Assembly (NCBI GenBank): GCA_048939765.1
Contig: JBHLPF010000008.1
Location: 23,760 to 87,759 of the forward strand
Reading direction: 5' to 3'
DNA from: Promethearchaeota archaeon
GTDB lineage: Archaea > Asgardarchaeota > Thorarchaeia > Thorarchaeales > Thorarchaeaceae
DNA length: 64,000 bases
Shown here: positions 1-64,000 of the stretch, in pieces
Numbering within the stretch: position 1 is the first letter of the stretch
Layout: the number at the start of each line of letters is the position of its first letter
Position numbers and translations under genes: made by a program
The notes under the pieces: model-generated
What the model saw: only the letters and a program-made list of their open reading frames with translations
Told to the model about the DNA's origin: nothing
Database searches by the model: none

Positions 1-33
1 ACCTCTAACCTAATGGGATGCAAGTCGTCATTT

Positions 34-204
34 CTATATCATGAGCACCTGCGCAAAGAAGATGAGATAGATAAGTATGACAATTAGTATAATTGCACAA
101 ATCAATTGCACCCAACAGGTGCAGCATCTTTCACAGCAGCCCTGTTGCTGCTGCGGCTCGCCGGGACTTGGTGTGTAGTCATCTGGCATCGGAATCTCTG
201 TCAT
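34..204 (-). CDS. 56-aa Pro/Gln-rich, Cys-cluster, C-terminal TM small protein (CYSTM-like); absent from the ORF track
   Basis: Manual translation: MTEIPMPDDYTPSPGEPQQQQGCCERCCTCWVQLICAIILIVILIYLIFFAQVLMI*; ATG at 204, TAG at 36-34. Confidence 0.7.
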   Translation of the reverse strand: MTEIPMPDDYTPSPGEPQQQQGCCERCCTCWVQLICAIILIVILIYLIFFAQVLMI

Positions 205-359
205 AGGAACCACACTAGCTCAAAGTGCTTCTTTCAAAGCCTGCTATTTGTGATTACTATCCTTCTTATGAGGATTACGTGCTTGTCTACCGCTTCAGCC
301 GCAAAGGTTGAAAAGCGAAGAAGGTGAATTTATGGCGAAGCGCGTGGAGGCGAGGAAGA

Positions 360-1868
360 TTGTCTGAGAACGAAAAGCCAACCACCATTCTTGATAGACC
401 ATTTGGTTTGCGAATCATCGGGCTGACTCAGATGGCGTTCGGTGTCTTTGGTCTGCTTGCTGCGGTTGGTATTCTTGTCGCATCGTTCGGAGCTGCTCCC
501 GGATTTGCATCGGTTGGGCCCTTGTATGCATTGGTCATTTTCGTTGGAGTTGCGTTGCCTTGTTTGATTATAGGAAATTATGTTGACGATCTCAGGAGAA
601 ACGCAGTGATTGCTCAAGCACTCTATAGCATCATCGGAGTTGGCTTGACAGCTTACTTCTTGTTGAACTGGGGAGTTGCATATAGCTGGACAGTGCCTTG
701 GTTTGAGCTCAGCTTCAATATACAGATTGGGAATATTGCAGTCTTTGTCCTAGCGACCCAGGCGGCATTCCTGCTCTACATGTTAATCTATTGGAAACGA
801 ATTGCGCCCCCACCGGGGACAGTTGTTGTTAGAGACCGTCGACGAGCTCGCCTTATTGAGGATGGGCTAATGGCGATTCCCCTTACACCATCAATACTAA
901 GCTCAGATGGTTCAGTAATGTCGAGGGATGAGGCTCAAAGAATCCTTGATGTTCGAAAAGTCACCACCACTGAGGGAATGGCTATTCTTTGTTCAAATTG
1001 TGATGGAGCAACACCTCTCACTAGGATGGTGGATGACAACACTGTGGACTGTGAATATTGTGGAGCCACTCTTGCAGTGAGCAGCGTCTTTGTTCCTTGC
1101 GAAAACCATCCAGAGTATCTTGCTGCGACAAATTGTGCTGTCTGTGGGGAGCATTTCTGTAGAAGATGCCTTACTGCTCAGGATCCCCCAGTCGACAGCC
1201 GTTGGAAAGGCTCTACTGTTTATCTCTGTAGGAATTGCTTTGAGGGCAGATATCGTCCAGCTGTCACAACCACATCTCTAGTCCTACCAATTGAAGACCT
1301 ATTCGGCCAGGCTGGGGGAAGATTCTCCAAAGTGAGTGGCATGTACCGTCGGTTTCTGGGAGCTTATGGTAGTGCAATGGCCAAGGTGTTTAGGGCATCC
1401 CTCGAAATATTCTCAGTCTTTGGCCGGTCCGGCGGAGGTGTTGGCTCCAGCGGTGGGAGTAGCTGTGGAGGAGGTGGAGGAGGAAGTGGTGGTGGAGGTG
1501 GCGATGAATGCTGTGGAGCGATTCTTGTTATCATAATTATTATCATCGCGATTCCTATTCTGGTTGGCCTTGTGATGCTGCTTGGAGCGATAGTTATTGT
1601 TCCGGTTCTCTTCTATGCAGGACTAATCGGAGTGACGATAGAAGCAGTCAGAATCATCAGGAAAACCGATTTTGTATCTTTAGAACAGGCTAGAGAGAAG
1701 GGTTTGCTTGAAGGCCGCAAGGTCGAAGTCGAGAAGACTCCGGTTCGTAATGAAAGCCGACCTTGGATGGATGACAGCAGAGTCAGAGAAATTGAGAGGC
1801 AGCGCGAAAGAGATAGAACTCAGGAGAGGAAAGAGGTTCCTACCGACTCTTTCTGGAGGAGATACTGA
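360..1868 (+). CDS. Membrane protein with Zn-ribbon + B-box-type zinc finger and Gly-rich linker
   Basis: About 4 N-terminal TM segments; CSNC..CEYC ribbon; CENH-x8-CAVC-x4-CRRC; poly-Gly then a C-terminal hydrophobic stretch. TTG at 360 follows GGAGG (ORF track starts at 324). Confidence 0.75.
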   Translation: MSENEKPTTILDRPFGLRIIGLTQMAFGVFGLLAAVGILVASFGAAPGFASVGPLYALVIFVGVALPCLIIGNYVDDLRRNAVIAQALYSIIGVGLTAYFLLNWGVAYSWTVPWFELSFNIQIGNIAVFVLATQAAFLLYMLIYWKRIAPPPGTVVVRDRRRARLIEDGLMAIPLTPSILSSDGSVMSRDEAQRILDVRKVTTTEGMAILCSNCDGATPLTRMVDDNTVDCEYCGATLAVSSVFVPCENHPEYLAATNCAVCGEHFCRRCLTAQDPPVDSRWKGSTVYLCRNCFEGRYRPAVTTTSLVLPIEDLFGQAGGRFSKVSGMYRRFLGAYGSAMAKVFRASLEIFSVFGRSGGGVGSSGGSSCGGGGGGSGGGGGDECCGAILVIIIIIIAIPILVGLVMLLGAIVIVPVLFYAGLIGVTIEAVRIIRKTDFVSLEQAREKGLLEGRKVEVEKTPVRNESRPWMDDSRVREIERQRERDRTQERKEVPTDSFWRRY

Positions 1869-2692
1869 TGGCCTATCATACAGAGAACATTCTATGTCCT
1901 GTTTGTGGAGGACGAATCAGTGTCGAGTACACAGACAAAGTAAATCGCTGTGAGTATTGTGCCAGCTCAGTCTTAGGACCGGGTCAGGGCAGAAACTGTG
2001 TCAACCACTCAGACACCCTAGCAAAGGCATCTTGTAATGTATGCGGCGATCTCATCTGCGAAGAGTGCATGAATACCAGGATTGGAGATTATGGAGGGAA
2101 GCTTCTCACCATTGTGCATTGTGACAAGGAAAATTGCATTGCAGAAAGTAGTTGGGCAAAGCCCCTCAATAGAGCGTTTCAGGAATTGACCAACTTCGAT
2201 TGGTCAGATAGAATGGACAACATTATCCTCAGGGTCGTTGGATTGGGTGCTATCCTAATGATGATCTTTGAGCTCTTCTTCATTCTGGCAATGCTGTGGA
2301 TCCAATACTTCGATCCTTGGGGACGGTCAGTTCCTTCACCTATTCCATTCCTTTTCGTACGGGGCGATACCGTTGTCATTCTCAATATCATCGGAAATGC
2401 ATTATCTGCCATCATACTTCAGACGGCATTGCAGATCTACATTCATGAACGACAACTTGGTTCAGGTGTGTTCTTACTTGGATTTCTCCTCCTCGAGGCG
2501 GCCTTTCTCCTTGCAAGGGGACTCTACTTCAATCTCTTGGCCTACCCAGGAACTTGGCTTGTTCCATTCCTGCTTGGAGCGTTTGGTGTCGCCACACTAA
2601 TGATCTTCTTTGGTTCACTAGCAGGCATCTATGTGGGATGGAAGAAACATAATCAGATTGAAGATGCAAAGATCAGACTTGGTCTTGAGTGA
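1868..2692 (+). CDS. Zn-ribbon + B-box-type zinc finger membrane protein
   Basis: CPVC..CEYC; CVNH-x8-CNVC-x4-CEEC; about 4 C-terminal TM segments; TGATG overlap with upstream gene. Confidence 0.75.
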   Translation: MAYHTENILCPVCGGRISVEYTDKVNRCEYCASSVLGPGQGRNCVNHSDTLAKASCNVCGDLICEECMNTRIGDYGGKLLTIVHCDKENCIAESSWAKPLNRAFQELTNFDWSDRMDNIILRVVGLGAILMMIFELFFILAMLWIQYFDPWGRSVPSPIPFLFVRGDTVVILNIIGNALSAIILQTALQIYIHERQLGSGVFLLGFLLLEAAFLLARGLYFNLLAYPGTWLVPFLLGAFGVATLMIFFGSLAGIYVGWKKHNQIEDAKIRLGLE

Positions 2693-2707
2693 TAAGAGAG
2701 ACTTGTT

Positions 2708-4468
2708 TCACTTCTTATCCTCTGTCTTCGGTGTGTCAAACAGGTCGATGAATCTAAACCTATCAACATCAACCAATCCCCGATCAGTTATCTTGAGCTT
2801 TGGAATCACAGGCAATGAGAGGAAAGCCATGGTCATGAAGGGTTCATTGAGAGTACTACCGATAGTCTTTGCCGCATCCTTTAGTTCCTGTATCTTCTCA
2901 CTAACCACTTCTATAGGCTGATCAGACATGAGACCTGCAATAGGCAGCGGTAAAGACGCAATGACCTTCTCGTCCCTTACTATCGCTAGTCCGCCTTGCA
3001 TTCGCACAATCTGAACTGCCGCTGCGATGAGGTCTCTGTCGTTGGTCGCTACCGCAACAATGTTGTGACTATCATGAGCTATGGAACTGACCATAGCTCC
3101 CTCCTTTATACCAAGACCCTTCACAAAGCCTATACCGGTCACATCCGATGCATTGTGCCTCTCAATGATGGCAATCTTCGCTATGTCCCTGTCCACATCA
3201 GGCATTGCTAGTCCGTCTTCGATCCTAGTTTCCTCAACAAGATGTTCAGTGATGATCTGGTCAGGTATAATGCCTATGACATTCATCCTATCTCCGCGCG
3301 CCTTGACCTGAAAGTCTTCTGGATCTAGCCAGGTGATATTGACTGATCTTCGGAGACGTGGCTGTTCGTGCTCTCCGATCTCCCAGATTAGCTTCCCTTT
3401 GGAGGCCACCATCTCACCACTCTTGTACACGCTTTCGACATTGATGTCCTTTAAATCATCAATCACTGCAATGTCCGCATGGTAACCGGGTGCAATTGCT
3501 CCCCTATATTGCAGACCGTAGTGTCGAGCTGTTGATATGGTTGCCACCTGAATGGCTTGGACCGCGTCTACGCCATAGGACACTGCATCACGAATCAGAC
3601 TGTCAATATGCCCTCTTTCAAGCAGATCCAATGTGTTGCGATCATCAGTCACAAAACTGCAAAGCAAAGAGGTATGTGGTTGGATAAGAGGTGCTAGAGC
3701 TTTCAAGTTCTTAGCTGTTGATCCCTCTCTAATGTGAATGTGCATTCCCACTGCAAGTTTGGCTTGTGCCTCTTCCAAGGTGTAACACTCATGCTCAGAT
3801 GTTATCCTTGCCGCAGCATATGCATTCAGCTCCATCCCTGCGAGGTCAGGTGCATGACCATCGATTCTCTTCCCCGTTGATAGTGTCACTCGAATCTTCT
3901 CGAGAATATCCGGATCTCTAAAGACAACACCCGGGTAGTTCATTGCTTCAGCTAGTCCGAGAACATAGTGCTCGGAGAGGAGTGGTTTGATGTCCAAGAA
4001 GTCTAAAGCCACGCCATTTGTTTCCAAATCAGTAGAAGGTACACAAGAGGGTAGCATGATATAGAACTCGAGTGGTCCGCCCCTCATTGACTTGGACATA
4101 TACATGATTCCTTCCAGACCCAGCACATTGGCAATCTCATGCGGGTCTGCAACAACAGCTCCCGTACCATGGGGCACCACAGCTCTGGCATACTGGAGTG
4201 GCATAACCATGGATGACTCCACGTGCACATGGCCATCGAAGAATGAAGGTACCACATACTTTCCTTTCAGATCAACCGTCTTGTTACCAACATACTTTCC
4301 AATCCCAGCGATATAGCCCTGGTGGATTGCAACATCTCCTTCAACTATATCTCCAGAAAAGACGTTGACCACTGATGCATTTTTCAGGACAAGATCAGAT
4401 CGGGTCCGTCCGGCGGCAACATCGATCATCTGGTCAAGAGGGTAGTTGTCGGTCGGTTGTGCAGCCAA
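2708..4468 (-). CDS. ade: Adenine deaminase
   Basis: DGHVHVESSM, DPHEIANV, DGHAP, REGS, TDD, AHDSHN, LSLPVIP motifs. Confidence 0.93.
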   Translation of the reverse strand: MAAQPTDNYPLDQMIDVAAGRTRSDLVLKNASVVNVFSGDIVEGDVAIHQGYIAGIGKYVGNKTVDLKGKYVVPSFFDGHVHVESSMVMPLQYARAVVPHGTGAVVADPHEIANVLGLEGIMYMSKSMRGGPLEFYIMLPSCVPSTDLETNGVALDFLDIKPLLSEHYVLGLAEAMNYPGVVFRDPDILEKIRVTLSTGKRIDGHAPDLAGMELNAYAAARITSEHECYTLEEAQAKLAVGMHIHIREGSTAKNLKALAPLIQPHTSLLCSFVTDDRNTLDLLERGHIDSLIRDAVSYGVDAVQAIQVATISTARHYGLQYRGAIAPGYHADIAVIDDLKDINVESVYKSGEMVASKGKLIWEIGEHEQPRLRRSVNITWLDPEDFQVKARGDRMNVIGIIPDQIITEHLVEETRIEDGLAMPDVDRDIAKIAIIERHNASDVTGIGFVKGLGIKEGAMVSSIAHDSHNIVAVATNDRDLIAAAVQIVRMQGGLAIVRDEKVIASLPLPIAGLMSDQPIEVVSEKIQELKDAAKTIGSTLNEPFMTMAFLSLPVIPKLKITDRGLVDVDRFRFIDLFDTPKTEDKK

Positions 4469-4723
4469 TCCATTTCACTCCTTTGGTCTCTCTACTCAGA
4501 CAGACAACAAGAAAGGGTTTCCGGTGTCATCATATTATGCGCGGATTTTTCCATATGCACTTGACCCGAGCCGGGGTTAACAAGTTTAACCTCTGCTCCA
4601 GCCCCCCTTTATGCATCAACTAGATTAAGCTAGAGGCGCCATACCCAATATCTGGGTCCGAAAAATCCTTCTTCTAAGCCCATGAAATTTCCGGTTCATA
4701 TACTCAGAAACTGAATATGGGTG

Positions 4724-5128
4724 TCATAGGGGGTAGACCACTCTCGCTCCTGCAAGTGTACCTCCCAATAGAAGGACAATCTTGAGGACGTTCATCGCAA
4801 GCATTGCGTTGTTCTTGATGAATTTCGGACCGGGCTTGAATAGGTATTGATACAGCCTCCCCAAGTGGGAAACGGTCATAACTATGAGAAATGCAGAAGC
4901 CACAAAACTACCGACCATTACGAATGAGCTTAATTCCCCGAAGAAGAAAATACTCGAAAGAATGAATCCAAGACCAGTGATGATATCAAGACCAAGCACA
5001 ATTCGATTGCTCAGGGTTTCCCCCCACACATCATCCCGGAATACTATAAGAAGCACCACAGCTTCCACAAGCGCAATCACTGCTCCAGCTAGTACTGCCC
5101 ACATGGCGACGTTATAATAGAACTGCAA
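4724..5128 (-). CDS. Small multi-pass membrane protein, unknown function
   Basis: 134 aa, about 4 hydrophobic segments; GAGGTG SD. Confidence 0.65.
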   Translation of the reverse strand: MQFYYNVAMWAVLAGAVIALVEAVVLLIVFRDDVWGETLSNRIVLGLDIITGLGFILSSIFFFGELSSFVMVGSFVASAFLIVMTVSHLGRLYQYLFKPGPKFIKNNAMLAMNVLKIVLLLGGTLAGARVVYPL

Positions 5129-5137
5129 TTTCCCACC

Positions 5138-5902
5138 TCATTCCGTCCTCACACCAACAACGGCGAGTCGCCTAGATGTATTGTCATATGTGCTCCCATC
5201 AAGACCACCATAGGCTCGCACATCAGAAAAACCAGCTGACCTGAGAAGGGACTTCAGTTCCACAGCTGAGTAGAGGTAGTGTGTGACATTCCATTCATGC
5301 CTCGTACCGTCCTTGGCAAGTAATATCCAAATGTTGTGCATTTTCCCCCAATCATCGATGGGTTTTCTTCGCTCCAGATGAATGCCATAATCACCTTCAC
5401 TCCAATCGGCATCATTGAATATTCGAGCTAAGATCTCCTTCCCCATACACTCGATAATGAAACGACCTCCAGGTCTGAGCGATCTAAAGACATTGTCTAG
5501 CACTTGCATCTGTTGACTGTCATCCTCGAAGTATCCAAAGGAAGTGAACATACTCAAGACAACATCAAAGCTATTATCTCTCACGAATTCCCTCATGTCT
5601 TTCTGCACAAACTCAGTTGAGAGACCTTCGTTCTTCGCGGTTCCTTTTGCTATCTCGAGATAGGCCTTTGTCCTGTCGACGCCTGTTACCTTGTATCCTC
5701 TCCTAGCAAGTTCGTTTGAATGGCGACCGATGCCACAGCACAAGTCCAGAATTGCATCATCATTGGAAATATGTAGAAGCTCAATGAGGCTGTCCACCTC
5801 AGTGATGGCCATCTCCATCCTTTGCTCACCAAACATAACTTGGCCCATTCTCTCCCAGAGTTCATCCCGTTCATACCAAGGTGTCTTGTCCTCAGACGGC
5901 AA
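5138..5902 (-). CDS. Class I SAM-dependent methyltransferase
   Basis: ILDLCCGIGRH motif I, VTGVD, FDVV, LRPGG. Confidence 0.9.
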   Translation of the reverse strand: MPSEDKTPWYERDELWERMGQVMFGEQRMEMAITEVDSLIELLHISNDDAILDLCCGIGRHSNELARRGYKVTGVDRTKAYLEIAKGTAKNEGLSTEFVQKDMREFVRDNSFDVVLSMFTSFGYFEDDSQQMQVLDNVFRSLRPGGRFIIECMGKEILARIFNDADWSEGDYGIHLERRKPIDDWGKMHNIWILLAKDGTRHEWNVTHYLYSAVELKSLLRSAGFSDVRAYGGLDGSTYDNTSRRLAVVGVRTE

Positions 5903-6071
5903 TGCGAATACCTCATCCTACACATTGACGGATAACTTCCATTTCAACCTTAGGTCAAAAGATATTGGCCAATTGATTTTCGCTTTGTTTTTAACTGATA
6001 TCTGTCGGAGAGAGCTAGTGCTTTGGCCAAGACAAAGGTCCAAAGCTTCTGAGCTATGGAGACGAATATTG

Positions 6072-6746
6072 ATGACGTGGCTGGAAAGACACCCCATCAG
6101 AACGGACTCCAAGAGCATTGCCCTATTGGCCATCTTTACAGCCATGGTTGTTGCGCTTGAAGTATTCCCAATCCTGGGAGTGACTGACATCGGACTTCCC
6201 GGCAACTTCACCATTGACTGGACAGGCATTCCAATTGTGATTGTCTTTCTCGGATTGGGCTTTGTCTATTCACTTGTGGCAATAACTGCGATGTGGATGG
6301 CAATTGCCTATCGCAACTTCAATGGTGCAGCCTTCAAGGGCTTTGCTGAACTTCACACAATTTTGGGATTGTTGGTTGCCAAGATTCTGCTAATGCGGTA
6401 CCAACTGGACTTGAGATCTCGGACTCTTGTCTATCTGATATTTGGAACCGTCTTCCGAGTCATTGGAATGTTCTTTACGAACATCTACCTTCTGCAGCTC
6501 TTCTATGGACTAACTCCAGAAGCTGCTGTCATAGGTGCGGCAGGATATTCTCTGCCGAACGTGCTACAAGCAATCATCAATATATTGGGTGGAGTTGTGC
6601 TTTATCACCTAATCCCCGAGAATTTGGCACTTCAGGCGGGCCTAGGGGATGACGCCGGCAGCGCGTCTTCTAGGGTTGAAGAGCTTCCGTTAGAAGAAAC
6701 TGAGAGTTCTCAGCCAGATGACCCCCGTGGCGGAGGTCAAGGATGA
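6072..6746 (+). CDS. ECF transporter S-component-like membrane protein
   Basis: About 6 TM segments; IALLAIFTAM..LE..P and DWTGIP pattern; likely start ATG 6072 (ORF track extends to 5691 over the opposite gene). Confidence 0.65.
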   Translation: MTWLERHPIRTDSKSIALLAIFTAMVVALEVFPILGVTDIGLPGNFTIDWTGIPIVIVFLGLGFVYSLVAITAMWMAIAYRNFNGAAFKGFAELHTILGLLVAKILLMRYQLDLRSRTLVYLIFGTVFRVIGMFFTNIYLLQLFYGLTPEAAVIGAAGYSLPNVLQAIINILGGVVLYHLIPENLALQAGLGDDAGSASSRVEELPLEETESSQPDDPRGGGQG

Positions 6747-7509
6747 ATCAGCAATGAAGAATCGAGAACTTAGTATAGTGCCAATCGGGGAGATTCCTCT
6801 AGTCAAACCAGGGGATGACCTCCCTTCTCTTTTTGCTGAGCGGCTGAGGGGCATTAGCGAGGAGCTTGAATCCGGCGATGTCCTTGTGGTGTCTCACACC
6901 ATTGTATCCATAGCTGAGGGTAGACTCTTTTTGCTATCAGAGGTTGAGGTTTCCGAAAGAGCAAGACGACTCTCAATGGAATTGAAAAGAGAACCAGAAT
7001 ATGTGCAGTTGGCATTAGACAATGCTGTGGAAGTCATTCGTGAAACGCCCGTGTTGATCACAAGAACTGCTCAGGGACTGGTGACTGACTTCTCAGGTGT
7101 CGATAGAAGCAATGCTCCGTCCGGTCAAGCGTTGGCACTTCCCATTGATCCGGATCATTCAGCTCAGGCGATTCATGATGCCATTTCAAAAGAGATTGGA
7201 ATTAGAATTCCTGTGATCATAGCTGACACTCAAGGTCGCCCTTGGAGGAGGGGGGCTGTGAACATGGCAATTGGCATAGCTGGCATGTCTCCCTTTACAG
7301 AGAACGCTGGAAGACTTGATCGATTTGGAAGAATACTACAGACTTCCCGTGTATGCATTGCTGATGAACTTGCAGCAGCAGCTGAGCTCGTTATGGGCCA
7401 AGCAGGAGAGGGAATTCCAGCGACCCTGATAAAAGGATTGAATCTGGATAGGGAACAGGGGTCCGCTAAAGATGTCCTTAGAGATCCCGATAAAAACCTC
7501 TTCAGCTAG
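6718..7509 (+). CDS. cofE: Coenzyme F420-0:L-glutamate ligase
   Basis: IPLVKPGDDL, SGVDRSN, LPIDPD, IIADTQGRPWRRG, ADELAAAAELVMGQ; start may be 6754. Confidence 0.9.
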   Translation: MTPVAEVKDESAMKNRELSIVPIGEIPLVKPGDDLPSLFAERLRGISEELESGDVLVVSHTIVSIAEGRLFLLSEVEVSERARRLSMELKREPEYVQLALDNAVEVIRETPVLITRTAQGLVTDFSGVDRSNAPSGQALALPIDPDHSAQAIHDAISKEIGIRIPVIIADTQGRPWRRGAVNMAIGIAGMSPFTENAGRLDRFGRILQTSRVCIADELAAAAELVMGQAGEGIPATLIKGLNLDREQGSAKDVLRDPDKNLFS

Positions 7510-7513
7510 AATC

Positions 7514-8092
7514 TTATCCCATCAACATGGCTAGGGTTTCAGCCATGTCAGGCTCACTCCAGAGACCTACATGGTACCATCTTGCATACCCTTCCCCATC
7601 AATAATCACGATCGAAGGGATATACTCGACATTGAAGTAGTTGCTGAAGACACTCTGAGTATCAAGACCATGGGGCCAAGGTAGATTCTTGTCCTCCTTA
7701 TATGCTGCCATCATAGCCGCGGTTTCGCCTGTATCGACGGTGAGGGATAGCAGATGGATACTATCACCCATACTATTGTACAGAGTCTTCAAATTCGCAT
7801 TTTGAGTTTCGCAGGAACCGCACCAGGTTGCCATAAGGTCTATGACCACAAACCGACTGCGTAACGAATGCAGAGAAATGATGCTCTCATTAGACAATAT
7901 GAGATTCCAGTCAGGCAATTGTATTCCCCTACTCTTGAGGTCAACATCCTGTGCGATGTCGTTAGTAGTTGTGGTGGTGTGTCCATTGTTGTTTGAGCCT
8001 CCATCAAATGTGAGGAACGTGAACCCGACGGCGAATGCAACGACAACTATTGATGCAACGACTATGACTACAAGCGCCTTCTCCGGTTGCAT
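7514..8092 (-). CDS. Membrane-anchored TlpA/redoxin-family thiol-disulfide oxidoreductase
   Basis: N-terminal TM, ATWCGSC, YIPSIVIID. Confidence 0.85.
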   Translation of the reverse strand: MQPEKALVVIVVASIVVVAFAVGFTFLTFDGGSNNNGHTTTTTNDIAQDVDLKSRGIQLPDWNLILSNESIISLHSLRSRFVVIDLMATWCGSCETQNANLKTLYNSMGDSIHLLSLTVDTGETAAMMAAYKEDKNLPWPHGLDTQSVFSNYFNVEYIPSIVIIDGEGYARWYHVGLWSEPDMAETLAMLMG

Positions 8093-8223
8093 TTTGTGAC
8101 CTCAATGGAGTTCGGATGTGCGTACTGCGTGCACACCGCTAATAAGAATTGGGAAGTGGACATAGCTAGAATATGTAGATGCACGCCACAAATATCCTTA
8201 GATATTCTTGAACTCACCAATTC

Positions 8224-9180
8224 ATGAGCAAAATGGCTGAAGGAAAGGGAAGGTTCATACCTGCATTCATTTTCATTCTTGTCGGCATTGCCGCAGCCGT
8301 ATATGCGGTCATCAGGATTACCGGGATAATTGGGGGTCCATTGGCATCGACTGACCTGGTTCGACAGATAGACGGTGGATTTGCAATTGATACGATTACT
8401 GTCATGGCCATTGTACTCCCTATCTACTTCGTAGAGTTCATCTTGTTTGCTGTTCCGATTGCTGCCATCATGATGCTTATGAACAAGCTCTATCGCACGA
8501 AATCCTACACTCAGAGTGTGATACCTGTTGGTAATAGATTCGGAGCGTCGCGCATCATTCGAAGGGCTCTAGTCCCTGCACTATTTGCATTGTCATTTAG
8601 TGAAATCATGATCCAAATATTCCCTGACACGATCCTGGCCGTTCCCGTATATCCTGCAGAAGTTGCCTACACTGGTGTCGTACGCCTAACTGAACCCTTG
8701 ATCTGGCTTCTAGGAGCCCTGATTGCCGTGGCAGTTGCGGTTCCGTTGTATTCACCGACGTGGATTCTCAATGACTCTGGCATTGTGACTCATTTGAAGA
8801 AGAATGAATTGGAGATGAGGAGATGTCCGGATACGGAGGGCGTGGGCAAATGGTTCGGTCAGTATCTCACCGGTTTTGCAATTCTATCCTACCCAGTTGC
8901 GATTGCAAGCAAGTTCATCATGGTTCTGCCGCGACTCATCCTTGAACGTGGAGGGACAATAGGTTGGGACTATATCTTAGAGAGCCTTGTCTGGATAGCT
9001 GGTCTGCCTCTTATCGTGATGGCATTCATTCTGCCTGTGATTATTGCAAACGAATTAGCTCTCCCCAAAACGTCATCAATCATACAAAGGGTTGCAAGAG
9101 GTTTCGGTGCGGGAGATCTCAGACTTGAGGATGTGGAGCCATTTCCAAATCGGGATGATGCTGGGTACTCAGTGCAGTAG
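8224..9180 (+). CDS. Multi-pass membrane protein, unknown function
   Basis: 318 aa, about 6 TM segments. Confidence 0.7.
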   Translation: MSKMAEGKGRFIPAFIFILVGIAAAVYAVIRITGIIGGPLASTDLVRQIDGGFAIDTITVMAIVLPIYFVEFILFAVPIAAIMMLMNKLYRTKSYTQSVIPVGNRFGASRIIRRALVPALFALSFSEIMIQIFPDTILAVPVYPAEVAYTGVVRLTEPLIWLLGALIAVAVAVPLYSPTWILNDSGIVTHLKKNELEMRRCPDTEGVGKWFGQYLTGFAILSYPVAIASKFIMVLPRLILERGGTIGWDYILESLVWIAGLPLIVMAFILPVIIANELALPKTSSIIQRVARGFGAGDLRLEDVEPFPNRDDAGYSVQ

Positions 9181-9769
9181 GGCTTGGCTCCCATGGAGTG
9201 TCGACGAATAGCACCTTATGCGGTCGCGATTTGCGATCGATTATGACATGCCCTCTGTCCGCTAGTATCTTGACATACTTCTGGACTTTTCCCTTCTTGA
9301 CCTTGCTCTTTGCTGCGAGGTCCGCATAGGTTCCTCCTCTGGATTGTTGGATTACACAGAGGAGCTGATACTCCGGGAGATTGAGAACAATGGATCTTAG
9401 CGAGTCGTTTTCGCGAAGCACACCTTCTTCGTCCATAGAAAGCAATCTGGAGATCTCTGCTTTCAACTTCGAGATCTCAGCCACGAGGGTAGCTCTATCT
9501 GATTCAAAACGAGAGAATACACCGCTGGAAGCATGCAGTAGCTCAGCGCTCAAATCATTGGCGAGACCATCAATTGCCTCTCTAGACGCTAGACGAGCCT
9601 CTCTCACTAGACCAGTAAGGTCACTGGAGTCAAGCCATTCCCCCATAATGAGTCTCTCAAGCTCAGTATAGTAATTCTCTAGTCTGCGCACCCAGAGGTC
9701 TCGTTTGCTCTGAAGTACACCAGCGATTCTTAGGGTAGACCTTGCAGCGGCATCTTCATGATTACTCAT
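9119..9769 (-). CDS. Coiled-coil protein with C-terminal winged HTH
   Basis: Heptad-like N-terminal half; TYADLAAKSKVKKGKVQKYVKILADRGHV HTH pattern. Confidence 0.65.
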   Translation of the reverse strand: MSNHEDAAARSTLRIAGVLQSKRDLWVRRLENYYTELERLIMGEWLDSSDLTGLVREARLASREAIDGLANDLSAELLHASSGVFSRFESDRATLVAEISKLKAEISRLLSMDEEGVLRENDSLRSIVLNLPEYQLLCVIQQSRGGTYADLAAKSKVKKGKVQKYVKILADRGHVIIDRKSRPHKVLFVDTPWEPSPTALSTQHHPDLEMAPHPQV

Positions 9770-9849
9770 CTAGCTCACTCTAGATTCTACTGTATCGACT
9801 GAAAATAGGGGCTAGTGTCACAGGGATATGATGGACCATCATACATAAT

Positions 9850-10626
9850 CTAGATCCATGTGATGCTGTCCAGCAATTCTTCGATAGGTCGTGGGAAATA
9901 GTCCTGGTGCTTCAACCTTGAGTCGGCAGCAAGTTCTGTGCCTCTATCAAAGACCAAGTGTTCAAGCTTCATCGCTCCAAAGATGGAAGAGATGTTCAAT
10001 GTCTTGAAGTTATTTCCATTCAAGAGCAGATATCGCAGGTCAGTGAATCTTGCCAGAGGCGATAGGTCTAGCCTTGTAAGGTTATTATTGGCGAGTACCA
10101 GATACTGCAGGCGTGTGCATCTGACCAAGGGCATGAGATTCACCTCACCAAGTTGGTTGTTTGAAAGGTAAAGCCACTTCATGCCTCTCAGATTCGCAAG
10201 GGGTGAAAGGTCGATGCTACTTAGCTTATTCTGTGACAAGTCAAGAGCTTGTAGCTTTGAGGATCGGCTGAGCGGCGAGAGATCTATCAATTCAATCTGG
10301 TTGTCGCTTAGGATCAACATCCTCATATTAGCACATTCATACAAAGGACCGAGGTCGACCTCCGAAATAGCATTGGACTTGAGGTTTACAGTTTCCAGAT
10401 CCCTCAGCGATGCCAACGGGACCAAGCTGATGTTGGCTATATTCATACCTTTCAGATCGAGATCAGTGACATAGATGTCTTTGTCAGTTTGAAGTTGTTC
10501 GCCAACCTCTGTGGTGAATCTAATTACGACCCTACCCAGTTCTACCGACTCCTCTCTCAGGCTGTTTTTTACAGGGCAAATTGCCTCATGACTTTTACGC
10601 TCATCGCGTATCGTACACTTTTGCAT
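9850..10626 (-). CDS. Leucine-rich repeat protein
   Basis: Repeated LxxLxLxxNxL/IxxxDLSPL units of 22 aa. Confidence 0.9.
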   Translation of the reverse strand: MQKCTIRDERKSHEAICPVKNSLREESVELGRVVIRFTTEVGEQLQTDKDIYVTDLDLKGMNIANISLVPLASLRDLETVNLKSNAISEVDLGPLYECANMRMLILSDNQIELIDLSPLSRSSKLQALDLSQNKLSSIDLSPLANLRGMKWLYLSNNQLGEVNLMPLVRCTRLQYLVLANNNLTRLDLSPLARFTDLRYLLLNGNNFKTLNISSIFGAMKLEHLVFDRGTELAADSRLKHQDYFPRPIEELLDSITWI

Positions 10627-10707
10627 TTGTGCATCGATGTAAAAAGGTTCTGGGAATTACAGACTGAAACCAAGTCATGCAAGTTCCATATTGTGGAACC
10701 ATGACTT

Positions 10708-11265
10708 TTAGTAATTCACAACACGAGTCCTCTCGACATGAGCCCATGGAATAGGGTCCGGCGTTGTCTTCTTAATTCGATTCACAAGTTCTAGCATCCC
10801 TTCTGGATTGTGAATGTCGCCAAACTCCATTGTGGCTTCCTCCTCATCGCCCTTTGTGTATATTCTGAGGGCGCCGAGGTTTATCACCCTTGAATGAGGA
10901 GAGCTATAGATCTCAAATCTATCAATCTCATCATAGAAGACTCTGGTCGTTAATCTCTTGTATGAGCCTTTCATCACGCGTAAGTTCCATGTTGTGACAA
11001 CATAGACAGTGTATCTCTTCTTGTATTCCCCAATGCCCCATAGGAGTAAAGCGAAGAACATTCCTCCCATGCCCAACCACCACGCCAGCTCATCATACGC
11101 TACAACTCCAGCGGCAACCGATATCATGGAGAGCCAGCTTATAATGAAAAACACAGCACCGAGAACGTACAGGTACAGGAATCCTGTTCGTGCTGGATGA
11201 AATGTCGCCAGAAGTTTCTCGCGGTTCTCCTGTGGAATGCTTAACTCCTCGGTCATGGGGATCAT
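10708..11265 (-). CDS. 2-TM protein with bacterial PH (bPH_2)-like domain
   Basis: Two TM segments, then YVVTT..RV.KG and GALRIYT..FGDIHNP. Confidence 0.7.
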   Translation of the reverse strand: MIPMTEELSIPQENREKLLATFHPARTGFLYLYVLGAVFFIISWLSMISVAAGVVAYDELAWWLGMGGMFFALLLWGIGEYKKRYTVYVVTTWNLRVMKGSYKRLTTRVFYDEIDRFEIYSSPHSRVINLGALRIYTKGDEEEATMEFGDIHNPEGMLELVNRIKKTTPDPIPWAHVERTRVVNY

Positions 11266-11435
11266 GGAAGGTGACCATCATATCGCTCTTATCAAGTTGT
11301 CGTGGGTAATCATCTAGGAATTATCGTTCCTTCCTCGGGAATGATACATTTTCCATCAGGAAATTCATGTTGGAATTGCTTGCAAAACGATTTTGGCCTC
11401 CTAGAGAGCCTATTCATTTAGAAATGATTGAGTCA

Positions 11436-13211
11436 CTAGAATCCTTTGTAGCATGGCTTGCCTAGTAATAGAAGGAGTTCCTTTCTCAGACTCTGTTCTT
11501 GAATGAATCCATTCAATTCAACATCACAGAATCTAATTGTGGGCAATACAGGCATCTCATCCTCAGGCAATTCCACATTCGGGTCATCGACATTGATTGA
11601 TTCCACAATCGAGCTAGCAATGCTGAGCTCTTCCATGAGTCGCATCAACAGGTCAAAAACAGGTTCACACCAGAAGCAGTGAGTCGATTTATAGAAGGTG
11701 ATGCATTTCTTGCCACCACAGGGCAATTCAGTTTCGTCTGTCCATGCTGGGAAGACACATACAAACTTAGCTCCCTGTGATGGATCTCCCTCGACGCGGT
11801 CCTCAACCCATATCTGGCCATTAAGACTTCTCACAATATTATCTGCCAGTGTAAGTCCTAGACCTCTTCCAACTACTTGAGCGTCAGGATGCCCGCTTCT
11901 CTTGAAGATAAACTCCTTCAATGGGTCTAGGATGCCGGGGCCATAGTCAGCAAACTCAATTCGTACAAGTCGCGTGTCAATAATCTGCGCAATGATGTCT
12001 ATCTCCACTAGTTTCCTCTCATCATACATAGCAGAATTGTGGATTATATTGAACAGGACTTGTGAGAGGTACTGATGTCCCGGTATGTAGAATTTCCCTT
12101 CAGTAATGTTCGTGTTTACCTTTAGTTCTTTCCAATGAAAGTCTATTCTTACAGATTCTACTGCTGCAACAAGGTGATTATAGATATCCGTCTTTTCAAG
12201 ACTTGGTGGCTGGTCCTTAAGTGCCATGAATGTCCTCATGTTAGCAATCATTCTTGCTGATCGTCTCACATTCCATGTTGCTTGCTCCATTTGTGCCTGG
12301 AGACTTTCTGGGATGTCCATTTGTGATTCCAATAGGCCCATTGCAAACAGAATCGATTGGTTGATGTTGTTGAGGTCGTGAGTCGCGACTTCAAGGTAAA
12401 GATTAGCGCGCTCCTCTTCCATCCTCTCTCGTTTCTCTGCAGTCTTTCTTCGATCTATATCAAGTGCCATAAGTCCAATTCGACTGGATTTGCCCGGCTT
12501 GTCCAGAGGACCGGCTGTGATGCTTACCCAAATGGGCTTGCCATCAGCCTTTCTCATCATAATCTCCACGCCCGTCACTGCGCCGCCTTGAAGTATCTCA
12601 TTGAAGACGAGCTTTCCAGCCTGACTATCAACGGGGTCTCCAGGAAGAAAAGTTTCAATATTCCTCCGGATCATTTGTTCCTCTTTGTGGCCTAGGAGTC
12701 GCATGGCGGCCTGATTCACCTGGAGAATAATGCCTCTGGGGCTTAGGGTGAAGTAGGCGATTGGTGAGGAATCAAACAGCTGGCGATATCGCGATTCGGA
12801 TTGTTCAATGGCAGCTTCCAGCTTGAGCTGCTGAGTGATATCTCGTACTATCCCGACCCTGGCTGGAGCTCCCTGATAGACAAAGTCTGCAAGACTGATC
12901 TCCGCCATGACTGAGCGGCCAGTTCTGGTGACTAAGCGAATACGATGACTTGGACCGGCGTCTGATGAGATGTCGACACTCTCAATCTGTTCTGCGAATT
13001 GATGAGAAGTTGTTGGGTCAAGAATTCGAGCAAAATCTTGCCCTAGTAGTTCACTCTCTTCATACTCCAAAAGCTTTGAGAGCGCTGGATTCACCATCGC
13101 AATCTGATCGTCTTGAATCACAACAATTCCATCATTCGCCATCTGGAGGATGCTCTTGTACCTGTCATTTGATTCAGGGTATTCCTCAGGCACACAAAAC
13201 ACATCCAGCAT
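11436..13211 (-). CDS. PAS-PAS sensor histidine kinase with C-terminal thioredoxin-like domain
   Basis: Two PAS/PAC domains; H-box THDLNN; N-box NIIHNS; DYGPGI; GRGLGL; C-terminal CFWC...VLPTI. Confidence 0.88.
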   Translation of the reverse strand: MLDVFCVPEEYPESNDRYKSILQMANDGIVVIQDDQIAMVNPALSKLLEYEESELLGQDFARILDPTTSHQFAEQIESVDISSDAGPSHRIRLVTRTGRSVMAEISLADFVYQGAPARVGIVRDITQQLKLEAAIEQSESRYRQLFDSSPIAYFTLSPRGIILQVNQAAMRLLGHKEEQMIRRNIETFLPGDPVDSQAGKLVFNEILQGGAVTGVEIMMRKADGKPIWVSITAGPLDKPGKSSRIGLMALDIDRRKTAEKRERMEEERANLYLEVATHDLNNINQSILFAMGLLESQMDIPESLQAQMEQATWNVRRSARMIANMRTFMALKDQPPSLEKTDIYNHLVAAVESVRIDFHWKELKVNTNITEGKFYIPGHQYLSQVLFNIIHNSAMYDERKLVEIDIIAQIIDTRLVRIEFADYGPGILDPLKEFIFKRSGHPDAQVVGRGLGLTLADNIVRSLNGQIWVEDRVEGDPSQGAKFVCVFPAWTDETELPCGGKKCITFYKSTHCFWCEPVFDLLMRLMEELSIASSIVESINVDDPNVELPEDEMPVLPTIRFCDVELNGFIQEQSLRKELLLLLGKPCYKGF

Positions 13212-13329
13212 GCAGTTGACGTATATTCCAATGTTATGGTATTCAATGCAATAGGCTTAGCTGATTTGGAACGCTCATAATGTTTGTTGGTCTGGTGTTA
13301 CCTTTGGCATACGACAGAGCCGCATGGAT

Positions 13330-13354
13330 AACATTTTAATAGTTTTAAAATGTT
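13330..13354. promoter_or_regulatory. 10-5-10 inverted repeat, probable ArsR/SmtB operator
   Basis: AACATTTTAA-TAGTT-TTAAAATGTT directly upstream of the ArsR gene. Confidence 0.7.
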
Positions 13355-13362
13355 GAAATGTT

Positions 13363-13686
13363 GTGATGGTTCGAGCAATGAAACAGAAGACAGTCGGCCT
13401 GGACATGATGGATGCTCAGAAAGTAGCGCGATTATTCTCTACTCTAAAAGATGAGTCGAGAGTGAGAACAGTCTATCTCCTTACGCAGGAGGAAAAGCTG
13501 TCCGTTTCTGAGATCGCAGAAAGGACCGGCCAGCATATCAGTACTGTTAGTCTCCATCTGAAAAGACTCAAGGATCTCGGCTTTGTGAGATATGAGCGTG
13601 ACGGGAAGCATGTCTATCACATGCTGGACGATGATTGCATCAGAGACATCATGGAGAGGGCGATAGAACATGTTGCTGGAAAGTGA
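13363..13686 (+). CDS. ArsR/SmtB-family metalloregulator
   Basis: FSTLKDESRVRT, LSVSEIAE, STVSLHLKRLKDLGFV, RDGKHVYH. Confidence 0.9.
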   Translation: MMVRAMKQKTVGLDMMDAQKVARLFSTLKDESRVRTVYLLTQEEKLSVSEIAERTGQHISTVSLHLKRLKDLGFVRYERDGKHVYHMLDDDCIRDIMERAIEHVAGK

Positions 13687-15574
13687 AGCAACATGCACTC
13701 ATTGTGCCAAGCATGAAGAAGAAGACGCCAAGATAAGCATGAGTGAAAGGTATATTCATGCGTTCCTAGCATCTATCACTTGGATGGTGGCAATTCTTGT
13801 TGAGCTATTCTGGCAAAATCAATTGTTTGTCTATGGGCTATCAATCGCTGCCATTCTATTAGCAGGGAGATGGATCATACCAAGGGGTCTACGAGGGGCT
13901 GCCAAGATTCATCTGGACATTAATTTCCTTATGACCTTTGCAGCCTTTGCGGCACTCCTCATTGGTGCACCCTTAGAGGGAGCTGCAGCTATGTATCTCT
14001 TCTTCATCGCCAACCTTCTCGAGGACCGTGCGAACGAGCGAGTTCGGAATGACATCCACGGACTACTAGAGCTAGCCCCACCTATGATTTCGATTAGGAC
14101 TTCAGCGGGGATCATGGATGTGCCGGTGGAATCTGGACAGATAGGTGAAGTCTTCGTCGTGAGACCTGGGGACAGAATCGGCCTTGATGGAATTGTTGTG
14201 GCTGGCACGACGAGTGTGAACCAGAGCCCGATAACAGGAGAATCCGTGCCTGTGTCAAAACAGGTTGGCGATATAGTATACGCTGGAACGATAAATATGG
14301 ACGGCTCTGTTGAGATTGAGATCACGCATTCTTCTTGTGAAACCGTGCTCTCTCGAATAGCTTCACTTGTTGATGAAGCCCGAAACAAGAGGTCTCCAAC
14401 TGAGAAATTGGTTTCCAGGCTCTCTCATCGATACACTCCAATGGTTGTAGGTGCTTCAGTGCTAATGGCACTACTAACATTCGCCTTCGGGTTCACCCTA
14501 GAGGAGGCAATCTACAGAGGGCTCACCTTGCTTGTCACATCTTGCCCTTGCGCTTTTGTCATTTCAATTCCAGTTAGCATGGTCAGTTCGATTGCTGGCT
14601 CTGCAAGGAGTGGCGTTCTTGTCAAGGGCTCTGAATACATCGAAGCACTGAGCAACTCATCAGTAGTTGCATTTGATAAGACAGGCACCCTGACTGAGGG
14701 AGTACTTCAAGTCGAGAGTATCACACCAGTAAATGGATCGAGCAGAGAGGAAGTTCTGCAACTGGCAGCATCATTAGAGATGTTTTCAGAACACCCTATT
14801 TCCCGAGCAATCGCACAATTAGCTGAGATAGAACGGGTGACTCCAAGTGAAGTAGATTCCTTTCAGGCAGTAGCCGGACGAGGTGTCAAAGGAATAATCG
14901 CTGGGGAAAGAGTTGTCGCTGGAAACAAGGGTCTTATGGCAGATGAAGGGATTGATTTCGATGGCGAAGCATCTTCAGCCATTGGAACAAATGTCTACGT
15001 AGCAAGGAATGGCACTCGCGTTGGGACTATTAGACTCATGGACTCAGTTCGTCACACTGCTAGGAGAGCAATCCAGAATCTCTCCACGATGGGAATAAGG
15101 TCCATAATGCTTACAGGGGATAACCATGCCACAGCCAGTTATGTCGCAGAGTTTCTGCAAGTAGATGAATTTCACGCGGACCTCCTTCCTCACGAGAAAG
15201 TGGAAACTATGAAAGCCATCTCCGACGAAGGAACCCATCTCTTCATAGGCGATGGAATCAATGATGCTCCAGCTATGGCTGCTTCTGATGTATCGGTGGC
15301 CATGGGCGTCATTGGATCGGATTTGGCTTTGGAGACAGCTGACGTTGCTTTGATGGAGGACGATTTGGAGAAGATTCCCATTCTCATTCAACAAGCCAAG
15401 AAGACAATGTCTATTGTGAAACAGAACATTGCAGTTTCAATTGGAATAAAAGCCGCGGTGGCTATTTTAGCCATAGCCGGATTGGCAACACTCTGGCTTG
15501 CAGTCGGGGTGGGCGATATGGGAGTTTCATTGCTTGTGATCGCAAATGCCTTGCGACTCGCCATTCGTCGCTAG
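13670..15574 (+). CDS. P1B-type heavy-metal (Zn/Cd-like) ATPase
   Basis: TGES, CPC, DKTGT, SEHP, TGDN, GDGINDAP motifs; N-terminal CxHC. Confidence 0.93.
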   Translation: MLLESEATCTHCAKHEEEDAKISMSERYIHAFLASITWMVAILVELFWQNQLFVYGLSIAAILLAGRWIIPRGLRGAAKIHLDINFLMTFAAFAALLIGAPLEGAAAMYLFFIANLLEDRANERVRNDIHGLLELAPPMISIRTSAGIMDVPVESGQIGEVFVVRPGDRIGLDGIVVAGTTSVNQSPITGESVPVSKQVGDIVYAGTINMDGSVEIEITHSSCETVLSRIASLVDEARNKRSPTEKLVSRLSHRYTPMVVGASVLMALLTFAFGFTLEEAIYRGLTLLVTSCPCAFVISIPVSMVSSIAGSARSGVLVKGSEYIEALSNSSVVAFDKTGTLTEGVLQVESITPVNGSSREEVLQLAASLEMFSEHPISRAIAQLAEIERVTPSEVDSFQAVAGRGVKGIIAGERVVAGNKGLMADEGIDFDGEASSAIGTNVYVARNGTRVGTIRLMDSVRHTARRAIQNLSTMGIRSIMLTGDNHATASYVAEFLQVDEFHADLLPHEKVETMKAISDEGTHLFIGDGINDAPAMAASDVSVAMGVIGSDLALETADVALMEDDLEKIPILIQQAKKTMSIVKQNIAVSIGIKAAVAILAIAGLATLWLAVGVGDMGVSLLVIANALRLAIRR

Positions 15575-15575
15575 A

Positions 15576-17159
15576 TTAGCGAAATGAGCCCATCGCATGA
15601 ACGCCTGCCTGTAGAAACATGAACACGATTATCAATGTGTAGAATGGAAGCGCGACTAGTATCAGCTGCTCATGTGCTAATGCTGCCACCAAGCCGATCA
15701 AGGCCGCACCTAGTGTGAGATTAATTACCGGAAACGAGAATGCTAATGGAACAGGCAAAATCCTAGGGTCATTTGTGACAACCGGGACATAGGCACCAAT
15801 AGCTACTCCAGTTGCCGTAAACATTAGAATCAGAGGAGCTGCTAGACTGAGCAAGGACACAAATCCTTCGACACGGAAGAAATATGCAATGAACCCTAGA
15901 ATTGGAATTGCCGCCATTGCCACCTCAATAAGGCTCAGTAGATATTTCGCGAGTACTATATCTATTGGCTTGAATGGACTAGCCTTCAATAGATAGATGT
16001 TTTCCTGCTCATCTACGAAACTCAAGAGACTAGTGACGCTGCTGAGCTGAATCATGAGAAGCACAATGATTAGAAAGGCTGGAATTGCGGTTGAAATGAG
16101 ATCTGGTGGAATCTGGAAGGGAGCGAGGCTGGCTGGCCGAAAGACGTTGATGTACACGACAAAGGCAGTCCCAAGGGCGACATACACATATTTCCAAATC
16201 TGAAGCGGGCTTCGCATTCTTGACCAGAAGTCCTTGAGCATAATCCAAAACATCGGATCTGAAAACCTGGTTTGTGTGAAGTCTATCTGACCTCTGATGA
16301 TCTTGCTGAAGCGGCCCTCGACCTTTTCTCTCCCAACTGCCGCTGCAAAGATCTCGTAGTAGGCAGAGTCACAGAGGGTAGCTAGGAGAAGGAATGAGAT
16401 TAGAAAACCGAGTGGGAGGAAAACCAGACCTATGATTGGACCATATCCCCAGGCTAGGACGCCTGTGACTTCAGTCACTATGTAAGCAAAGGCGTTTGAA
16501 GGAAACGTCATGGCCTCTGAGTATCTTCCCGTTATCTGAGGGATGGTAGGGAGAAATACTGCGAGTCCAAGAAGAACAACAAACATATGCCTTAAGGGAT
16601 GGCGAGTTCGCTTCTCTAGTTTGATTCTAAGGTAGGATGCAATTCCACCAAAGAAGTAGTTCACTTCAAAATACACAATAGTGGCGACAAGGAGGAGAAA
16701 CAGTGGGATGAACAAGAGGTTTGCTGAGGTCACAATTGGCAATATTGCAGTGATTCCTGCAATGACAAAGACGAGCTTTCGGACGAATCTTCGAATATAT
16801 CTGCTCATGAAGAGCTGATATGGCTTGACAGGTGCACCCAGCATAATTGCCTCATCATCTCCAGTCAAGGAAGCAGCCACACCAATTCCGAAATATCCCC
16901 CCACAACAGACGATAATGTCAGAACACCCATTGCAGCAAAAAGTGTCCCACGATCAAGCACTTCTTCAACCATCACTCCTAGCACGAACACAACGTCGCG
17001 AAAGCTCAAGACCGTTGATATGATTGAGCTGACGAAATACACGCCGATGATAGTTATCGCATAGAACATCAACATCGATGGACTTCTAATAGTACGCTTG
17101 AACTGGTTCCACAACATCCTAACTTCATTCTTAGCCAAGGTAAAGGTGGTGTTGACCAA
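15576..17159 (-). CDS. ABC exporter permease (multi-TM)
   Basis: Many TM segments, LLKASP..IVLAK motif; follows the ABC ATPase gene. Confidence 0.75.
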   Translation of the reverse strand: MVNTTFTLAKNEVRMLWNQFKRTIRSPSMLMFYAITIIGVYFVSSIISTVLSFRDVVFVLGVMVEEVLDRGTLFAAMGVLTLSSVVGGYFGIGVAASLTGDDEAIMLGAPVKPYQLFMSRYIRRFVRKLVFVIAGITAILPIVTSANLLFIPLFLLLVATIVYFEVNYFFGGIASYLRIKLEKRTRHPLRHMFVVLLGLAVFLPTIPQITGRYSEAMTFPSNAFAYIVTEVTGVLAWGYGPIIGLVFLPLGFLISFLLLATLCDSAYYEIFAAAVGREKVEGRFSKIIRGQIDFTQTRFSDPMFWIMLKDFWSRMRSPLQIWKYVYVALGTAFVVYINVFRPASLAPFQIPPDLISTAIPAFLIIVLLMIQLSSVTSLLSFVDEQENIYLLKASPFKPIDIVLAKYLLSLIEVAMAAIPILGFIAYFFRVEGFVSLLSLAAPLILMFTATGVAIGAYVPVVTNDPRILPVPLAFSFPVINLTLGAALIGLVAALAHEQLILVALPFYTLIIVFMFLQAGVHAMGSFR

Positions 17160-17178
17160 GTTCAGTCACCTCTATGGG

Positions 17179-18096
17179 CTATTCCGGGATGCCTCCCGTA
17201 AGTTCGAGGAAAACTTCTTCCAGATTCGTTGCACGTTTGCTTTCATTGAGCAGCTCTTTCAGAGTCCCCCGCCCTACAACCTTGGCGTCATTCATTATAA
17301 CAAATCGATCGCACAGGCTCTCCGCCACTTCTAGAATGTGAGTGGATATGAGAATGGCTGACTTCTCCTTCTTCAGATCATTGAGATGCGCCTTGAGGCT
17401 CCAAGCACCTCGTGGGTCGAGTCCATAGATGGGCTCATCGAGAGCAAGAACAAAAGGCGGCTCTCTAACAAATATACCGACAAGGAGGGCTCTTTGCAGA
17501 TTTCCCTTGGAGAGTGTTCCGACGTAGTTATCAAGATACTCCCGGAGTTGGAACTTGTCAAGATAATGACTCATCCGAACAAGGGTCTCTTCATTTGGGA
17601 CATCGTAGATTCGGCCCATAAACATCAGGTATTCTCTCACTGTTAGGCTAGGATAGCAAGTGGGCTTTTCTGGAATATATCCAATAAGATTCTTCGCTGG
17701 AATTGGTGCTTTCTGAATATCATGGCTGCCCACGTAGACCTCCCCTCCACTTGGCTTGATTATCCCGGTCAGGACACGAAGTGTTGTTGTCTTTCCCGCG
17801 CCATTGGGCCCAACAAGGCCAACGATTTCTCCAGGAGAAACTTTGAGGTCTAGTCTGTCGACGGCCAACGTACTGCCGAAGCTCTTCGACATTCCCTTGA
17901 TATCGATGGCAGGGTCAGGAAGCATCTTTGGTTTGTCAGTTCTCTTTTCCTTTCGTTCTTGCATGGCGCTAGTCAATTCTTCGACGAGCCAACTTCGCTT
18001 CACCGCACGACTAGCGATTGGTACTTTCAGGACACGAGCGAGTCTCACTAGCTCATCATCGGTCATCACCTGAATTACAGATAGTTCTATACTCAG
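17179..18096 (-). CDS. ABC ATP-binding protein with N-terminal Rho_N/HeH-like extension
   Basis: GPNGAGKTT, LSKGN signature, LALDEP, STH; start uncertain (CTG 18096 after GGAGG, ATG 18066, or ORF-track 18159). Confidence 0.88.
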   Translation of the reverse strand: MSIELSVIQVMTDDELVRLARVLKVPIASRAVKRSWLVEELTSAMQERKEKRTDKPKMLPDPAIDIKGMSKSFGSTLAVDRLDLKVSPGEIVGLVGPNGAGKTTTLRVLTGIIKPSGGEVYVGSHDIQKAPIPAKNLIGYIPEKPTCYPSLTVREYLMFMGRIYDVPNEETLVRMSHYLDKFQLREYLDNYVGTLSKGNLQRALLVGIFVREPPFVLALDEPIYGLDPRGAWSLKAHLNDLKKEKSAILISTHILEVAESLCDRFVIMNDAKVVGRGTLKELLNESKRATNLEEVFLELTGGIPE

Positions 18097-18165
18097 CCGA
18101 AATGCCTCCAGCCACTGTGTCAATGAGCAGTCAATTGTTGAGATTTGAATTAACGACATAATAAA

Positions 18166-18906
18166 TCATGGGTACAAGTATTTTACATTCATTTTCATTG
18201 CTCGGAATTCTTGAACGCAAGGAATAATTCGTTGGAATTCGAGTGACCAATTCTTGGCTTCTGTTACTAAAGGATAGACCTCTACTCCCTTCTTGTGGGC
18301 GAGCTCCAGCTCTTGTGCGAACTGAGGATCGGTATCCGCTTTCGGAGAGAAGAGTGTTGCATCCGGCCTTTGAATAACAAAGACGACTGCAGCTCGGTTC
18401 ACCAAACCCTCTTGAAGTGCTCTAGCAAGATTTCTGAGATGTCTAGCTCCTCTCTTAGTCGGCGCATCTGGAAAGAGCGCATGTCCATTCTCAACTAGTG
18501 TGCAGGATTTGACCTCTATGAATGTATCCCCCCTTGAACCCTCCAACTTGAAATCGAAACGACCGTCATAGATCCGAGGTTCAGTAATGACAGTATCGTA
18601 GGGCAGAAACCAGTCAAGAGCATTATTCAGCAAGCAGTTTCTGATGAACCGGTTCGGTAGGTTGGAATCAATAGAAACCAAGACTCCATCGTGGGACACT
18701 CCGATCATGTCATACTCTGTCTTACGATGGGGCCCTGATTTGCGTCGAAGGAATACCTGTTTGCCAGGAACCATCAATTCATACATTCTGCCGGGATTGG
18801 GAACGAACACTTCAATGAGTCTTCTGTTGAGCTTGACTCTTCCAAGGAATCTATTTGGTCGGTCGACGAACTGAGCCTCTACTACTTCACCATCTGCCAC
18901 TGTCAT
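18166..18906 (-). CDS. sfsA: DNA/RNA nuclease SfsA
   Basis: RPNRF, PNPGRM, RFDF, EVKSCTL, FPDAPTKRGARHL; start probably ATG 18906. Confidence 0.92.
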   Translation of the reverse strand: MTVADGEVVEAQFVDRPNRFLGRVKLNRRLIEVFVPNPGRMYELMVPGKQVFLRRKSGPHRKTEYDMIGVSHDGVLVSIDSNLPNRFIRNCLLNNALDWFLPYDTVITEPRIYDGRFDFKLEGSRGDTFIEVKSCTLVENGHALFPDAPTKRGARHLRNLARALQEGLVNRAAVVFVIQRPDATLFSPKADTDPQFAQELELAHKKGVEVYPLVTEAKNWSLEFQRIIPCVQEFRAMKMNVKYLYP

Positions 18907-18976
18907 AAGACGATTGTGATGAAGGATTATTGCACATTGCTCTTCCGGTCTGGCAAGCAGTTGACATATTGACATT

Positions 18977-20134
18977 TCAGAAGAATTCAGTAAGAGTTGA
19001 CTGTGTACTCCCCTCTGAGAGACCGGATACTTTCACGCCGATGAGTCTCAGATACTTATCGGGGTTCCTCTTTCTATCAAAGATCTCAACCGCGATTTGT
19101 CGGAGCATTTCTTGGTCATCAGTTTCCACAGGGATTGATTTGCTCCTCTGGATAGTTGCGTAGTCCGCGTATCGCATTTTGACAGTGACCGTCTTGAACT
19201 TGAGGGATTTCTGTCTAAGCCGGTCACCTATCCTTCCACACATTCTTGCAATTGTTCCATGAAGGAAATCTACCTCCTCTGGATCAATGTCCTCCATGAA
19301 TGTGAAGTCCTTTGATATCGACTTCCTTATGCGGGGTCCATTGTCAAGCAGAGGTCGATCGTCTATACCGTGTGCTCGGTTATGCAACCAACGTGACCCT
19401 CTTCCCATCATTGGCCAGAGATCAGTAATCGTCATTTCATGGATTTGACCTAGCATTTCTATACCGTGCTTTCGTAGCCTTTGAGCAGTCTTTGCACCAA
19501 CGCCATTGAGCGCATCTACAGGCAATGGAGCCAGAAACCTCAGTACTTCCTCTGGATCTTGACCCACAACTGTAATTCCTAATGGCTTGTTTATTCCCGT
19601 CGCAATTTTGGCTACGCTCATATTTGGAGCTACACCAATGGAACAAGGCAGCTTCGTCTGGTGTCGGATTTCGCTTTGGATTGCCTGCGCTAATGAGTAA
19701 ATTCCTTCATAATCTTGAATATGCTCAGTCACCTCTATGTAGGCTTCATCGATACTGGCTCTTCGCACCCTTCCTTCATCTGAGAAATCTCGAAGGACAT
19801 CCATTACTTCTGCAGATGCTTCGCCATATGATGAGAACTCTCCAGATACGAATACAGCTTCTGGACATAAGCGATAAGCCTTTGAAACAGGCATGCCAGA
19901 GTGAATACCAAAAGCTCTAGCTTCATAGGATGCAGTCCTCACCACGCCTCTTCCACGACCACCCTTTGGGTCATGGCCTACACACACCGGTTTTCCGGCT
20001 AACTCAGGATGATTTCTGTACTGTTCCACCGCGGCGAAGAACGCATCCATGTCTACGTGCATTATCCAGCGTTCCAACTCATATCCCGCGTCTTCATAAC
20101 GTGAAATGGTTTCTGGATTTCTAAAGCCCTTCAT
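18977..20134 (-). CDS. dinB: Y-family DNA polymerase IV
   Basis: HVDMDAFFAAVE, ASYEARAFG, SIDEAY, CSIG, NKP, RLIGV. Confidence 0.95.
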   Translation of the reverse strand: MKGFRNPETISRYEDAGYELERWIMHVDMDAFFAAVEQYRNHPELAGKPVCVGHDPKGGRGRGVVRTASYEARAFGIHSGMPVSKAYRLCPEAVFVSGEFSSYGEASAEVMDVLRDFSDEGRVRRASIDEAYIEVTEHIQDYEGIYSLAQAIQSEIRHQTKLPCSIGVAPNMSVAKIATGINKPLGITVVGQDPEEVLRFLAPLPVDALNGVGAKTAQRLRKHGIEMLGQIHEMTITDLWPMMGRGSRWLHNRAHGIDDRPLLDNGPRIRKSISKDFTFMEDIDPEEVDFLHGTIARMCGRIGDRLRQKSLKFKTVTVKMRYADYATIQRSKSIPVETDDQEMLRQIAVEIFDRKRNPDKYLRLIGVKVSGLSEGSTQSTLTEFF

Positions 20135-20143
20135 ACAATTGAA

Positions 20144-20192
20144 CGAACTCCCAGCGAACGGGGAGTTGACCGAACCTATTGCGAACCTATTG
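20144..20192. promoter_or_regulatory. Two GAAC-N7-GAAC direct-repeat boxes upstream of dinB
   Basis: GAAC-tcccagc-GAAC at 20145-20159; GAAC-ctattgc-GAAC at 20172-20186; CGAACCTATTG is tandemly duplicated. Confidence 0.55.
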
Positions 20193-20252
20193 CTCTTCCA
20201 ACAGAGTGATATGGACTAATCACAGGCCAACGAACATCCTGGAGGAAAACTA

Positions 20253-20861
20253 TTGGTCGATTTTGAAAGACTCTCGCAGCAGATGCGTTTCATTGCAGAG
20301 ATTGATAAGCTCAAGCATATCGAGCGCCAATCCGCTTTGACTGATGGAACTCGGCAGGAGAATGACTCTGAGCACTCATGGCATATCGCAGCCATGGCAA
20401 TCCTCCTATCTGAATATTCCAATACTCGGAATATTGACCTTCTCAAAGTCATCAAGATGCTTCTCATTCACGACCTTGTGGAGATAGATGCTGGAGATAC
20501 GTTTCTGTATGATGCCATTGGCAATTCCACAAAAGCTAAAAGAGAGACGAAAGCTGCTGCAAGGATTTTCGGCTTATTACCCAAGGACCAAGCTGAAGAG
20601 ATGCTCTCGCTATGGGAGGAATTTGAGGCACGAGGAACTCCAGAGGCCAAGTTCGCTTTTGCTATGGATGCAATTCAGCCTCTCATCCTGAGCTTTCACA
20701 ATAAAGGATGGTCTTGGAAGAAGCATGGCATCGTTAAATCCCAGATAGTTGATAAGAAGAAACCTCTGAAGATGGGTTCAGAGGATCTTTGGGAATATGC
20801 ACAAACCTTGGTTGCGAAGGCTATAGATGAAGGCTTTCTCATAGATGATGAAGCAGGCTAG
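20253..20861 (+). CDS. HD-domain phosphohydrolase
   Basis: ENDSEHSW, LIHDLVEIDAGD, EEFE..TPEAKF. Confidence 0.9.
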   Translation: MVDFERLSQQMRFIAEIDKLKHIERQSALTDGTRQENDSEHSWHIAAMAILLSEYSNTRNIDLLKVIKMLLIHDLVEIDAGDTFLYDAIGNSTKAKRETKAAARIFGLLPKDQAEEMLSLWEEFEARGTPEAKFAFAMDAIQPLILSFHNKGWSWKKHGIVKSQIVDKKKPLKMGSEDLWEYAQTLVAKAIDEGFLIDDEAG

Positions 20862-21826
20862 ACTCGATACTGCGAGAAGAACCGTTCGAGGTCCACATTT
20901 CCTCCGCTGAGAATGACTCCAATACGTCTTCCCTTTAGCTGCTCACAAATCTGCAAGAGGGCGGCAAGAGAAACAGCTCCTGATGGCTCGACAACTACTT
21001 TCATTCTCTCCCAGAGCAAGCGCATTGCTTTGACGATTTCTTGATCACTCACTGTCACGATTCTGTCTACATTTTGCTGGATGATTGAGAAGGTCAATTC
21101 GGAGAGTGAGGTGAGAAGTCCATCAGCGATGGTGCTTGGGTTCACAGAGGGCAGAATCTTTCCAGTTGTAAATGAGCGATATGCATCGTCAGCACCCTTC
21201 GGCTCCCCTGCAATGACATCGGCTTTAGGCAGGAGCCCCTTTGTGGCAATAGAGGTACCGCTGAGGAGCCCACCCCCTCCAACAGGAGCGAATATAGCAT
21301 CAAGAGACCCTACTTCCTTGATGAGCTCGAATGCAGCTGTTCCTGCTCCAGCAATGATGTTGGGATTATCATAGGGATGAATGAGAGTATATCCATGCTT
21401 CTCGATAAGTGCAGCTGCAGTGCGCTGTCGAGACGCCAACGTTGGTTCACATACAACGACCTCTGCGCCATAGCCTTTGGTGGCTTCCATCTTCACTGCA
21501 GGAGAACTGCTTGGCATGACAACTGTGCATCTGACACCTCGTTTGGATGATGCTAGTGCCAAGGCTTGGGCATGATTCCCAGAGGAATGTGTTATCACAC
21601 CCTTCTCTCGCTCCTTTTGACTGAGCAATGAAACCGCGTTCAAGGCTCCGCGGAATTTGAACGCTCCGACGCGCTGGAAGTTTTCACACTTGAAGAAGAC
21701 CTCGGAGTCAGTGAGTGCATCAATGGTCGTTGAGGTCATCACTGGAGTCTTCGTGACCGAATCTTTGATTCTTTCATAAGCAGCTTCAATGTCAGCGAAT
21801 TCAACCATGGTTGCAATGGTTTCCAC
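20858..21826 (-). CDS. PLP-dependent serine/threonine dehydratase / serine racemase family
   Basis: KCENFQRVGAFKFRGA, SSGNHAQA, GGGGL, EPSGA, SGGN. Confidence 0.92.
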   Translation of the reverse strand: METIATMVEFADIEAAYERIKDSVTKTPVMTSTTIDALTDSEVFFKCENFQRVGAFKFRGALNAVSLLSQKEREKGVITHSSGNHAQALALASSKRGVRCTVVMPSSSPAVKMEATKGYGAEVVVCEPTLASRQRTAAALIEKHGYTLIHPYDNPNIIAGAGTAAFELIKEVGSLDAIFAPVGGGGLLSGTSIATKGLLPKADVIAGEPKGADDAYRSFTTGKILPSVNPSTIADGLLTSLSELTFSIIQQNVDRIVTVSDQEIVKAMRLLWERMKVVVEPSGAVSLAALLQICEQLKGRRIGVILSGGNVDLERFFSQYRV

Positions 21827-21891
21827 CCTCCAGAAAAGGATTCCTTTCTAACTTCTGGATTTTCGAAAGGCTTAATCCTCGCCGCTAACTG

Positions 21892-22680
21892 ATGACTCGA
21901 ATCAGTGAAGAAGAAATCCCACAGGAGTATGATTCTCAGATGAGTAACAAGTTCCTAAGTTCACAGCCGGATTACATTCGAATTCTAGTTGTTGCTGTAA
22001 TTCTAGGACTGGAAACGATTGCTGCATTTACAGGGATAACGAATCCGTGGTTTCTTGGTGCCTCTGTCGCCCTTGTGATTCTGGCGATTGTCAACTACAT
22101 TGATGTTCGGTCCCAAGAATGGTCACGCTATGCATCGCTTCTACTAATTGCGATGATTTGTGGCTCAACTGGTGATTTCTTGATGGCTGATATCTTTCGT
22201 ATAACACCAATCCCTGTCTTGAATGGCATAATCTTCTTCGGGATTGGTCACTTCTTCTATCTCCTAGCGCTTCGAGACAGGTCCAGTATGCTCCTCCGTT
22301 CTCCAGGAATGGATCAGCCCAGATTGATGACGAAGAATATTGCAGCATGGCTAGTGGTGTCTGTTCTTGTGGTCATACTCTTTATGACGACGGTCTTCAA
22401 TCCAACAATGCTCGAGCTTGGAATTGGAATGCTTGCCTACGGTCTTCTTATTGGGACAGTATTGGCTTTTGCTGTCACAAAGTGGTTTGATGACTTCCCA
22501 TCCACGTTTTCCTTATGCCTATCAATTGGATTTCTCCTCTTCTTTTTCTCAGATTGGTTGATTGGTTATCATATGATGACCGATGCAAGCTTCCTCTCTG
22601 GTCCATACGTTGGACTGACCTACATCGTTGGGCAGCTATTGGTTCAACTCTCAACGATGTTTGGCTCAAAGGAAACCTGA
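21892..22680 (+). CDS. YhhN/lysoplasmalogenase (TMEM86)-like membrane protein
   Basis: GDFLM, FFGIGH..Y, LFFFSD..I, TY..GQ motifs within TM segments. Confidence 0.7.
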   Translation: MTRISEEEIPQEYDSQMSNKFLSSQPDYIRILVVAVILGLETIAAFTGITNPWFLGASVALVILAIVNYIDVRSQEWSRYASLLLIAMICGSTGDFLMADIFRITPIPVLNGIIFFGIGHFFYLLALRDRSSMLLRSPGMDQPRLMTKNIAAWLVVSVLVVILFMTTVFNPTMLELGIGMLAYGLLIGTVLAFAVTKWFDDFPSTFSLCLSIGFLLFFFSDWLIGYHMMTDASFLSGPYVGLTYIVGQLLVQLSTMFGSKET

Positions 22681-22714
22681 AAGGTGAACCAAAAGTAGAT
22701 CTGGTGGTAATACG

Positions 22715-23206
22715 ATGCGAGGCATTCGAAGAAAAGAGAAGGAGATAACTGATGCTGCAGAGATGATTGCTATTCTGAAGCAAGCGAAATACATCACTGT
22801 AGCTATGTGTCTGGATGATGAACCATACCTGGCGACGTTGAGTCATGGTTTTGATCCTGAGGAGAACTGCATCTATTTTCACTGTGCCCAGGAAGGAAAG
22901 AAGATTGACATTCTCAAGAAGAATAACCTGGTCTGGGGACAGGCTATGAAGGATGACGGATACGCTGCAGGTAAGTGTGACCATTTGTATGCAACTACTC
23001 AGTTTAGAGGAAGAGTCACCTTCATAGCTGATGAGAATGAGAAGCGGCATGCTCTGAGAGTGATGATTAATCAACTGGAAGAAGAGCCAGACAAAGTCTA
23101 TGCCGAACAGGTGACAGAGAAATCGGTCAGTAGAGTGGGAATTGGACGTTTAGATATTGAATACATGAGCGGCAAGAGGGCCTCAGAGGTCATAATCCAG
23201 ACGTAG
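22715..23206 (+). CDS. Pyridoxamine 5'-phosphate oxidase-like FMN-binding protein (NimA-like)
   Basis: RRKEKEI, PY, IYFHCA.EGKK, SGK. Confidence 0.85.
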   Translation: MRGIRRKEKEITDAAEMIAILKQAKYITVAMCLDDEPYLATLSHGFDPEENCIYFHCAQEGKKIDILKKNNLVWGQAMKDDGYAAGKCDHLYATTQFRGRVTFIADENEKRHALRVMINQLEEEPDKVYAEQVTEKSVSRVGIGRLDIEYMSGKRASEVIIQT

Positions 23207-23611
23207 CTAAGGATTGTCCGAGAGGGCTTGAAGCACCTCCAATGCCTCCTCGCCATCTTCAAATGGCACAAAGAGATGGTCATGGTAGTAGGCTGAAACT
23301 ACATTCACGCTAATTCCTTCTTTGGCAAGCTCCGTTGATACTTTCGCAATGAAGCCAATAGCCTCAAGGTCTGAATGAACTGACAATGTGATCAGGGCCC
23401 ATGTCGCTGGATAGTCCAGCCCACGAGAGTCAGCTATATCTCGCTCGAGAATGAAGGTGACTCCATCCTCTTCTCTGAACATAAGAAGCGCGTCATCTTT
23501 GAGCTCTTCGATGAGACTCTCCACCACTGAAACGAACACATATTCCGCTTCTGACAATACGGGTTCCATTGACCTAAGAAGAGTACCTAGATCGTCTTCG
23601 CCACGCTTCAT
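23207..23611 (-). CDS. ACT-domain protein
   Basis: FREEDGVT, ITLSVHSDLEAIG, SAYYHDHLFVP. Confidence 0.85.
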   Translation of the reverse strand: MKRGEDDLGTLLRSMEPVLSEAEYVFVSVVESLIEELKDDALLMFREEDGVTFILERDIADSRGLDYPATWALITLSVHSDLEAIGFIAKVSTELAKEGISVNVVSAYYHDHLFVPFEDGEEALEVLQALSDNP

Positions 23612-23631
23612 CCAATCCCCCTCGCAATGAC

Positions 23632-24147
23632 TTAGCTTCTCTTTCCACCAAAGGTTTCCCAGGAAACAATTTCATCCAGCGAGCGCCGAGTGCTTGTCCT
23701 TTCTTGGTCTCCATAGCCTACTGAAATTGAGCAAACAACTCTAAGGTCATCAGGCACGTTCAAGAGTCTCCGGAATACAGGCTCGATGTCTGTGTCTCGT
23801 ACTCCCATCCAACACGTGCTCAATCCTTGCGCGTAGGCTGCTAGCAGCATGTTTTGAACAGCATTGTGAGGATCAGCCAAATTATATCTCGGGTGTCTGG
23901 CTGGTTCACCAATGACTACAATGACTACGGGTGATTCCTTCATGAATCGTCCGTATGTGTGAGCCTCAGCGAGATTTTCACGCAAAGCCTTATCGCGGAC
24001 TACAATGAACTGCCAAGGCTGCCTGTTTGAGGCTGAGGGTGCCCACCGTCCAGCTTCGAGAATCTCCTGCAATTTCTTATCCTCGACCTCTGTGTCTTTG
24101 TACTTCCTGATGCTTCTTCGGTTTCTAATTGCTTCCAGAACATCCAT
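23632..24147 (-). CDS. Nitroreductase family protein
   Basis: RRSIRKY, APSASNRQPW, QNMLLAA; start MDVLEAI at 24147. Confidence 0.92.
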   Translation of the reverse strand: MDVLEAIRNRRSIRKYKDTEVEDKKLQEILEAGRWAPSASNRQPWQFIVVRDKALRENLAEAHTYGRFMKESPVVIVVIGEPARHPRYNLADPHNAVQNMLLAAYAQGLSTCWMGVRDTDIEPVFRRLLNVPDDLRVVCSISVGYGDQERTSTRRSLDEIVSWETFGGKRS

Positions 24148-24265
24148 CTTTAATCTTGATGCGAATGATGCATGACCAATATAAGCCATAGCACTTGGCA
24201 ATGGAGTGCTAATGTCCGGATGGGAAAGCTAAAAGGAGCGTGGTGTTGGCCCAAATTCATCCCGG

Positions 24266-25720
24266 ATGGCGAATTCTATCATGCGTATAAAGACCCATCA
24301 GAAACTGCTGACAAGTGTTGGCGTTGACATTGGTACTTCAACTTCACATGTCGTCTTTAGTAGCATCCTTCTTGAAAGAAACCTGAATAGCCGTACCGAG
24401 AAGTTTGAGATAAAAGAAAAGAAAGTGCTTCACAAGGGCCCTATTCATCTCACGCCCTTTTCTGGTCCAGATACAATAGATTTCGGAACTCTGAGAAGAC
24501 TCATTCTTGCAGACTATGTTGATGCTGGCTTTGAGCTCTTACAGATTGATACAGGTGCTGTGATCATCACAGGCGAAACTGCTCGCAAAGAGAATGCTGA
24601 AGAAATCGTGGAAGCTCTTGCTGGTGAAACAGGCAAATTCGTGGCAGCGACAGCAGGGCCCAATTTTGAGAGTGTCTTAGCGGCTCACGGCTCTGGAGCT
24701 GTGGCCAAATCAGCAGAAACGGGTCTGACAATTCTGTCTTGTGATATCGGGGGCGGGTCATCCAACATTGGAGTCTGCCGAGATGGTAAAGTGGTTGCGA
24801 CTGCTGCAATAAATGTCGGAGGTCGTTTGGTGGCTATGGACGAAGCAGGCACTATCATCCGACTCGAGGAAACTGGACGGCTTCTCGGAGAGAAAGTCAA
24901 CCTCTCGCTGAACCTTGGCCAGATCCTAGACGATTCTTCGAAGCGACTACTATCACAGACACTGGCAAATGCCCTAATTGATGCCATAGAGGGAAAGTGC
25001 GAATCAGAGATCACAAAGATGCTCATGATGACGGTTCCCCTTGACTTCAATGACAAAGTGGATGAAGTAATGTTCTCAGGAGGGGTTGCGGAGTTCATCT
25101 ACGGGATTGAAACAAAGGACTATAATGACTTGGGACAAATGCTGGCTCAATCTATTCTAAAACTGGTTGAGAAGCACGAGATTCCAATAGTGGAGCCTGA
25201 GCACCGAATCCGTGCAACTGTGATAGGAGCAGGCCAATCAAGTCTGCAGGTGAGTGGATCAACCACTTTTCTCTCCTCAGGGCTGGCATATCCTCTGAGA
25301 AATCTACCAGTCATCACTCCTTATGTGCCGAAAGGAAAGACATCAATGCAGAAAGTGCGAGATGCAATCCAGGATGCCCTAAGAAGATTCGATATCAAGG
25401 AGGGCATAGATCCTCTCATTCTGGCCTTTGAAGATGCAGTCAGACCATCATACGAGAGCCTTACAGAATTTGCCAAGGGTATTGTGGCCGGTCTTCCCAG
25501 AACTGTAGCTAATGGTACGCCTATCTTGATGTGCTTTGACACAGACATAGGCAATAGTGTTGGGAATGTCATGAAACGAGAAACCGGCGTGACCAATGAA
25601 ATCCTATCCATTGATGAGATCTCCCTCCATGAAGGTGATTTCGTGGATCTCGGAGAGCCTATTATCGAGAACGTCGTAGTTCCCGTAGTCGTGAAGACAC
25701 TTGTTTTCGAGGAAAGGTAG
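24266..25720 (+). CDS. eutA: Ethanolamine ammonia-lyase reactivase EutA
   Basis: SVGVDIGTSTSH, IITGETARKENA, FVAATAGP, DIGGGSSN, INVGGRL, IRATVIGAG, PVVVKTL. Confidence 0.88.
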   Translation: MANSIMRIKTHQKLLTSVGVDIGTSTSHVVFSSILLERNLNSRTEKFEIKEKKVLHKGPIHLTPFSGPDTIDFGTLRRLILADYVDAGFELLQIDTGAVIITGETARKENAEEIVEALAGETGKFVAATAGPNFESVLAAHGSGAVAKSAETGLTILSCDIGGGSSNIGVCRDGKVVATAAINVGGRLVAMDEAGTIIRLEETGRLLGEKVNLSLNLGQILDDSSKRLLSQTLANALIDAIEGKCESEITKMLMMTVPLDFNDKVDEVMFSGGVAEFIYGIETKDYNDLGQMLAQSILKLVEKHEIPIVEPEHRIRATVIGAGQSSLQVSGSTTFLSSGLAYPLRNLPVITPYVPKGKTSMQKVRDAIQDALRRFDIKEGIDPLILAFEDAVRPSYESLTEFAKGIVAGLPRTVANGTPILMCFDTDIGNSVGNVMKRETGVTNEILSIDEISLHEGDFVDLGEPIIENVVVPVVVKTLVFEER

Positions 25721-25725
25721 GCAGG

Positions 25726-26973
25726 TTATTCGCCTTCTCCTTTTGCCCACAAGTCCCCCGATTCCGCCCAATCTGCCTTGTGAGGATCTGATCCCGGATT
25801 CGTTTTCATCTCCGGCGACGATTTCATGCGAGGAGATAGCAGGCTTCTCAGTTTTGAGATTATCAGATATGTGAATGGTACTTTTACTGTGGTATATGTT
25901 TCCGCACGCATACCCTGCTTTTCGGAAGACTGGTTACCCATCACTATGATCTCTTGATCCTTCTCATACCACATCTGAACTTCCTTCTCCTCCCAAATGG
26001 TCTGCCTTGGAGGAATCTGCTTTTGAAGAAAGACGACTAGGAAACCCAAGACAATCAGAATGGGGACTGGAACAATCGTATAATATGGTGCTATGATTAG
26101 GAAGACTGCAGCTGGCGCTATAATGGATAGTGCAGCATAGCCAGCAATCCTCGTCTTTTCCACATGGCCCTGAATATATTGGAGAATTGAATATGCAAAC
26201 ACCAGAGTGAAGAAACCCATGGCATATGTCAAGAACATGGAATAAGGAGCTACTGAGAGATAGAACCAAGAATACCCGCTGCCGGAGCTATAGTAACTTC
26301 CTATCCAAATAGGCGTAATTATGCCAAGGCTCTGTCCTCCACCATATGGATCGAAATACCCGAAGCTGAATGCGAGACTTGGAAGACAGAGTGCGATGAC
26401 TCCCAAAATTTGACTTAAGATCGAGAATCTCCCTGGGCGTATTCCCTCCTCACGAATCATGTCCTCGTGTGTCTGAGAGAAGGATGCAGCTCTTTTGTCA
26501 GAGTCAATATAGGACCCCTGCCGACCCATTACAGGAAGGATTACAAACACTGCAATCACCCACGGAACAATCGTTTGAATCATGGAACCCCCATAGATTG
26601 GCATGGAAATGAATGGTCCACCGTAGGGCAGCAGAATCGAGAGAGGATACACAATAAGGGAGATGAAGACCGCTGCAGCCAATGCCATTTTCTTGATTGC
26701 CATTTCCCTAGGTTGCTGGATCAGCCATCTAGTAAAGTAGATTCCAGGGATGCATACAGCAATTGCCAGTCCAATTGTGAGGAAGTCAAAGTAGGCCGGA
26801 GAATAATATGGAGGTTGCATGGACAGTTCAAGATACGGGTATGATCCCCACGAAAAGACTAGGGACGTGTATTGAAAAGATATGGGGACGCCAAAGTCTA
26901 TGGTCAGATAGAGAGGCAGAATTAGAATGGCTACTATCCTGATGACAGTCTTAGCCAAGTAACTTCGATTCAA
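25726..26973 (-). CDS. Multi-pass membrane protein; paralogue of 52830-54026
   Basis: Hydrophobic segments and motifs shared with 52830-54026. Confidence 0.7.
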   Translation of the reverse strand: MNRSYLAKTVIRIVAILILPLYLTIDFGVPISFQYTSLVFSWGSYPYLELSMQPPYYSPAYFDFLTIGLAIAVCIPGIYFTRWLIQQPREMAIKKMALAAAVFISLIVYPLSILLPYGGPFISMPIYGGSMIQTIVPWVIAVFVILPVMGRQGSYIDSDKRAASFSQTHEDMIREEGIRPGRFSILSQILGVIALCLPSLAFSFGYFDPYGGGQSLGIITPIWIGSYYSSGSGYSWFYLSVAPYSMFLTYAMGFFTLVFAYSILQYIQGHVEKTRIAGYAALSIIAPAAVFLIIAPYYTIVPVPILIVLGFLVVFLQKQIPPRQTIWEEKEVQMWYEKDQEIIVMGNQSSEKQGMRAETYTTVKVPFTYLIISKLRSLLSPRMKSSPEMKTNPGSDPHKADWAESGDLWAKGEGE

Positions 26974-27112
26974 GTCTACCCCTCGAAGGCGCTCAACAAA
27001 TGAGCCTACACATACTTCGCTAATAAGGCTATCAATAGAATGAGATTTGCACTTCTAGGAGCTTTGGGAGAATTGAAATAGGTGCTGCTTTGCAAACAGA
27101 AGCTGATTTGAA

Positions 27113-28045
27113 ATGATGCAAGAAACCCCGCCGAATTTCTGGGTTGACCCCATTGCGTATCTACAGTTCTATTGGACTCAAATCTCACCCTTTGTGTTCC
27201 TCGTGACTGTACTCATCGTCATCGGGTTGATTTACATCATTGTGACAAGGCTGGCGAAGAGATCCTTGCTGGCTCTAGGAATGGGAAGAGAGGCCACAAT
27301 TGGACTTGTACTCATTCTCCGGCTCATTTTCTTCATGTTTGCCGTCTTAATGCTAGTCAGCTTTTTTGAAGCGAGCTATGCAACAATACTTTCCTTGTCA
27401 GCGATTTTTGGTACTGCGCTCGGTCTCGCTTTCTCAACTGCCTTGAGCAATATTGTGAGTGGCCTCTATGTGCTAACAGCGAGACCTTTCAGAGTGGGGG
27501 ATTACGTGCGGATCGGTTCAGTCGAAGGAATCGTCCGGGAAATTACTCTCAATTACACTCGTATTCTATTGACTGATGAAAACATCCAGCTGGTGCCAAA
27601 CAATAAAGTTGTCAGTAGTGAGGTCACCAACTTCAGGATAGATCTGTCCAAGTACATCGAGAGAAGAGAAGAAGAGGCAACTCAAGAGGCAGAAGCAGGC
27701 AGTAAACATTCATACCGAGAAACGCTTGACGAAGCATGGAAGCAGCTGAAAACGCTCACATCAGAAAAATACGCCTATAGATATACATTCGACATCAATG
27801 TCCATATGAATCTAGATCACACCGCGATGCTCAAGACTTTCGATAAAGTCTGTGATGAGTGGTCGAATGAATTTCTAACGCGCCCCAATTACATCGTGTG
27901 GGCTAAGCCAGTTGCTGCAATCACATACAGATTCTCCTTCATAGTCAGTGATCCAATGGTGATCATAAACAGGGGGTCTGATTTCATGCAAGACTTGCTT
28001 CATACCTACTATGAACCTAATGAGGCGTATCAGGGAAGAAAGTAG
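27113..28045 (+). CDS. MscS-family mechanosensitive channel
   Basis: 3 TM segments; LSNIVSG, RPFRVGDYV, GIVREI, VPNN, VTN. Confidence 0.88.
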   Translation: MMQETPPNFWVDPIAYLQFYWTQISPFVFLVTVLIVIGLIYIIVTRLAKRSLLALGMGREATIGLVLILRLIFFMFAVLMLVSFFEASYATILSLSAIFGTALGLAFSTALSNIVSGLYVLTARPFRVGDYVRIGSVEGIVREITLNYTRILLTDENIQLVPNNKVVSSEVTNFRIDLSKYIERREEEATQEAEAGSKHSYRETLDEAWKQLKTLTSEKYAYRYTFDINVHMNLDHTAMLKTFDKVCDEWSNEFLTRPNYIVWAKPVAAITYRFSFIVSDPMVIINRGSDFMQDLLHTYYEPNEAYQGRK

Positions 28046-28140
28046 GCAGAACGGATTAAAGAATAGAATAGAGACCTAGGCTGAGGCCAATCGGTTCAAT
28101 TGAAACTGCAGCCTCGCCTATGCCTCTAGTTGAAACGGCT

Positions 28141-28647
28141 CTAGTATCTGCGGTCACGGTCGCGATCTCGATACCCGCCGCTACGTCTATCTCTGTAGCC
28201 GCCACCACCGCGACGGTCTCTGTAACCTCCACCACCGTAGCCGCCACCGCCACGCCCGCCATATCTCCTCGGTGGACGTTCATGCTCTTCGGCTGAGAGG
28301 TCATTCTCTTCGTTGACTTCCTCGATTGGCTCCTCAGCTTCATTGATGATGCCATATCTGCCAATATTAAGTCGAAGATTCCTCTGAAAGAGTCCAGTGT
28401 ATCCATTTTCAAGCTTGTAGGTCTTGCCAATCTCTAGTGCATCGATGGAGTCATCCCATAGGGGCATTACGACTGTGCCACTAGAATCTCCAATGACAAT
28501 GTCTGCAACACGATGGGTCTCACCATCATGTCTTGAAGTCACCTCGCGAGCTTCTCCCTTTGAAAGGACCTTGAAGGAAATTGTAAGGTTCTTCATGCGG
28601 GGTTTAAGATCTGAGATGATAGCAAGAACAGGTTCCGGTTCGCTCAT
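28141..28647 (-). CDS. Single OB-fold ssDNA-binding protein with RGG/RD-rich tail
   Basis: ISDLKP, GDSSG, LWD, NGY..LNIGRYG; C-terminal GGRGGGGYGGGGYRDRR repeats. Confidence 0.9.
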   Translation of the reverse strand: MSEPEPVLAIISDLKPRMKNLTISFKVLSKGEAREVTSRHDGETHRVADIVIGDSSGTVVMPLWDDSIDALEIGKTYKLENGYTGLFQRNLRLNIGRYGIINEAEEPIEEVNEENDLSAEEHERPPRRYGGRGGGGYGGGGYRDRRGGGGYRDRRSGGYRDRDRDRRY

Positions 28648-28764
28648 ATTAATTCACTCTAGTTTCGGAGTAACAGGTTTGCAAAACGAGTAGGGGTCAT
28701 CCGGGAATCGGCCCGGGAATCGGGATCGTATTCATTGGTGACGACAGGCTCGTCTTACCTGCAC
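28648..28764 (-). ncRNA. Candidate structured 5' leader of SSB paralogue 1
   Basis: Minus-strand GCAGGU-AAGACGAG pairs with CUCGUUUU-GCAA-ACCUGU; TATA-like CTTTATTA about 24 nt upstream. Confidence 0.5.
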
Positions 28765-29025
28765 CTCTGCACCCCTCTGTTCTCCTAATAAAGCTGTGTG
28801 AGGGGTCAAATTAGGCAACCAACTTGGCTCCAGGTGCGTATGCTGTGGCTTGTGACGTGATTTCTTGTTTTCCTTCAACACAAGGCTATTGGCCTATCAC
28901 ACACGACCTAGACTCTGTCCATTACTCATTATCATAATACTTATAAAGAGTAATATGTAATACCATTACGTAAATGATTGAAAGCGCACGGTAAACCGGG
29001 CGGTGACAGTCACGAGGTGAGATTG

Positions 29026-29169
29026 ATGAATAACAAGAAGAATCGCAAATGGTGGAGTCGGATTTCCAAGCGCATTGCCAAGCGTTACAAGGATGAATCG
29101 ATCTATCGCGAGTACACGCGACGGCCTGATTGGCCTATAGTGGCGTTTTGGTCAAGTATGTACAAGTGA
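29026..29169 (+). CDS. 47-aa basic small protein
   Basis: GAGGTGA SD before TTG/ATG; TTATAAA box at 28941. Confidence 0.5.
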   Translation: MNNKKNRKWWSRISKRIAKRYKDESIYREYTRRPDWPIVAFWSSMYK

Positions 29170-29345
29170 ATATGGAAACATGGAAACATCCTATTTGTGA
29201 GACCGGAAAATGACAGAAGGCACCAATTAGGAAGGTTCCAACAAGAAGGGGAATCCATGGTACTAGGGCCATTGCATGAGCTTACCATCATAAATGCGGG
29301 TAGTCAAGATGGCTCTCACGAGTTTCTTTCTTCTTGACCCCTCAA

Positions 29346-29405
29346 GTGAGCCGTGCTTGTGTCCTCGCGGGCATGAGCACTCTCACAGCTCTTTTTTGTT
29401 TCTTT
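29346..29405 (+). terminator. Hairpin + U-tract terminator
   Basis: GTGCTTGTGTCC-TCGC-GGGCATGAGCAC (fully paired allowing G-U), outer GTGAG/CTCAC, then CTTTTTTGTTTCTTT. Confidence 0.65.
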
Positions 29406-29414
29406 AGACTCAAC

Positions 29415-29852
29415 TCATTTTGTGTATCGTTTCTTGAGATCCTTGAACCACTCAGGGACCACTGCATTATCAACTCTGTCGGATGATGGGAGATAGGGCT
29501 TGATATCTACAATCGGGGTTTCATCCAAAGCATCAATCTGGTCTACCTCAATTGTCCTTTGTTCGTGATTCACATTCAGAATCTTCACTATTGAAAGACA
29601 AACAGGATTGGGTCTTGCAGGAGATCTGCTGGCAAAGACGCCTGAAAGCGGAGCTTCCTCATGCGGGGGATAGCCCTGCAAATGATTGCGATTCTCCGGT
29701 GTGTCGAGGCCCAATGCCCACCAGATGACATGGATATGTGAGTACTTGTCCATTTCCAATGTTGCGTCCCAGAATTTTGAATCAATGCTAAGGAGTATTC
29801 TACCATCATTTGGCTTCTTCACAAATCCGATTGGTTCAATCTTGAATTCCAT
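29415..29852 (-). CDS. tsaA: tRNA (t6A37-N6) methyltransferase TrmO/TsaA family
   Basis: PIG, SHIHVIW, GVFASRSPARPNP, DALDETPIVDIKPY. Confidence 0.88.
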   Translation of the reverse strand: MEFKIEPIGFVKKPNDGRILLSIDSKFWDATLEMDKYSHIHVIWWALGLDTPENRNHLQGYPPHEEAPLSGVFASRSPARPNPVCLSIVKILNVNHEQRTIEVDQIDALDETPIVDIKPYLPSSDRVDNAVVPEWFKDLKKRYTK

Positions 29853-29861
29853 GCACTCACC

Positions 29862-31166
29862 TCACTGGGCGACCACCGTTCGAATAGCATCTAGCGTCCT
29901 CTCAATGTCATCTTTTGTATGCGAGAATGACATCGCTCCAAGCCCATGATATCCGTAGATGCCCTCCTGCATTATGAGGCTCTGGAATTTGTCTAGCGCG
30001 GCGTGATCAAGCTCATTTCCGATATCGGTTCCTGTGCGCGGAGGCTTCTTCATTCTATTGTAGAGTGTATGGATGTAGATGAGAGATCCATGGCCGGTTG
30101 ATATCGCCTTGTATTCGTGCTCATCAAATATCCGGTTGATCTCGTTTCTGAAATCGGTGCATCTCCTGCTCAGGACCGGATACTCATCTTTCTTCTTTTT
30201 GAGCTGGTCAAGTGTCGCACATCCTGCAGTCATTGATAGCGGATGACTTGAGAAGGTGCCTCCACCAACCCATCGACCACCATCTGCCCCAGGAGTCGCA
30301 AGGCCCATAACATCCTCACGTCCGCCATAGACACCCAGATGCATCCCTCCACCGACAATCTTCCCCATTGTTATAAGGTCTGGAATCACACCGAACTCCT
30401 TCTCCCCAGCAGATCCATATGAGAATCTAAAGCCAGTGATAATCTCGTCGAGGATTAGTAGGATTCCCCGACTCTCAGTTTCTTCACGAAGGTATGGCAG
30501 GAAGTCAGCATCAGGAGGAATTGCACCACCCGATCCGAGGACGGGCTCTATTATCACTACGGCAAGATCGGTCCCATACTCTTTCATGAGATGGTCAAAG
30601 CTGTCTCTATCATTGAAGTTGAATGAAACGCCATTGAAGTAGGCATCATCTGTGTATGGTGATTTGAGGTGATATGCCAGAGCGTCGTTGCCTCCATGCC
30701 AGCCACCAAGGGTCTTTGCTACAAGTTTCTTCTTTGTGAAGAGCCGCGCCAATCGAGTAGCATACATTGTTGCTTCTGATCCTGTTGAGCAGAATCGCAT
30801 CTTCTCGAGGAAGGAGACTCCCTCTCTGAGCTTCTCTGCTAGCAGAACCATCTGCTCGTTGAGACCACCAAAATGTATCCCCTGTTCGATTTGCGCCGCA
30901 AGAGCTTCTCGAACAGCCGGATTGTTGTGTCCAAGAATCTGAGCGTAATGTGTCATCCACCAGTCAATGTATTCATTGCCGTCAATGTCCCAGACATGTG
31001 AGCCGTTTCCACGTTTGATATACGGCGGGTAGGCCCCACATCTGTCCAGCCCGAAGGTTCGGATGTTGTGGTTGATTCCACCACAGAATAGATCCACAGC
31101 TCTCTCCCAGAGATTCCTAGAGGATGGAGTTCTCTCCTTGTACTTCTCAATCACCATGAGAGTCAC
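29862..31166 (-). CDS. Class III aminotransferase (glutamate-1-semialdehyde aminomutase-like)
   Basis: WDIDGNEYID, STGSEAT, DEIITGFR, GKIVGGG, GTFS. Confidence 0.88.
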   Translation of the reverse strand: MTLMVIEKYKERTPSSRNLWERAVDLFCGGINHNIRTFGLDRCGAYPPYIKRGNGSHVWDIDGNEYIDWWMTHYAQILGHNNPAVREALAAQIEQGIHFGGLNEQMVLLAEKLREGVSFLEKMRFCSTGSEATMYATRLARLFTKKKLVAKTLGGWHGGNDALAYHLKSPYTDDAYFNGVSFNFNDRDSFDHLMKEYGTDLAVVIIEPVLGSGGAIPPDADFLPYLREETESRGILLILDEIITGFRFSYGSAGEKEFGVIPDLITMGKIVGGGMHLGVYGGREDVMGLATPGADGGRWVGGGTFSSHPLSMTAGCATLDQLKKKKDEYPVLSRRCTDFRNEINRIFDEHEYKAISTGHGSLIYIHTLYNRMKKPPRTGTDIGNELDHAALDKFQSLIMQEGIYGYHGLGAMSFSHTKDDIERTLDAIRTVVAQ

Positions 31167-31229
31167 CTTGCTCAGTTGGATTGTTTCACTACCTACCTTC
31201 GATTTATTCTTTGGGTAAACTAGTTTACT

Positions 31230-32861
31230 CTACATGGGATGCCGAAGAACGACCCCAGGCAACTTGTCTGTCTGTTTCCCATCAGTGATGACCTGCATTC
31301 CATTTACAATGACTTCATGAATGCCCTTGGGAAACTGATGAGAGTCGGTGAATGTTGCTTTATCAATGACAGTCTTTGGATCAAACACGACAACATCCGC
31401 AATCATGCCCGCACGTATTCTTCCTCTGTTGCCAAGGCCCAGTTGCTTTGCAGGGAATCCTGTCATCTTCCAGATTGCATCCTCAAGAGTCAAGAAACCT
31501 TCCTCTCTGACGTATTTTCCTAGAATTCGTGGGTAAGTACCATAGAAGCGTGGATGTGGCTTCCCATATCCGAGAACACCCGTCGGAGATACTCCTTCAC
31601 CGTCGGTTCCCACCATGGTGTGTGGTGCCACCATTATTCGCCGAATGTCTTCCTCCCCCATGCTCTGAATCGTCATCCCAACCTCGCCCTTCTCATCAAG
31701 AAGGAGTTCAATGAGCATTTCAAATGGATTGGGATACTCTCTCTGTTCAGCGATGATTTGAAGACTCTGCCCTTCAATGCCAGCCCACTTCTCTGTCTTG
31801 GTCGATGAGATATAGATGCCCTCCCATCCAGCCTCCTTGATCATATTCTCCCAGCCCTCGATCCCATTTTCAATGTCATTTTCGATTCGTTTCAAAATCT
31901 GAGTGTCCCGTAGGTTTTCAAGAATTGCATCAATCCCTCCTTCATGGATCCAGGGTGGTAATACTGTGATGAGTGTCGTTGCCCCTCTGTTGTATGGATA
32001 TTGGTCACATGATATCATGAGCCCCCTTTCATTGGCTTCTGCAATCATCTTCAGTGTAGTAACACTAGCGCCCCAGAATGGTTTGCCCGCAACCTTGTGA
32101 TGGGCAATCTGTCCTCCGCGACATCCAGATCCTTCTACAATCCTGATTACCTCTTCAACTGCTTGAATTAGAGTTGCTCCTTCACCTCTTATGTGCGAGA
32201 AATAGAGTCCGTTGTATTGAGCTACTATCTTGGCCAGCTCCAGAATCTCTGAGGTTTCAGCATAGATCTGAGGAGGATAGATTAGCCCCGTACTCAATCC
32301 AAATGCTCCGGCCTCCATTGCTTCTTTTACCAGCATCTTCATTGCCACTAGCTCTTCCAGCGTAGGTTTGCGATTCTCATATCCCGGTCCAGCTGCTATT
32401 CGTATGGCTCCGAACCCAACCAGTGGCACGATATTCAACGAGGTCATATTGCTTTGCAAGGATTCTAGGTAATCTTTGAATGTCCTCCATGTGATGTCAA
32501 CTTGTTGGCCCGGAGGCGCGAAGAGATCAATCTCCTTCTTCATCAAATCGATTCTCTCTTCATTCACAGGAGCCAAGGAAATACCGCAATTGCCGATGAC
32601 AGAAGTAGTAACACCTTGTCTAACCATGGATTCAAGTCGATTATCAAAAGGCAACGCCATGTCGTTATGACTATGCATGTCAATGAAACCCGGAGTGCAG
32701 GCAAGGCCCTCGCCTTCAATGAATATCTTTGAGTCGGCCTTGGTTTCTCCAACATCTACGATCTGTCCATCCCGAATACCTATGTCTCCCTCAAAGCCGG
32801 AGCTGCCAGTTCCATCGAATATGGTAGCACGCTTTATCAGAATATCATACTCTTCATTCAT
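31230..32861 (-). CDS. N-acyl-D-amino-acid deacylase (D-aminoacylase) family
   Basis: PGFIDMHSHND, IGNCG, STGLIYPP, DQYPY, HPRFYGTYPR. Confidence 0.9.
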   Translation of the reverse strand: MNEEYDILIKRATIFDGTGSSGFEGDIGIRDGQIVDVGETKADSKIFIEGEGLACTPGFIDMHSHNDMALPFDNRLESMVRQGVTTSVIGNCGISLAPVNEERIDLMKKEIDLFAPPGQQVDITWRTFKDYLESLQSNMTSLNIVPLVGFGAIRIAAGPGYENRKPTLEELVAMKMLVKEAMEAGAFGLSTGLIYPPQIYAETSEILELAKIVAQYNGLYFSHIRGEGATLIQAVEEVIRIVEGSGCRGGQIAHHKVAGKPFWGASVTTLKMIAEANERGLMISCDQYPYNRGATTLITVLPPWIHEGGIDAILENLRDTQILKRIENDIENGIEGWENMIKEAGWEGIYISSTKTEKWAGIEGQSLQIIAEQREYPNPFEMLIELLLDEKGEVGMTIQSMGEEDIRRIMVAPHTMVGTDGEGVSPTGVLGYGKPHPRFYGTYPRILGKYVREEGFLTLEDAIWKMTGFPAKQLGLGNRGRIRAGMIADVVVFDPKTVIDKATFTDSHQFPKGIHEVIVNGMQVITDGKQTDKLPGVVLRHPM

Positions 32862-33023
32862 TTTCGGTCGCTTCTGAGATTGACTCTATTGGGTGTTCCC
32901 ACTCTTTTCACTTCGATAACATAAGCAGTTCGGCTTGTTCTTCGTCACAAAACATCGTGGGTCAATCGCTTAGGCCTATCTTGTCCGGAAGGAATATGAT
33001 GTAGGAGGTGTCTACCTCTTCTG

Positions 33024-34073
33024 GTGATGAGGATGACAGATACACTGACCGTTGGGACAGCGGAAGCAAAGAGAGGAGAATTGGCAAAGGGTGTAATTAG
33101 AGGTATAGAACTCAATACGTCAAATCGGATAGATATCCCAGTTCTAGTCATGAATGGTGTGAAGGATGGTCCAACACTCCTTGTGGTATCTACACAGCAT
33201 GGTATTGAGATACAAGGAGTTGAAGTCATACACAAAGTCATGCGAAAGAAGGTGGATCCGAATCAGCTACGAGGTGCCGTCATAGGAATACCAGTCGAGA
33301 ACCCCTTGGCCTACATGCATCATCAATACCTTTCATGGATTGATAATCAGGACCTCGGAGGAGGCGGAAGTGCTAGCCCGCTTACAGCTGACAAGCCTGA
33401 CGGGACTGCGACTGAGCGTCTTGCTCATGCACTATGGAATGAAGCTTGGAGCAAGGTGGATATGGTGATCAATATTCACTGCAACACTCGTCCTGACTCT
33501 CTCATCTTTCAAGAAATCTTGGTCGGGAATCCTAAAACCAAAGATGCCCTGTGGAAGATGGCTAAGGCATTCGGAGTCACTACGATTGTTGATGAAACGC
33601 CCTTCGCAGAGGATTCACCGCCAACTCTTGCAAATCTAGTTGCTAAGAAAGGAGTTCCTGACCTTCTTATGGAACTCATTGATGGAAGATGGATATCTGA
33701 GCCTTCAACTACGGCAGGTGTGAGGGGTGTCCTCAACATCATGAAGGCGTTCGATATGTTGGATGGTGAAATCGAACCCCAGGAGGGCTTTCCTATCGTC
33801 AAAGGTGTCTGCAAATGGGAGGGCATCTTGCGCGCTAACAGAGGCGGGCTTATCCGGTTTCTGAAGACACCTGGGGAGTTTCTGAAGAAGGGTGAGAAGT
33901 TCGCTGAGATATACGACCTATATGGAGATGTTCTTGAAGAGGTCACTATACCTATTGATGGCTACATATGGGCCTATCCCTGTGGAGACATTCTCGGCAC
34001 ACCGGGATCGATGCAGACAGTGCAGACAGGAGCAAACATCGCATACTACTTCACTAGTTCGGAACAGAAGTAG
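33024..34073 (+). CDS. Succinylglutamate desuccinylase/aspartoacylase (M14) family
   Basis: QHGIE, NP, NIH, ELIDG, C-terminal barrel-sandwich-like domain. Confidence 0.85.
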   Translation: MMRMTDTLTVGTAEAKRGELAKGVIRGIELNTSNRIDIPVLVMNGVKDGPTLLVVSTQHGIEIQGVEVIHKVMRKKVDPNQLRGAVIGIPVENPLAYMHHQYLSWIDNQDLGGGGSASPLTADKPDGTATERLAHALWNEAWSKVDMVINIHCNTRPDSLIFQEILVGNPKTKDALWKMAKAFGVTTIVDETPFAEDSPPTLANLVAKKGVPDLLMELIDGRWISEPSTTAGVRGVLNIMKAFDMLDGEIEPQEGFPIVKGVCKWEGILRANRGGLIRFLKTPGEFLKKGEKFAEIYDLYGDVLEEVTIPIDGYIWAYPCGDILGTPGSMQTVQTGANIAYYFTSSEQK

Positions 34074-34184
34074 GAGTGACCTCAAGAGAATCTCTCACTC
34101 TATTGATGAGTTGTATCTATAAAGTTGCACACCTTGACCGATACTCTTTAAGAAGCCCTTTGTCATGGAGTGTGGATGGTCGAA

Positions 34185-34460
34185 ATGGCGAAGATCAAAG
34201 TGACTGTTGAGCGAATAGATGGACACTGCAACCTGCCTGTTTTGGTGGGCGATCATTTCTTTGTGGAAGGGTCCAGGCTAAGCATCCCCGATGGCAACAA
34301 TGTCTGTATATGGGCATTGCAGAGCATGATGCCTGTCTTTCCAATCATCAATGTCAAAGAGAGCCTACCGGATGACCATTGGGTAAAGAGTGTCAGACAT
34401 TTCACATGTCCAGACCCGAAGGGGAAAGTCATCTTCAGACTTGAATCCCTCGAGGAATAA
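34185..34460 (+). CDS. TIGR04076-like small Cys-containing protein
   Basis: GHC..VGD.F, CIWAL, CPDP...V.F. Confidence 0.75.
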   Translation: MAKIKVTVERIDGHCNLPVLVGDHFFVEGSRLSIPDGNNVCIWALQSMMPVFPIINVKESLPDDHWVKSVRHFTCPDPKGKVIFRLESLEE

Positions 34461-34464
34461 CCGG

Positions 34465-34974
34465 ATGATTCGCGTTGACCTCAACAAATGCACAGGATGC
34501 AGGAGATGTGAAACCGCCTGCTCGTTCTTTCATACTAGCAGAGTCAGCAATCGTCTGGCTAGGATTAAGGTGATGCACCTCTACGAAACTGGCATTGATG
34601 GCCCTGTTGTATGTGTTCAGTGCGAAGAACGGTACTGCATGAACTGTCCAGTTGATGCAATGACTAACGGGAAATTTGGAGAGGTTATCGTTGCTCCAAC
34701 TATCTGCACTTTATGTGGCAGTTGCGTGCGAAAGTGTCCTATTGGAGCGATAGACACGCATGAAGATCTGATATATGTCTGCGACCTCTGCGGAGGAAAT
34801 CCAAGGTGTGTCGATGCTTGCACAGAGGGTGCGATAGTCTTCAAGCCAGGTCCTCACGTATCTTTGTCCGAGTTTGAGGGTGCGGGAGAGAAACTGAACC
34901 CGAGTGAGAGGCGTCAGTTCTACATTGAAAGACTGGGTGACAATATCCGGAAGTCCTGGAGGGGTTCAACCTGA
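34465..34974 (+). CDS. 4Fe-4S dicluster (polyferredoxin) subunit
   Basis: CTGCRRCETAC, CVQC..CMNCP, CTLCGSCVRKCP, CDLC..CVDAC. Confidence 0.9.
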   Translation: MIRVDLNKCTGCRRCETACSFFHTSRVSNRLARIKVMHLYETGIDGPVVCVQCEERYCMNCPVDAMTNGKFGEVIVAPTICTLCGSCVRKCPIGAIDTHEDLIYVCDLCGGNPRCVDACTEGAIVFKPGPHVSLSEFEGAGEKLNPSERRQFYIERLGDNIRKSWRGST

Positions 34975-36764
34975 GGAAATTCGGCTATGGGGGAAAGATA
35001 CTCAGGATTGACCTCGCCACTCAGCGGATCAAGATAGAGAATAGCAAACAGTCTTGGTTCCGAACAGTCATCGGAGGTCGTGCCTCCAATACGAAGAGGC
35101 TATCTGAAGAGCTGAATGTGGAATGTGACCCACTTGGACCTGATAACATCCTAATTTTTGGAGTTGGCCCTCTCACTGGCTCACTACTCCCAGCCTCGGC
35201 TTACTATACTGTGACTGCAAAGTCACCCATGACAGGAATCCTCGGAGACTCAGCTGCTGGAGGACAATTCGCAGCTGAGATGAAGTTGACAGGATTCGAT
35301 CAGATAATAATCACTGGAATGGCAGAGACCCTGACCTATCTACTTGTAAACAATCATGGTGTAGAGTTCGTGAAATGTGAAGACTTGGCAGGCAAGACAA
35401 TTGTAGAAACCACATCTTCCATCAGAAAGACCCATCAAGACCACTCCATCGAGGTAGCCGCTATTGGACCTGCTGGAGAGAACAAGATTCTTTTTGCGAC
35501 CATAGTATCCAGCGGTAATAGGGTCAATGGCAGGACAGGCATGGGCGCTGTCATGGGTTCAAAGAACCTCAAGGCATTGGGAGTCAGAGGCCTTGGCGCC
35601 GTGGAAGTCGCTGATCCTCTTGCTTTCCTCGACGAGGTCCAGAAGATTCGTGATGATATCGCTGTTCACAGTGAGTATGAGAAACGATACAGATTAGGCA
35701 CCACCATGTTGATGAGCGACCTCAACGGAATCGGGATTCTACCTACCAAGCACTTCCAAGAGGGCGTGTGCGATTATGTGGATGATATCTCTGGCGAGCG
35801 TCTAGCTGGTGAGTTCAAAGTAAAGAACAAGGCCTGCTTCAACTGCAACCTTCACTGTTCGAGGTACTATGTTACAGATACACATGAGGCTGAGGGACCC
35901 GAATTCGAAACTCTGTGCAGCTTCAGTTCACGTTTAGGTAATAGCGACTTGCCCTTCGCTCTCGAGATGAACTACTGGCTCAACCAGATGGGACTTGACT
36001 CGATATCAACCTCAGAAGTCATTGGGTGGATCATCGAGTGTCAGGAGAAGGGGCTCATTTCCCCAGAAGACCTGGACGGACTCAGCATAGAATGGGGTGA
36101 CATGGAAGCAATCAGAAATGCAGTAAACTTGTTAGTCCTCAGGAAAGGCGTTGGCGACCGACTCGGCGATGGAGCAACAAGGCTTTCCAAGGACTTCAGC
36201 GAGGAGGCTCAAAGACTCGTCATGCAAGTCAAGGGTCTTGACATCATTTGTGGAGATCCTCGAGGAATCAAAGCGTATGGTCTAACGTACGCAATAGCAT
36301 CTCGCGGGGCAGATCACTTGAGGGCTGAACCCTACTTCGAACTCACTAACAGGTTTGAGGAGTCGAGAAAGCGGTTTGGAACCGAGAAAGCGGCAATGAG
36401 AATGGAGGAGGACGGAAAAGCCGCATTGGTAACCTATTCTGAGAAGATAGCCCTTCTGACAGACTCCATGACTATGTGCAAGAACATAGGTCTCTGTATG
36501 GACGTCCTAAACTTTGAGAATGCTTCTTCATTGTTGAAGTCTGGAACAGGAATCGATTATTCTCCAGAGCAACTGCAAAAGATGATGGGGGACTCGGTGA
36601 ATCTCCAACGAGAGCTAAATGTGAAGTTTGGTGCAAGCAGAGAAGATGATACATTACCGGACCGATTTGTCAACGAACCACTTGTGAGAGGGCCTACTAA
36701 AGGTTCAGTGGTCGATATTGACAAAATGGTGGATGAATACTACAGACTTCACGGTTGGCGATGA
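34971..36764 (+). CDS. Tungsten-type aldehyde:ferredoxin oxidoreductase
   Basis: In-frame N-terminus (L)RKFGYGGKILRIDL from CTG 34971; AKSPMTG, GRTGMGAVMGSKNLKA, CFNC..HC, GPEFET, GLDSIS, RGADH. Confidence 0.92.
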   Translation: MRKFGYGGKILRIDLATQRIKIENSKQSWFRTVIGGRASNTKRLSEELNVECDPLGPDNILIFGVGPLTGSLLPASAYYTVTAKSPMTGILGDSAAGGQFAAEMKLTGFDQIIITGMAETLTYLLVNNHGVEFVKCEDLAGKTIVETTSSIRKTHQDHSIEVAAIGPAGENKILFATIVSSGNRVNGRTGMGAVMGSKNLKALGVRGLGAVEVADPLAFLDEVQKIRDDIAVHSEYEKRYRLGTTMLMSDLNGIGILPTKHFQEGVCDYVDDISGERLAGEFKVKNKACFNCNLHCSRYYVTDTHEAEGPEFETLCSFSSRLGNSDLPFALEMNYWLNQMGLDSISTSEVIGWIIECQEKGLISPEDLDGLSIEWGDMEAIRNAVNLLVLRKGVGDRLGDGATRLSKDFSEEAQRLVMQVKGLDIICGDPRGIKAYGLTYAIASRGADHLRAEPYFELTNRFEESRKRFGTEKAAMRMEEDGKAALVTYSEKIALLTDSMTMCKNIGLCMDVLNFENASSLLKSGTGIDYSPEQLQKMMGDSVNLQRELNVKFGASREDDTLPDRFVNEPLVRGPTKGSVVDIDKMVDEYYRLHGWR

Positions 36765-36878
36765 CTCTTCATTGCGCTTAGTGGACAAAATGGTCTCCTC
36801 TGCTTGGCCTTCTGGGTCCGCAGAATTCACGAAGAGATATATTCTTCGCCGTCAACGCTGCCCCAGTACAGCCAGAAG

Positions 36879-37808
36879 GTGTTGACGCTGGATTCCATCG
36901 ACAAGAGACTCATCCTAGAACTCGATAGCAATTGCAGAGTGACGTTCCAGGAGCTTGCACTCAAGCTAGGGATGACTGCAAATGCCGTGAGGAAGAGAGT
37001 CACGAAACTTGTCGAACAAGGTGTTATAGAAGAATTCGTTGTGATTATGAGGCCTGCAATGACTGGAGTGGAGTTCCTTCTAGCTCTTATTCAGACTGAC
37101 GGTCTAGAGGATGAAGAGATGCTCATTAACAAGATGGGCAAATACCGTGGAGTGGTACAGGCCGGCTTGGTCGCATCTATCACGGGACGCACCTATCTGG
37201 TTTTTGCGGAATACATCAGTGCTGCCGGATTGATGGACCTTCGGAAGTTCCTAGGCGGTCTTGAATCAGTCCAAGACATTGAGATGCATACGCTTCTAGG
37301 GCAGCAGGGCACAAGTATCGATCTGACCAAGCTCCATCTGCGAGTCCTGCGACAGCTGATTGAAGATGCGCGAATGTCAATCACTGATATTGCAAATAAC
37401 ACTGGACTGTCCGCAAGGCGAGTGAGGAGGCTTTTATCAGAGATTACCGAGAGCGGTGCGTTCTGGCTTGCAGCTAGGTGGAATCTTAGTGCGGGAGAAG
37501 ATACTGAGTTTTACCTCAGGATTGAAATAGACGAACAAAAGGCAGATAGAGAAGCTGTGGATGAATACTTACGAACCAACTATCCGGATGAATACTGGCT
37601 ATCATTTCACTCTGCCATTGAGCCCACTGTATTTGCGAAATTTGTTACAGAGCACTTCAGAGAATCAGATGATATTGCAAGAGCATTGAAGAGTGCACCT
37701 TTTGCCAAATCAACTAGCGTGCTTATATGTTACCCAGTGCACAAGTTCGAGAGACTGAGCCAGAAATTACTGAAAGAGAGGTTGATTGAGGAGGGACTGT
37801 GGCCTTAG
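36879..37808 (+). CDS. Lrp/AsnC-family regulator with duplicated HTH
   Basis: DSIDKRLILEL..NCR..ELA and a second LIEDARMSITDIA..GLS; start near 36879-36888. Confidence 0.85.
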   Translation: MLTLDSIDKRLILELDSNCRVTFQELALKLGMTANAVRKRVTKLVEQGVIEEFVVIMRPAMTGVEFLLALIQTDGLEDEEMLINKMGKYRGVVQAGLVASITGRTYLVFAEYISAAGLMDLRKFLGGLESVQDIEMHTLLGQQGTSIDLTKLHLRVLRQLIEDARMSITDIANNTGLSARRVRRLLSEITESGAFWLAARWNLSAGEDTEFYLRIEIDEQKADREAVDEYLRTNYPDEYWLSFHSAIEPTVFAKFVTEHFRESDDIARALKSAPFAKSTSVLICYPVHKFERLSQKLLKERLIEEGLWP

Positions 37809-37863
37809 AATCAGTCCAATTCTACCTTTGATTGGGCTGATGCTACCTCCAACTGAATGGCTT

Positions 37864-38475
37864 CTATTCTTGCGCTGGGCGCAGGTGAACATATGTGTTT
37901 AGCGAGAGTAGACCAACAAAAAGAAGGGAGCCAAATACTGTGAACCACTCAACCAGCGGCCCTCCGAATGCAAATTGAAGCCCCAGTGTCAGGAAGTCAA
38001 TTGCGAAACCGTAGACTCCAACTAGCTTCCAGAAATCTGAATTCAGCACCAGCGCGAGATTAACAATAATCAGCACAAAGAAGTTGAGGAGGAAGAATGT
38101 CGAAGAAGCTATCATGTGGGGACTGCCTTGATCCTCTGAGAAAACGCCTATCATTATGAGTGCCACAGCCGAGGTTAGCCCGATAATCTGACCCACCATA
38201 AGGGGAATCTTCTGATATAGGCGATTAGTGTACCATTGATAGAATCCTATGTAGAATGGAAAAAGAGCAACGCCTGTCAGAATGCATCCAATATTGTAGA
38301 AGTAAGCACCAAATGGACTGTAGTTGAAGTTTCCAAGTCGACTGAGATAATGTGTTGATGGACCATAGCTCTCAGGATAAAGAGCCCACGAAACAAGGGT
38401 GAATGCAATATACAAAGCGATTACGAAAGCGCCGCCAATCGTTAGTAGGGACCACCGAGATGAGAAACGCTTCAT
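37864..38475 (-). CDS. DUF998-like membrane protein
   Basis: YP.Y...YLSRLG, GVFSED..H, EW; 5-6 TM segments. Confidence 0.7.
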   Translation of the reverse strand: MKRFSSRWSLLTIGGAFVIALYIAFTLVSWALYPESYGPSTHYLSRLGNFNYSPFGAYFYNIGCILTGVALFPFYIGFYQWYTNRLYQKIPLMVGQIIGLTSAVALIMIGVFSEDQGSPHMIASSTFFLLNFFVLIIVNLALVLNSDFWKLVGVYGFAIDFLTLGLQFAFGGPLVEWFTVFGSLLFVGLLSLNTYVHLRPAQE

Positions 38476-38652
38476 CAGAAAAGCCTCTAGATTTGCTATG
38501 CTCATCCCCCTGTTAAGACTTCGGCAGGGGAGATGACAATGACCACTAGGGCCATCGCTCTTCAAGCGCGACTACTGTCTTTCCCCATTTTCGTCGAGAA
38601 GGTCGCAGCCTATGCAGTTAGCTATATCAGGAATGACATATGTTGTCCTTGT

Positions 38653-39795
38653 ATGGCTTCATCCAATCTAAGAATACGAGCCCTAGATGTCGGCAGCTTC
38701 CCTCTAGATGCTGATATGGATCGATATGTTAGGGGTGCAAGGATGATTGAGTATGATTCAAAGGCTGAGGCCGAAGATGTATCCTATTTCATTGCCAATC
38801 ACAATGAAGCGTTTCGATTGAAGGCAGAGGCAATGGGACCTGGTGCATCGGTCACTGGCTTTGCCCAATGCAGAGGGATGATTGCCCAGTATCTTGAGCC
38901 ACTTTTCATGGAAGTAACTGGCGAATCGAACTTAGAATCAGAGAAGATTCTCTCCAAGTCCAATGCCCAACTAGTCGCGTCTCAGATTGCAACAGGTCAG
39001 CTTTCTTTGGACACTATACCAAATAGAGTTGCTGAAGTAGTTGCACTTGAGAGAGGGGCAGAGGAGCTCAGTCAGGCACTTGGAGAAGACACTATATCGT
39101 ATAAGGCATCAATCACAGGTCCATTGGAGCTCACTCTGAACTTGCAGAGACTTGCGGGCTTCCCTCGCGGCTATGATGAGAAGCTAATGGATTTCTTCTC
39201 AGACTTGGTAGCGAAATATGTGAAAGGCGCACTTGTCTCGACGCCGCAATTGAATCTTGAAGTCATCACGCTGGATGATCCCTCCTTTGGCTTAGAAGGT
39301 CTTGGAGATTTCTTTACAGATACCCAAAACGATGAATCGCTCAACCATATGATCTCATGCTGGGACAGAATCTATGCAAATGTACCACCGGGTGTCTATA
39401 GAGGACTTCATCTTCACGCTTCTCCATTTGAGCATTCATTTGCCGCTGGGTGGAATCTTCTTGAGGCACATGTTACTGTCTACGTCGATCCTGAGTGGCT
39501 TGAAGACAACGACAAATACATTCGCGCCGCAGTTATGAGAACTGATGGCCCGTCATTCGATGCTGGCATTGATTTGAAGGCCGCGTGGGATGAGATAAAG
39601 AAGGGCAACTTTGATAGATTTCTTCAAGGCCCCAGCGAAATGCAACGTTACTTGAAAACCAATCTGGAGATGTATGGACCTGAGAGGGTGCCCTTTGCAG
39701 GTCCGGAATGTGGTCTAGGTTCATGGGACTGGCAACACGGTGCTGAAATGGCGCTATCTAGTCTCAGGACATTAAGGAACATCCTTAGCGCATAG
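38653..39795 (+). CDS. MetE catalytic-domain / URO-D-fold-like protein
   Basis: DVGSFP, SITGP, LDDPS, GLHLHA, GPECGL resemble the cobalamin-independent methionine synthase core. Confidence 0.6.
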   Translation: MASSNLRIRALDVGSFPLDADMDRYVRGARMIEYDSKAEAEDVSYFIANHNEAFRLKAEAMGPGASVTGFAQCRGMIAQYLEPLFMEVTGESNLESEKILSKSNAQLVASQIATGQLSLDTIPNRVAEVVALERGAEELSQALGEDTISYKASITGPLELTLNLQRLAGFPRGYDEKLMDFFSDLVAKYVKGALVSTPQLNLEVITLDDPSFGLEGLGDFFTDTQNDESLNHMISCWDRIYANVPPGVYRGLHLHASPFEHSFAAGWNLLEAHVTVYVDPEWLEDNDKYIRAAVMRTDGPSFDAGIDLKAAWDEIKKGNFDRFLQGPSEMQRYLKTNLEMYGPERVPFAGPECGLGSWDWQHGAEMALSSLRTLRNILSA

Positions 39796-39806
39796 CTTTA
39801 GCAAAC

Positions 39807-41270
39807 TCACTCCTCGATATTTGCAAGTCGCTTTGCAAGTTTCTTCTTCTCTTCAATATCACTTATTCGACTGATCATAATCCTCTGTGCCTGTGGCGAC
39901 CCCGCCCCATGCATGGATTCGGTCAAATATCCTACCGCAGCTCTGCCTAGTGTGAGATTCTCAATCAATCGCAGCATCTTGATTCTGTCCTCAGTACTGA
40001 CATTCTCTGCCCCACCAAGATATTTCTCAATTATCTCGCGTGTCTCAGGATTACGCATCTCCTTGGCACTGGGGCATGTAACAAAGAGACCTCCCGCAAT
40101 ATCCTGCAACAGCCTCGATATCTCATATGGGAATCTCGTGACGTTTTGCTTGCACACATTCGCCAAGAGAATGTCAACTAGATAGTTACCAGCTGGAGTC
40201 TGCTCTCCTGCCGCTGAACAGGCAATGCCACAGGAGAAGAGGGTCTCATTGAGATGGATCATCTCTGTTATCTTGTCACGGATGTGAGAGGCTTTCGGTA
40301 CACCGTTGTATTCTGCAATACTAGCAGCAGCTCCAATGAGAACGTCACCAACACCAACCTTGCACCCACCATAGCTCTGACGATGATACGCTGCAAAAGA
40401 CTCGACAAGCCTGCTGCAGAACTCACTTTCACCATTCATGAAGATGCGCTCATTGGGCACAAAGACATCATCAAAAACAATCAGGCACTCCTGACCACCA
40501 TATACTGGATTTCCACAATCGATGTCACCGGCATCGGTTTCATCTAGTCTTCGTAAGTCGCAGGATTGTCGACCGTAGTAGTAGGTTATTCCATCAGCAT
40601 CCGCAGGAATAGCACAGCAAATGGCATAGTCCTTGTCTTCGTTCCTCATTGCCAATGTGGGCATAATGAGATGCTCGTGCGAGTTCAGAGCCCCTGTCTG
40701 ATGAGCCTTTGCTCCACGTATCACTACACCATCCTCTCGCCGTTCAACGACGTGAACATAGACATCGGGATTCTTTTGTTCAGAGGGCCGCTTGCTTCTA
40801 TCACCCTTTGGATCTGTCATACAACCATCGATAACGAGATCCTGCGCTTCAGCATTCTTCACATAATCTATGAATCTCTGATGATAATCAGTCCCCAGCT
40901 TCTCATCAATCTCATAGGTTGTTAGGTACACAGCGTTCATTGCATCCATGCCAACACAGCGTTGAAAGCAGGTCCCTGATCTTTGACCAAGCACACGCAG
41001 CATCTTAACTTTATTCTGCAAATCTTCCTTGCTCTTATGCAAATGACAGAATCGATTGATTGTCTCCCCGGTCAAGACAGATTTGGTCGTCATCAAGCCT
41101 TTATTCTCTTCGTCATGAGCCAAGTCATAGGTGAGAGCAACAGAATTCATTGAAGCCTTGATAATTGGGTGTTCGTTTGGATCATCGATTCGTTCTCCAA
41201 GATAATACACCTTGAGTGGTTTCCGCTTCTTGAGGCTGGCTCTATACTCATCGCCGGTCATCAATACCAT
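39807..41270 (-). CDS. abfD: 4-hydroxybutyryl-CoA dehydratase
   Basis: TCFQRCVGMD, MTDPKGDRS, GAKAHQTG, HRQSYGGCK, ESMHGAGSPQAQ. Confidence 0.93.
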   Translation of the reverse strand: MVLMTGDEYRASLKKRKPLKVYYLGERIDDPNEHPIIKASMNSVALTYDLAHDEENKGLMTTKSVLTGETINRFCHLHKSKEDLQNKVKMLRVLGQRSGTCFQRCVGMDAMNAVYLTTYEIDEKLGTDYHQRFIDYVKNAEAQDLVIDGCMTDPKGDRSKRPSEQKNPDVYVHVVERREDGVVIRGAKAHQTGALNSHEHLIMPTLAMRNEDKDYAICCAIPADADGITYYYGRQSCDLRRLDETDAGDIDCGNPVYGGQECLIVFDDVFVPNERIFMNGESEFCSRLVESFAAYHRQSYGGCKVGVGDVLIGAAASIAEYNGVPKASHIRDKITEMIHLNETLFSCGIACSAAGEQTPAGNYLVDILLANVCKQNVTRFPYEISRLLQDIAGGLFVTCPSAKEMRNPETREIIEKYLGGAENVSTEDRIKMLRLIENLTLGRAAVGYLTESMHGAGSPQAQRIMISRISDIEEKKKLAKRLANIEE

Positions 41271-41419
41271 GACTCATCTCTCCTGAGTAACTAGCTAGGC
41301 TGTATAATTTCTCGAACTTAAGAGGTCTGGTATTGAGGGTGAGAACGATCTAACTCGCCTAGATTCTGCATGCTTCGTGAGAAAGATAAGCGATATTCCA
41401 GATATAACCGCGACTGCAT

Positions 41420-42244
41420 ATGACACTCAGCATAGACTCCACATTGGAACTGAATAACGGAGTGAAGATACCAATATTCGGTCTTGGAACATATCACTCC
41501 ACAGGCGCTGGGATAATTGACATTATTGCCGGGGCCCTACAACTTGGCTATCGTCACATAGATACTGCAGCCTTCTACGGGAACGAGAGGGAGATTGGAG
41601 AGGCTGTTCGCAAGAGCGGAATAGACCGCGGAGAGATTTTCATTACGACAAAGCTCTGGAATGATGATCATGGATACGATAATGCATTAGCAGCTTTTAA
41701 TGCCAGTCTTGACAAATTGGGCCTAGACTATGTGGACCTCTACCTCATACATTTTCCTGTGTATGGAAAGCGTCAAGAGTCTTGGAGAGCACTGGAGCAG
41801 ATTTTTGGAGATGGCAGAGCTAGGGCTATTGGTGTTAGCAACTACATGGAGTGGCACCTCAAAGAGCTCTTGGAAAACAGTGAATCTGTTCCTTCTGTAG
41901 ACCAGGTGGAGTTTCATCCATTTCTCTACCAGAGGAATCTTCTCGACTTCTGTAATTCAAAAGATATTCGCTTAGAGGCGTATAGTCCATTGACAAAGGG
42001 ACGACGCCTTCATGATCAGACGCTTGGTGAATTGGCGAGGGAATACGATAGAACTCCCGCTCAGATTCTAATTCGATGGTCACTGCAGCACGATTTGATA
42101 GTCATTCCTAAGTCAACAAATCCTGTTAGGATAAGAGAGAATGCCGATGTCTTTGATTTCTCGATTTCACGGGAAGACATGGAGCGGCTTAACGCTCTTG
42201 ATGAAGGCTTCAGGTCCAGTTGGGATCCTAGCAGAGTTCCTTAA
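41420..42244 (+). CDS. Aldo/keto reductase
   Basis: GYRHIDTAAFY, TTKLW, DLYLIH, IGVSN, IPKS. Confidence 0.95.
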   Translation: MTLSIDSTLELNNGVKIPIFGLGTYHSTGAGIIDIIAGALQLGYRHIDTAAFYGNEREIGEAVRKSGIDRGEIFITTKLWNDDHGYDNALAAFNASLDKLGLDYVDLYLIHFPVYGKRQESWRALEQIFGDGRARAIGVSNYMEWHLKELLENSESVPSVDQVEFHPFLYQRNLLDFCNSKDIRLEAYSPLTKGRRLHDQTLGELAREYDRTPAQILIRWSLQHDLIVIPKSTNPVRIRENADVFDFSISREDMERLNALDEGFRSSWDPSRVP

Positions 42245-42315
42245 TCCTATTGAGGAATGGCCGAGCGTTATGCTTCCAGTGAGTTTTCGCCCAATAGCTC
42301 GCTAAAAAGGAAGAA

Positions 42316-42347
42316 TTGATGGGCAACTCCTGAGGAGTTCCCATCAA
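42316..42347 (-). terminator. Hairpin terminator after SSB paralogue 2
   Basis: TTGATGGG-C-AACTCC-TGA-GGAGTT-CCCATCAA; TTCTTCCTTTTT follows on the minus strand. Confidence 0.7.
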
Positions 42348-42373
42348 GATAATTATTGATGCGTTTCTAGGAA

Positions 42374-42904
42374 TTAGTATCGACGACGCCTGTCGCGACC
42401 GCCATAGCCGCCGCTGTCACGCCTATCTCTTCCGCCTCCATAGCCACCTCGTCGGTCGCCGCCATAGCCACCGCCACCGTAGCCGCCGCCGCCACCTCTT
42501 CCGCCGCCGTAATCTCTACGACGTCGAAAGTCTTCATGCTCTTCAGCAGACATATCGTTCTCCATATTGACTTCTTCGATAGCTTCCTCTGCGTCAGAAA
42601 GCTCTCCATATTTGCCAATGTTCAATCTTAGATTTCCTTTGAACAAGCCCGTATATCCATTCTTCAAGAGGTAGGTCTTATCAGCCTCGAGGGCATCGAT
42701 AGTGTCGTCCCATAGAGGAACCGCTACTGTACCGGTGCTGTCTCCAACAATCGCATCTAAGACGCGGTGTGTGGTCATATCACGGCGGGATGAAACCTCG
42801 CGCTCTTCCCCTTTCTCCAAAACTTTGAAGGAGATGGTTATGTTCTTCATTCTTGGCCGAAGTTCGGCGATAGTAGCCTCGATCGGCTCTCTTTCGTAAC
42901 TCAT
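42374..42904 (-). CDS. Single OB-fold ssDNA-binding protein with RGG tail (paralogue 2)
   Basis: MSYEREP..IAELRP, GDSTG, LWD, NGY, LNIGKYG; GGRGGGGGYGG tail; start ATG 42904. Confidence 0.9.
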   Translation of the reverse strand: MSYEREPIEATIAELRPRMKNITISFKVLEKGEEREVSSRRDMTTHRVLDAIVGDSTGTVAVPLWDDTIDALEADKTYLLKNGYTGLFKGNLRLNIGKYGELSDAEEAIEEVNMENDMSAEEHEDFRRRRDYGGGRGGGGGYGGGGYGGDRRGGYGGGRDRRDSGGYGGRDRRRRY

Positions 42905-43034
42905 GGTGAATACTCTCGTATCTATTGCAGGACGTTCAAAACAAGCGTGTTCCTCGGTGATGTGCGATTCGGGTTGGACCCCTCTCTCTAGACCACGTAT
43001 CAGAATTGCGCCTAGTAGTCGGTGTACCTGCACT
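42905..43034 (-). ncRNA. Candidate structured 5' leader of SSB paralogue 2
   Basis: UGCAGG/CCUGCA closing stem, inner UAGGCG/CGCUUG; TATA-like GATAATAA about 24 nt upstream. Confidence 0.5.
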
Positions 43035-43088
43035 CCTGAGTCCAGAATGTTTGCTTATTATCTTGTTCATTGGGTTGATTTCTGCTCA

Positions 43089-43544
43089 CTAATAGCACTT
43101 GCAAATCTCTCGCAACTCGTCAATCTGGCGCTTTTCAAGCTGAGCAAGGTATTCGAAGAGTTGACTGATGACTGATGACCTCGCCCGCGTTGCCAGCTTC
43201 AGATATAATGTATATGTCTTGATGCCCTTTTCCAGCACCTGATTACAGACGTAAATTCTTGGATCTGTTTGAGCTCTAGATGAATCAAATGGTGTTGGAT
43301 CAGGAACCGTGTCATCAGATGCATTGAGTTCTTCTAGCTCATCAACAATTCCTGTCACCATCATGTGCTGTATTTTGTCAATCAATCGTGACTCAGATTC
43401 GGCGAGATGGATTAGTAGTGTCTTGACCTCTTCCATCTCAGACTCTTCGGCAATATTCTTGAAAAACTCATACTGGGATCTCGCAGTCGATAGGGCAATT
43501 TTAAGCATAGGGCTAGTAGGGTCAACTGTGGTCAAGGTCACCAC
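43089..43544 (-). CDS. Ferritin-like / rubrerythrin-like four-helix protein
   Basis: Two repeats of Y..LA....(V)..L..LA..E; C-terminal ICKCY. Confidence 0.65.
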   Translation of the reverse strand: MVTLTTVDPTSPMLKIALSTARSQYEFFKNIAEESEMEEVKTLLIHLAESESRLIDKIQHMMVTGIVDELEELNASDDTVPDPTPFDSSRAQTDPRIYVCNQVLEKGIKTYTLYLKLATRARSSVISQLFEYLAQLEKRQIDELREICKCY

Positions 43545-43679
43545 AGATTTTCGACAATATTCGGAAAATAGTACTTTCTGTCATATACTCGACGGAATCT
43601 GGGTTTACAATCCAAGTTTGTTACTTTGCTATACGTTAAGTCTTATTTTCTGATACTCCTTTTTTCTCCCGTGAGTTAA

Positions 43680-44087
43680 TTGTCAGGAACAGTAAGAATC
43701 GAAGGTGAAGATGTCGTTCTGGAGATACACGGTGTCGATGAGATACTCAGCATCAAGAGAAGTATCCACATCCCTTTCAAACACATATTATCTGTCTCTA
43801 CCGAAACTATTCCTTGGAATGCCTTCAAAACAATGAAGCTGGCTGGCACCAGCATTCCACATCATGTCAAGGATGGACGATTCTTGTCCAAGGAAGGAGA
43901 GATGTTCTTTGAAATGCACGACCCTGAGAGTTGCATTACAATTAACCTTGACCATGAGCGCTACAAGAAGGTGATCTTTGAGGTTGAGGACAAGGAGTCT
44001 GCTGCCACGATGATTGAGAATGCACTATCAAGCGAGCAACTCATACACGCATATGATGAGAAGGTTTCAGAGATGGATGGAAAGTGA
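43680..44087 (+). CDS. Hypothetical protein (PH-like beta domain)
   Basis: 135-aa ORF, IPFKHI, GTSIP..DGRF. Confidence 0.6.
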   Translation: MSGTVRIEGEDVVLEIHGVDEILSIKRSIHIPFKHILSVSTETIPWNAFKTMKLAGTSIPHHVKDGRFLSKEGEMFFEMHDPESCITINLDHERYKKVIFEVEDKESAATMIENALSSEQLIHAYDEKVSEMDGK

Positions 44088-44214
44088 ATACTAAGCAGCT
44101 TACATATTCTATTGAAGGCAATCACTACCTTAGTCCCTTCATGCAAGGTGTTTCCGAAGGTTTTGGATGAGTCTTCGTCCGGCTCTTCAAAATGCATCTT
44201 GAACTACCACTTGC

Positions 44215-44270
44215 ATGAGTCTTGCCCGCGGGCGAGAGGGGAGAGCGCCTTGCTTATGGTTCCTTCACAT
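44215..44270 (+). repeat. 56-bp dispersed repeat, copy 1
   Basis: 48/56 identical to 45651-45706. Confidence 0.85.
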
Positions 44271-44391
44271 GTGGCGTATGAAGTTCCGAAATGAACGCGG
44301 ATGAACACCATCTGGACTGACTTTGAACACCTCTCTCGATGATTATCCTGAATAATTCATGCACTTTCTCGTGACTCATTTAACACCATAA

Positions 44392-45087
44392 TTAGAAGGT
44401 GGTGTATCTTTTCTTATCTAACCACCATGCTACCAATATCAAGACGGTAAGAATAACTGATCCTTCTATTACTCCTGACTGAAAATCTGGATAGGTGTTA
44501 AACGGAGTGATTACAGTGATGATGCCAAGTGCTATCATAAATATGGGCATCCCATACTTACCAACAGGTTCTGTTCCTTTGGGAGCTGTCCTGATATACA
44601 TCAAACATCCGACAATAAGTATGGCAAGTTCCACTGCAGTTGAAACAATGATGCTGTTCCAGAGTCCTAGTCCGACCTTGATATCAAGCCCAGGGATCAG
44701 CAGTAAATCTGGAGTATGAACAAGAAAATCCAGGAAGAAGTGTGAAAGGACTGCCAAGCTCATTACGAGCGCAAGTCTTTGTCTATAGGAAGTATCTTCT
44801 GCATGCCATAGAGGGATGTAACGAACAGCAAGGAATGTTACTATAGACCATAGTATTGATCCCAGAAGACTGTGAGAGATGGGGTAGTCATAAAGATCAA
44901 AGGGGCTGGCCTCGGTAAAGCCGGGTACGATTTGTGCATGCTCAAACCCCAAAGTAAATAGTGTATCGAAGATGATATCCACTAATTGGACACCTATGAA
45001 AAGGAGAGCAAGAGATGTTTTGGGAACATATTTCTTCAGAGCGAAAGCCACACCAAAGTGACCAATAAACAATGAGATTGCCTCCAA
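44392..45087 (-). CDS. Membrane-bound metal-dependent hydrolase-like protein
   Basis: FIGH, QLVD, SHSL, SHFFLDFLVH, GLGLW. Confidence 0.8.
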   Translation of the reverse strand: MEAISLFIGHFGVAFALKKYVPKTSLALLFIGVQLVDIIFDTLFTLGFEHAQIVPGFTEASPFDLYDYPISHSLLGSILWSIVTFLAVRYIPLWHAEDTSYRQRLALVMSLAVLSHFFLDFLVHTPDLLLIPGLDIKVGLGLWNSIIVSTAVELAILIVGCLMYIRTAPKGTEPVGKYGMPIFMIALGIITVITPFNTYPDFQSGVIEGSVILTVLILVAWWLDKKRYTTF

Positions 45088-45327
45088 TTCACCAACTTGA
45101 ATAATAATTCAGGATTACTACTTTGATTTGAACTGTTCGGTAATCATAGACTCAATTAGATTATAACGTAGACCATCGTGTAGATGAATGTCGAATTCTT
45201 CACTCTAACTCTAGTCGCTGAAGACAGTCTGTGCAGTAGTTTCCTGGTTTGTTTTCAGTATCTGCTAACGAGTTGGAGAAGAGCATGATGCAATGCTTGG
45301 AGCAGTGTCTAAGTCACAACACATGCC

Positions 45328-45537
45328 CTAGTTCATGGAAGACTTTCTTTTCGGCGCGTTGAAAGAATAGCTCCTCGTCATCAATGTAGCCATAGAATGA
45401 CTGTTGAAGTCTTGGGAGTGCAACAATTGCATTTCCGCCAATTGGGTAGCAATGAATATAATCCTAAGTGAAGTCTTGGGAGCATATCTCTTCAGTGCGA
45501 AGGCTATACCGTAATGTCCAATAAACATAGAACTCAC
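45328..45537 (-). pseudogene. Truncated duplicate of the downstream hydrolase gene
   Basis: MFIGHYGIAFALKRYAPKTSL..IFIATQL matches FIGHFGVAFALKKYVPKTSL..LFIGVQL, then similarity ends. Confidence 0.75.
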
Positions 45538-45650
45538 ACCTGATGACTATTTGCTTAAGATGTCAGTAGGATAGAATCAGAAATTTGAATTTTCTTATTT
45601 TATACACAGAGTGGTTGTGAACAACCACTGTCAGGAATGCAATCTCCAAA

Positions 45651-45706
45651 ATGAGTCCTGCCAGCGGGTGAGAGGGGAGAGTGCCCTGCTAATAGTTCCT
45701 TCGCAT
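45651..45706 (+). repeat. 56-bp dispersed repeat, copy 2
   Basis: 48/56 identical to 44215-44270. Confidence 0.85.
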
Positions 45707-45734
45707 TAGCTATTGTTGTGCCATGCGGAGGAAC

Positions 45735-46160
45735 CTACATCAGAAGCTGATCGTATCCCAAGTCCTTTAGTACTTCAATGTAAACAGCTTCAAGTGGTTT
45801 GATCTTGCCAATCAGACCCAAGGCTTTTGTCACGGATCCCTTGAGTTTCACATCGCCCTTGGCGATTGCCACTGAAGTCCTCAATTTGCCCTGAAAGAAC
45901 TTGTTTGTCACATCTGACTTGCTGGATACAACAATGTCAGGCTCTTCATTTCCTGCCTCGAATGTCAATGTACCAATTTGTCCATCAGGTCCTTCATTCT
46001 TCAAATCTATGACCATTGTGACATCAGGCTGTGTCACTTCGAATCTCACGAGGACCTTTGATTCGAGGAGCTTGTCATAGACGTCTTGAATCTTGATTGC
46101 ACGAGACCAGAATGTCTCAAAGACTTTGATATATTGCTCTTTGCTCTCAAAGAATGTCAA
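45735..46160 (-). CDS. SCP2 sterol/lipid-carrier domain protein
   Basis: PDIVVS..SD...FFQGKL..AIAKGDVKLKG. Confidence 0.8.
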   Translation of the reverse strand: MTFFESKEQYIKVFETFWSRAIKIQDVYDKLLESKVLVRFEVTQPDVTMVIDLKNEGPDGQIGTLTFEAGNEEPDIVVSSKSDVTNKFFQGKLRTSVAIAKGDVKLKGSVTKALGLIGKIKPLEAVYIEVLKDLGYDQLLM

Positions 46161-46171
46161 TGCTTCACTTC

Positions 46172-47755
46172 CTAGTTTGTATCTTTTGTTGCTGAGATAT
46201 AATGGGATGAATCAGAAACCCCATTCGGGTCAAAGGCCGATTTAATCCTTCTGAGCCATCGTGGATAGTCCATAGTTCGCGGTCCATAGAAATCGTGGAC
46301 TGAGTCGCCCACTACAAAGAAAGGCATGCCAAGAGCGTTCTTCAGGTCCACTTCGTTGCATTCATCCTGATACTCTGCGTAGCCAAGGCATGACTCCTTT
46401 GATGCCGCATCGTAGACCGTCGGGACCTCTTGATGCGCCATGTGTCCGCTTTCATATGCGGTTATCCACACGCCTTCACCGCGGTCATCTCCTATGACTC
46501 CCTTCTCGATATACTTGTCTTTGATGGGTTGGTTTACCTGTGAAATCCTAACAGCTAAGGCAATTGTGTCCATCCCACCATGTGTGCTCTGAAAACAATT
46601 GGAGAACCTGAACGCATGGCCGCCAAGCATGTTTCTGATGGATTCAGCAAAATGCGATGTTCGTGGTGTGATGAGACCATCATCGATGAGGTCCTCACCG
46701 CCGTGCTTCTCCATTATCGCTCTCATGAGCTTGAGTCGATAGTTATACTCTCTCTCAGTGTGAGCTGCAATGAGTACAATGAAGTATCTCTTGGCTCTCT
46801 CAAGAAGCCCTCCAAAGATCGCTTCAATGGCTTCCATCTTAGTATCTGTAAAGAGGGCCGCAAGCCCTTCAGCTGAGGAGGCCGTTGCCATCATGACTGC
46901 ATCGGATGCATTGACCTCATAGAATGCACCTTCGAAGGATTTCCAATCCTGGAAGTTGAGTACCAGGAGCTTCCAGTATGGTGGAACCTCCCATTCATAA
47001 TGAGGTATAGTACCAGAGATCTTCCATTTCCAGTCCCTTGGAGCGGGGAAGGAAAACAGTCTGATTGCAGCCTTAGCGAACACACCAAGTCCACCATATG
47101 CACCCAACCATCCTCTGATTACTCCTCTTAGACTGAATCCCGGACCGTCTCCGGTGAACCATTTTCCTGTATGGTCATAGGAGCCCAATCTAAGGAGATC
47201 CCCAGTTGGAGCCACCCACTCGGCACCCAGAAGATTCCGGCCGCTGAATCCTGTATAGGGAGAAGTGAATCCGGGACCTACAAATGAGGTATGGCTTGCT
47301 AGCGGGGAGGTCTGGGGTCCGGCACCCTGAGCATGGTGCATCAGACCATACCGGAACAACTCAGCCTGTAATTCAGCATTTGTCACATACGGTTCTACGA
47401 CAGCATACATGTTCTTGGAGTCAATCTCAATGATTCTGTTCATTCTGCGTAGGTCGATCTGAATTGATCTTGGTTTCGAAACCCCGGCCCATGGTCCCAT
47501 TCCGGTGCTATAGGCTTTGAATGTGACAGCGTGTTCATTGCAGATTTTCACTATGGACTGAACTTCCTCGGTTGTCTTTGGAAGTACAACTGCAACAGGC
47601 CTGGTACCGAATCTAGAGGGTTCCTCTCCTCGTTGGGCTTTCTCTACTTCAAAGCACCATTGGAAAGCATAGGTGTCCAATATGGCTGGAGCTCTAGTTA
47701 TGTTAGGTCCTCCAACTACTTGTTCAAGAGCATTGTAGACTTTGTCTTCCAGCAT
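46172..47755 (-). CDS. FAD-binding oxidoreductase (VAO/PCMH, GlcD-like)
   Basis: VVLPKTTEEV, IDLRRMNRI, VVEP, FDPNG. Confidence 0.85.
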   Translation of the reverse strand: MLEDKVYNALEQVVGGPNITRAPAILDTYAFQWCFEVEKAQRGEEPSRFGTRPVAVVLPKTTEEVQSIVKICNEHAVTFKAYSTGMGPWAGVSKPRSIQIDLRRMNRIIEIDSKNMYAVVEPYVTNAELQAELFRYGLMHHAQGAGPQTSPLASHTSFVGPGFTSPYTGFSGRNLLGAEWVAPTGDLLRLGSYDHTGKWFTGDGPGFSLRGVIRGWLGAYGGLGVFAKAAIRLFSFPAPRDWKWKISGTIPHYEWEVPPYWKLLVLNFQDWKSFEGAFYEVNASDAVMMATASSAEGLAALFTDTKMEAIEAIFGGLLERAKRYFIVLIAAHTEREYNYRLKLMRAIMEKHGGEDLIDDGLITPRTSHFAESIRNMLGGHAFRFSNCFQSTHGGMDTIALAVRISQVNQPIKDKYIEKGVIGDDRGEGVWITAYESGHMAHQEVPTVYDAASKESCLGYAEYQDECNEVDLKNALGMPFFVVGDSVHDFYGPRTMDYPRWLRRIKSAFDPNGVSDSSHYISATKDTN

Positions 47756-49027
47756 CTAGTCACCTCCCTCCAAACTCTTCAGTACTAATTCTGTCAGGTC
47801 GAAGTACTCCAATGGACTCTCTCTATTGCTGAGGCTGTCTTTGAAATTCGTGCTACAGAAGGGACACACTGAAACAAGAGCCTCGGCACCTGTACACTCT
47901 GCTTCATATACTCGTTCATTGGCTGTCCAGAGTGCAAATTCTGGATAGGCTGCCTTGACTCCTGCTCCAGCACCGCAGCAATAGGAGTACTCCCGGATTC
48001 GTTCCATCTCAACGAGTTCCACACCAGGAATCTGCTTCAGCACATTTCGCGGAGCATCATACACTCCTTCGGCACCTCGTCGTTCTTGCTTTGGTGGATC
48101 CCAGATGTAGACCTGAGAGAGTATCTCAATCTTGTCCCCCTCATACGGTTCGTAGGACTCTGCCATTCTACCCAGATGGCATGGATCATGGTAGGTGACT
48201 TTCAACGGGACATCATGCTTGAGATTTAGTCTTCCTTCTGCAATTAGCGACTCTAGCAATTGTGAGATGTGGATGACCTCAAAATTGCTCTCAACGAAGC
48301 GCGGGTATTCGATCGCCAACATATTGTAGCAGCCAGCACAACTCGTGATGATCGTCTTGACTCCATGTTCTTTGAATAGCTCCACATTGCTCTTCATTAT
48401 CTCAATTGCCTTGCCTCTGTCACCCAATCTATAGACTGGGCTTCCGCAACAGAATTCATCTGAGCCCAAAATTCGAAAGTCCTCTTTTGCTGCATTCAAT
48501 ACACGCGCAGTTGAGAGAGCAATCTCCTCTCTGCGGTATGCAGCCGTACAACCCACGAAATAGATTGTGGACGAGTTCTCATTAGTCTGCACATCATCGG
48601 TGAGCCATGAAGGCCTCTTCTCTACATCCTCTCCGTAGGGATTCTGGTTTCTCTCCACCAGCTCGATGTACTTCTTGTGCTTGGGCATTGGCCCAGCGCC
48701 TGACTCCACCGCTTTGACCCTAAGCTCATGGATGACCTCATTCGGTTCAAGGTCATATACCCACTTGCAAGAGACCTCACAGCCTCCACAGTTAGTGCAT
48801 CTATAAAGAACATCCAGCAAGTCCTGTGAGAACTCGATTCGTCCTTTGTGTAGTGCATCTGCCATTATCATCCGCCCCCCTCCCGAATATGCATGGAAGT
48901 TGTAGTACTCTATCGAAGGGCAGATGTGTGAGAACCTCTTGCTCTTGATCTGTAGCTGCGGCAGGAATTTGCACTTGGAGCAACGGACGCAACTGTCCAT
49001 CATATCTTCAAACTCGCCAAGGGTCAT
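47756..49027 (-). CDS. Fe-S oxidoreductase with two CCG domains (GlcF/HdrD-like)
   Basis: CVRCSKC, CTNCGGCEVSC, FCCG, YHDPCHLGR, CCGAG, CPFC; ATGA overlap at 49024-49027. Confidence 0.9.
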   Translation of the reverse strand: MTLGEFEDMMDSCVRCSKCKFLPQLQIKSKRFSHICPSIEYYNFHAYSGGGRMIMADALHKGRIEFSQDLLDVLYRCTNCGGCEVSCKWVYDLEPNEVIHELRVKAVESGAGPMPKHKKYIELVERNQNPYGEDVEKRPSWLTDDVQTNENSSTIYFVGCTAAYRREEIALSTARVLNAAKEDFRILGSDEFCCGSPVYRLGDRGKAIEIMKSNVELFKEHGVKTIITSCAGCYNMLAIEYPRFVESNFEVIHISQLLESLIAEGRLNLKHDVPLKVTYHDPCHLGRMAESYEPYEGDKIEILSQVYIWDPPKQERRGAEGVYDAPRNVLKQIPGVELVEMERIREYSYCCGAGAGVKAAYPEFALWTANERVYEAECTGAEALVSVCPFCSTNFKDSLSNRESPLEYFDLTELVLKSLEGGD

Positions 49028-50487
49028 TCCTGCACCTCCTTGAAACATAGATTGCCAGGACTCATCACGAGATTGGGGTCGAAGATCGATTTCACTCGCT
49101 TCATCGCTGAGGTGGTTTCATGTGATGAATGTGAAAAGACAGACTCAGCAATAGCTGGAACTGGCCTGCTGAAATATGCCCCCTTGTCCATTAAGAGCCT
49201 GCTACCATTTTGAAAGAGAGCCTCAGCTGCCTGAGATTGAGTTGCATCCTCAGGATCATAGTGGATGTCAAAGAAGCAATGCGTGTTAGTCCCTTGAATT
49301 GTGGGCTGCAGATATACGCCTATGCTATCTCCTGGAAATCCATTCTCTCTTGAAGCATTAAGAAACTCAGAGTATAGGTGACCTGTCAGATCGAGTGTTG
49401 TGAGGAAGAAGACTTCTTTGCAAGCCCCTCTATGCCGGAGCTTCCAGTATTTCTCTGGACAAGGGCATCCTATGATCCTCTCGACTTCTTCGGCGGTAAT
49501 ATTGTCGAGGCTTTCAGCGAGAGACAAATCATTTGCTTCAGCAATATCCAGCGAGTCCGCCACTCTGTAATCAAGCTCTTCTTGAGCAAGTATTCCTCTC
49601 CCAGCGAAGCTAAGAACTAGTATCCATTCAGGTAGACTTCGCTTCATTGCTTCAATCTCTTCCTGAGTCAGATTAATGGCCGACGACAGGCTGAGTGCAT
49701 TCATAATGAAGAGATGGTCGGCAAGCTTTCGCCGAAGCATAGCATAGGTGAAATCGAACAAGTCCTCCAGATTCTCAGACGATGTTAGCATAAGCCGGGT
49801 ATACTTTGGCTTGAATTCACACTTCATTGTAGCCCACGTGACAACGCCTATTGTGCCTTGAGACCCTTGGATTATCCTGTATGGATCGAATTGCGATGGC
49901 CCCATAGGATTCTTTTGAGCTTGCCCTGAGGCCCATTGCTCCTCTAGAGTGCCTGGGCCAGCAGCTGAACCTGTTCTAAACAACTCGCCATTTCCGAAGA
50001 TTGCCTCTGTGCAAAGGAGAGGGTCTGGAGAGTCCCAATGGAACCGCGGAGTTGCGATAGGTTCTTGGTCTAAGGCACTGGCTAAGACTGACTGCGATGA
50101 CTTGGGCAGCAGAGGCATAAGAGGCTGCAGACCATGCTTGTCGAGTTCATGTATCAGTTCACGGAAAGTGACACCAGGTTCAACCATAGTCACTCGGTTT
50201 TTGCTGTCCACTCTGAGAATCCTATTCATTCTCCGAAGGTCAACAACTATGGTGTCCTCGCCTTTGGCAGATGATTGGCCACGCAACCTGGGTGATCCAG
50301 AACTCAGCGGAACTATTGGGACTCTATGTTCATTTGCAAATTGTACAATCTGCTGCACTTGTTCAGTCTTAGTAGGCTTGACAACACATGCTGGATTACC
50401 AGAGTATTCATACATTTCAGCTTGATCTGTGATGATATGGTTCTCTCCAACGATGGCTGCCAATCTATCCATGATTTGCTTGTCCAA
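49024..50487 (-). CDS. FAD-binding oxidoreductase (VAO/PCMH, GlcD-like)
   Basis: VVKP..TEQVQ, DLRRMNRI, VEPGV, GSQGTIG, FDPN..MSPG. Confidence 0.85.
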   Translation of the reverse strand: MDKQIMDRLAAIVGENHIITDQAEMYEYSGNPACVVKPTKTEQVQQIVQFANEHRVPIVPLSSGSPRLRGQSSAKGEDTIVVDLRRMNRILRVDSKNRVTMVEPGVTFRELIHELDKHGLQPLMPLLPKSSQSVLASALDQEPIATPRFHWDSPDPLLCTEAIFGNGELFRTGSAAGPGTLEEQWASGQAQKNPMGPSQFDPYRIIQGSQGTIGVVTWATMKCEFKPKYTRLMLTSSENLEDLFDFTYAMLRRKLADHLFIMNALSLSSAINLTQEEIEAMKRSLPEWILVLSFAGRGILAQEELDYRVADSLDIAEANDLSLAESLDNITAEEVERIIGCPCPEKYWKLRHRGACKEVFFLTTLDLTGHLYSEFLNASRENGFPGDSIGVYLQPTIQGTNTHCFFDIHYDPEDATQSQAAEALFQNGSRLLMDKGAYFSRPVPAIAESVFSHSSHETTSAMKRVKSIFDPNLVMSPGNLCFKEVQE

Positions 50488-50519
50488 TGCTTCTTGGTCC
50501 TCCCTGCATTCTATGTTCT

Positions 50520-50792
50520 CTAACCCCTCTCAAACACGATGCCGGTACCGCCAACAGGATACTGGAAGCCAATCGCTCCATCATCACATACTTGATAGCA
50601 CGCGGCACACTCCAGACATTTCGATTGATAATCATCAACAATGTATACTGATTTTCCTTTCTTCTTCCATAAATTCATGACACAGATAATTAGGCAGCGA
50701 CCGCAGAGAGTACACCTCTCTTTGTCAATGCTGATGAAATCACCTGTGCCAGGCACTCTATTAACGAGTTCTTCAACTCTGATCTTCTTCAT
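50520..50792 (-). CDS. FixX-like ferredoxin
   Basis: CTLCGRCLIIC, CLECAACYQVC, YPVGGTGI.F..G. Confidence 0.85.
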   Translation of the reverse strand: MKKIRVEELVNRVPGTGDFISIDKERCTLCGRCLIICVMNLWKKKGKSVYIVDDYQSKCLECAACYQVCDDGAIGFQYPVGGTGIVFERG

Positions 50793-52198
50793 TCGCTGCC
50801 CTCCTCGTCATATGCGAATGCCTGCGATATTGCGGCCTCAAGCTCAGGCATTGACTCTATGAGCTTCGCAGGGTCTGTAAGGAGGTCCATTTTATCCCCA
50901 AGTATTGCGGATAGCAGAGGCAGAACCTCTTTCAGAATGAAGGGAGCGGCTATTGGGAGATAGTGCTTGATTCTTCTAGCAACTTCTCGTACTCGTTTCG
51001 CATGCGGCTGTGACCAATCAATAATCCCTCCTAGTATCTCCATTAATAATGGCACAAACCAGCTCATGGTCTTCCTTGGACTGAACGGAAGAGCCTTCCA
51101 TATGCTGGCAAGCTCGGGACCAGTTTCAAATTCCTCCCCCACACTGGTTGCCTTCCACTTTGTGTCAAATCGCGATAGAAACTCCTTTGATGTATCGCCC
51201 TCTGATATTGCTTCAGCAGCAGTTTCTATAGCCGCGCGAGCTGTAATCATAGCAGGATAGATTCCTTCGGCTTCAAGCGGACAGGGGAAGCCACCTGCAT
51301 CGCCAATCAATATCACGTTGTCAGTGTGCGTTTCTTTTGGATAGCCCTGCCATGGAAGCAAATGCGCCTGAAACTCACGGGGCTCTGCATCGAGAATTTT
51401 CATTAGCCGCTGGAAGTATTTCAGACTCAGCACCTGATTGAGATAATAGAGCGGGTTCTTATCCCACCATCTCATCCAGTTGCCGAAGCCAATGTGGAAC
51501 CCGTCGTTGAAGAAGACTTGATACGCTGCAGGAAATGTCGCTGACCACCACACAGCAAGTGCCTCGTCACCCATGATGTCATCTATCTTCCCAGGATCCA
51601 CATGAAAATCGTACTGGGCTGTCAATGTGACATTCTCCTGCGCCCATCGTGATCTAAGACCGCTTTCTCGTGCCACAGTTGAAAACGCTCCATCAGCCCC
51701 TATCACGATACCCATGTACTTCTCGCCTTTTTCGTCAATAACTCCGCTCGCCTTTCCATTCTCCTTGATGAGCCCCGTGATGAGAGTGGATGTCTTGAGT
51801 TCTGCCCCAACTTGAGTGGCAAATTGAGCCAACCAAGGATCAAAGTCACTTCGATACACGTTCATTGTGATGAAGCTCTTTGCAGGTTCATATGAGACTG
51901 ACTCGGTAGGCCGGGTCATGACATAGCCCGCAACAATATTGTCAGAGTTTACGAAATAATTACGAGCAGCCGCACCTGCTCGCATAGAGGGGCATGCCTC
52001 AGGCGTCAATTCTTTCATGATGTCAAAGTCAAGCCACATCCGAGGTCCCAAGCCACATCCAGACGAGTTCTTTTCTCCGGGTTTCCTCCCTCTTTCGAAG
52101 AATATGGTCTTGAGGCCCTTTTCAGCGGCTTCCTTTGCCGCTATCGATCCTCCGGGGCCTGCCCCAACAATGACCACGTCGTATTTGTGTACTGCCAC
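50789..52198 (-). CDS. FixC / geranylgeranyl-reductase family FAD oxidoreductase
   Basis: VVIVGAGPGG, ERG..PGEKN, RSDFD, GADG, GDAGG..EGI; GTG start at 52198. Confidence 0.85.
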   Translation of the reverse strand: MAVHKYDVVIVGAGPGGSIAAKEAAEKGLKTIFFERGRKPGEKNSSGCGLGPRMWLDFDIMKELTPEACPSMRAGAAARNYFVNSDNIVAGYVMTRPTESVSYEPAKSFITMNVYRSDFDPWLAQFATQVGAELKTSTLITGLIKENGKASGVIDEKGEKYMGIVIGADGAFSTVARESGLRSRWAQENVTLTAQYDFHVDPGKIDDIMGDEALAVWWSATFPAAYQVFFNDGFHIGFGNWMRWWDKNPLYYLNQVLSLKYFQRLMKILDAEPREFQAHLLPWQGYPKETHTDNVILIGDAGGFPCPLEAEGIYPAMITARAAIETAAEAISEGDTSKEFLSRFDTKWKATSVGEEFETGPELASIWKALPFSPRKTMSWFVPLLMEILGGIIDWSQPHAKRVREVARRIKHYLPIAAPFILKEVLPLLSAILGDKMDLLTDPAKLIESMPELEAAISQAFAYDEEGSE

Positions 52199-52202
52199 AA
52201 TC

Positions 52203-52718
52203 TCACCCTTTTCTCTTCTTCCGACTCTCGTCGTCAATCAATCGCAGTTCCTTTCTGATCACGCCCACCCTGTTTAGGAGAACTCTCTTTCTCAGTTCCA
52301 GGAGCTCCCTCTGAACCTCGAGGTCGGGAATGCTCCTAATTGCATCAATGATTGTTCTCTGAGGAACAATGTCCTCAATCCCCAATTCCTGCAAGCTAAC
52401 CAGCAAATCCATCATGAATTCTGCTGGAAGTTTCTCCGCTGCCACGGTCATGAACTGATAATTGAACAGCACATACTCCTTTACGAACTCTCTTGTGTCA
52501 CGTACGTAATCAAGCCCCTTCTTTGTTAGGTTATAATATGTGGTTTCCTCGACGGTCTTCTCCGAGATGAAGTCCTTTTTCACTAGTGACTTGAGCGCCG
52601 GATAGAGTGTACCTGTCTTTGGGACCCATACTCCTTCAAACGTGTCACGGAGATTAGTCAGGATCTCATATCCATACTTGGGCCCTTCAAGGAGCTGGAT
52701 GAAAATAAGAAGTTGCAT
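52203..52718 (-). CDS. PadR-family transcription regulator
   Basis: GPKYGYEI, GTLYPALKSL, YNLT.KG; may start at ATT 52763. Confidence 0.9.
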   Translation of the reverse strand: MQLLIFIQLLEGPKYGYEILTNLRDTFEGVWVPKTGTLYPALKSLVKKDFISEKTVEETTYYNLTKKGLDYVRDTREFVKEYVLFNYQFMTVAAEKLPAEFMMDLLVSLQELGIEDIVPQRTIIDAIRSIPDLEVQRELLELRKRVLLNRVGVIRKELRLIDDESRKKRKG

Positions 52719-52781
52719 TGGCGTGAGCTTTCCGCCTGTAGGTAGGAAAGGCCTGATGCTAATCCTTCAACACCTCAGTAG

Positions 52782-52808
52782 GTAGTGTCCTACTACGTAG
52801 AATTCTAC
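52782..52808. promoter_or_regulatory. Tandem GTAG-N4-CTAC palindromes, candidate PadR operator
   Basis: GTAGtgtcCTAC at 52782-93 and GTAGaattCTAC at 52797-808, between a TTATAT box and the SD. Confidence 0.6.
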
Positions 52809-52829
52809 TTAGATATAAGTGTGCTGGCA

Positions 52830-54026
52830 CTATGCGGTCGCCGATTTGGAACGTCTTCTCAAGAAGTTCCTCAGCTTGCTCTTGAAGTAGTAGAAACGAG
52901 AAAATTGGACACTTGCACCATCCTCCCAAGATTCCTCAGCTCCAATCCATGTCCCGTTTGGTTTAATCATCTTTGTTGCCAGTATTCCAATGATTAGGAC
53001 AGCGGGTATTGGAATTGGATAGGCGTAGTTGTCCCCAGATATTGGAATTGCAGCGGCCACAATATGATACATGAGCGGAGCAAGCATGCTTAGTATCCCT
53101 AGCTGAATAACTCGCTTCTGAGATGTCATACCCCGAAGAAACCTTAGGACATGAAAAGCAAAGACAATATGTAAAGCGCTCACTACGAGAACACTCACAA
53201 TATCAAGCACCTGATATACATCTAAGGATATTATCAACCAGTTATTCGGATTCCCTGGCAAGGGAATCCCAACTCCACCATCCAGTCCGAAGATGTATAG
53301 CGGTGATTCATAGCGAAAGGAGAATGAATTGAAGTCGTAGAGCCGGATAATCACCATAAATGGGATCAAAAATGTCATCAATCCCCATGCATAGCCTGCA
53401 AGTGAGTATCTGCTTAGCCAAGGAAATCTGGTTCTAGGGACTTTCCTTTCTTCTGGAAATCTTTCTTCGCGCCAAAGGAAGGCTTCTCGGGAGAATAGAG
53501 GCAGGAGAATAAGGATGATGATAGCCATCGTTCCCAAGTTCAAAAGACTCCTAGAAGGAATTGACTCAATGGCCCAGGGAAAGTTGAAGAGGGGATAGGC
53601 TTCAACAAACCAGAGTGTGAGAAGAATGGTGGCGAGAATGGCTGTCAGACCAAGCCTCAGAAGTGGTGCATTAGCTGGACGATTTCTCAACTTGCGATTT
53701 AGATAGATGGCTGGAAGCAATATGATAATCGCTGAGATTAGGGTGATGGGCTCGATGAACTGAGATTCTATGGTCAAGATGTCAAAACCCCCAGCATCCT
53801 GCCATATGGAATAATACATGAAGACAGAGTTTATTGAAGAATAGTAGTATGGCACAGCCGCCCTGAATTCCTCCCTATAGTGAATCTCAGATGGAACGAA
53901 TAGTAGAATACAGACTATAATCAGGAGCTTCAACCAGAAACCATATGAAATTGAGATCTTTTTCGGTAGATGTGACTCCGTTCCTTCGGGCAACAAGAGC
54001 TGTTCCTTCGTGCTGATGTTAGGCAT
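52830..54026 (-). CDS. Multi-pass membrane protein; paralogue of 25726-26973
   Basis: Hydrophobic segments and shared motifs. Confidence 0.7.
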   Translation of the reverse strand: MPNISTKEQLLLPEGTESHLPKKISISYGFWLKLLIIVCILLFVPSEIHYREEFRAAVPYYYSSINSVFMYYSIWQDAGGFDILTIESQFIEPITLISAIIILLPAIYLNRKLRNRPANAPLLRLGLTAILATILLTLWFVEAYPLFNFPWAIESIPSRSLLNLGTMAIIILILLPLFSREAFLWREERFPEERKVPRTRFPWLSRYSLAGYAWGLMTFLIPFMVIIRLYDFNSFSFRYESPLYIFGLDGGVGIPLPGNPNNWLIISLDVYQVLDIVSVLVVSALHIVFAFHVLRFLRGMTSQKRVIQLGILSMLAPLMYHIVAAAIPISGDNYAYPIPIPAVLIIGILATKMIKPNGTWIGAEESWEDGASVQFSRFYYFKSKLRNFLRRRSKSATA

Positions 54027-54118
54027 GCCTTTTGTTCAACCGTAGATTATAGCGATGCTGTAGGCATAAAGGAATCGGTAGTTCTCTTCTAGTCGGTTAT
54101 CATCCATTCTTGGATGAT

Positions 54119-57100
54119 TCACATTACCTTTAGAGGATCCACCTCCAGCTCCTCTTCCTCTGACCACTCTTCACTCGCAGGAAGAACCTCAATACCGAGC
54201 ATATTCAATCTCGCCATAGTCTTCTGCAGAAGGTCTCTGCTATCGATGTCTGATAGGAGGTGTGCGTAATTGCAGAGAGTTCTTGTCAGTTCATGCTGAT
54301 GAGCCATTGGTGATTGTAATACTAGATCTTCTCCGATTTTGATTGCTTCCTGATAGAGATCCTTTGCATTCGACGTGTGGTCAGTCTGTTTGAGAAGGAT
54401 AGCGAGGTTGCTGAGTGTCATCATGACACTAGACTGGTACAATTCTGGCGACTTTTTGGCGAGTTCTCTACGCAGCTCGAGTGCCTCTCTAAATGCATCT
54501 TCGGCCTCCGAGATCTTGCCCGTTTCGAACAATAGTATACCAAGATTGTTGAGGGTAGTAGCGACTCGGTGCAGAAAGAGCTCAGGAGACTTCTGAGCAA
54601 GTTGTTTCCTGAGTTCCAAAGCCTCCTGAATGTATTTCTTCGCCTCCGATATTTCCCCAGTGTGTCTGAGAAGAACGGCGAAATTGTTGAGGATGGTGGC
54701 TAATAGGTCAGTCAGATAGACAGCCTCTGGAGCCTCGAAGGCAATCCCCCTTGCGATATCAAGTGATTCTTGATAGGCCTCTTGAGCCTCTGAGATTCTG
54801 CCAGTTTGTCTGAGAATTACAGCGAAATTGTTGAGATTCCAAGCCATCGGCATCAGATATACGCCTGGAGAGTTGGCGACAAGTTCTCTATGTATGCTGA
54901 GAGCCTCGCGACATGATCCTTCAGCCTCTGAGGCCAGATTAGTCCGCTTGAGTAGAACTGCATAATCACAGAGAGTTGAAGCTAGGAATGGCAAGAATAC
55001 ATCAGGAATCTCCTCAGCAAGTTTTCTTGACATCACTAGCGCCTCTCGATACTTTTCTTCAGCCTCGTCGAGTCTACCAATATTAGATAGGGTGAGTGCC
55101 AGCGTAATTAGTCCTATTAGCAGAGGTTCCCGCCACGCCTCAGGTTCCTTCTTGTCAAATTCGCTTGTCAGCTGGTTTGCTTCTCTGATCAGATCGATTG
55201 CTTCATACGGTCTGCCCTTCCTACTCATGAGTTCACCAAGGTCCTTGCAGTACATTGCCACACTCACCTCAAACTCTGGTCGTTCTTTGCTTATCGTTCT
55301 GGAGAATTCTAGGCCGGCTCGGAGATTCTCCTCCGCTTCTGAAACCTTGCCCACAAAGACTTGTACCATGCTGAGAAAGCGAAGTGAAGGTATAATGCCT
55401 CTTGCAGGAATGTAGGATGCTGTGGCTTTGGATCTCTCGAAAAGCTCATACGCTTCTCGAATGGCCATCTCGGCTTCTTCTAGTCTACTAACCTGAATCA
55501 GAAAGACACCAAGCCATAGAACGGCTCGTGCCATGTATTCTATCCGGAAACTCAGAGTCTTCTCGTCAAGTTTCTTGTAGATGTTGACAGACTTTTGGAG
55601 AGTATCTATTGCCTCCGAGGTTCTTTGCGTCCTATTAAGCAGGCCGCCATAGGCACGTAGTGTTTGTGCCTCATGCACCAATAGTTCATCTGGGATCTTC
55701 TCTCCGGACTCTCCGAATATCTCAATGGCAGTGAGAAGAGAATGTTCTCCGTCTGCCAATCTGTTCAACCATGTCAGAACGTCTCCTCTCAGTCCCTGCA
55801 CAATCGCGTAGCCTTCCCTTGTGGTGATTGCAACTGCATCCAGAAACACTAGAGTGTCTGAATAGGCTAAATTCCATAATAGGTCGAAGACAATGGAAGC
55901 GGCTCTTGCCATGGCCTCTTTTTCCGACGCAAGTGCTTGAACAGAAACCGCTAATCCAAGCAGTCTAAAATCCCCTTCTTCATTGCATTTCTTCTCAAGA
56001 AGATCTGACACCTCATCTACCAAATTGCCAAGATTATCGCCAAGCTCCGCACGAACCAAATCCTCTGCAAGGTCGTGTAGGACGAATGAACCATCGCTAC
56101 GCAGTTTTGTGAAGCTTAAACTTCTCAGACGATCCCAGCCATCCAAAGTCATCTCTGGAGCAATGACGCGCATGATACGTTCATCGAAATAAGGAAGTAT
56201 ACCAGCACGGTTAATCAGACTCTGCAGTCCCTTAGCTTGGCTGAATAGTCTTCTCCATACCCTCAATCGAACCTCTGCTAGCGTATCAGCTCGAAGACCC
56301 TCTATGTCTGAAATAGAAACCTCGCTTGTGTTAATCATGTCACAGATTGCATCGATGACGAAAGGATTTCCACCACTGACACTCACAATCCGTTCTTGGA
56401 GCTGTTTATCAGTGGTGTCTTGTAGCTCAAGCATCTCGAAGCAACTATCCTTGTCCAGCTCCAAGAGTTCAGATTCCTCAACATTGATCAGTTTGCTAAC
56501 AGAAGCTGCCCGTCTACTAGCTAACACGCCAACGCAATTTGCTAGGTTGCAAAGGAAGATGGTCCAGAGCTGTGTTTCGTTTATCTTTGTTCTTTGATAC
56601 TTCCATTGAGCTTTGGTATCATCAACATACTCAAAGTGATCCAGTAGGAAGAGGATTGGAGCATTGGAATCACTTCGGTTATTGATATCCTCCAGAAAAG
56701 CCTCTAAATACAAGAATTCAGCACGACTTGGATCTTTCCAGAGGATATTGAGAAGTTGTTCGATGTGGTTCTTGCCAAGCGTTTCTTGGAGCCACTTTCC
56801 AACCGTACTATACTTACCCTTCAGTTTGGGGGCGACCTGGGAACTAACCGCATTTATCGCACTCCCGATACTTGCAAGAGACCCTATGAAAGGGATTGCC
56901 ATGACAACTTCCTTTGCCCATTGACGCCCTTCTTCTTTGACTGGTTCCACACCTTCAACGAAACGTTGGCGAATCTGCCAAAGGATGTCAAACCTATCGA
57001 GTTTGACTCCCAGCTGGACCGCTCCTTTAGCGAGAATGTTCAGGCGTTGATAGAACTCGGTGTATTGTTCGCAATCCAGACGAATGGTCTTCTCATGTGT

Positions 57101-57265
57101 GTTGACCCAGTGATTTAGGAGTGATGACTTCCCGATACCACCAATCCCTTTTAGGTGGAGCACGACACTCTTCTTCTTGCATCTCTCAAGAGCCTTGTTC
57201 ATCCATTCGATATGCTCCTCTCTGTCCACGAATACGTTATCGGATGTTTCGTAGTGCTTGTACAC
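54119..57265 (-). CDS. STAND-like P-loop NTPase + TPR protein
   Basis: GIGGIGKS, LFLLDHFE, SGGNP, LHDL, then TLNNLG-type TPR repeats. Confidence 0.85.
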   Translation of the reverse strand: MYKHYETSDNVFVDREEHIEWMNKALERCKKKSVVLHLKGIGGIGKSSLLNHWVNTHEKTIRLDCEQYTEFYQRLNILAKGAVQLGVKLDRFDILWQIRQRFVEGVEPVKEEGRQWAKEVVMAIPFIGSLASIGSAINAVSSQVAPKLKGKYSTVGKWLQETLGKNHIEQLLNILWKDPSRAEFLYLEAFLEDINNRSDSNAPILFLLDHFEYVDDTKAQWKYQRTKINETQLWTIFLCNLANCVGVLASRRAASVSKLINVEESELLELDKDSCFEMLELQDTTDKQLQERIVSVSGGNPFVIDAICDMINTSEVSISDIEGLRADTLAEVRLRVWRRLFSQAKGLQSLINRAGILPYFDERIMRVIAPEMTLDGWDRLRSLSFTKLRSDGSFVLHDLAEDLVRAELGDNLGNLVDEVSDLLEKKCNEEGDFRLLGLAVSVQALASEKEAMARAASIVFDLLWNLAYSDTLVFLDAVAITTREGYAIVQGLRGDVLTWLNRLADGEHSLLTAIEIFGESGEKIPDELLVHEAQTLRAYGGLLNRTQRTSEAIDTLQKSVNIYKKLDEKTLSFRIEYMARAVLWLGVFLIQVSRLEEAEMAIREAYELFERSKATASYIPARGIIPSLRFLSMVQVFVGKVSEAEENLRAGLEFSRTISKERPEFEVSVAMYCKDLGELMSRKGRPYEAIDLIREANQLTSEFDKKEPEAWREPLLIGLITLALTLSNIGRLDEAEEKYREALVMSRKLAEEIPDVFLPFLASTLCDYAVLLKRTNLASEAEGSCREALSIHRELVANSPGVYLMPMAWNLNNFAVILRQTGRISEAQEAYQESLDIARGIAFEAPEAVYLTDLLATILNNFAVLLRHTGEISEAKKYIQEALELRKQLAQKSPELFLHRVATTLNNLGILLFETGKISEAEDAFREALELRRELAKKSPELYQSSVMMTLSNLAILLKQTDHTSNAKDLYQEAIKIGEDLVLQSPMAHQHELTRTLCNYAHLLSDIDSRDLLQKTMARLNMLGIEVLPASEEWSEEEELEVDPLKVM

Positions 57266-57331
57266 ACTCCTAACCTCACACGCAATGGACTGAATAAGCT
57301 AGGGTATCAAATAAGCTCGATGGTGCTTTGG

Positions 57332-60300
57332 CTAGTACCCCTGTAGATACTCCATATTCTCTGACCACGTTTCTTCGGTAGCAGGGTCCCTAATCCCTAA
57401 TTCTCTGAGCTTGGCATCAACTCTCTCAACACCAGACGAATCCTCAATGGTCGAATAGAGAACGCGTAGATTGCCTAGAATCAAAATTAGTTGCGATCGG
57501 TGAACTCTCGGTGCAGCTTGAGCAAAGCTCTCAATGATGCTGAGAGCTTCAGTGTGGGCCTTCTCGGAATCATCAGCTTTGCCAGTTCTTCTGTAGTATA
57601 TGCCTAGATTGTTGAGGGCAGATGCAACTCTCGGAAGGAAAAACTTCTCAGCTTTCCCAACATAGTCTCTGCGAATCTTTAGTGCTTCCTTGAATTGGGA
57701 CTCGGCCTCTGACATTCGATTCGTTTCACTCAGAAGAACACCAGTATTCATCAAAGTGGTAGCGATATGCGGAAGAAACATCTCAGGAGATAGAGATGCT
57801 CTCTCGTTTAGCATAGCGCTAGCTTCATTGAACACCATCTCGGCGTCTTCCAGCTGACTAGTCCTCAAGTAGAAGGCTCCCAGGTTATTGGCTACAATTC
57901 CATAAACCTCTGCCAATGAAACGGCCTCCGGATACTTGAGAGAAATATCTCTAGCATTGTTATACGCCTCTTGAAGCGATTCCAATGCCTTGGTGGGCTT
58001 CCCTAGATGCGAATAGATAACGCCGATGTTGCTTTGCACGGCTGCCAACTTTTCTGTATATGCTTCAGGGTAAGTTTCCGCAAGTTCTACAAGCATACTT
58101 AGTGATTCATGGATTGCGGATTCTGCCTCATGCATTCTTTCTGATAATGCCAAAAAAACTGCAAAGTTGCGTAGTGAATTAGATAGAATTCCAGAAATTG
58201 ATGTCTTTTCTTCATACAGCTTTCTAAATGCTGGAATTATCTCATTGAAGATCTTCTCTGCTTTCTTGTATTGCCCGTTCTTCATATATGGGACCGGCAA
58301 TAGGCGAATATTCATGATTATCGTACTATCATGCTCAGAATCCTTCCAGGCAAGACCTTCAATCACATTGAACCGCTTCTTTCCAGCTTCTAATTCATCT
58401 TCATATCTATGCTGAAGGCTCAAAGCCATTGCGAGTCGGTCAAGTGCTAAATCCTCTACGACTTTTTCTTCACAGGCCTCAAGAATCTCTATTAGTAACT
58501 TCTCTGCTTCAAGATACTTTCCTGACATAAGGAGAACTTGGGCAAGAAAGCTTTGCGAATAGTAAACAAATGATTTCCCTTCTTGCGTATTGGAAGTATA
58601 GTGAATATCATTTGAGTGGAGTTCAGCCAGTTCTATAGCCCTTCTGATGGAATCCTCGGCTTCCTTCAAACGGTACAATGACAGAAGCAGGTTTCCCATA
58701 TCATTGTACGTGCCGTGAATCCAATGTTCCTTCACGTATCGTTTCTTGTCATCAGCTAGATTGAGATTGTTGAGAATCTCCAGAGCCTTTTGAAAAGATT
58801 CCTCTGATTTGTACATCTGGTCGGCGTTCTGGTAGAAACGAGCATGAAACCAATGCATCATTCCAAGATGCAGTGCGCTTTCAGGAGGCCCCCTTTGAGC
58901 AAGCTCCTTAGCCATTCCTAGAGCCTTTCGAATCTCATCTTCTGCTTCAGCATGTCTATATATACAAGAGTAGACATAACCTATCCACGAGATTTTTTTG
59001 ATCAAAACGACTTCTGATGTAGTTTCGATGGCCCTCAGGAATTTCATTGTATCCGATACATCCCATTGAAAAAGAAGACTGTTAACGGTGTTATCGATTC
59101 TTATCTCAGTATCAATCTCATCAGCAAGAGCATAAACTGACATAGCTAAACCTAGAAGTTCGTGATCAGCTTCCGCCCATCCGGCGTCTTCTAGAAACTT
59201 GCCTACCTGAAACGCCAGGCTACTCAGTTTCTCTCCGAGTTCAGCTATTACGAGATCTTCAGCAAGTTCGTGAAGGACCCAGGTCTTGTCATCTCGCTCC
59301 CTGACGAAACTCAATCGCTTGAGTCGATCCCAGATATCTGGAGTCATTTCTGGAGCAACTATCCCCATAATCCTATCATCGAAATGCGGAACTATTCCTG
59401 CACGATTAATGAAACTAGACAACCCTGCAGCATGACTGAATAGACGCCTCCAAACCTTCAATCGAACCTCTGCGAGGTTGTCAGCTCGGAGACTTTCGAT
59501 GTCAGATACTGACACATCGCTGGTGTTTATCATATCACAGATAGCATCAATCACGAAGGGATTTCCTCCGCTGACGCTCACAATTCTTTCCTGAAGCCTC
59601 TCATCAGTGACATCTTGAAACTCGAGCATTTCGATGCAGCTTTCTCTATTCAACTCCAAAAGCTCGGTTTCCTCAACTTCTACGGGCTTAACTTTTGCCG
59701 CTGACTTTCTGCTTGCTAATACACCTACGCAATTTGAGAGGTTAGAGAGGAATATGGTCCAGAGCTCTGATTCATTAATTCTGCTCTTCTTATACTTCCA
59801 TAAGGTATTCTCATCATCCACATGCTCAAAATGATCAAAGAGGAAAAGCAGCGGACTACTTGAATTATCTCTAGTATTGATATCCTCCAAAAATGCAGAA
59901 AGGTACAAGAATTCTGCTCGACGAGGTTCTTTCCAAAGAATCTCTAGAAGCATTTCAACGTGATTCTGGCCAAGTTGTTCCTGAAGCCATTTCCCCACTG
60001 TGCCGTATTTCCCTTTCAGCTTCGGAGTGACCTTTGAGCCGACTGCAGTTATTGCGCTGCCTATGGATGCTAAAGAACCTATGAATGGAATAGCCATAAC
60101 CACTTCTTTTGCCCAGGCTCTTCCTTCTTCTCTAACAGGTTCAACTCCTTCAACAAAACGTTGACGTATCTGCCAAAGGATGTCGAATCTTTGCAGCTTG
60201 ACTCCTTGGAGCACTGCTCCTTTTGCCAGAATATTCAAACGCTGAAAGAAGTCTGAATACTGATAACAATCCAATCGAATTGACTTTTCATGAGTGTTGA

Positions 60301-60460
60301 TCCAATAATTCAGCAAGGATGATTTTCCAATTCCACCAATGCCTTTCAGGTGGAGGACCACACTCTCCTTCATGCATCTCGCAAGGGCATCATTCATCCA
60401 TTCGATATGTTCCTCTCTGTCCACGAATACATCCTCGGATGACTCGTAGTGTTTATACAC
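57332..60460 (-). CDS. STAND-like P-loop NTPase + TPR protein
   Basis: GIGGIGKS, LFLFDHFE, SGGNP, LHEL, TPR repeats. Confidence 0.85.
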   Translation of the reverse strand: MYKHYESSEDVFVDREEHIEWMNDALARCMKESVVLHLKGIGGIGKSSLLNYWINTHEKSIRLDCYQYSDFFQRLNILAKGAVLQGVKLQRFDILWQIRQRFVEGVEPVREEGRAWAKEVVMAIPFIGSLASIGSAITAVGSKVTPKLKGKYGTVGKWLQEQLGQNHVEMLLEILWKEPRRAEFLYLSAFLEDINTRDNSSSPLLFLFDHFEHVDDENTLWKYKKSRINESELWTIFLSNLSNCVGVLASRKSAAKVKPVEVEETELLELNRESCIEMLEFQDVTDERLQERIVSVSGGNPFVIDAICDMINTSDVSVSDIESLRADNLAEVRLKVWRRLFSHAAGLSSFINRAGIVPHFDDRIMGIVAPEMTPDIWDRLKRLSFVRERDDKTWVLHELAEDLVIAELGEKLSSLAFQVGKFLEDAGWAEADHELLGLAMSVYALADEIDTEIRIDNTVNSLLFQWDVSDTMKFLRAIETTSEVVLIKKISWIGYVYSCIYRHAEAEDEIRKALGMAKELAQRGPPESALHLGMMHWFHARFYQNADQMYKSEESFQKALEILNNLNLADDKKRYVKEHWIHGTYNDMGNLLLSLYRLKEAEDSIRRAIELAELHSNDIHYTSNTQEGKSFVYYSQSFLAQVLLMSGKYLEAEKLLIEILEACEEKVVEDLALDRLAMALSLQHRYEDELEAGKKRFNVIEGLAWKDSEHDSTIIMNIRLLPVPYMKNGQYKKAEKIFNEIIPAFRKLYEEKTSISGILSNSLRNFAVFLALSERMHEAESAIHESLSMLVELAETYPEAYTEKLAAVQSNIGVIYSHLGKPTKALESLQEAYNNARDISLKYPEAVSLAEVYGIVANNLGAFYLRTSQLEDAEMVFNEASAMLNERASLSPEMFLPHIATTLMNTGVLLSETNRMSEAESQFKEALKIRRDYVGKAEKFFLPRVASALNNLGIYYRRTGKADDSEKAHTEALSIIESFAQAAPRVHRSQLILILGNLRVLYSTIEDSSGVERVDAKLRELGIRDPATEETWSENMEYLQGY

Positions 60461-60547
60461 ACTCCTGACCTCTCACACGCAATGTGCTGCATTAGCTGAG
60501 CTTTCTCATAAGCTAGTCGGTCGCTTTTCTTAAGAAGGGATGAATCA

Positions 60548-63500
60548 TTAGAATGCATCCGCCTCTGTATCCTCTTCTTCCATCCACGTTTCCTGTCCAG
60601 CAATAATGCTTGACCCGAGCCCTTCCAGTTTCATTTTGATTGATTCAGCTTTCTCTGCTTCTCCTTGTTGCTCATAGAAAAGCAACAAGTTCGATAGAAT
60701 GATTGTGACATATCGCTGATAGACTGAAGGCACTCTTGCTGCCAAATCCTCCAGGATGCCGAGGGCTTCTTCATAGCATTTCTCAGCTCTCGAGATTTCA
60801 CCAGACAGTTTGTATATATTGCCAAGATTGCTAAGAACGAATCCTAGACGACCATTGTGCATCTCTGGCGATTTCTTGGCTAGTTCTCGTCGTATCTCTA
60901 ATCCTTTCAAAGATACTTCTTGAGCCTCAGGGAGCTTATTTGCAGAAGACAGCAGAACTCCAAGATTATTGAGGGTTGTAGCCATGCTGGTGAGAAAGAC
61001 ACCCGGAGTCTTCTCAGCTAGTTCTTGTCTGACTTCTAGTGCCTCACACAGAGCCTCTTCTGCTTCATCATTCTCATTCATTTTCCTGTGCAAGACACCT
61101 AGATTGTTCAATACAATTCCCAAAAGATGAGAATGGAATATATTCTCAGGATAGTTCTGAGCCAGCTCTCTGCTAATGGCGAGTGCTCTGGAATAGAATT
61201 TGCGAGCTTTAGATTCATTACCCGTTTCTCGGAGAAGGATTGCGTAGTTATTCAATGCCCAAGCAACGTACTTCTCATAAAGATCAGTCCAATCTTTTGA
61301 GAGATACTCATAGTTTTCTAATGCTTCTTCATAATGTTCTTCTGCCTTGGGATACTGACTCATTTCGTAATATAGCACTCCAAAGTCATTGAGAACCATC
61401 GAGAGCCATACTAGATTCAATTCAGGCTCATCGACTACGGTGGCTCTAGCTCTCTCAAGCGCCTCCCCGTAATGAGTTTCAGCCCCAGTGTAATCTCCAA
61501 GGAGTCTCAATACAAGTCCATAATGCCTGAGATAAGTTGCATGCAAGTTTTGGACAAGATGAACCCCCTCTTCACGTTTCGACCACTTCCGTACCAAATC
61601 TAAACCTCTTCGAAACATATGCTGAGCTTCAAAGGGTCTCGAGGTCAGCCTTAGAATGTCTCCTAGGTCGATAAGACTGCTAATCTCATTATATTCTTCA
61701 GTCTTTGTTTCAAGTGTATCCCTATAACAAGCTTCAGCCTCATCCATTCTTCCTAAATGCAAATTGACGTATCCAAGCCTATTCAGATGAGCTACCCGTT
61801 CACGAGTGACTATTCCTGGTTCCATCCCATGCTCCAATAGGTCCAGAGCTTGCTGCAAGAGGTCTGCTGCCTTATTCAATCGATGCAAATGCACCAAGAG
61901 TGAACTATAATGGAAATTTAGAAGAAGCACATAGGGGTTCTTCCTCACAATTGCTGGGTCTATATCTCTGGCAATCTTAAGAGCCCCCTCGTAGACTGCT
62001 TCGGCTTCAGCTGGCCTTCTAAGTTCCTTTAGTAAGTAGCCGTATATTCTGAAGCACATTGCCAGATAGATTCTGTTGCTTTCCGGATCTGATTCTGCCA
62101 GGTCCTCTAGAACATCAATCGCTTCTTTTAACAAATGTTCTGCTTCAGCAACTCTGTCTAAGCAAGCAAGATGATGTGCTTTGATCACGGAGATTATGGT
62201 CCTTTCTCTCAGACCATGAAAATTGATTGAGTCAAGCAACTCAACAGCGGAACGGAATTGACCCCTCCAGCTTTGAGTGTCGGTGATGTTAAGAACCATT
62301 TCTAGGGCAGATCCCGGGGAGTATAGACCTTGTACAGAAATGGAAAGCCCCAGAAGTTTCATGTCATCTTGCTCTTTTGCAGCCTTCTCTAGGAGTTCGG
62401 CGACTTCCTCCGTTTGTATGGGAAAACGATCACCAAGTTCTGCAACCACGAGGTCTCTTGCAAGGTCGTGCATCACATAAGTTTCATCACCTCTGTCCTT
62501 CATGAAACTAAGACTTACCATTCGTGTCCATTGATCAATATTCATGGTTGGAGCAATGGTATTCATCACGTTTCGGTAAAAATATGGGAGCAGGCCAGCA
62601 CGATTCACTAGTTCTTGAAGATCCCGAACCTCACTGAAGAGTTTCCTCCACGTCTTCAAACGGACTTCATCAAGGGTGTCTGAACGCAGACTCTCAACAG
62701 AGGCAAGTGATAACGAACTCGATTCAGCCATGTCGCATAGTGTTCCAATAACAAATGGATTGCCCCCACTCACGCTGACTATTTTTTCTTGAAGATCAGC
62801 ATCTCTCACTCCTCTCAAATCTAGAAGCTCAATGCAGCTCTCTCTCTCAAGTTCGGTTAGTTCTGAATCCTCAATCTTGTGTTCTGGAGGCTCAACTACC
62901 GCCTTTCTACTTGCCATGACTCCGACACAATTGGACAGTGATGACAAGAAGACACACCATAGCTCAGTTTCAGTTATCTGATTCCCGGCATAACGCCAGT
63001 GAGCAGCTTCAGAATCAACATATTCGAAGTGGTCAAAAAGAAAGAGCAGGGGGGAGTCTGGATTCTTCCTGCTGTTCAGATCCTCCAGCAGTGCATCCAT
63101 GAATAGAAACTCCGCATGATGAGGATCCTTCCATAAAATCTCAAGAAGTCGTTCAACATGATTCTTACCGAGAACTTCCTGCAGCCACTTCCCCAAGCTG
63201 CTGTATTTTCCCGTCAGCTTGGGAGTGACTTTTGTACCCACTGCTTTGATAGCGCTACCTATGCTTGCTAGCGACCCAATGAATGGGACTAACGTGACCA
63301 ATTCCTTGGCCCATTCGCGCCCTTCTTCTCTGACTGGTTCAACACCCTCCACGAATCTCTGTCGAATCTGCCAAAGAACATCAAATCTTGGGAGTCCTAT
63401 ACCAAGGAGCACTGCACCCTTTGCCAGTATGTTCAAGCGAGCATAGAACTCTGAGTACTGCTGACAGTCCAACCGAATTGTGGAATCAATATTATTCGTC

Positions 63501-63658
63501 CAGTAATCTAGTAGCGAGCTCTTTCCAATGCCTCCAATGCCGCGTAGGTGAAGCACAACGGGTTTGTCTTTGCAACGCTTGAGCGCACCATCCATCCATT
63601 CAAGATACTCTTCTCTATCTACAAACACCTGTTCAGATGGCTCGAAGTGCTTGTACAC
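60548..63658 (-). CDS. STAND-like P-loop NTPase + TPR protein
   Basis: GIGGIGKS, LFLFDHFE, SGGNP, MHDL, TPR repeats. Confidence 0.85.
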   Translation of the reverse strand: MYKHFEPSEQVFVDREEYLEWMDGALKRCKDKPVVLHLRGIGGIGKSSLLDYWTNNIDSTIRLDCQQYSEFYARLNILAKGAVLLGIGLPRFDVLWQIRQRFVEGVEPVREEGREWAKELVTLVPFIGSLASIGSAIKAVGTKVTPKLTGKYSSLGKWLQEVLGKNHVERLLEILWKDPHHAEFLFMDALLEDLNSRKNPDSPLLFLFDHFEYVDSEAAHWRYAGNQITETELWCVFLSSLSNCVGVMASRKAVVEPPEHKIEDSELTELERESCIELLDLRGVRDADLQEKIVSVSGGNPFVIGTLCDMAESSSLSLASVESLRSDTLDEVRLKTWRKLFSEVRDLQELVNRAGLLPYFYRNVMNTIAPTMNIDQWTRMVSLSFMKDRGDETYVMHDLARDLVVAELGDRFPIQTEEVAELLEKAAKEQDDMKLLGLSISVQGLYSPGSALEMVLNITDTQSWRGQFRSAVELLDSINFHGLRERTIISVIKAHHLACLDRVAEAEHLLKEAIDVLEDLAESDPESNRIYLAMCFRIYGYLLKELRRPAEAEAVYEGALKIARDIDPAIVRKNPYVLLLNFHYSSLLVHLHRLNKAADLLQQALDLLEHGMEPGIVTRERVAHLNRLGYVNLHLGRMDEAEACYRDTLETKTEEYNEISSLIDLGDILRLTSRPFEAQHMFRRGLDLVRKWSKREEGVHLVQNLHATYLRHYGLVLRLLGDYTGAETHYGEALERARATVVDEPELNLVWLSMVLNDFGVLYYEMSQYPKAEEHYEEALENYEYLSKDWTDLYEKYVAWALNNYAILLRETGNESKARKFYSRALAISRELAQNYPENIFHSHLLGIVLNNLGVLHRKMNENDEAEEALCEALEVRQELAEKTPGVFLTSMATTLNNLGVLLSSANKLPEAQEVSLKGLEIRRELAKKSPEMHNGRLGFVLSNLGNIYKLSGEISRAEKCYEEALGILEDLAARVPSVYQRYVTIILSNLLLFYEQQGEAEKAESIKMKLEGLGSSIIAGQETWMEEEDTEADAF

Positions 63659-63791
63659 TCTCCTGACTCCGTGTCACGCGATGACACTGCAGTGGCTGAG
63701 GTCTCTCATAAGCTAGTCGGTCTCTATCTTAATAGAACAAACCCAAGAATTTAACTATGGTTAATGGCGTATTTGGAGCGGAAGTCTACAC

Positions 63792-64000
63792 ATGAGTGAG
63801 CATGTTGAAAACACATTGGATTGCATGGGGGATGAACAACAGAGTTACCGATACATTGAGCTTGCTTCATACATCCTTTTCGGAATAGGCCCACTGGTTG
63901 GAAATGCAGTCCTTACATTGCTGGGTCCGATAGCTGCTCAGTTTCTGGTTGATCCAACAGCTATCCTTGTGGCAATCCCAGCTTTCATGTTTCCATTTGC
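63792..64000 (+). CDS. Partial membrane protein, probably an MFS transporter (runs off the window)
   Basis: Manual translation ..ILFGIGPLVGNAVLTLLGPIAAQF..AIPAFMFPF resembles MFS TM1-2; open to the window end. Confidence 0.55.
   Translation, partial: MSEHVENTLDCMGDEQQSYRYIELASYILFGIGPLVGNAVLTLLGPIAAQFLVDPTAILVAIPAFMFPF

Follow-up and report, generated by a model that had tools for sequence, protein, structure and literature searches.

Three tandem predicted STAND-TPR proteins in a Thorarchaeota genome belong to a multi-copy family with apparently exchangeable sensor halves and no recognisable effector

The window analysed here is a 64,000-nt stretch of a Promethearchaeota archaeon contig (JBHLPF010000008.1, positions 23,760 to 87,759 of the forward strand). 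A first-pass annotation had described three co-oriented paralogues of about 1040 aa near its right end, and the open reading frames were found as described, all on the minus strand and encoding 1048, 1042 and 1036 aa. The genes and their 5' regions are as follows:

54119..57265, minus strand: gene A (P0001, 1048 aa), start codon GTG
55931-57265, minus strand: NOD of gene A, aa 1-445
54119-55930, minus strand: TPR half of gene A (~14 TPRs) and C-terminal tail
57266..57320, minus strand: gene A 5' region, with AGCTTAT promoter-like boxes (57292-57320) and a Shine-Dalgarno-like AGGAG (57267-57271)
57332..60460, minus strand: gene B (P0002, 1042 aa), NOD + TPR architecture as in gene A
60461..60519, minus strand: gene B 5' region, with box CGACTAGCTTATG (60507-60519) and AGGAG right before the GTG start
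60548..63658, minus strand: gene C (P0003, 1036 aa), NOD + TPR architecture as in gene A
63659..63719, minus strand: gene C 5' region, with box CGACTAGCTTATG (63707-63719) and AGGAG right before the GTG start
start at 63792, plus strand: divergent MFS transporter gene, upstream of gene C

Each of the three copies has a separate, conserved promoter-like box. The NODs (aa 1-445) of the paralogues are 62-74% identical and the TPR halves only ~25-30% identical. Judged from the alignments, the likeness of the three proteins is far above chance. The array lies 342 nt from the contig end, and the contig is joined to another via a 77-nt overlap. Two further joined contigs of the same genome carry another three-copy array, which brings the genome total to at least six family copies. 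Rfam and tRNA scans of the 50-64 kb region gave no matches.

Walker A, Walker B, GxP and MHD-like motifs followed by TPRs, as reported in the first pass, were all found in the three genes. Their positions in gene A are:

57125..57148, minus strand: Walker A GIGGIGKS, aa 40-47
56630..56656, minus strand: Walker B strand ILFLLDHFE, aa 204-212
56363..56377, minus strand: GxP motif SGGNP, aa 297-301, in the helical domain
56069..56080, minus strand: MHD-like motif LHDL, aa 396-399, in the winged-helix domain; His397 is invariant

The MHD-like motif reads LHDL in gene A, LHEL in gene B and MHDL in gene C. All three genes and 25-55 relatives carry GIGGIGKS, hhhhDHFE and the sensor-1 ASR, with R251 invariant; P301 of the GxP motif and H397 of the winged helix are also invariant in the alignment of relatives. 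The NTPase had been placed ~30 residues from the N-terminus. It starts earlier: the fold begins at aa 12-16 (FVDRE, first helix) and the N-terminal extension is 11-15 aa. The AF2 model of the NOD (pLDDT 83) contains the NBD-HD-WHD fold, and the full-length model (pLDDT 87.6) has 28 TPR helices. A Foldseek search with the NOD model matched CED-4, Apaf-1, NRC2, PH0952 and MalT (E values 2e-7 to 6e-6). VIA-align gave Z scores of 15.8 for MalT (332 aa aligned), 15.6 for PH0952 and 15.1 for NRC2, and the alignments to MalT, PH0952, NRC2 and Apaf-1 cover model residues ~10-445 (Z 12.6-15.8). The first-pass annotation had named the proteins STAND ATPase-TPR and had held that a fold lacking the helical and winged-helix domains would speak against it; the predicted fold has both and backs the assignment. 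NB-ARC membership did not hold up in the Pfam scan, in which PF00931 scored 20.3, 17.5 and 14.0 bits against a gathering cut-off of 23.5 and aligned with the P-loop region alone. AAA_16 (29.9, cut-off 32.6) and ATPase_2 (24, cut-off 33.2) also fell short, and no Pfam NTPase model scored above cut-off for genes A, B or C. Among PDB chains there was no significant sequence-level match to any solved structure. On the predicted models, the three genes encode STAND (NBD-HD-WHD) proteins.

In the NBD, strand 2 is separated from the Walker B strand by a large insert. Its coordinates in gene A are:

56666..57070, minus strand: insert, aa 66-200, with seven modelled helices
56843..56911, minus strand: hydrophobic Gly/Ser/Ala-rich stretch ...AIPFIGSLASIGSAI..., aa 119-141, KD19 1.7

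The insert occupies the S2-S3 position and is an enlarged ISM/ISMb/H2 tip of the NBD, the enlargement being ~85 aa. It is the least variable segment of the family (entropy 0.5-1.0 bit). All three proteins reach their hydropathy maximum in the hydrophobic stretch (~22 aa; KD19 1.6-1.8), which is also the least confident part of the NOD model (pLDDT 58-69). In distant relatives this position is taken by a G/A-rich run that resembles a glycine zipper. The insert matched no Pfam KAP or Gly-zipper model. An ESM Atlas look-up was uninformative (best score 0.75, a bacterial cluster). In PH0952 and Apaf-1 the S2-S3 tip touches the arm and sensor (PMC6468293). The features listed in the first pass did not include this insert, which lies between the two Walker motifs and is both the most conserved and the most unusual part of the proteins.

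The sensor half consists of ~14 KLC-type TPRs and is all-helical; TPR_12 and TPR_10 match genes A, B and C with E values of 1e-23 to 1e-49. Under the strict definition of an NLR (NACHT or NB-ARC plus LRR) an LRR sensor is expected, and TPRs are found instead. The NOD and TPR halves are recombined between paralogues, with a breakpoint that maps in gene A to:

55916..55963, minus strand: NOD/TPR junction, aa 435-450, LLGLAxSV motif, recombination breakpoint

The NOD nearest to that of gene A is P0006 (86% identical), and the TPR half of P0006 is 30% identical to that of gene A and 60% identical to that of gene C. The nearest TPR half to that of gene A is found in P0107 (61%), on a NOD 62% identical. 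The switch in identity is sharp at aa 435-450. These comparisons indicate that whole TPR sensor halves are exchanged between paralogues at a conserved junction. The discordance recurs in two closed genomes and many independent MAGs, which makes an assembly chimera unlikely. Both recent gene conversion and hyper-similar repeats were considered and rejected: NOD DNA of the paralogues is just 62-74% identical, and the internal 138-nt TPR units share 60-82% DNA identity.

The absence of a fused effector, claimed in the first pass, was borne out, with the NTPase running from aa 12-16 and a C-terminus that consists of a 26-aa tail only. All 146 relatives align from about residue 1-25, so that no member found has an N-terminal effector. 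Pfam, NCBIfam and PADLOC scans detected no effector domain (nuclease, protease, SIR2, TIR or transmembrane), and no HTH family was detected in genes A, B and C by Pfam or NCBIfam. The termini themselves are conserved, as had been noted, above all the acidic-Trp tail:

54122..54220, minus strand: C-terminal tail of gene A, aa 1016-1048, motif LG[IV]..P..E.W.EEEE

The tail of gene A is modelled as coil, yet its pLDDT is above 90 to aa 1040. Of the long family members, ~60% have the acidic-Trp motif. When the genome was searched in six frames for the N-terminal motif MY[KE]H[YF]E, only the six family genes matched. An amyloid-type pairing of the N-terminal motif with an adjacent effector was rejected: the motif is confined to the family and there is no conserved neighbour.

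The family is real, previously undescribed and, among the genomes surveyed, restricted to Thorarchaeota; the named loci are all from Thor-type Asgard MAGs. It is present in 31 of 251 genomes of the phylum and in 3 of 28 sampled taxonomic families, one of these through a single weak match, and many complete genomes of its own taxonomic family yielded no copy. Copy number varies from 0 to 10 per genome, and remnants with stop codons are found. The first pass had proposed an expanded family, and the variable copy number and diversified sensor half agree with this. It had also named single-copy housekeeping regulators as the contrary outcome of a copy-number survey; the patchy 0-10 copies and decayed remnants show that this is not a single-copy housekeeping gene. 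Copy number follows birth-and-death dynamics. Values of dN/dS were 0.05-0.12 for the NOD, 0.01-0.07 for the insert and 0.18-0.28 for the TPR half (mean TPR dN/dS <0.3), with dS saturated in most pairs. On these values the intact catalytic and switch motifs are under purifying selection.

Signalling through a separate effector had been suggested in the first pass. Clustering of ORFs from 22 contexts found no effector gene conserved beside the arrays, and the search for a conserved partner returned only near-relative synteny (MFS transporter, AsnC-type regulator, amidase and membrane protein). A 398-aa multi-pass membrane protein encoded downstream (52830-54026) was rejected as a partner for the same reason. 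The eight scattered copies of one closed genome have no neighbour in common. Neighbours are ordinary genes (MFS transporter, AsnC-type regulators, amidase, PLP enzymes, PadR). Among 149 neighbours (within 5 kb, ~19 contexts) there were 2-3 MTase or mad-type matches and no defence enrichment; this is about chance level, the background of defence genes being 1.5% (bioRxiv 10.64898/2026.01.04.697583). PADLOC matched generic TPR models alone and no Avs model, and no relatives were found among IMG/VR viral contigs. The pattern-recognition, antiviral role proposed earlier drew no support from these scans. Two features mark a defence-associated STAND clade in the literature, an effector domain and defence-gene neighbours (bioRxiv 10.64898/2026.01.04.697583); neither is seen in this family. 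Some two thirds of the prokaryotic STAND clades have no association with defence (bioRxiv 10.64898/2026.01.04.697583).

The best structural matches are PH0952 of Pyrococcus horikoshii (PDB 6mfv, 8bob for PH0952/MalT; PMC6468293) and E. coli MalT, with Z 15.6-15.8 over ~300-330 aa. They share with it the order of NOD, arm-like helices and TPR sensor, the GxP motif and the WHD histidine, and in the resting state the NBD tip (ISM/ISMb/H2) would be expected to touch the arm and sensor. The Thorarchaeota family has no DNA-binding domain, whereas PH0952 carries one of ArsR-like type at its N-terminus (PMC6468293) and MalT one of LuxR type at its C-terminus. The S2-S3 segment is 145 aa against ~59 in PH0952 (~86 aa longer) and includes the hydrophobic stretch, the TPRs number ~14 against 6, and unlike PH0952 and MalT the family is multi-copy with sensor swapping. 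Apaf-1, CED-4 and the plant NB-ARC NLRs (AP-ATPase clade) have the fold in common with it (Foldseek E 2e-7 to 1e-5), as well as the motif order (Walker A, Walker B, sensor-1 Arg, GxP, MHD), gene clusters, and a conserved NOD with diversified sensors. It differs from them in scoring below the NB-ARC cut-off, in having no CARD, CC or TIR, and in a sensor made of TPRs rather than WD40 or LRR. Avs1-7 and related proteins (Gao et al., 2022; bioRxiv 10.64898/2026.01.04.697583) also combine a STAND NTPase with a large TPR-like C-terminal sensor and exchange sensors as modules between clades, but they are tripartite with an N-terminal effector and lie in defence islands. Effector-less NB-ARC/NACHT-TPR proteins of fungi and filamentous bacteria (PMC4986451; bioRxiv 10.1101/2020.01.06.895854) likewise show paralogue expansions, NOD/repeat re-assortment and TPR_10/TPR_12-type repeats, and often have no recognisable effector. 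These proteins often carry N-terminal amyloid motifs and an adjacent effector gene, whereas the Thorarchaeota N-terminus is 11-15 aa with a family-only motif, and its internal TPRs, at 60-82% DNA identity, show no hyper-similarity. Tmn/YobI and KAP NTPases have a hydrophobic element between Walker A and B and a C-terminal alpha-solenoid, as here; Tmn has two true transmembrane helices and KAP four, against one borderline ~22-aa stretch (PMC13001434). The Thorarchaeota fold is STAND with a WHD, with no sequence relationship to these proteins and no KAP_NTPase match.

Our leaning, a guarded one, is that these proteins are ligand-gated STAND oligomerisation switches with exchangeable TPR sensors and no effector, forming a multi-copy family restricted to Thorarchaeota. 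Non-self recognition is probably their role. At rest, each paralogue would be a closed, ADP-bound monomer with the enlarged ISM tip, and probably the acidic-Trp tail, kept against the arm and TPR. Once a cognate ligand had bound in the TPR superhelix, this autoinhibition would be lifted and the ATP-bound NODs would oligomerise. Varied sensors on a near-constant NOD would make up a specificity repertoire, most simply for variable non-self (viral or other foreign) proteins. The best candidate for output is the family-specific, ultra-conserved insert, whose place in a STAND ring would be at the hub; alternatively, it may recruit an unlinked partner. Intracellular immunity in bacteria, fungi, plants and animals has STAND/NLR switches at its core, and no prokaryotes are more closely related to eukaryotes than the Asgard archaea. 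The family behaves genetically like NLR clusters in its arrays, its birth and death of copies and its sensor swapping at a fixed junction, yet it has a highly conserved NBD insert instead of any effector. If it serves immunity, the family would reveal how signalling works in a minimal STAND protein that has only a sensor, and NLR-style repertoire evolution would then reach into the Asgard archaea. In either case it is a compact target for biochemistry, being a single polypeptide for which the predicted models are good.

The paralogues may instead be non-immune signalling hubs that respond to endogenous metabolites or proteins and act as scaffolds for a cellular process, as MalT, PH0952 or NPHP3 do; they would be specialised for internal cues, with insert and tail serving autoinhibition and assembly only. 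The nearest folds are indeed the transcription-type STANDs MalT and PH0952, and in PH0952 the ISM tip is the autoinhibition surface (PMC6468293). The ordinary genomic context without defence enrichment, purifying selection across the whole protein and the majority of STAND clades outside defence (bioRxiv 10.64898/2026.01.04.697583) point the same way. We nevertheless consider such hubs unlikely, given that a DNA-binding or other output domain is absent, that the family is patchy (3 of 28 sampled families, missing from many complete genomes of its own), that 0-10 copies occur with pseudogene remnants, and that wholesale sensor swapping suits accessory, fast-turning recognition genes better than core regulators. 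Were this reading correct, the family would be a counter-example, in which NLR-like population genetics alone is no sign of defence.

In another reading, the protein would be a self-contained, membrane-acting NLR whose effector is the hydrophobic helix of the ISM insert; the ring would bundle 6-12 copies at its hub, and these would enter the membrane or perturb it, with a logic like that of the plant resistosome funnel or the Tmn/YobI NTPases. Tmn provides a precedent for transmembrane helices within a P-loop domain (PMC13001434). The hydropathy maximum in all three proteins, its low model confidence within the most conserved segment, the G/A-rich run of distant relatives and the failure to find any other effector are consistent with this. 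A single ~22-aa stretch of borderline hydropathy cannot cross a membrane from within a folded domain, however; it may be the core of the helical insert or a contact surface for arm or sensor, and the missing KAP or Gly-zipper match also argues against a membrane role. An effector built into the ATPase, with the insert exposed at the hub of the activated ring as a membrane-acting element or the sole signalling surface, is in our view very improbable. If true, an NLR-type switch with its effector inserted inside the NOD would exist in an archaeal lineage related to eukaryotes. Sensor-only NLRs signalling in trans would work like sensor/helper NLR pairs or adaptor-mediated STAND systems, the oligomer recruiting an unlinked effector or helper via the acidic-Trp tail or the N-terminal MY(K/E)H(Y/F)E peptide. 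Variable sensors flanked by short conserved termini and the lack of a fused effector throughout the family would suit such signalling, as would the classic role of acidic C-terminal peptides as TPR-clamp ligands. We think it improbable: no gene co-occurs with the arrays in 22 contexts, the N-terminal motif is found nowhere in the genome outside the family, and a tail modelled with high confidence in the monomer suggests cis rather than trans binding. A TPR-nitrilase gene 8 kb upstream was rejected as a trans effector: it adjoins a family copy in one distant genome, but in two closed genomes every copy is >200 kb away from it.

Three neighbouring genes, A, B and C, belong to a real family that has not been described before: searches of the literature turned up no account of it. 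The family is a variant of the STAND-TPR switch restricted to Asgard archaea. Its STAND-TPR architecture and NLR-like evolutionary behaviour are well supported; any immune role or output mechanism is an inference. The genes lie in the window as follows:

54119-57265, minus strand: gene A, intact ORF of 1048 aa
57332-60460, minus strand: gene B, intact ORF of 1042 aa
60548-63658, minus strand: gene C, intact ORF of 1036 aa

The spacers between the genes are 66 and 87 nt. The first-pass annotation described Walker A, Walker B, GxP and MHD-like motifs followed by TPR repeats, and every named motif was found in A, B and C. An HMM search gave strong TPR_12/TPR_10 matches (E 1e-23 to 1e-49). The same annotation placed the start of the NTPase about 30 residues in; the fold actually begins at aa 12-16 and the N-terminal extension is even shorter. 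Identity among the paralogues is 62-74% over aa 1-445 (the NBD-HD-WHD switch half, NOD) and ~25-30% over the remainder. The GTG starts of all three genes are supported by an AGGAG site directly upstream and by the first 35 residues, which the whole family keeps. For gene A, the public call (P0005, 1013 aa) begins 35 codons too far downstream and misses window 57161-57265. The C-terminal TPRs of gene A contain 138-nt (46-aa) DNA repeats (window 54366-54835), mutually 62-82% identical.

An AF2 model of aa 1-445 (alignment of 25 sequences) has a pLDDT of 83. Foldseek comparison of this model with the PDB retrieved CED-4, Apaf-1, NRC2, PH0952 and MalT (E 2e-7 to 6e-6). An independent VIA-align scan ranked MalT (Z 15.8), PH0952 (Z 15.6), NRC2 (Z 15.1) and Apaf-1 (Z 12.6) ahead of ORC/Cdc6 (about 12) and of other AAA+ proteins. 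The structural matches cover residues ~10-445, and because they span NBD, HD and WHD, the helical and winged-helix domains expected of the proposed STAND-type fold are present in the model. At the sequence level the NOD is an outlier: in the HMM search the NODs of A, B and C stayed under every gathering score of Pfam AAA_16, ATPase_2 and NB-ARC, and no significant sequence-level match to any PDB sequence was found. A full-length model (55 sequences; pLDDT 87.6) fills the stretch between aa 448 and 1022 with 28 TPR-type helices.

The two halves of the protein have different relatives. In a NOD tree, A and C each have recognisable orthologues from other genomes, but the TPR (sensor) halves do not track the NODs. 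The relative P0006 carries the NOD nearest to that of A (86% identical); its TPR half is 30% identical to that of A and 60% to that of C. P0107 has the TPR half nearest to that of A (61%) and a NOD only 62% identical to A's. In sliding windows, identity switches sharply at aa 435-450, on a conserved LLGLAxSV motif. This discordance and the sharp switch show that paralogues exchange entire sensor halves at a fixed junction. Nei-Gojobori dN/dS values, with dS saturated in most pairs, are 0.05-0.12 for the NOD, 0.01-0.07 for the insert within it and 0.18-0.28 for the TPR half.

The insert follows strand 2 (aa 60-64) and precedes the Walker B strand (aa 204-209); the model gives this segment seven helices. 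PH0952 fits three helices (ISM, ISMb and H2) into about 59 residues at the equivalent place, and in its resting state this tip touches both arm and TPR sensor (PMC6468293). Since the tip position is the same and seven helices stand in place of three, the insert is an ISM tip (the tip region of the NBD) enlarged by ~85 aa. It is the best-conserved part of the protein, with a column entropy of 0.5-1.0 bit among 55 family members (1.2-1.6 in the remaining NOD and 2-3 in the TPR half), and it is retained in relatives at 25-35% identity. Read conservatively, the insert would serve as a regulatory and oligomerisation surface that has to accommodate interchangeable sensors. Read more boldly, it would be a membrane-active output exposed conditionally. 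The hydropathy maximum of each paralogue falls inside the insert (aa 119-141, KD19 hydropathy score 1.6-1.8), and the most distant NOD relatives (P0217 and P0220) have a Gly/Ala-rich, glycine-zipper-like run of 35-40 aa at aa ~125-170, matching the position of the hydrophobic stretch. The insert is also the lowest-confidence part of the modelled NOD (pLDDT 58-69).

At the other end of the protein, ~60% of long family members terminate in an LG[IV]..P..E.W.EEEE-type motif, which is absent from relatives below 35% NOD identity. This acidic-Trp tail is modelled as coil, yet as far as aa 1040 its pLDDT in the full-length model stays above 90, and it therefore probably docks in cis.

A phmmer search against 1.84 billion representative proteins found only 146 relatives at E < 1e-3 (74 at E < 1e-30). 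All of them align starting at their own N-termini, so that the absence of a fused effector, proposed for the three genes, extends at the N-terminus to every family member. Every named homologue or locus comes from a MAG of Candidatus Thorarchaeota, 'Hermodarchaeota' or Promethearchaeota. In an even sample across the phylum, 31 of 251 genomes were positive. The sample covered 28 taxonomic families; the positives come from only three of these, one of them by a single weak match. The copy-number survey bore out the suggested expansion, with 1 to 10 matches in each of 14 of the 16 same-genus genomes and at least eight scattered copies in a closed 2.58-Mb genome. Within the taxonomic family to which the window belongs, many complete genomes have no copy, and several remnants carry stop codons. 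Because of this patchy presence, variable copy number and decay, it is concluded that the family is accessory, with birth and death of copies, and not a housekeeping gene.

The source MAG (3.37 Mb, 88.5% complete), of which the window is one contig, has assembly breaks located in or beside conserved NOD sequence of the family. The A/B/C array ends 342 nt from a contig end. Contig ends overlap exactly over 77 nt between C69 and C23 (joining at window position 64000) and between C18 and C47. The C18-C47 join restores one full gene and a second three-copy array, one copy of which is cut by a contig end; the genome therefore holds at least six copies. The second array uses ATG starts in all three copies, compared with GTG in the three window genes. 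The box CGA[CT][GT]A[GA]CTTATG is found ~48 nt upstream of the start in all six copies (as a close variant in A), and no exact full-box match occurs elsewhere in the genome, so each duplicated unit brings its own promoter-like region. No RNA family or tRNA was found in the array region.

A census of 589 STAND clades used effector content and defence context as two criteria for defence association (bioRxiv 10.64898/2026.01.04.697583), and by both the family would not score as defence-associated. Among 149 neighbours lying no more than 5 kb away, PADLOC models match 2-3 (of MTase and mad types), about the background rate, and no relatives were found on IMG/VR contigs. Clustered ORFs of 22 contexts yielded no conserved partner gene, and synteny was seen among close relatives only. 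The array neighbours include a multi-pass membrane protein, a PadR-led flavoprotein operon, an MFS transporter, AsnC-type regulators, an amidase and PLP enzymes.

On contig C23, some 8 kb upstream of gene C (L057:7855-10536, plus strand), an 893-aa protein combines TPR_12 repeats with a C-terminal carbon-nitrogen hydrolase (nitrilase) domain. Its gene is conserved across Thor genomes in one to two copies; it was rejected as a partner since closed genomes show no linkage between it and the STAND family. The MFS transporter gene is divergent from gene C and runs across the contig junction (window 63792-64000, plus strand, into L057:1-1095). Directly downstream of the array is the membrane protein, of 398 aa and without a Pfam family (window 52830-54026, minus strand). 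A 556-aa paralogue of it, which has a NosD/beta-helix segment, flanks the array on the opposite side (L057:3637-5307, minus strand), and the two are syntenic in close relatives only.
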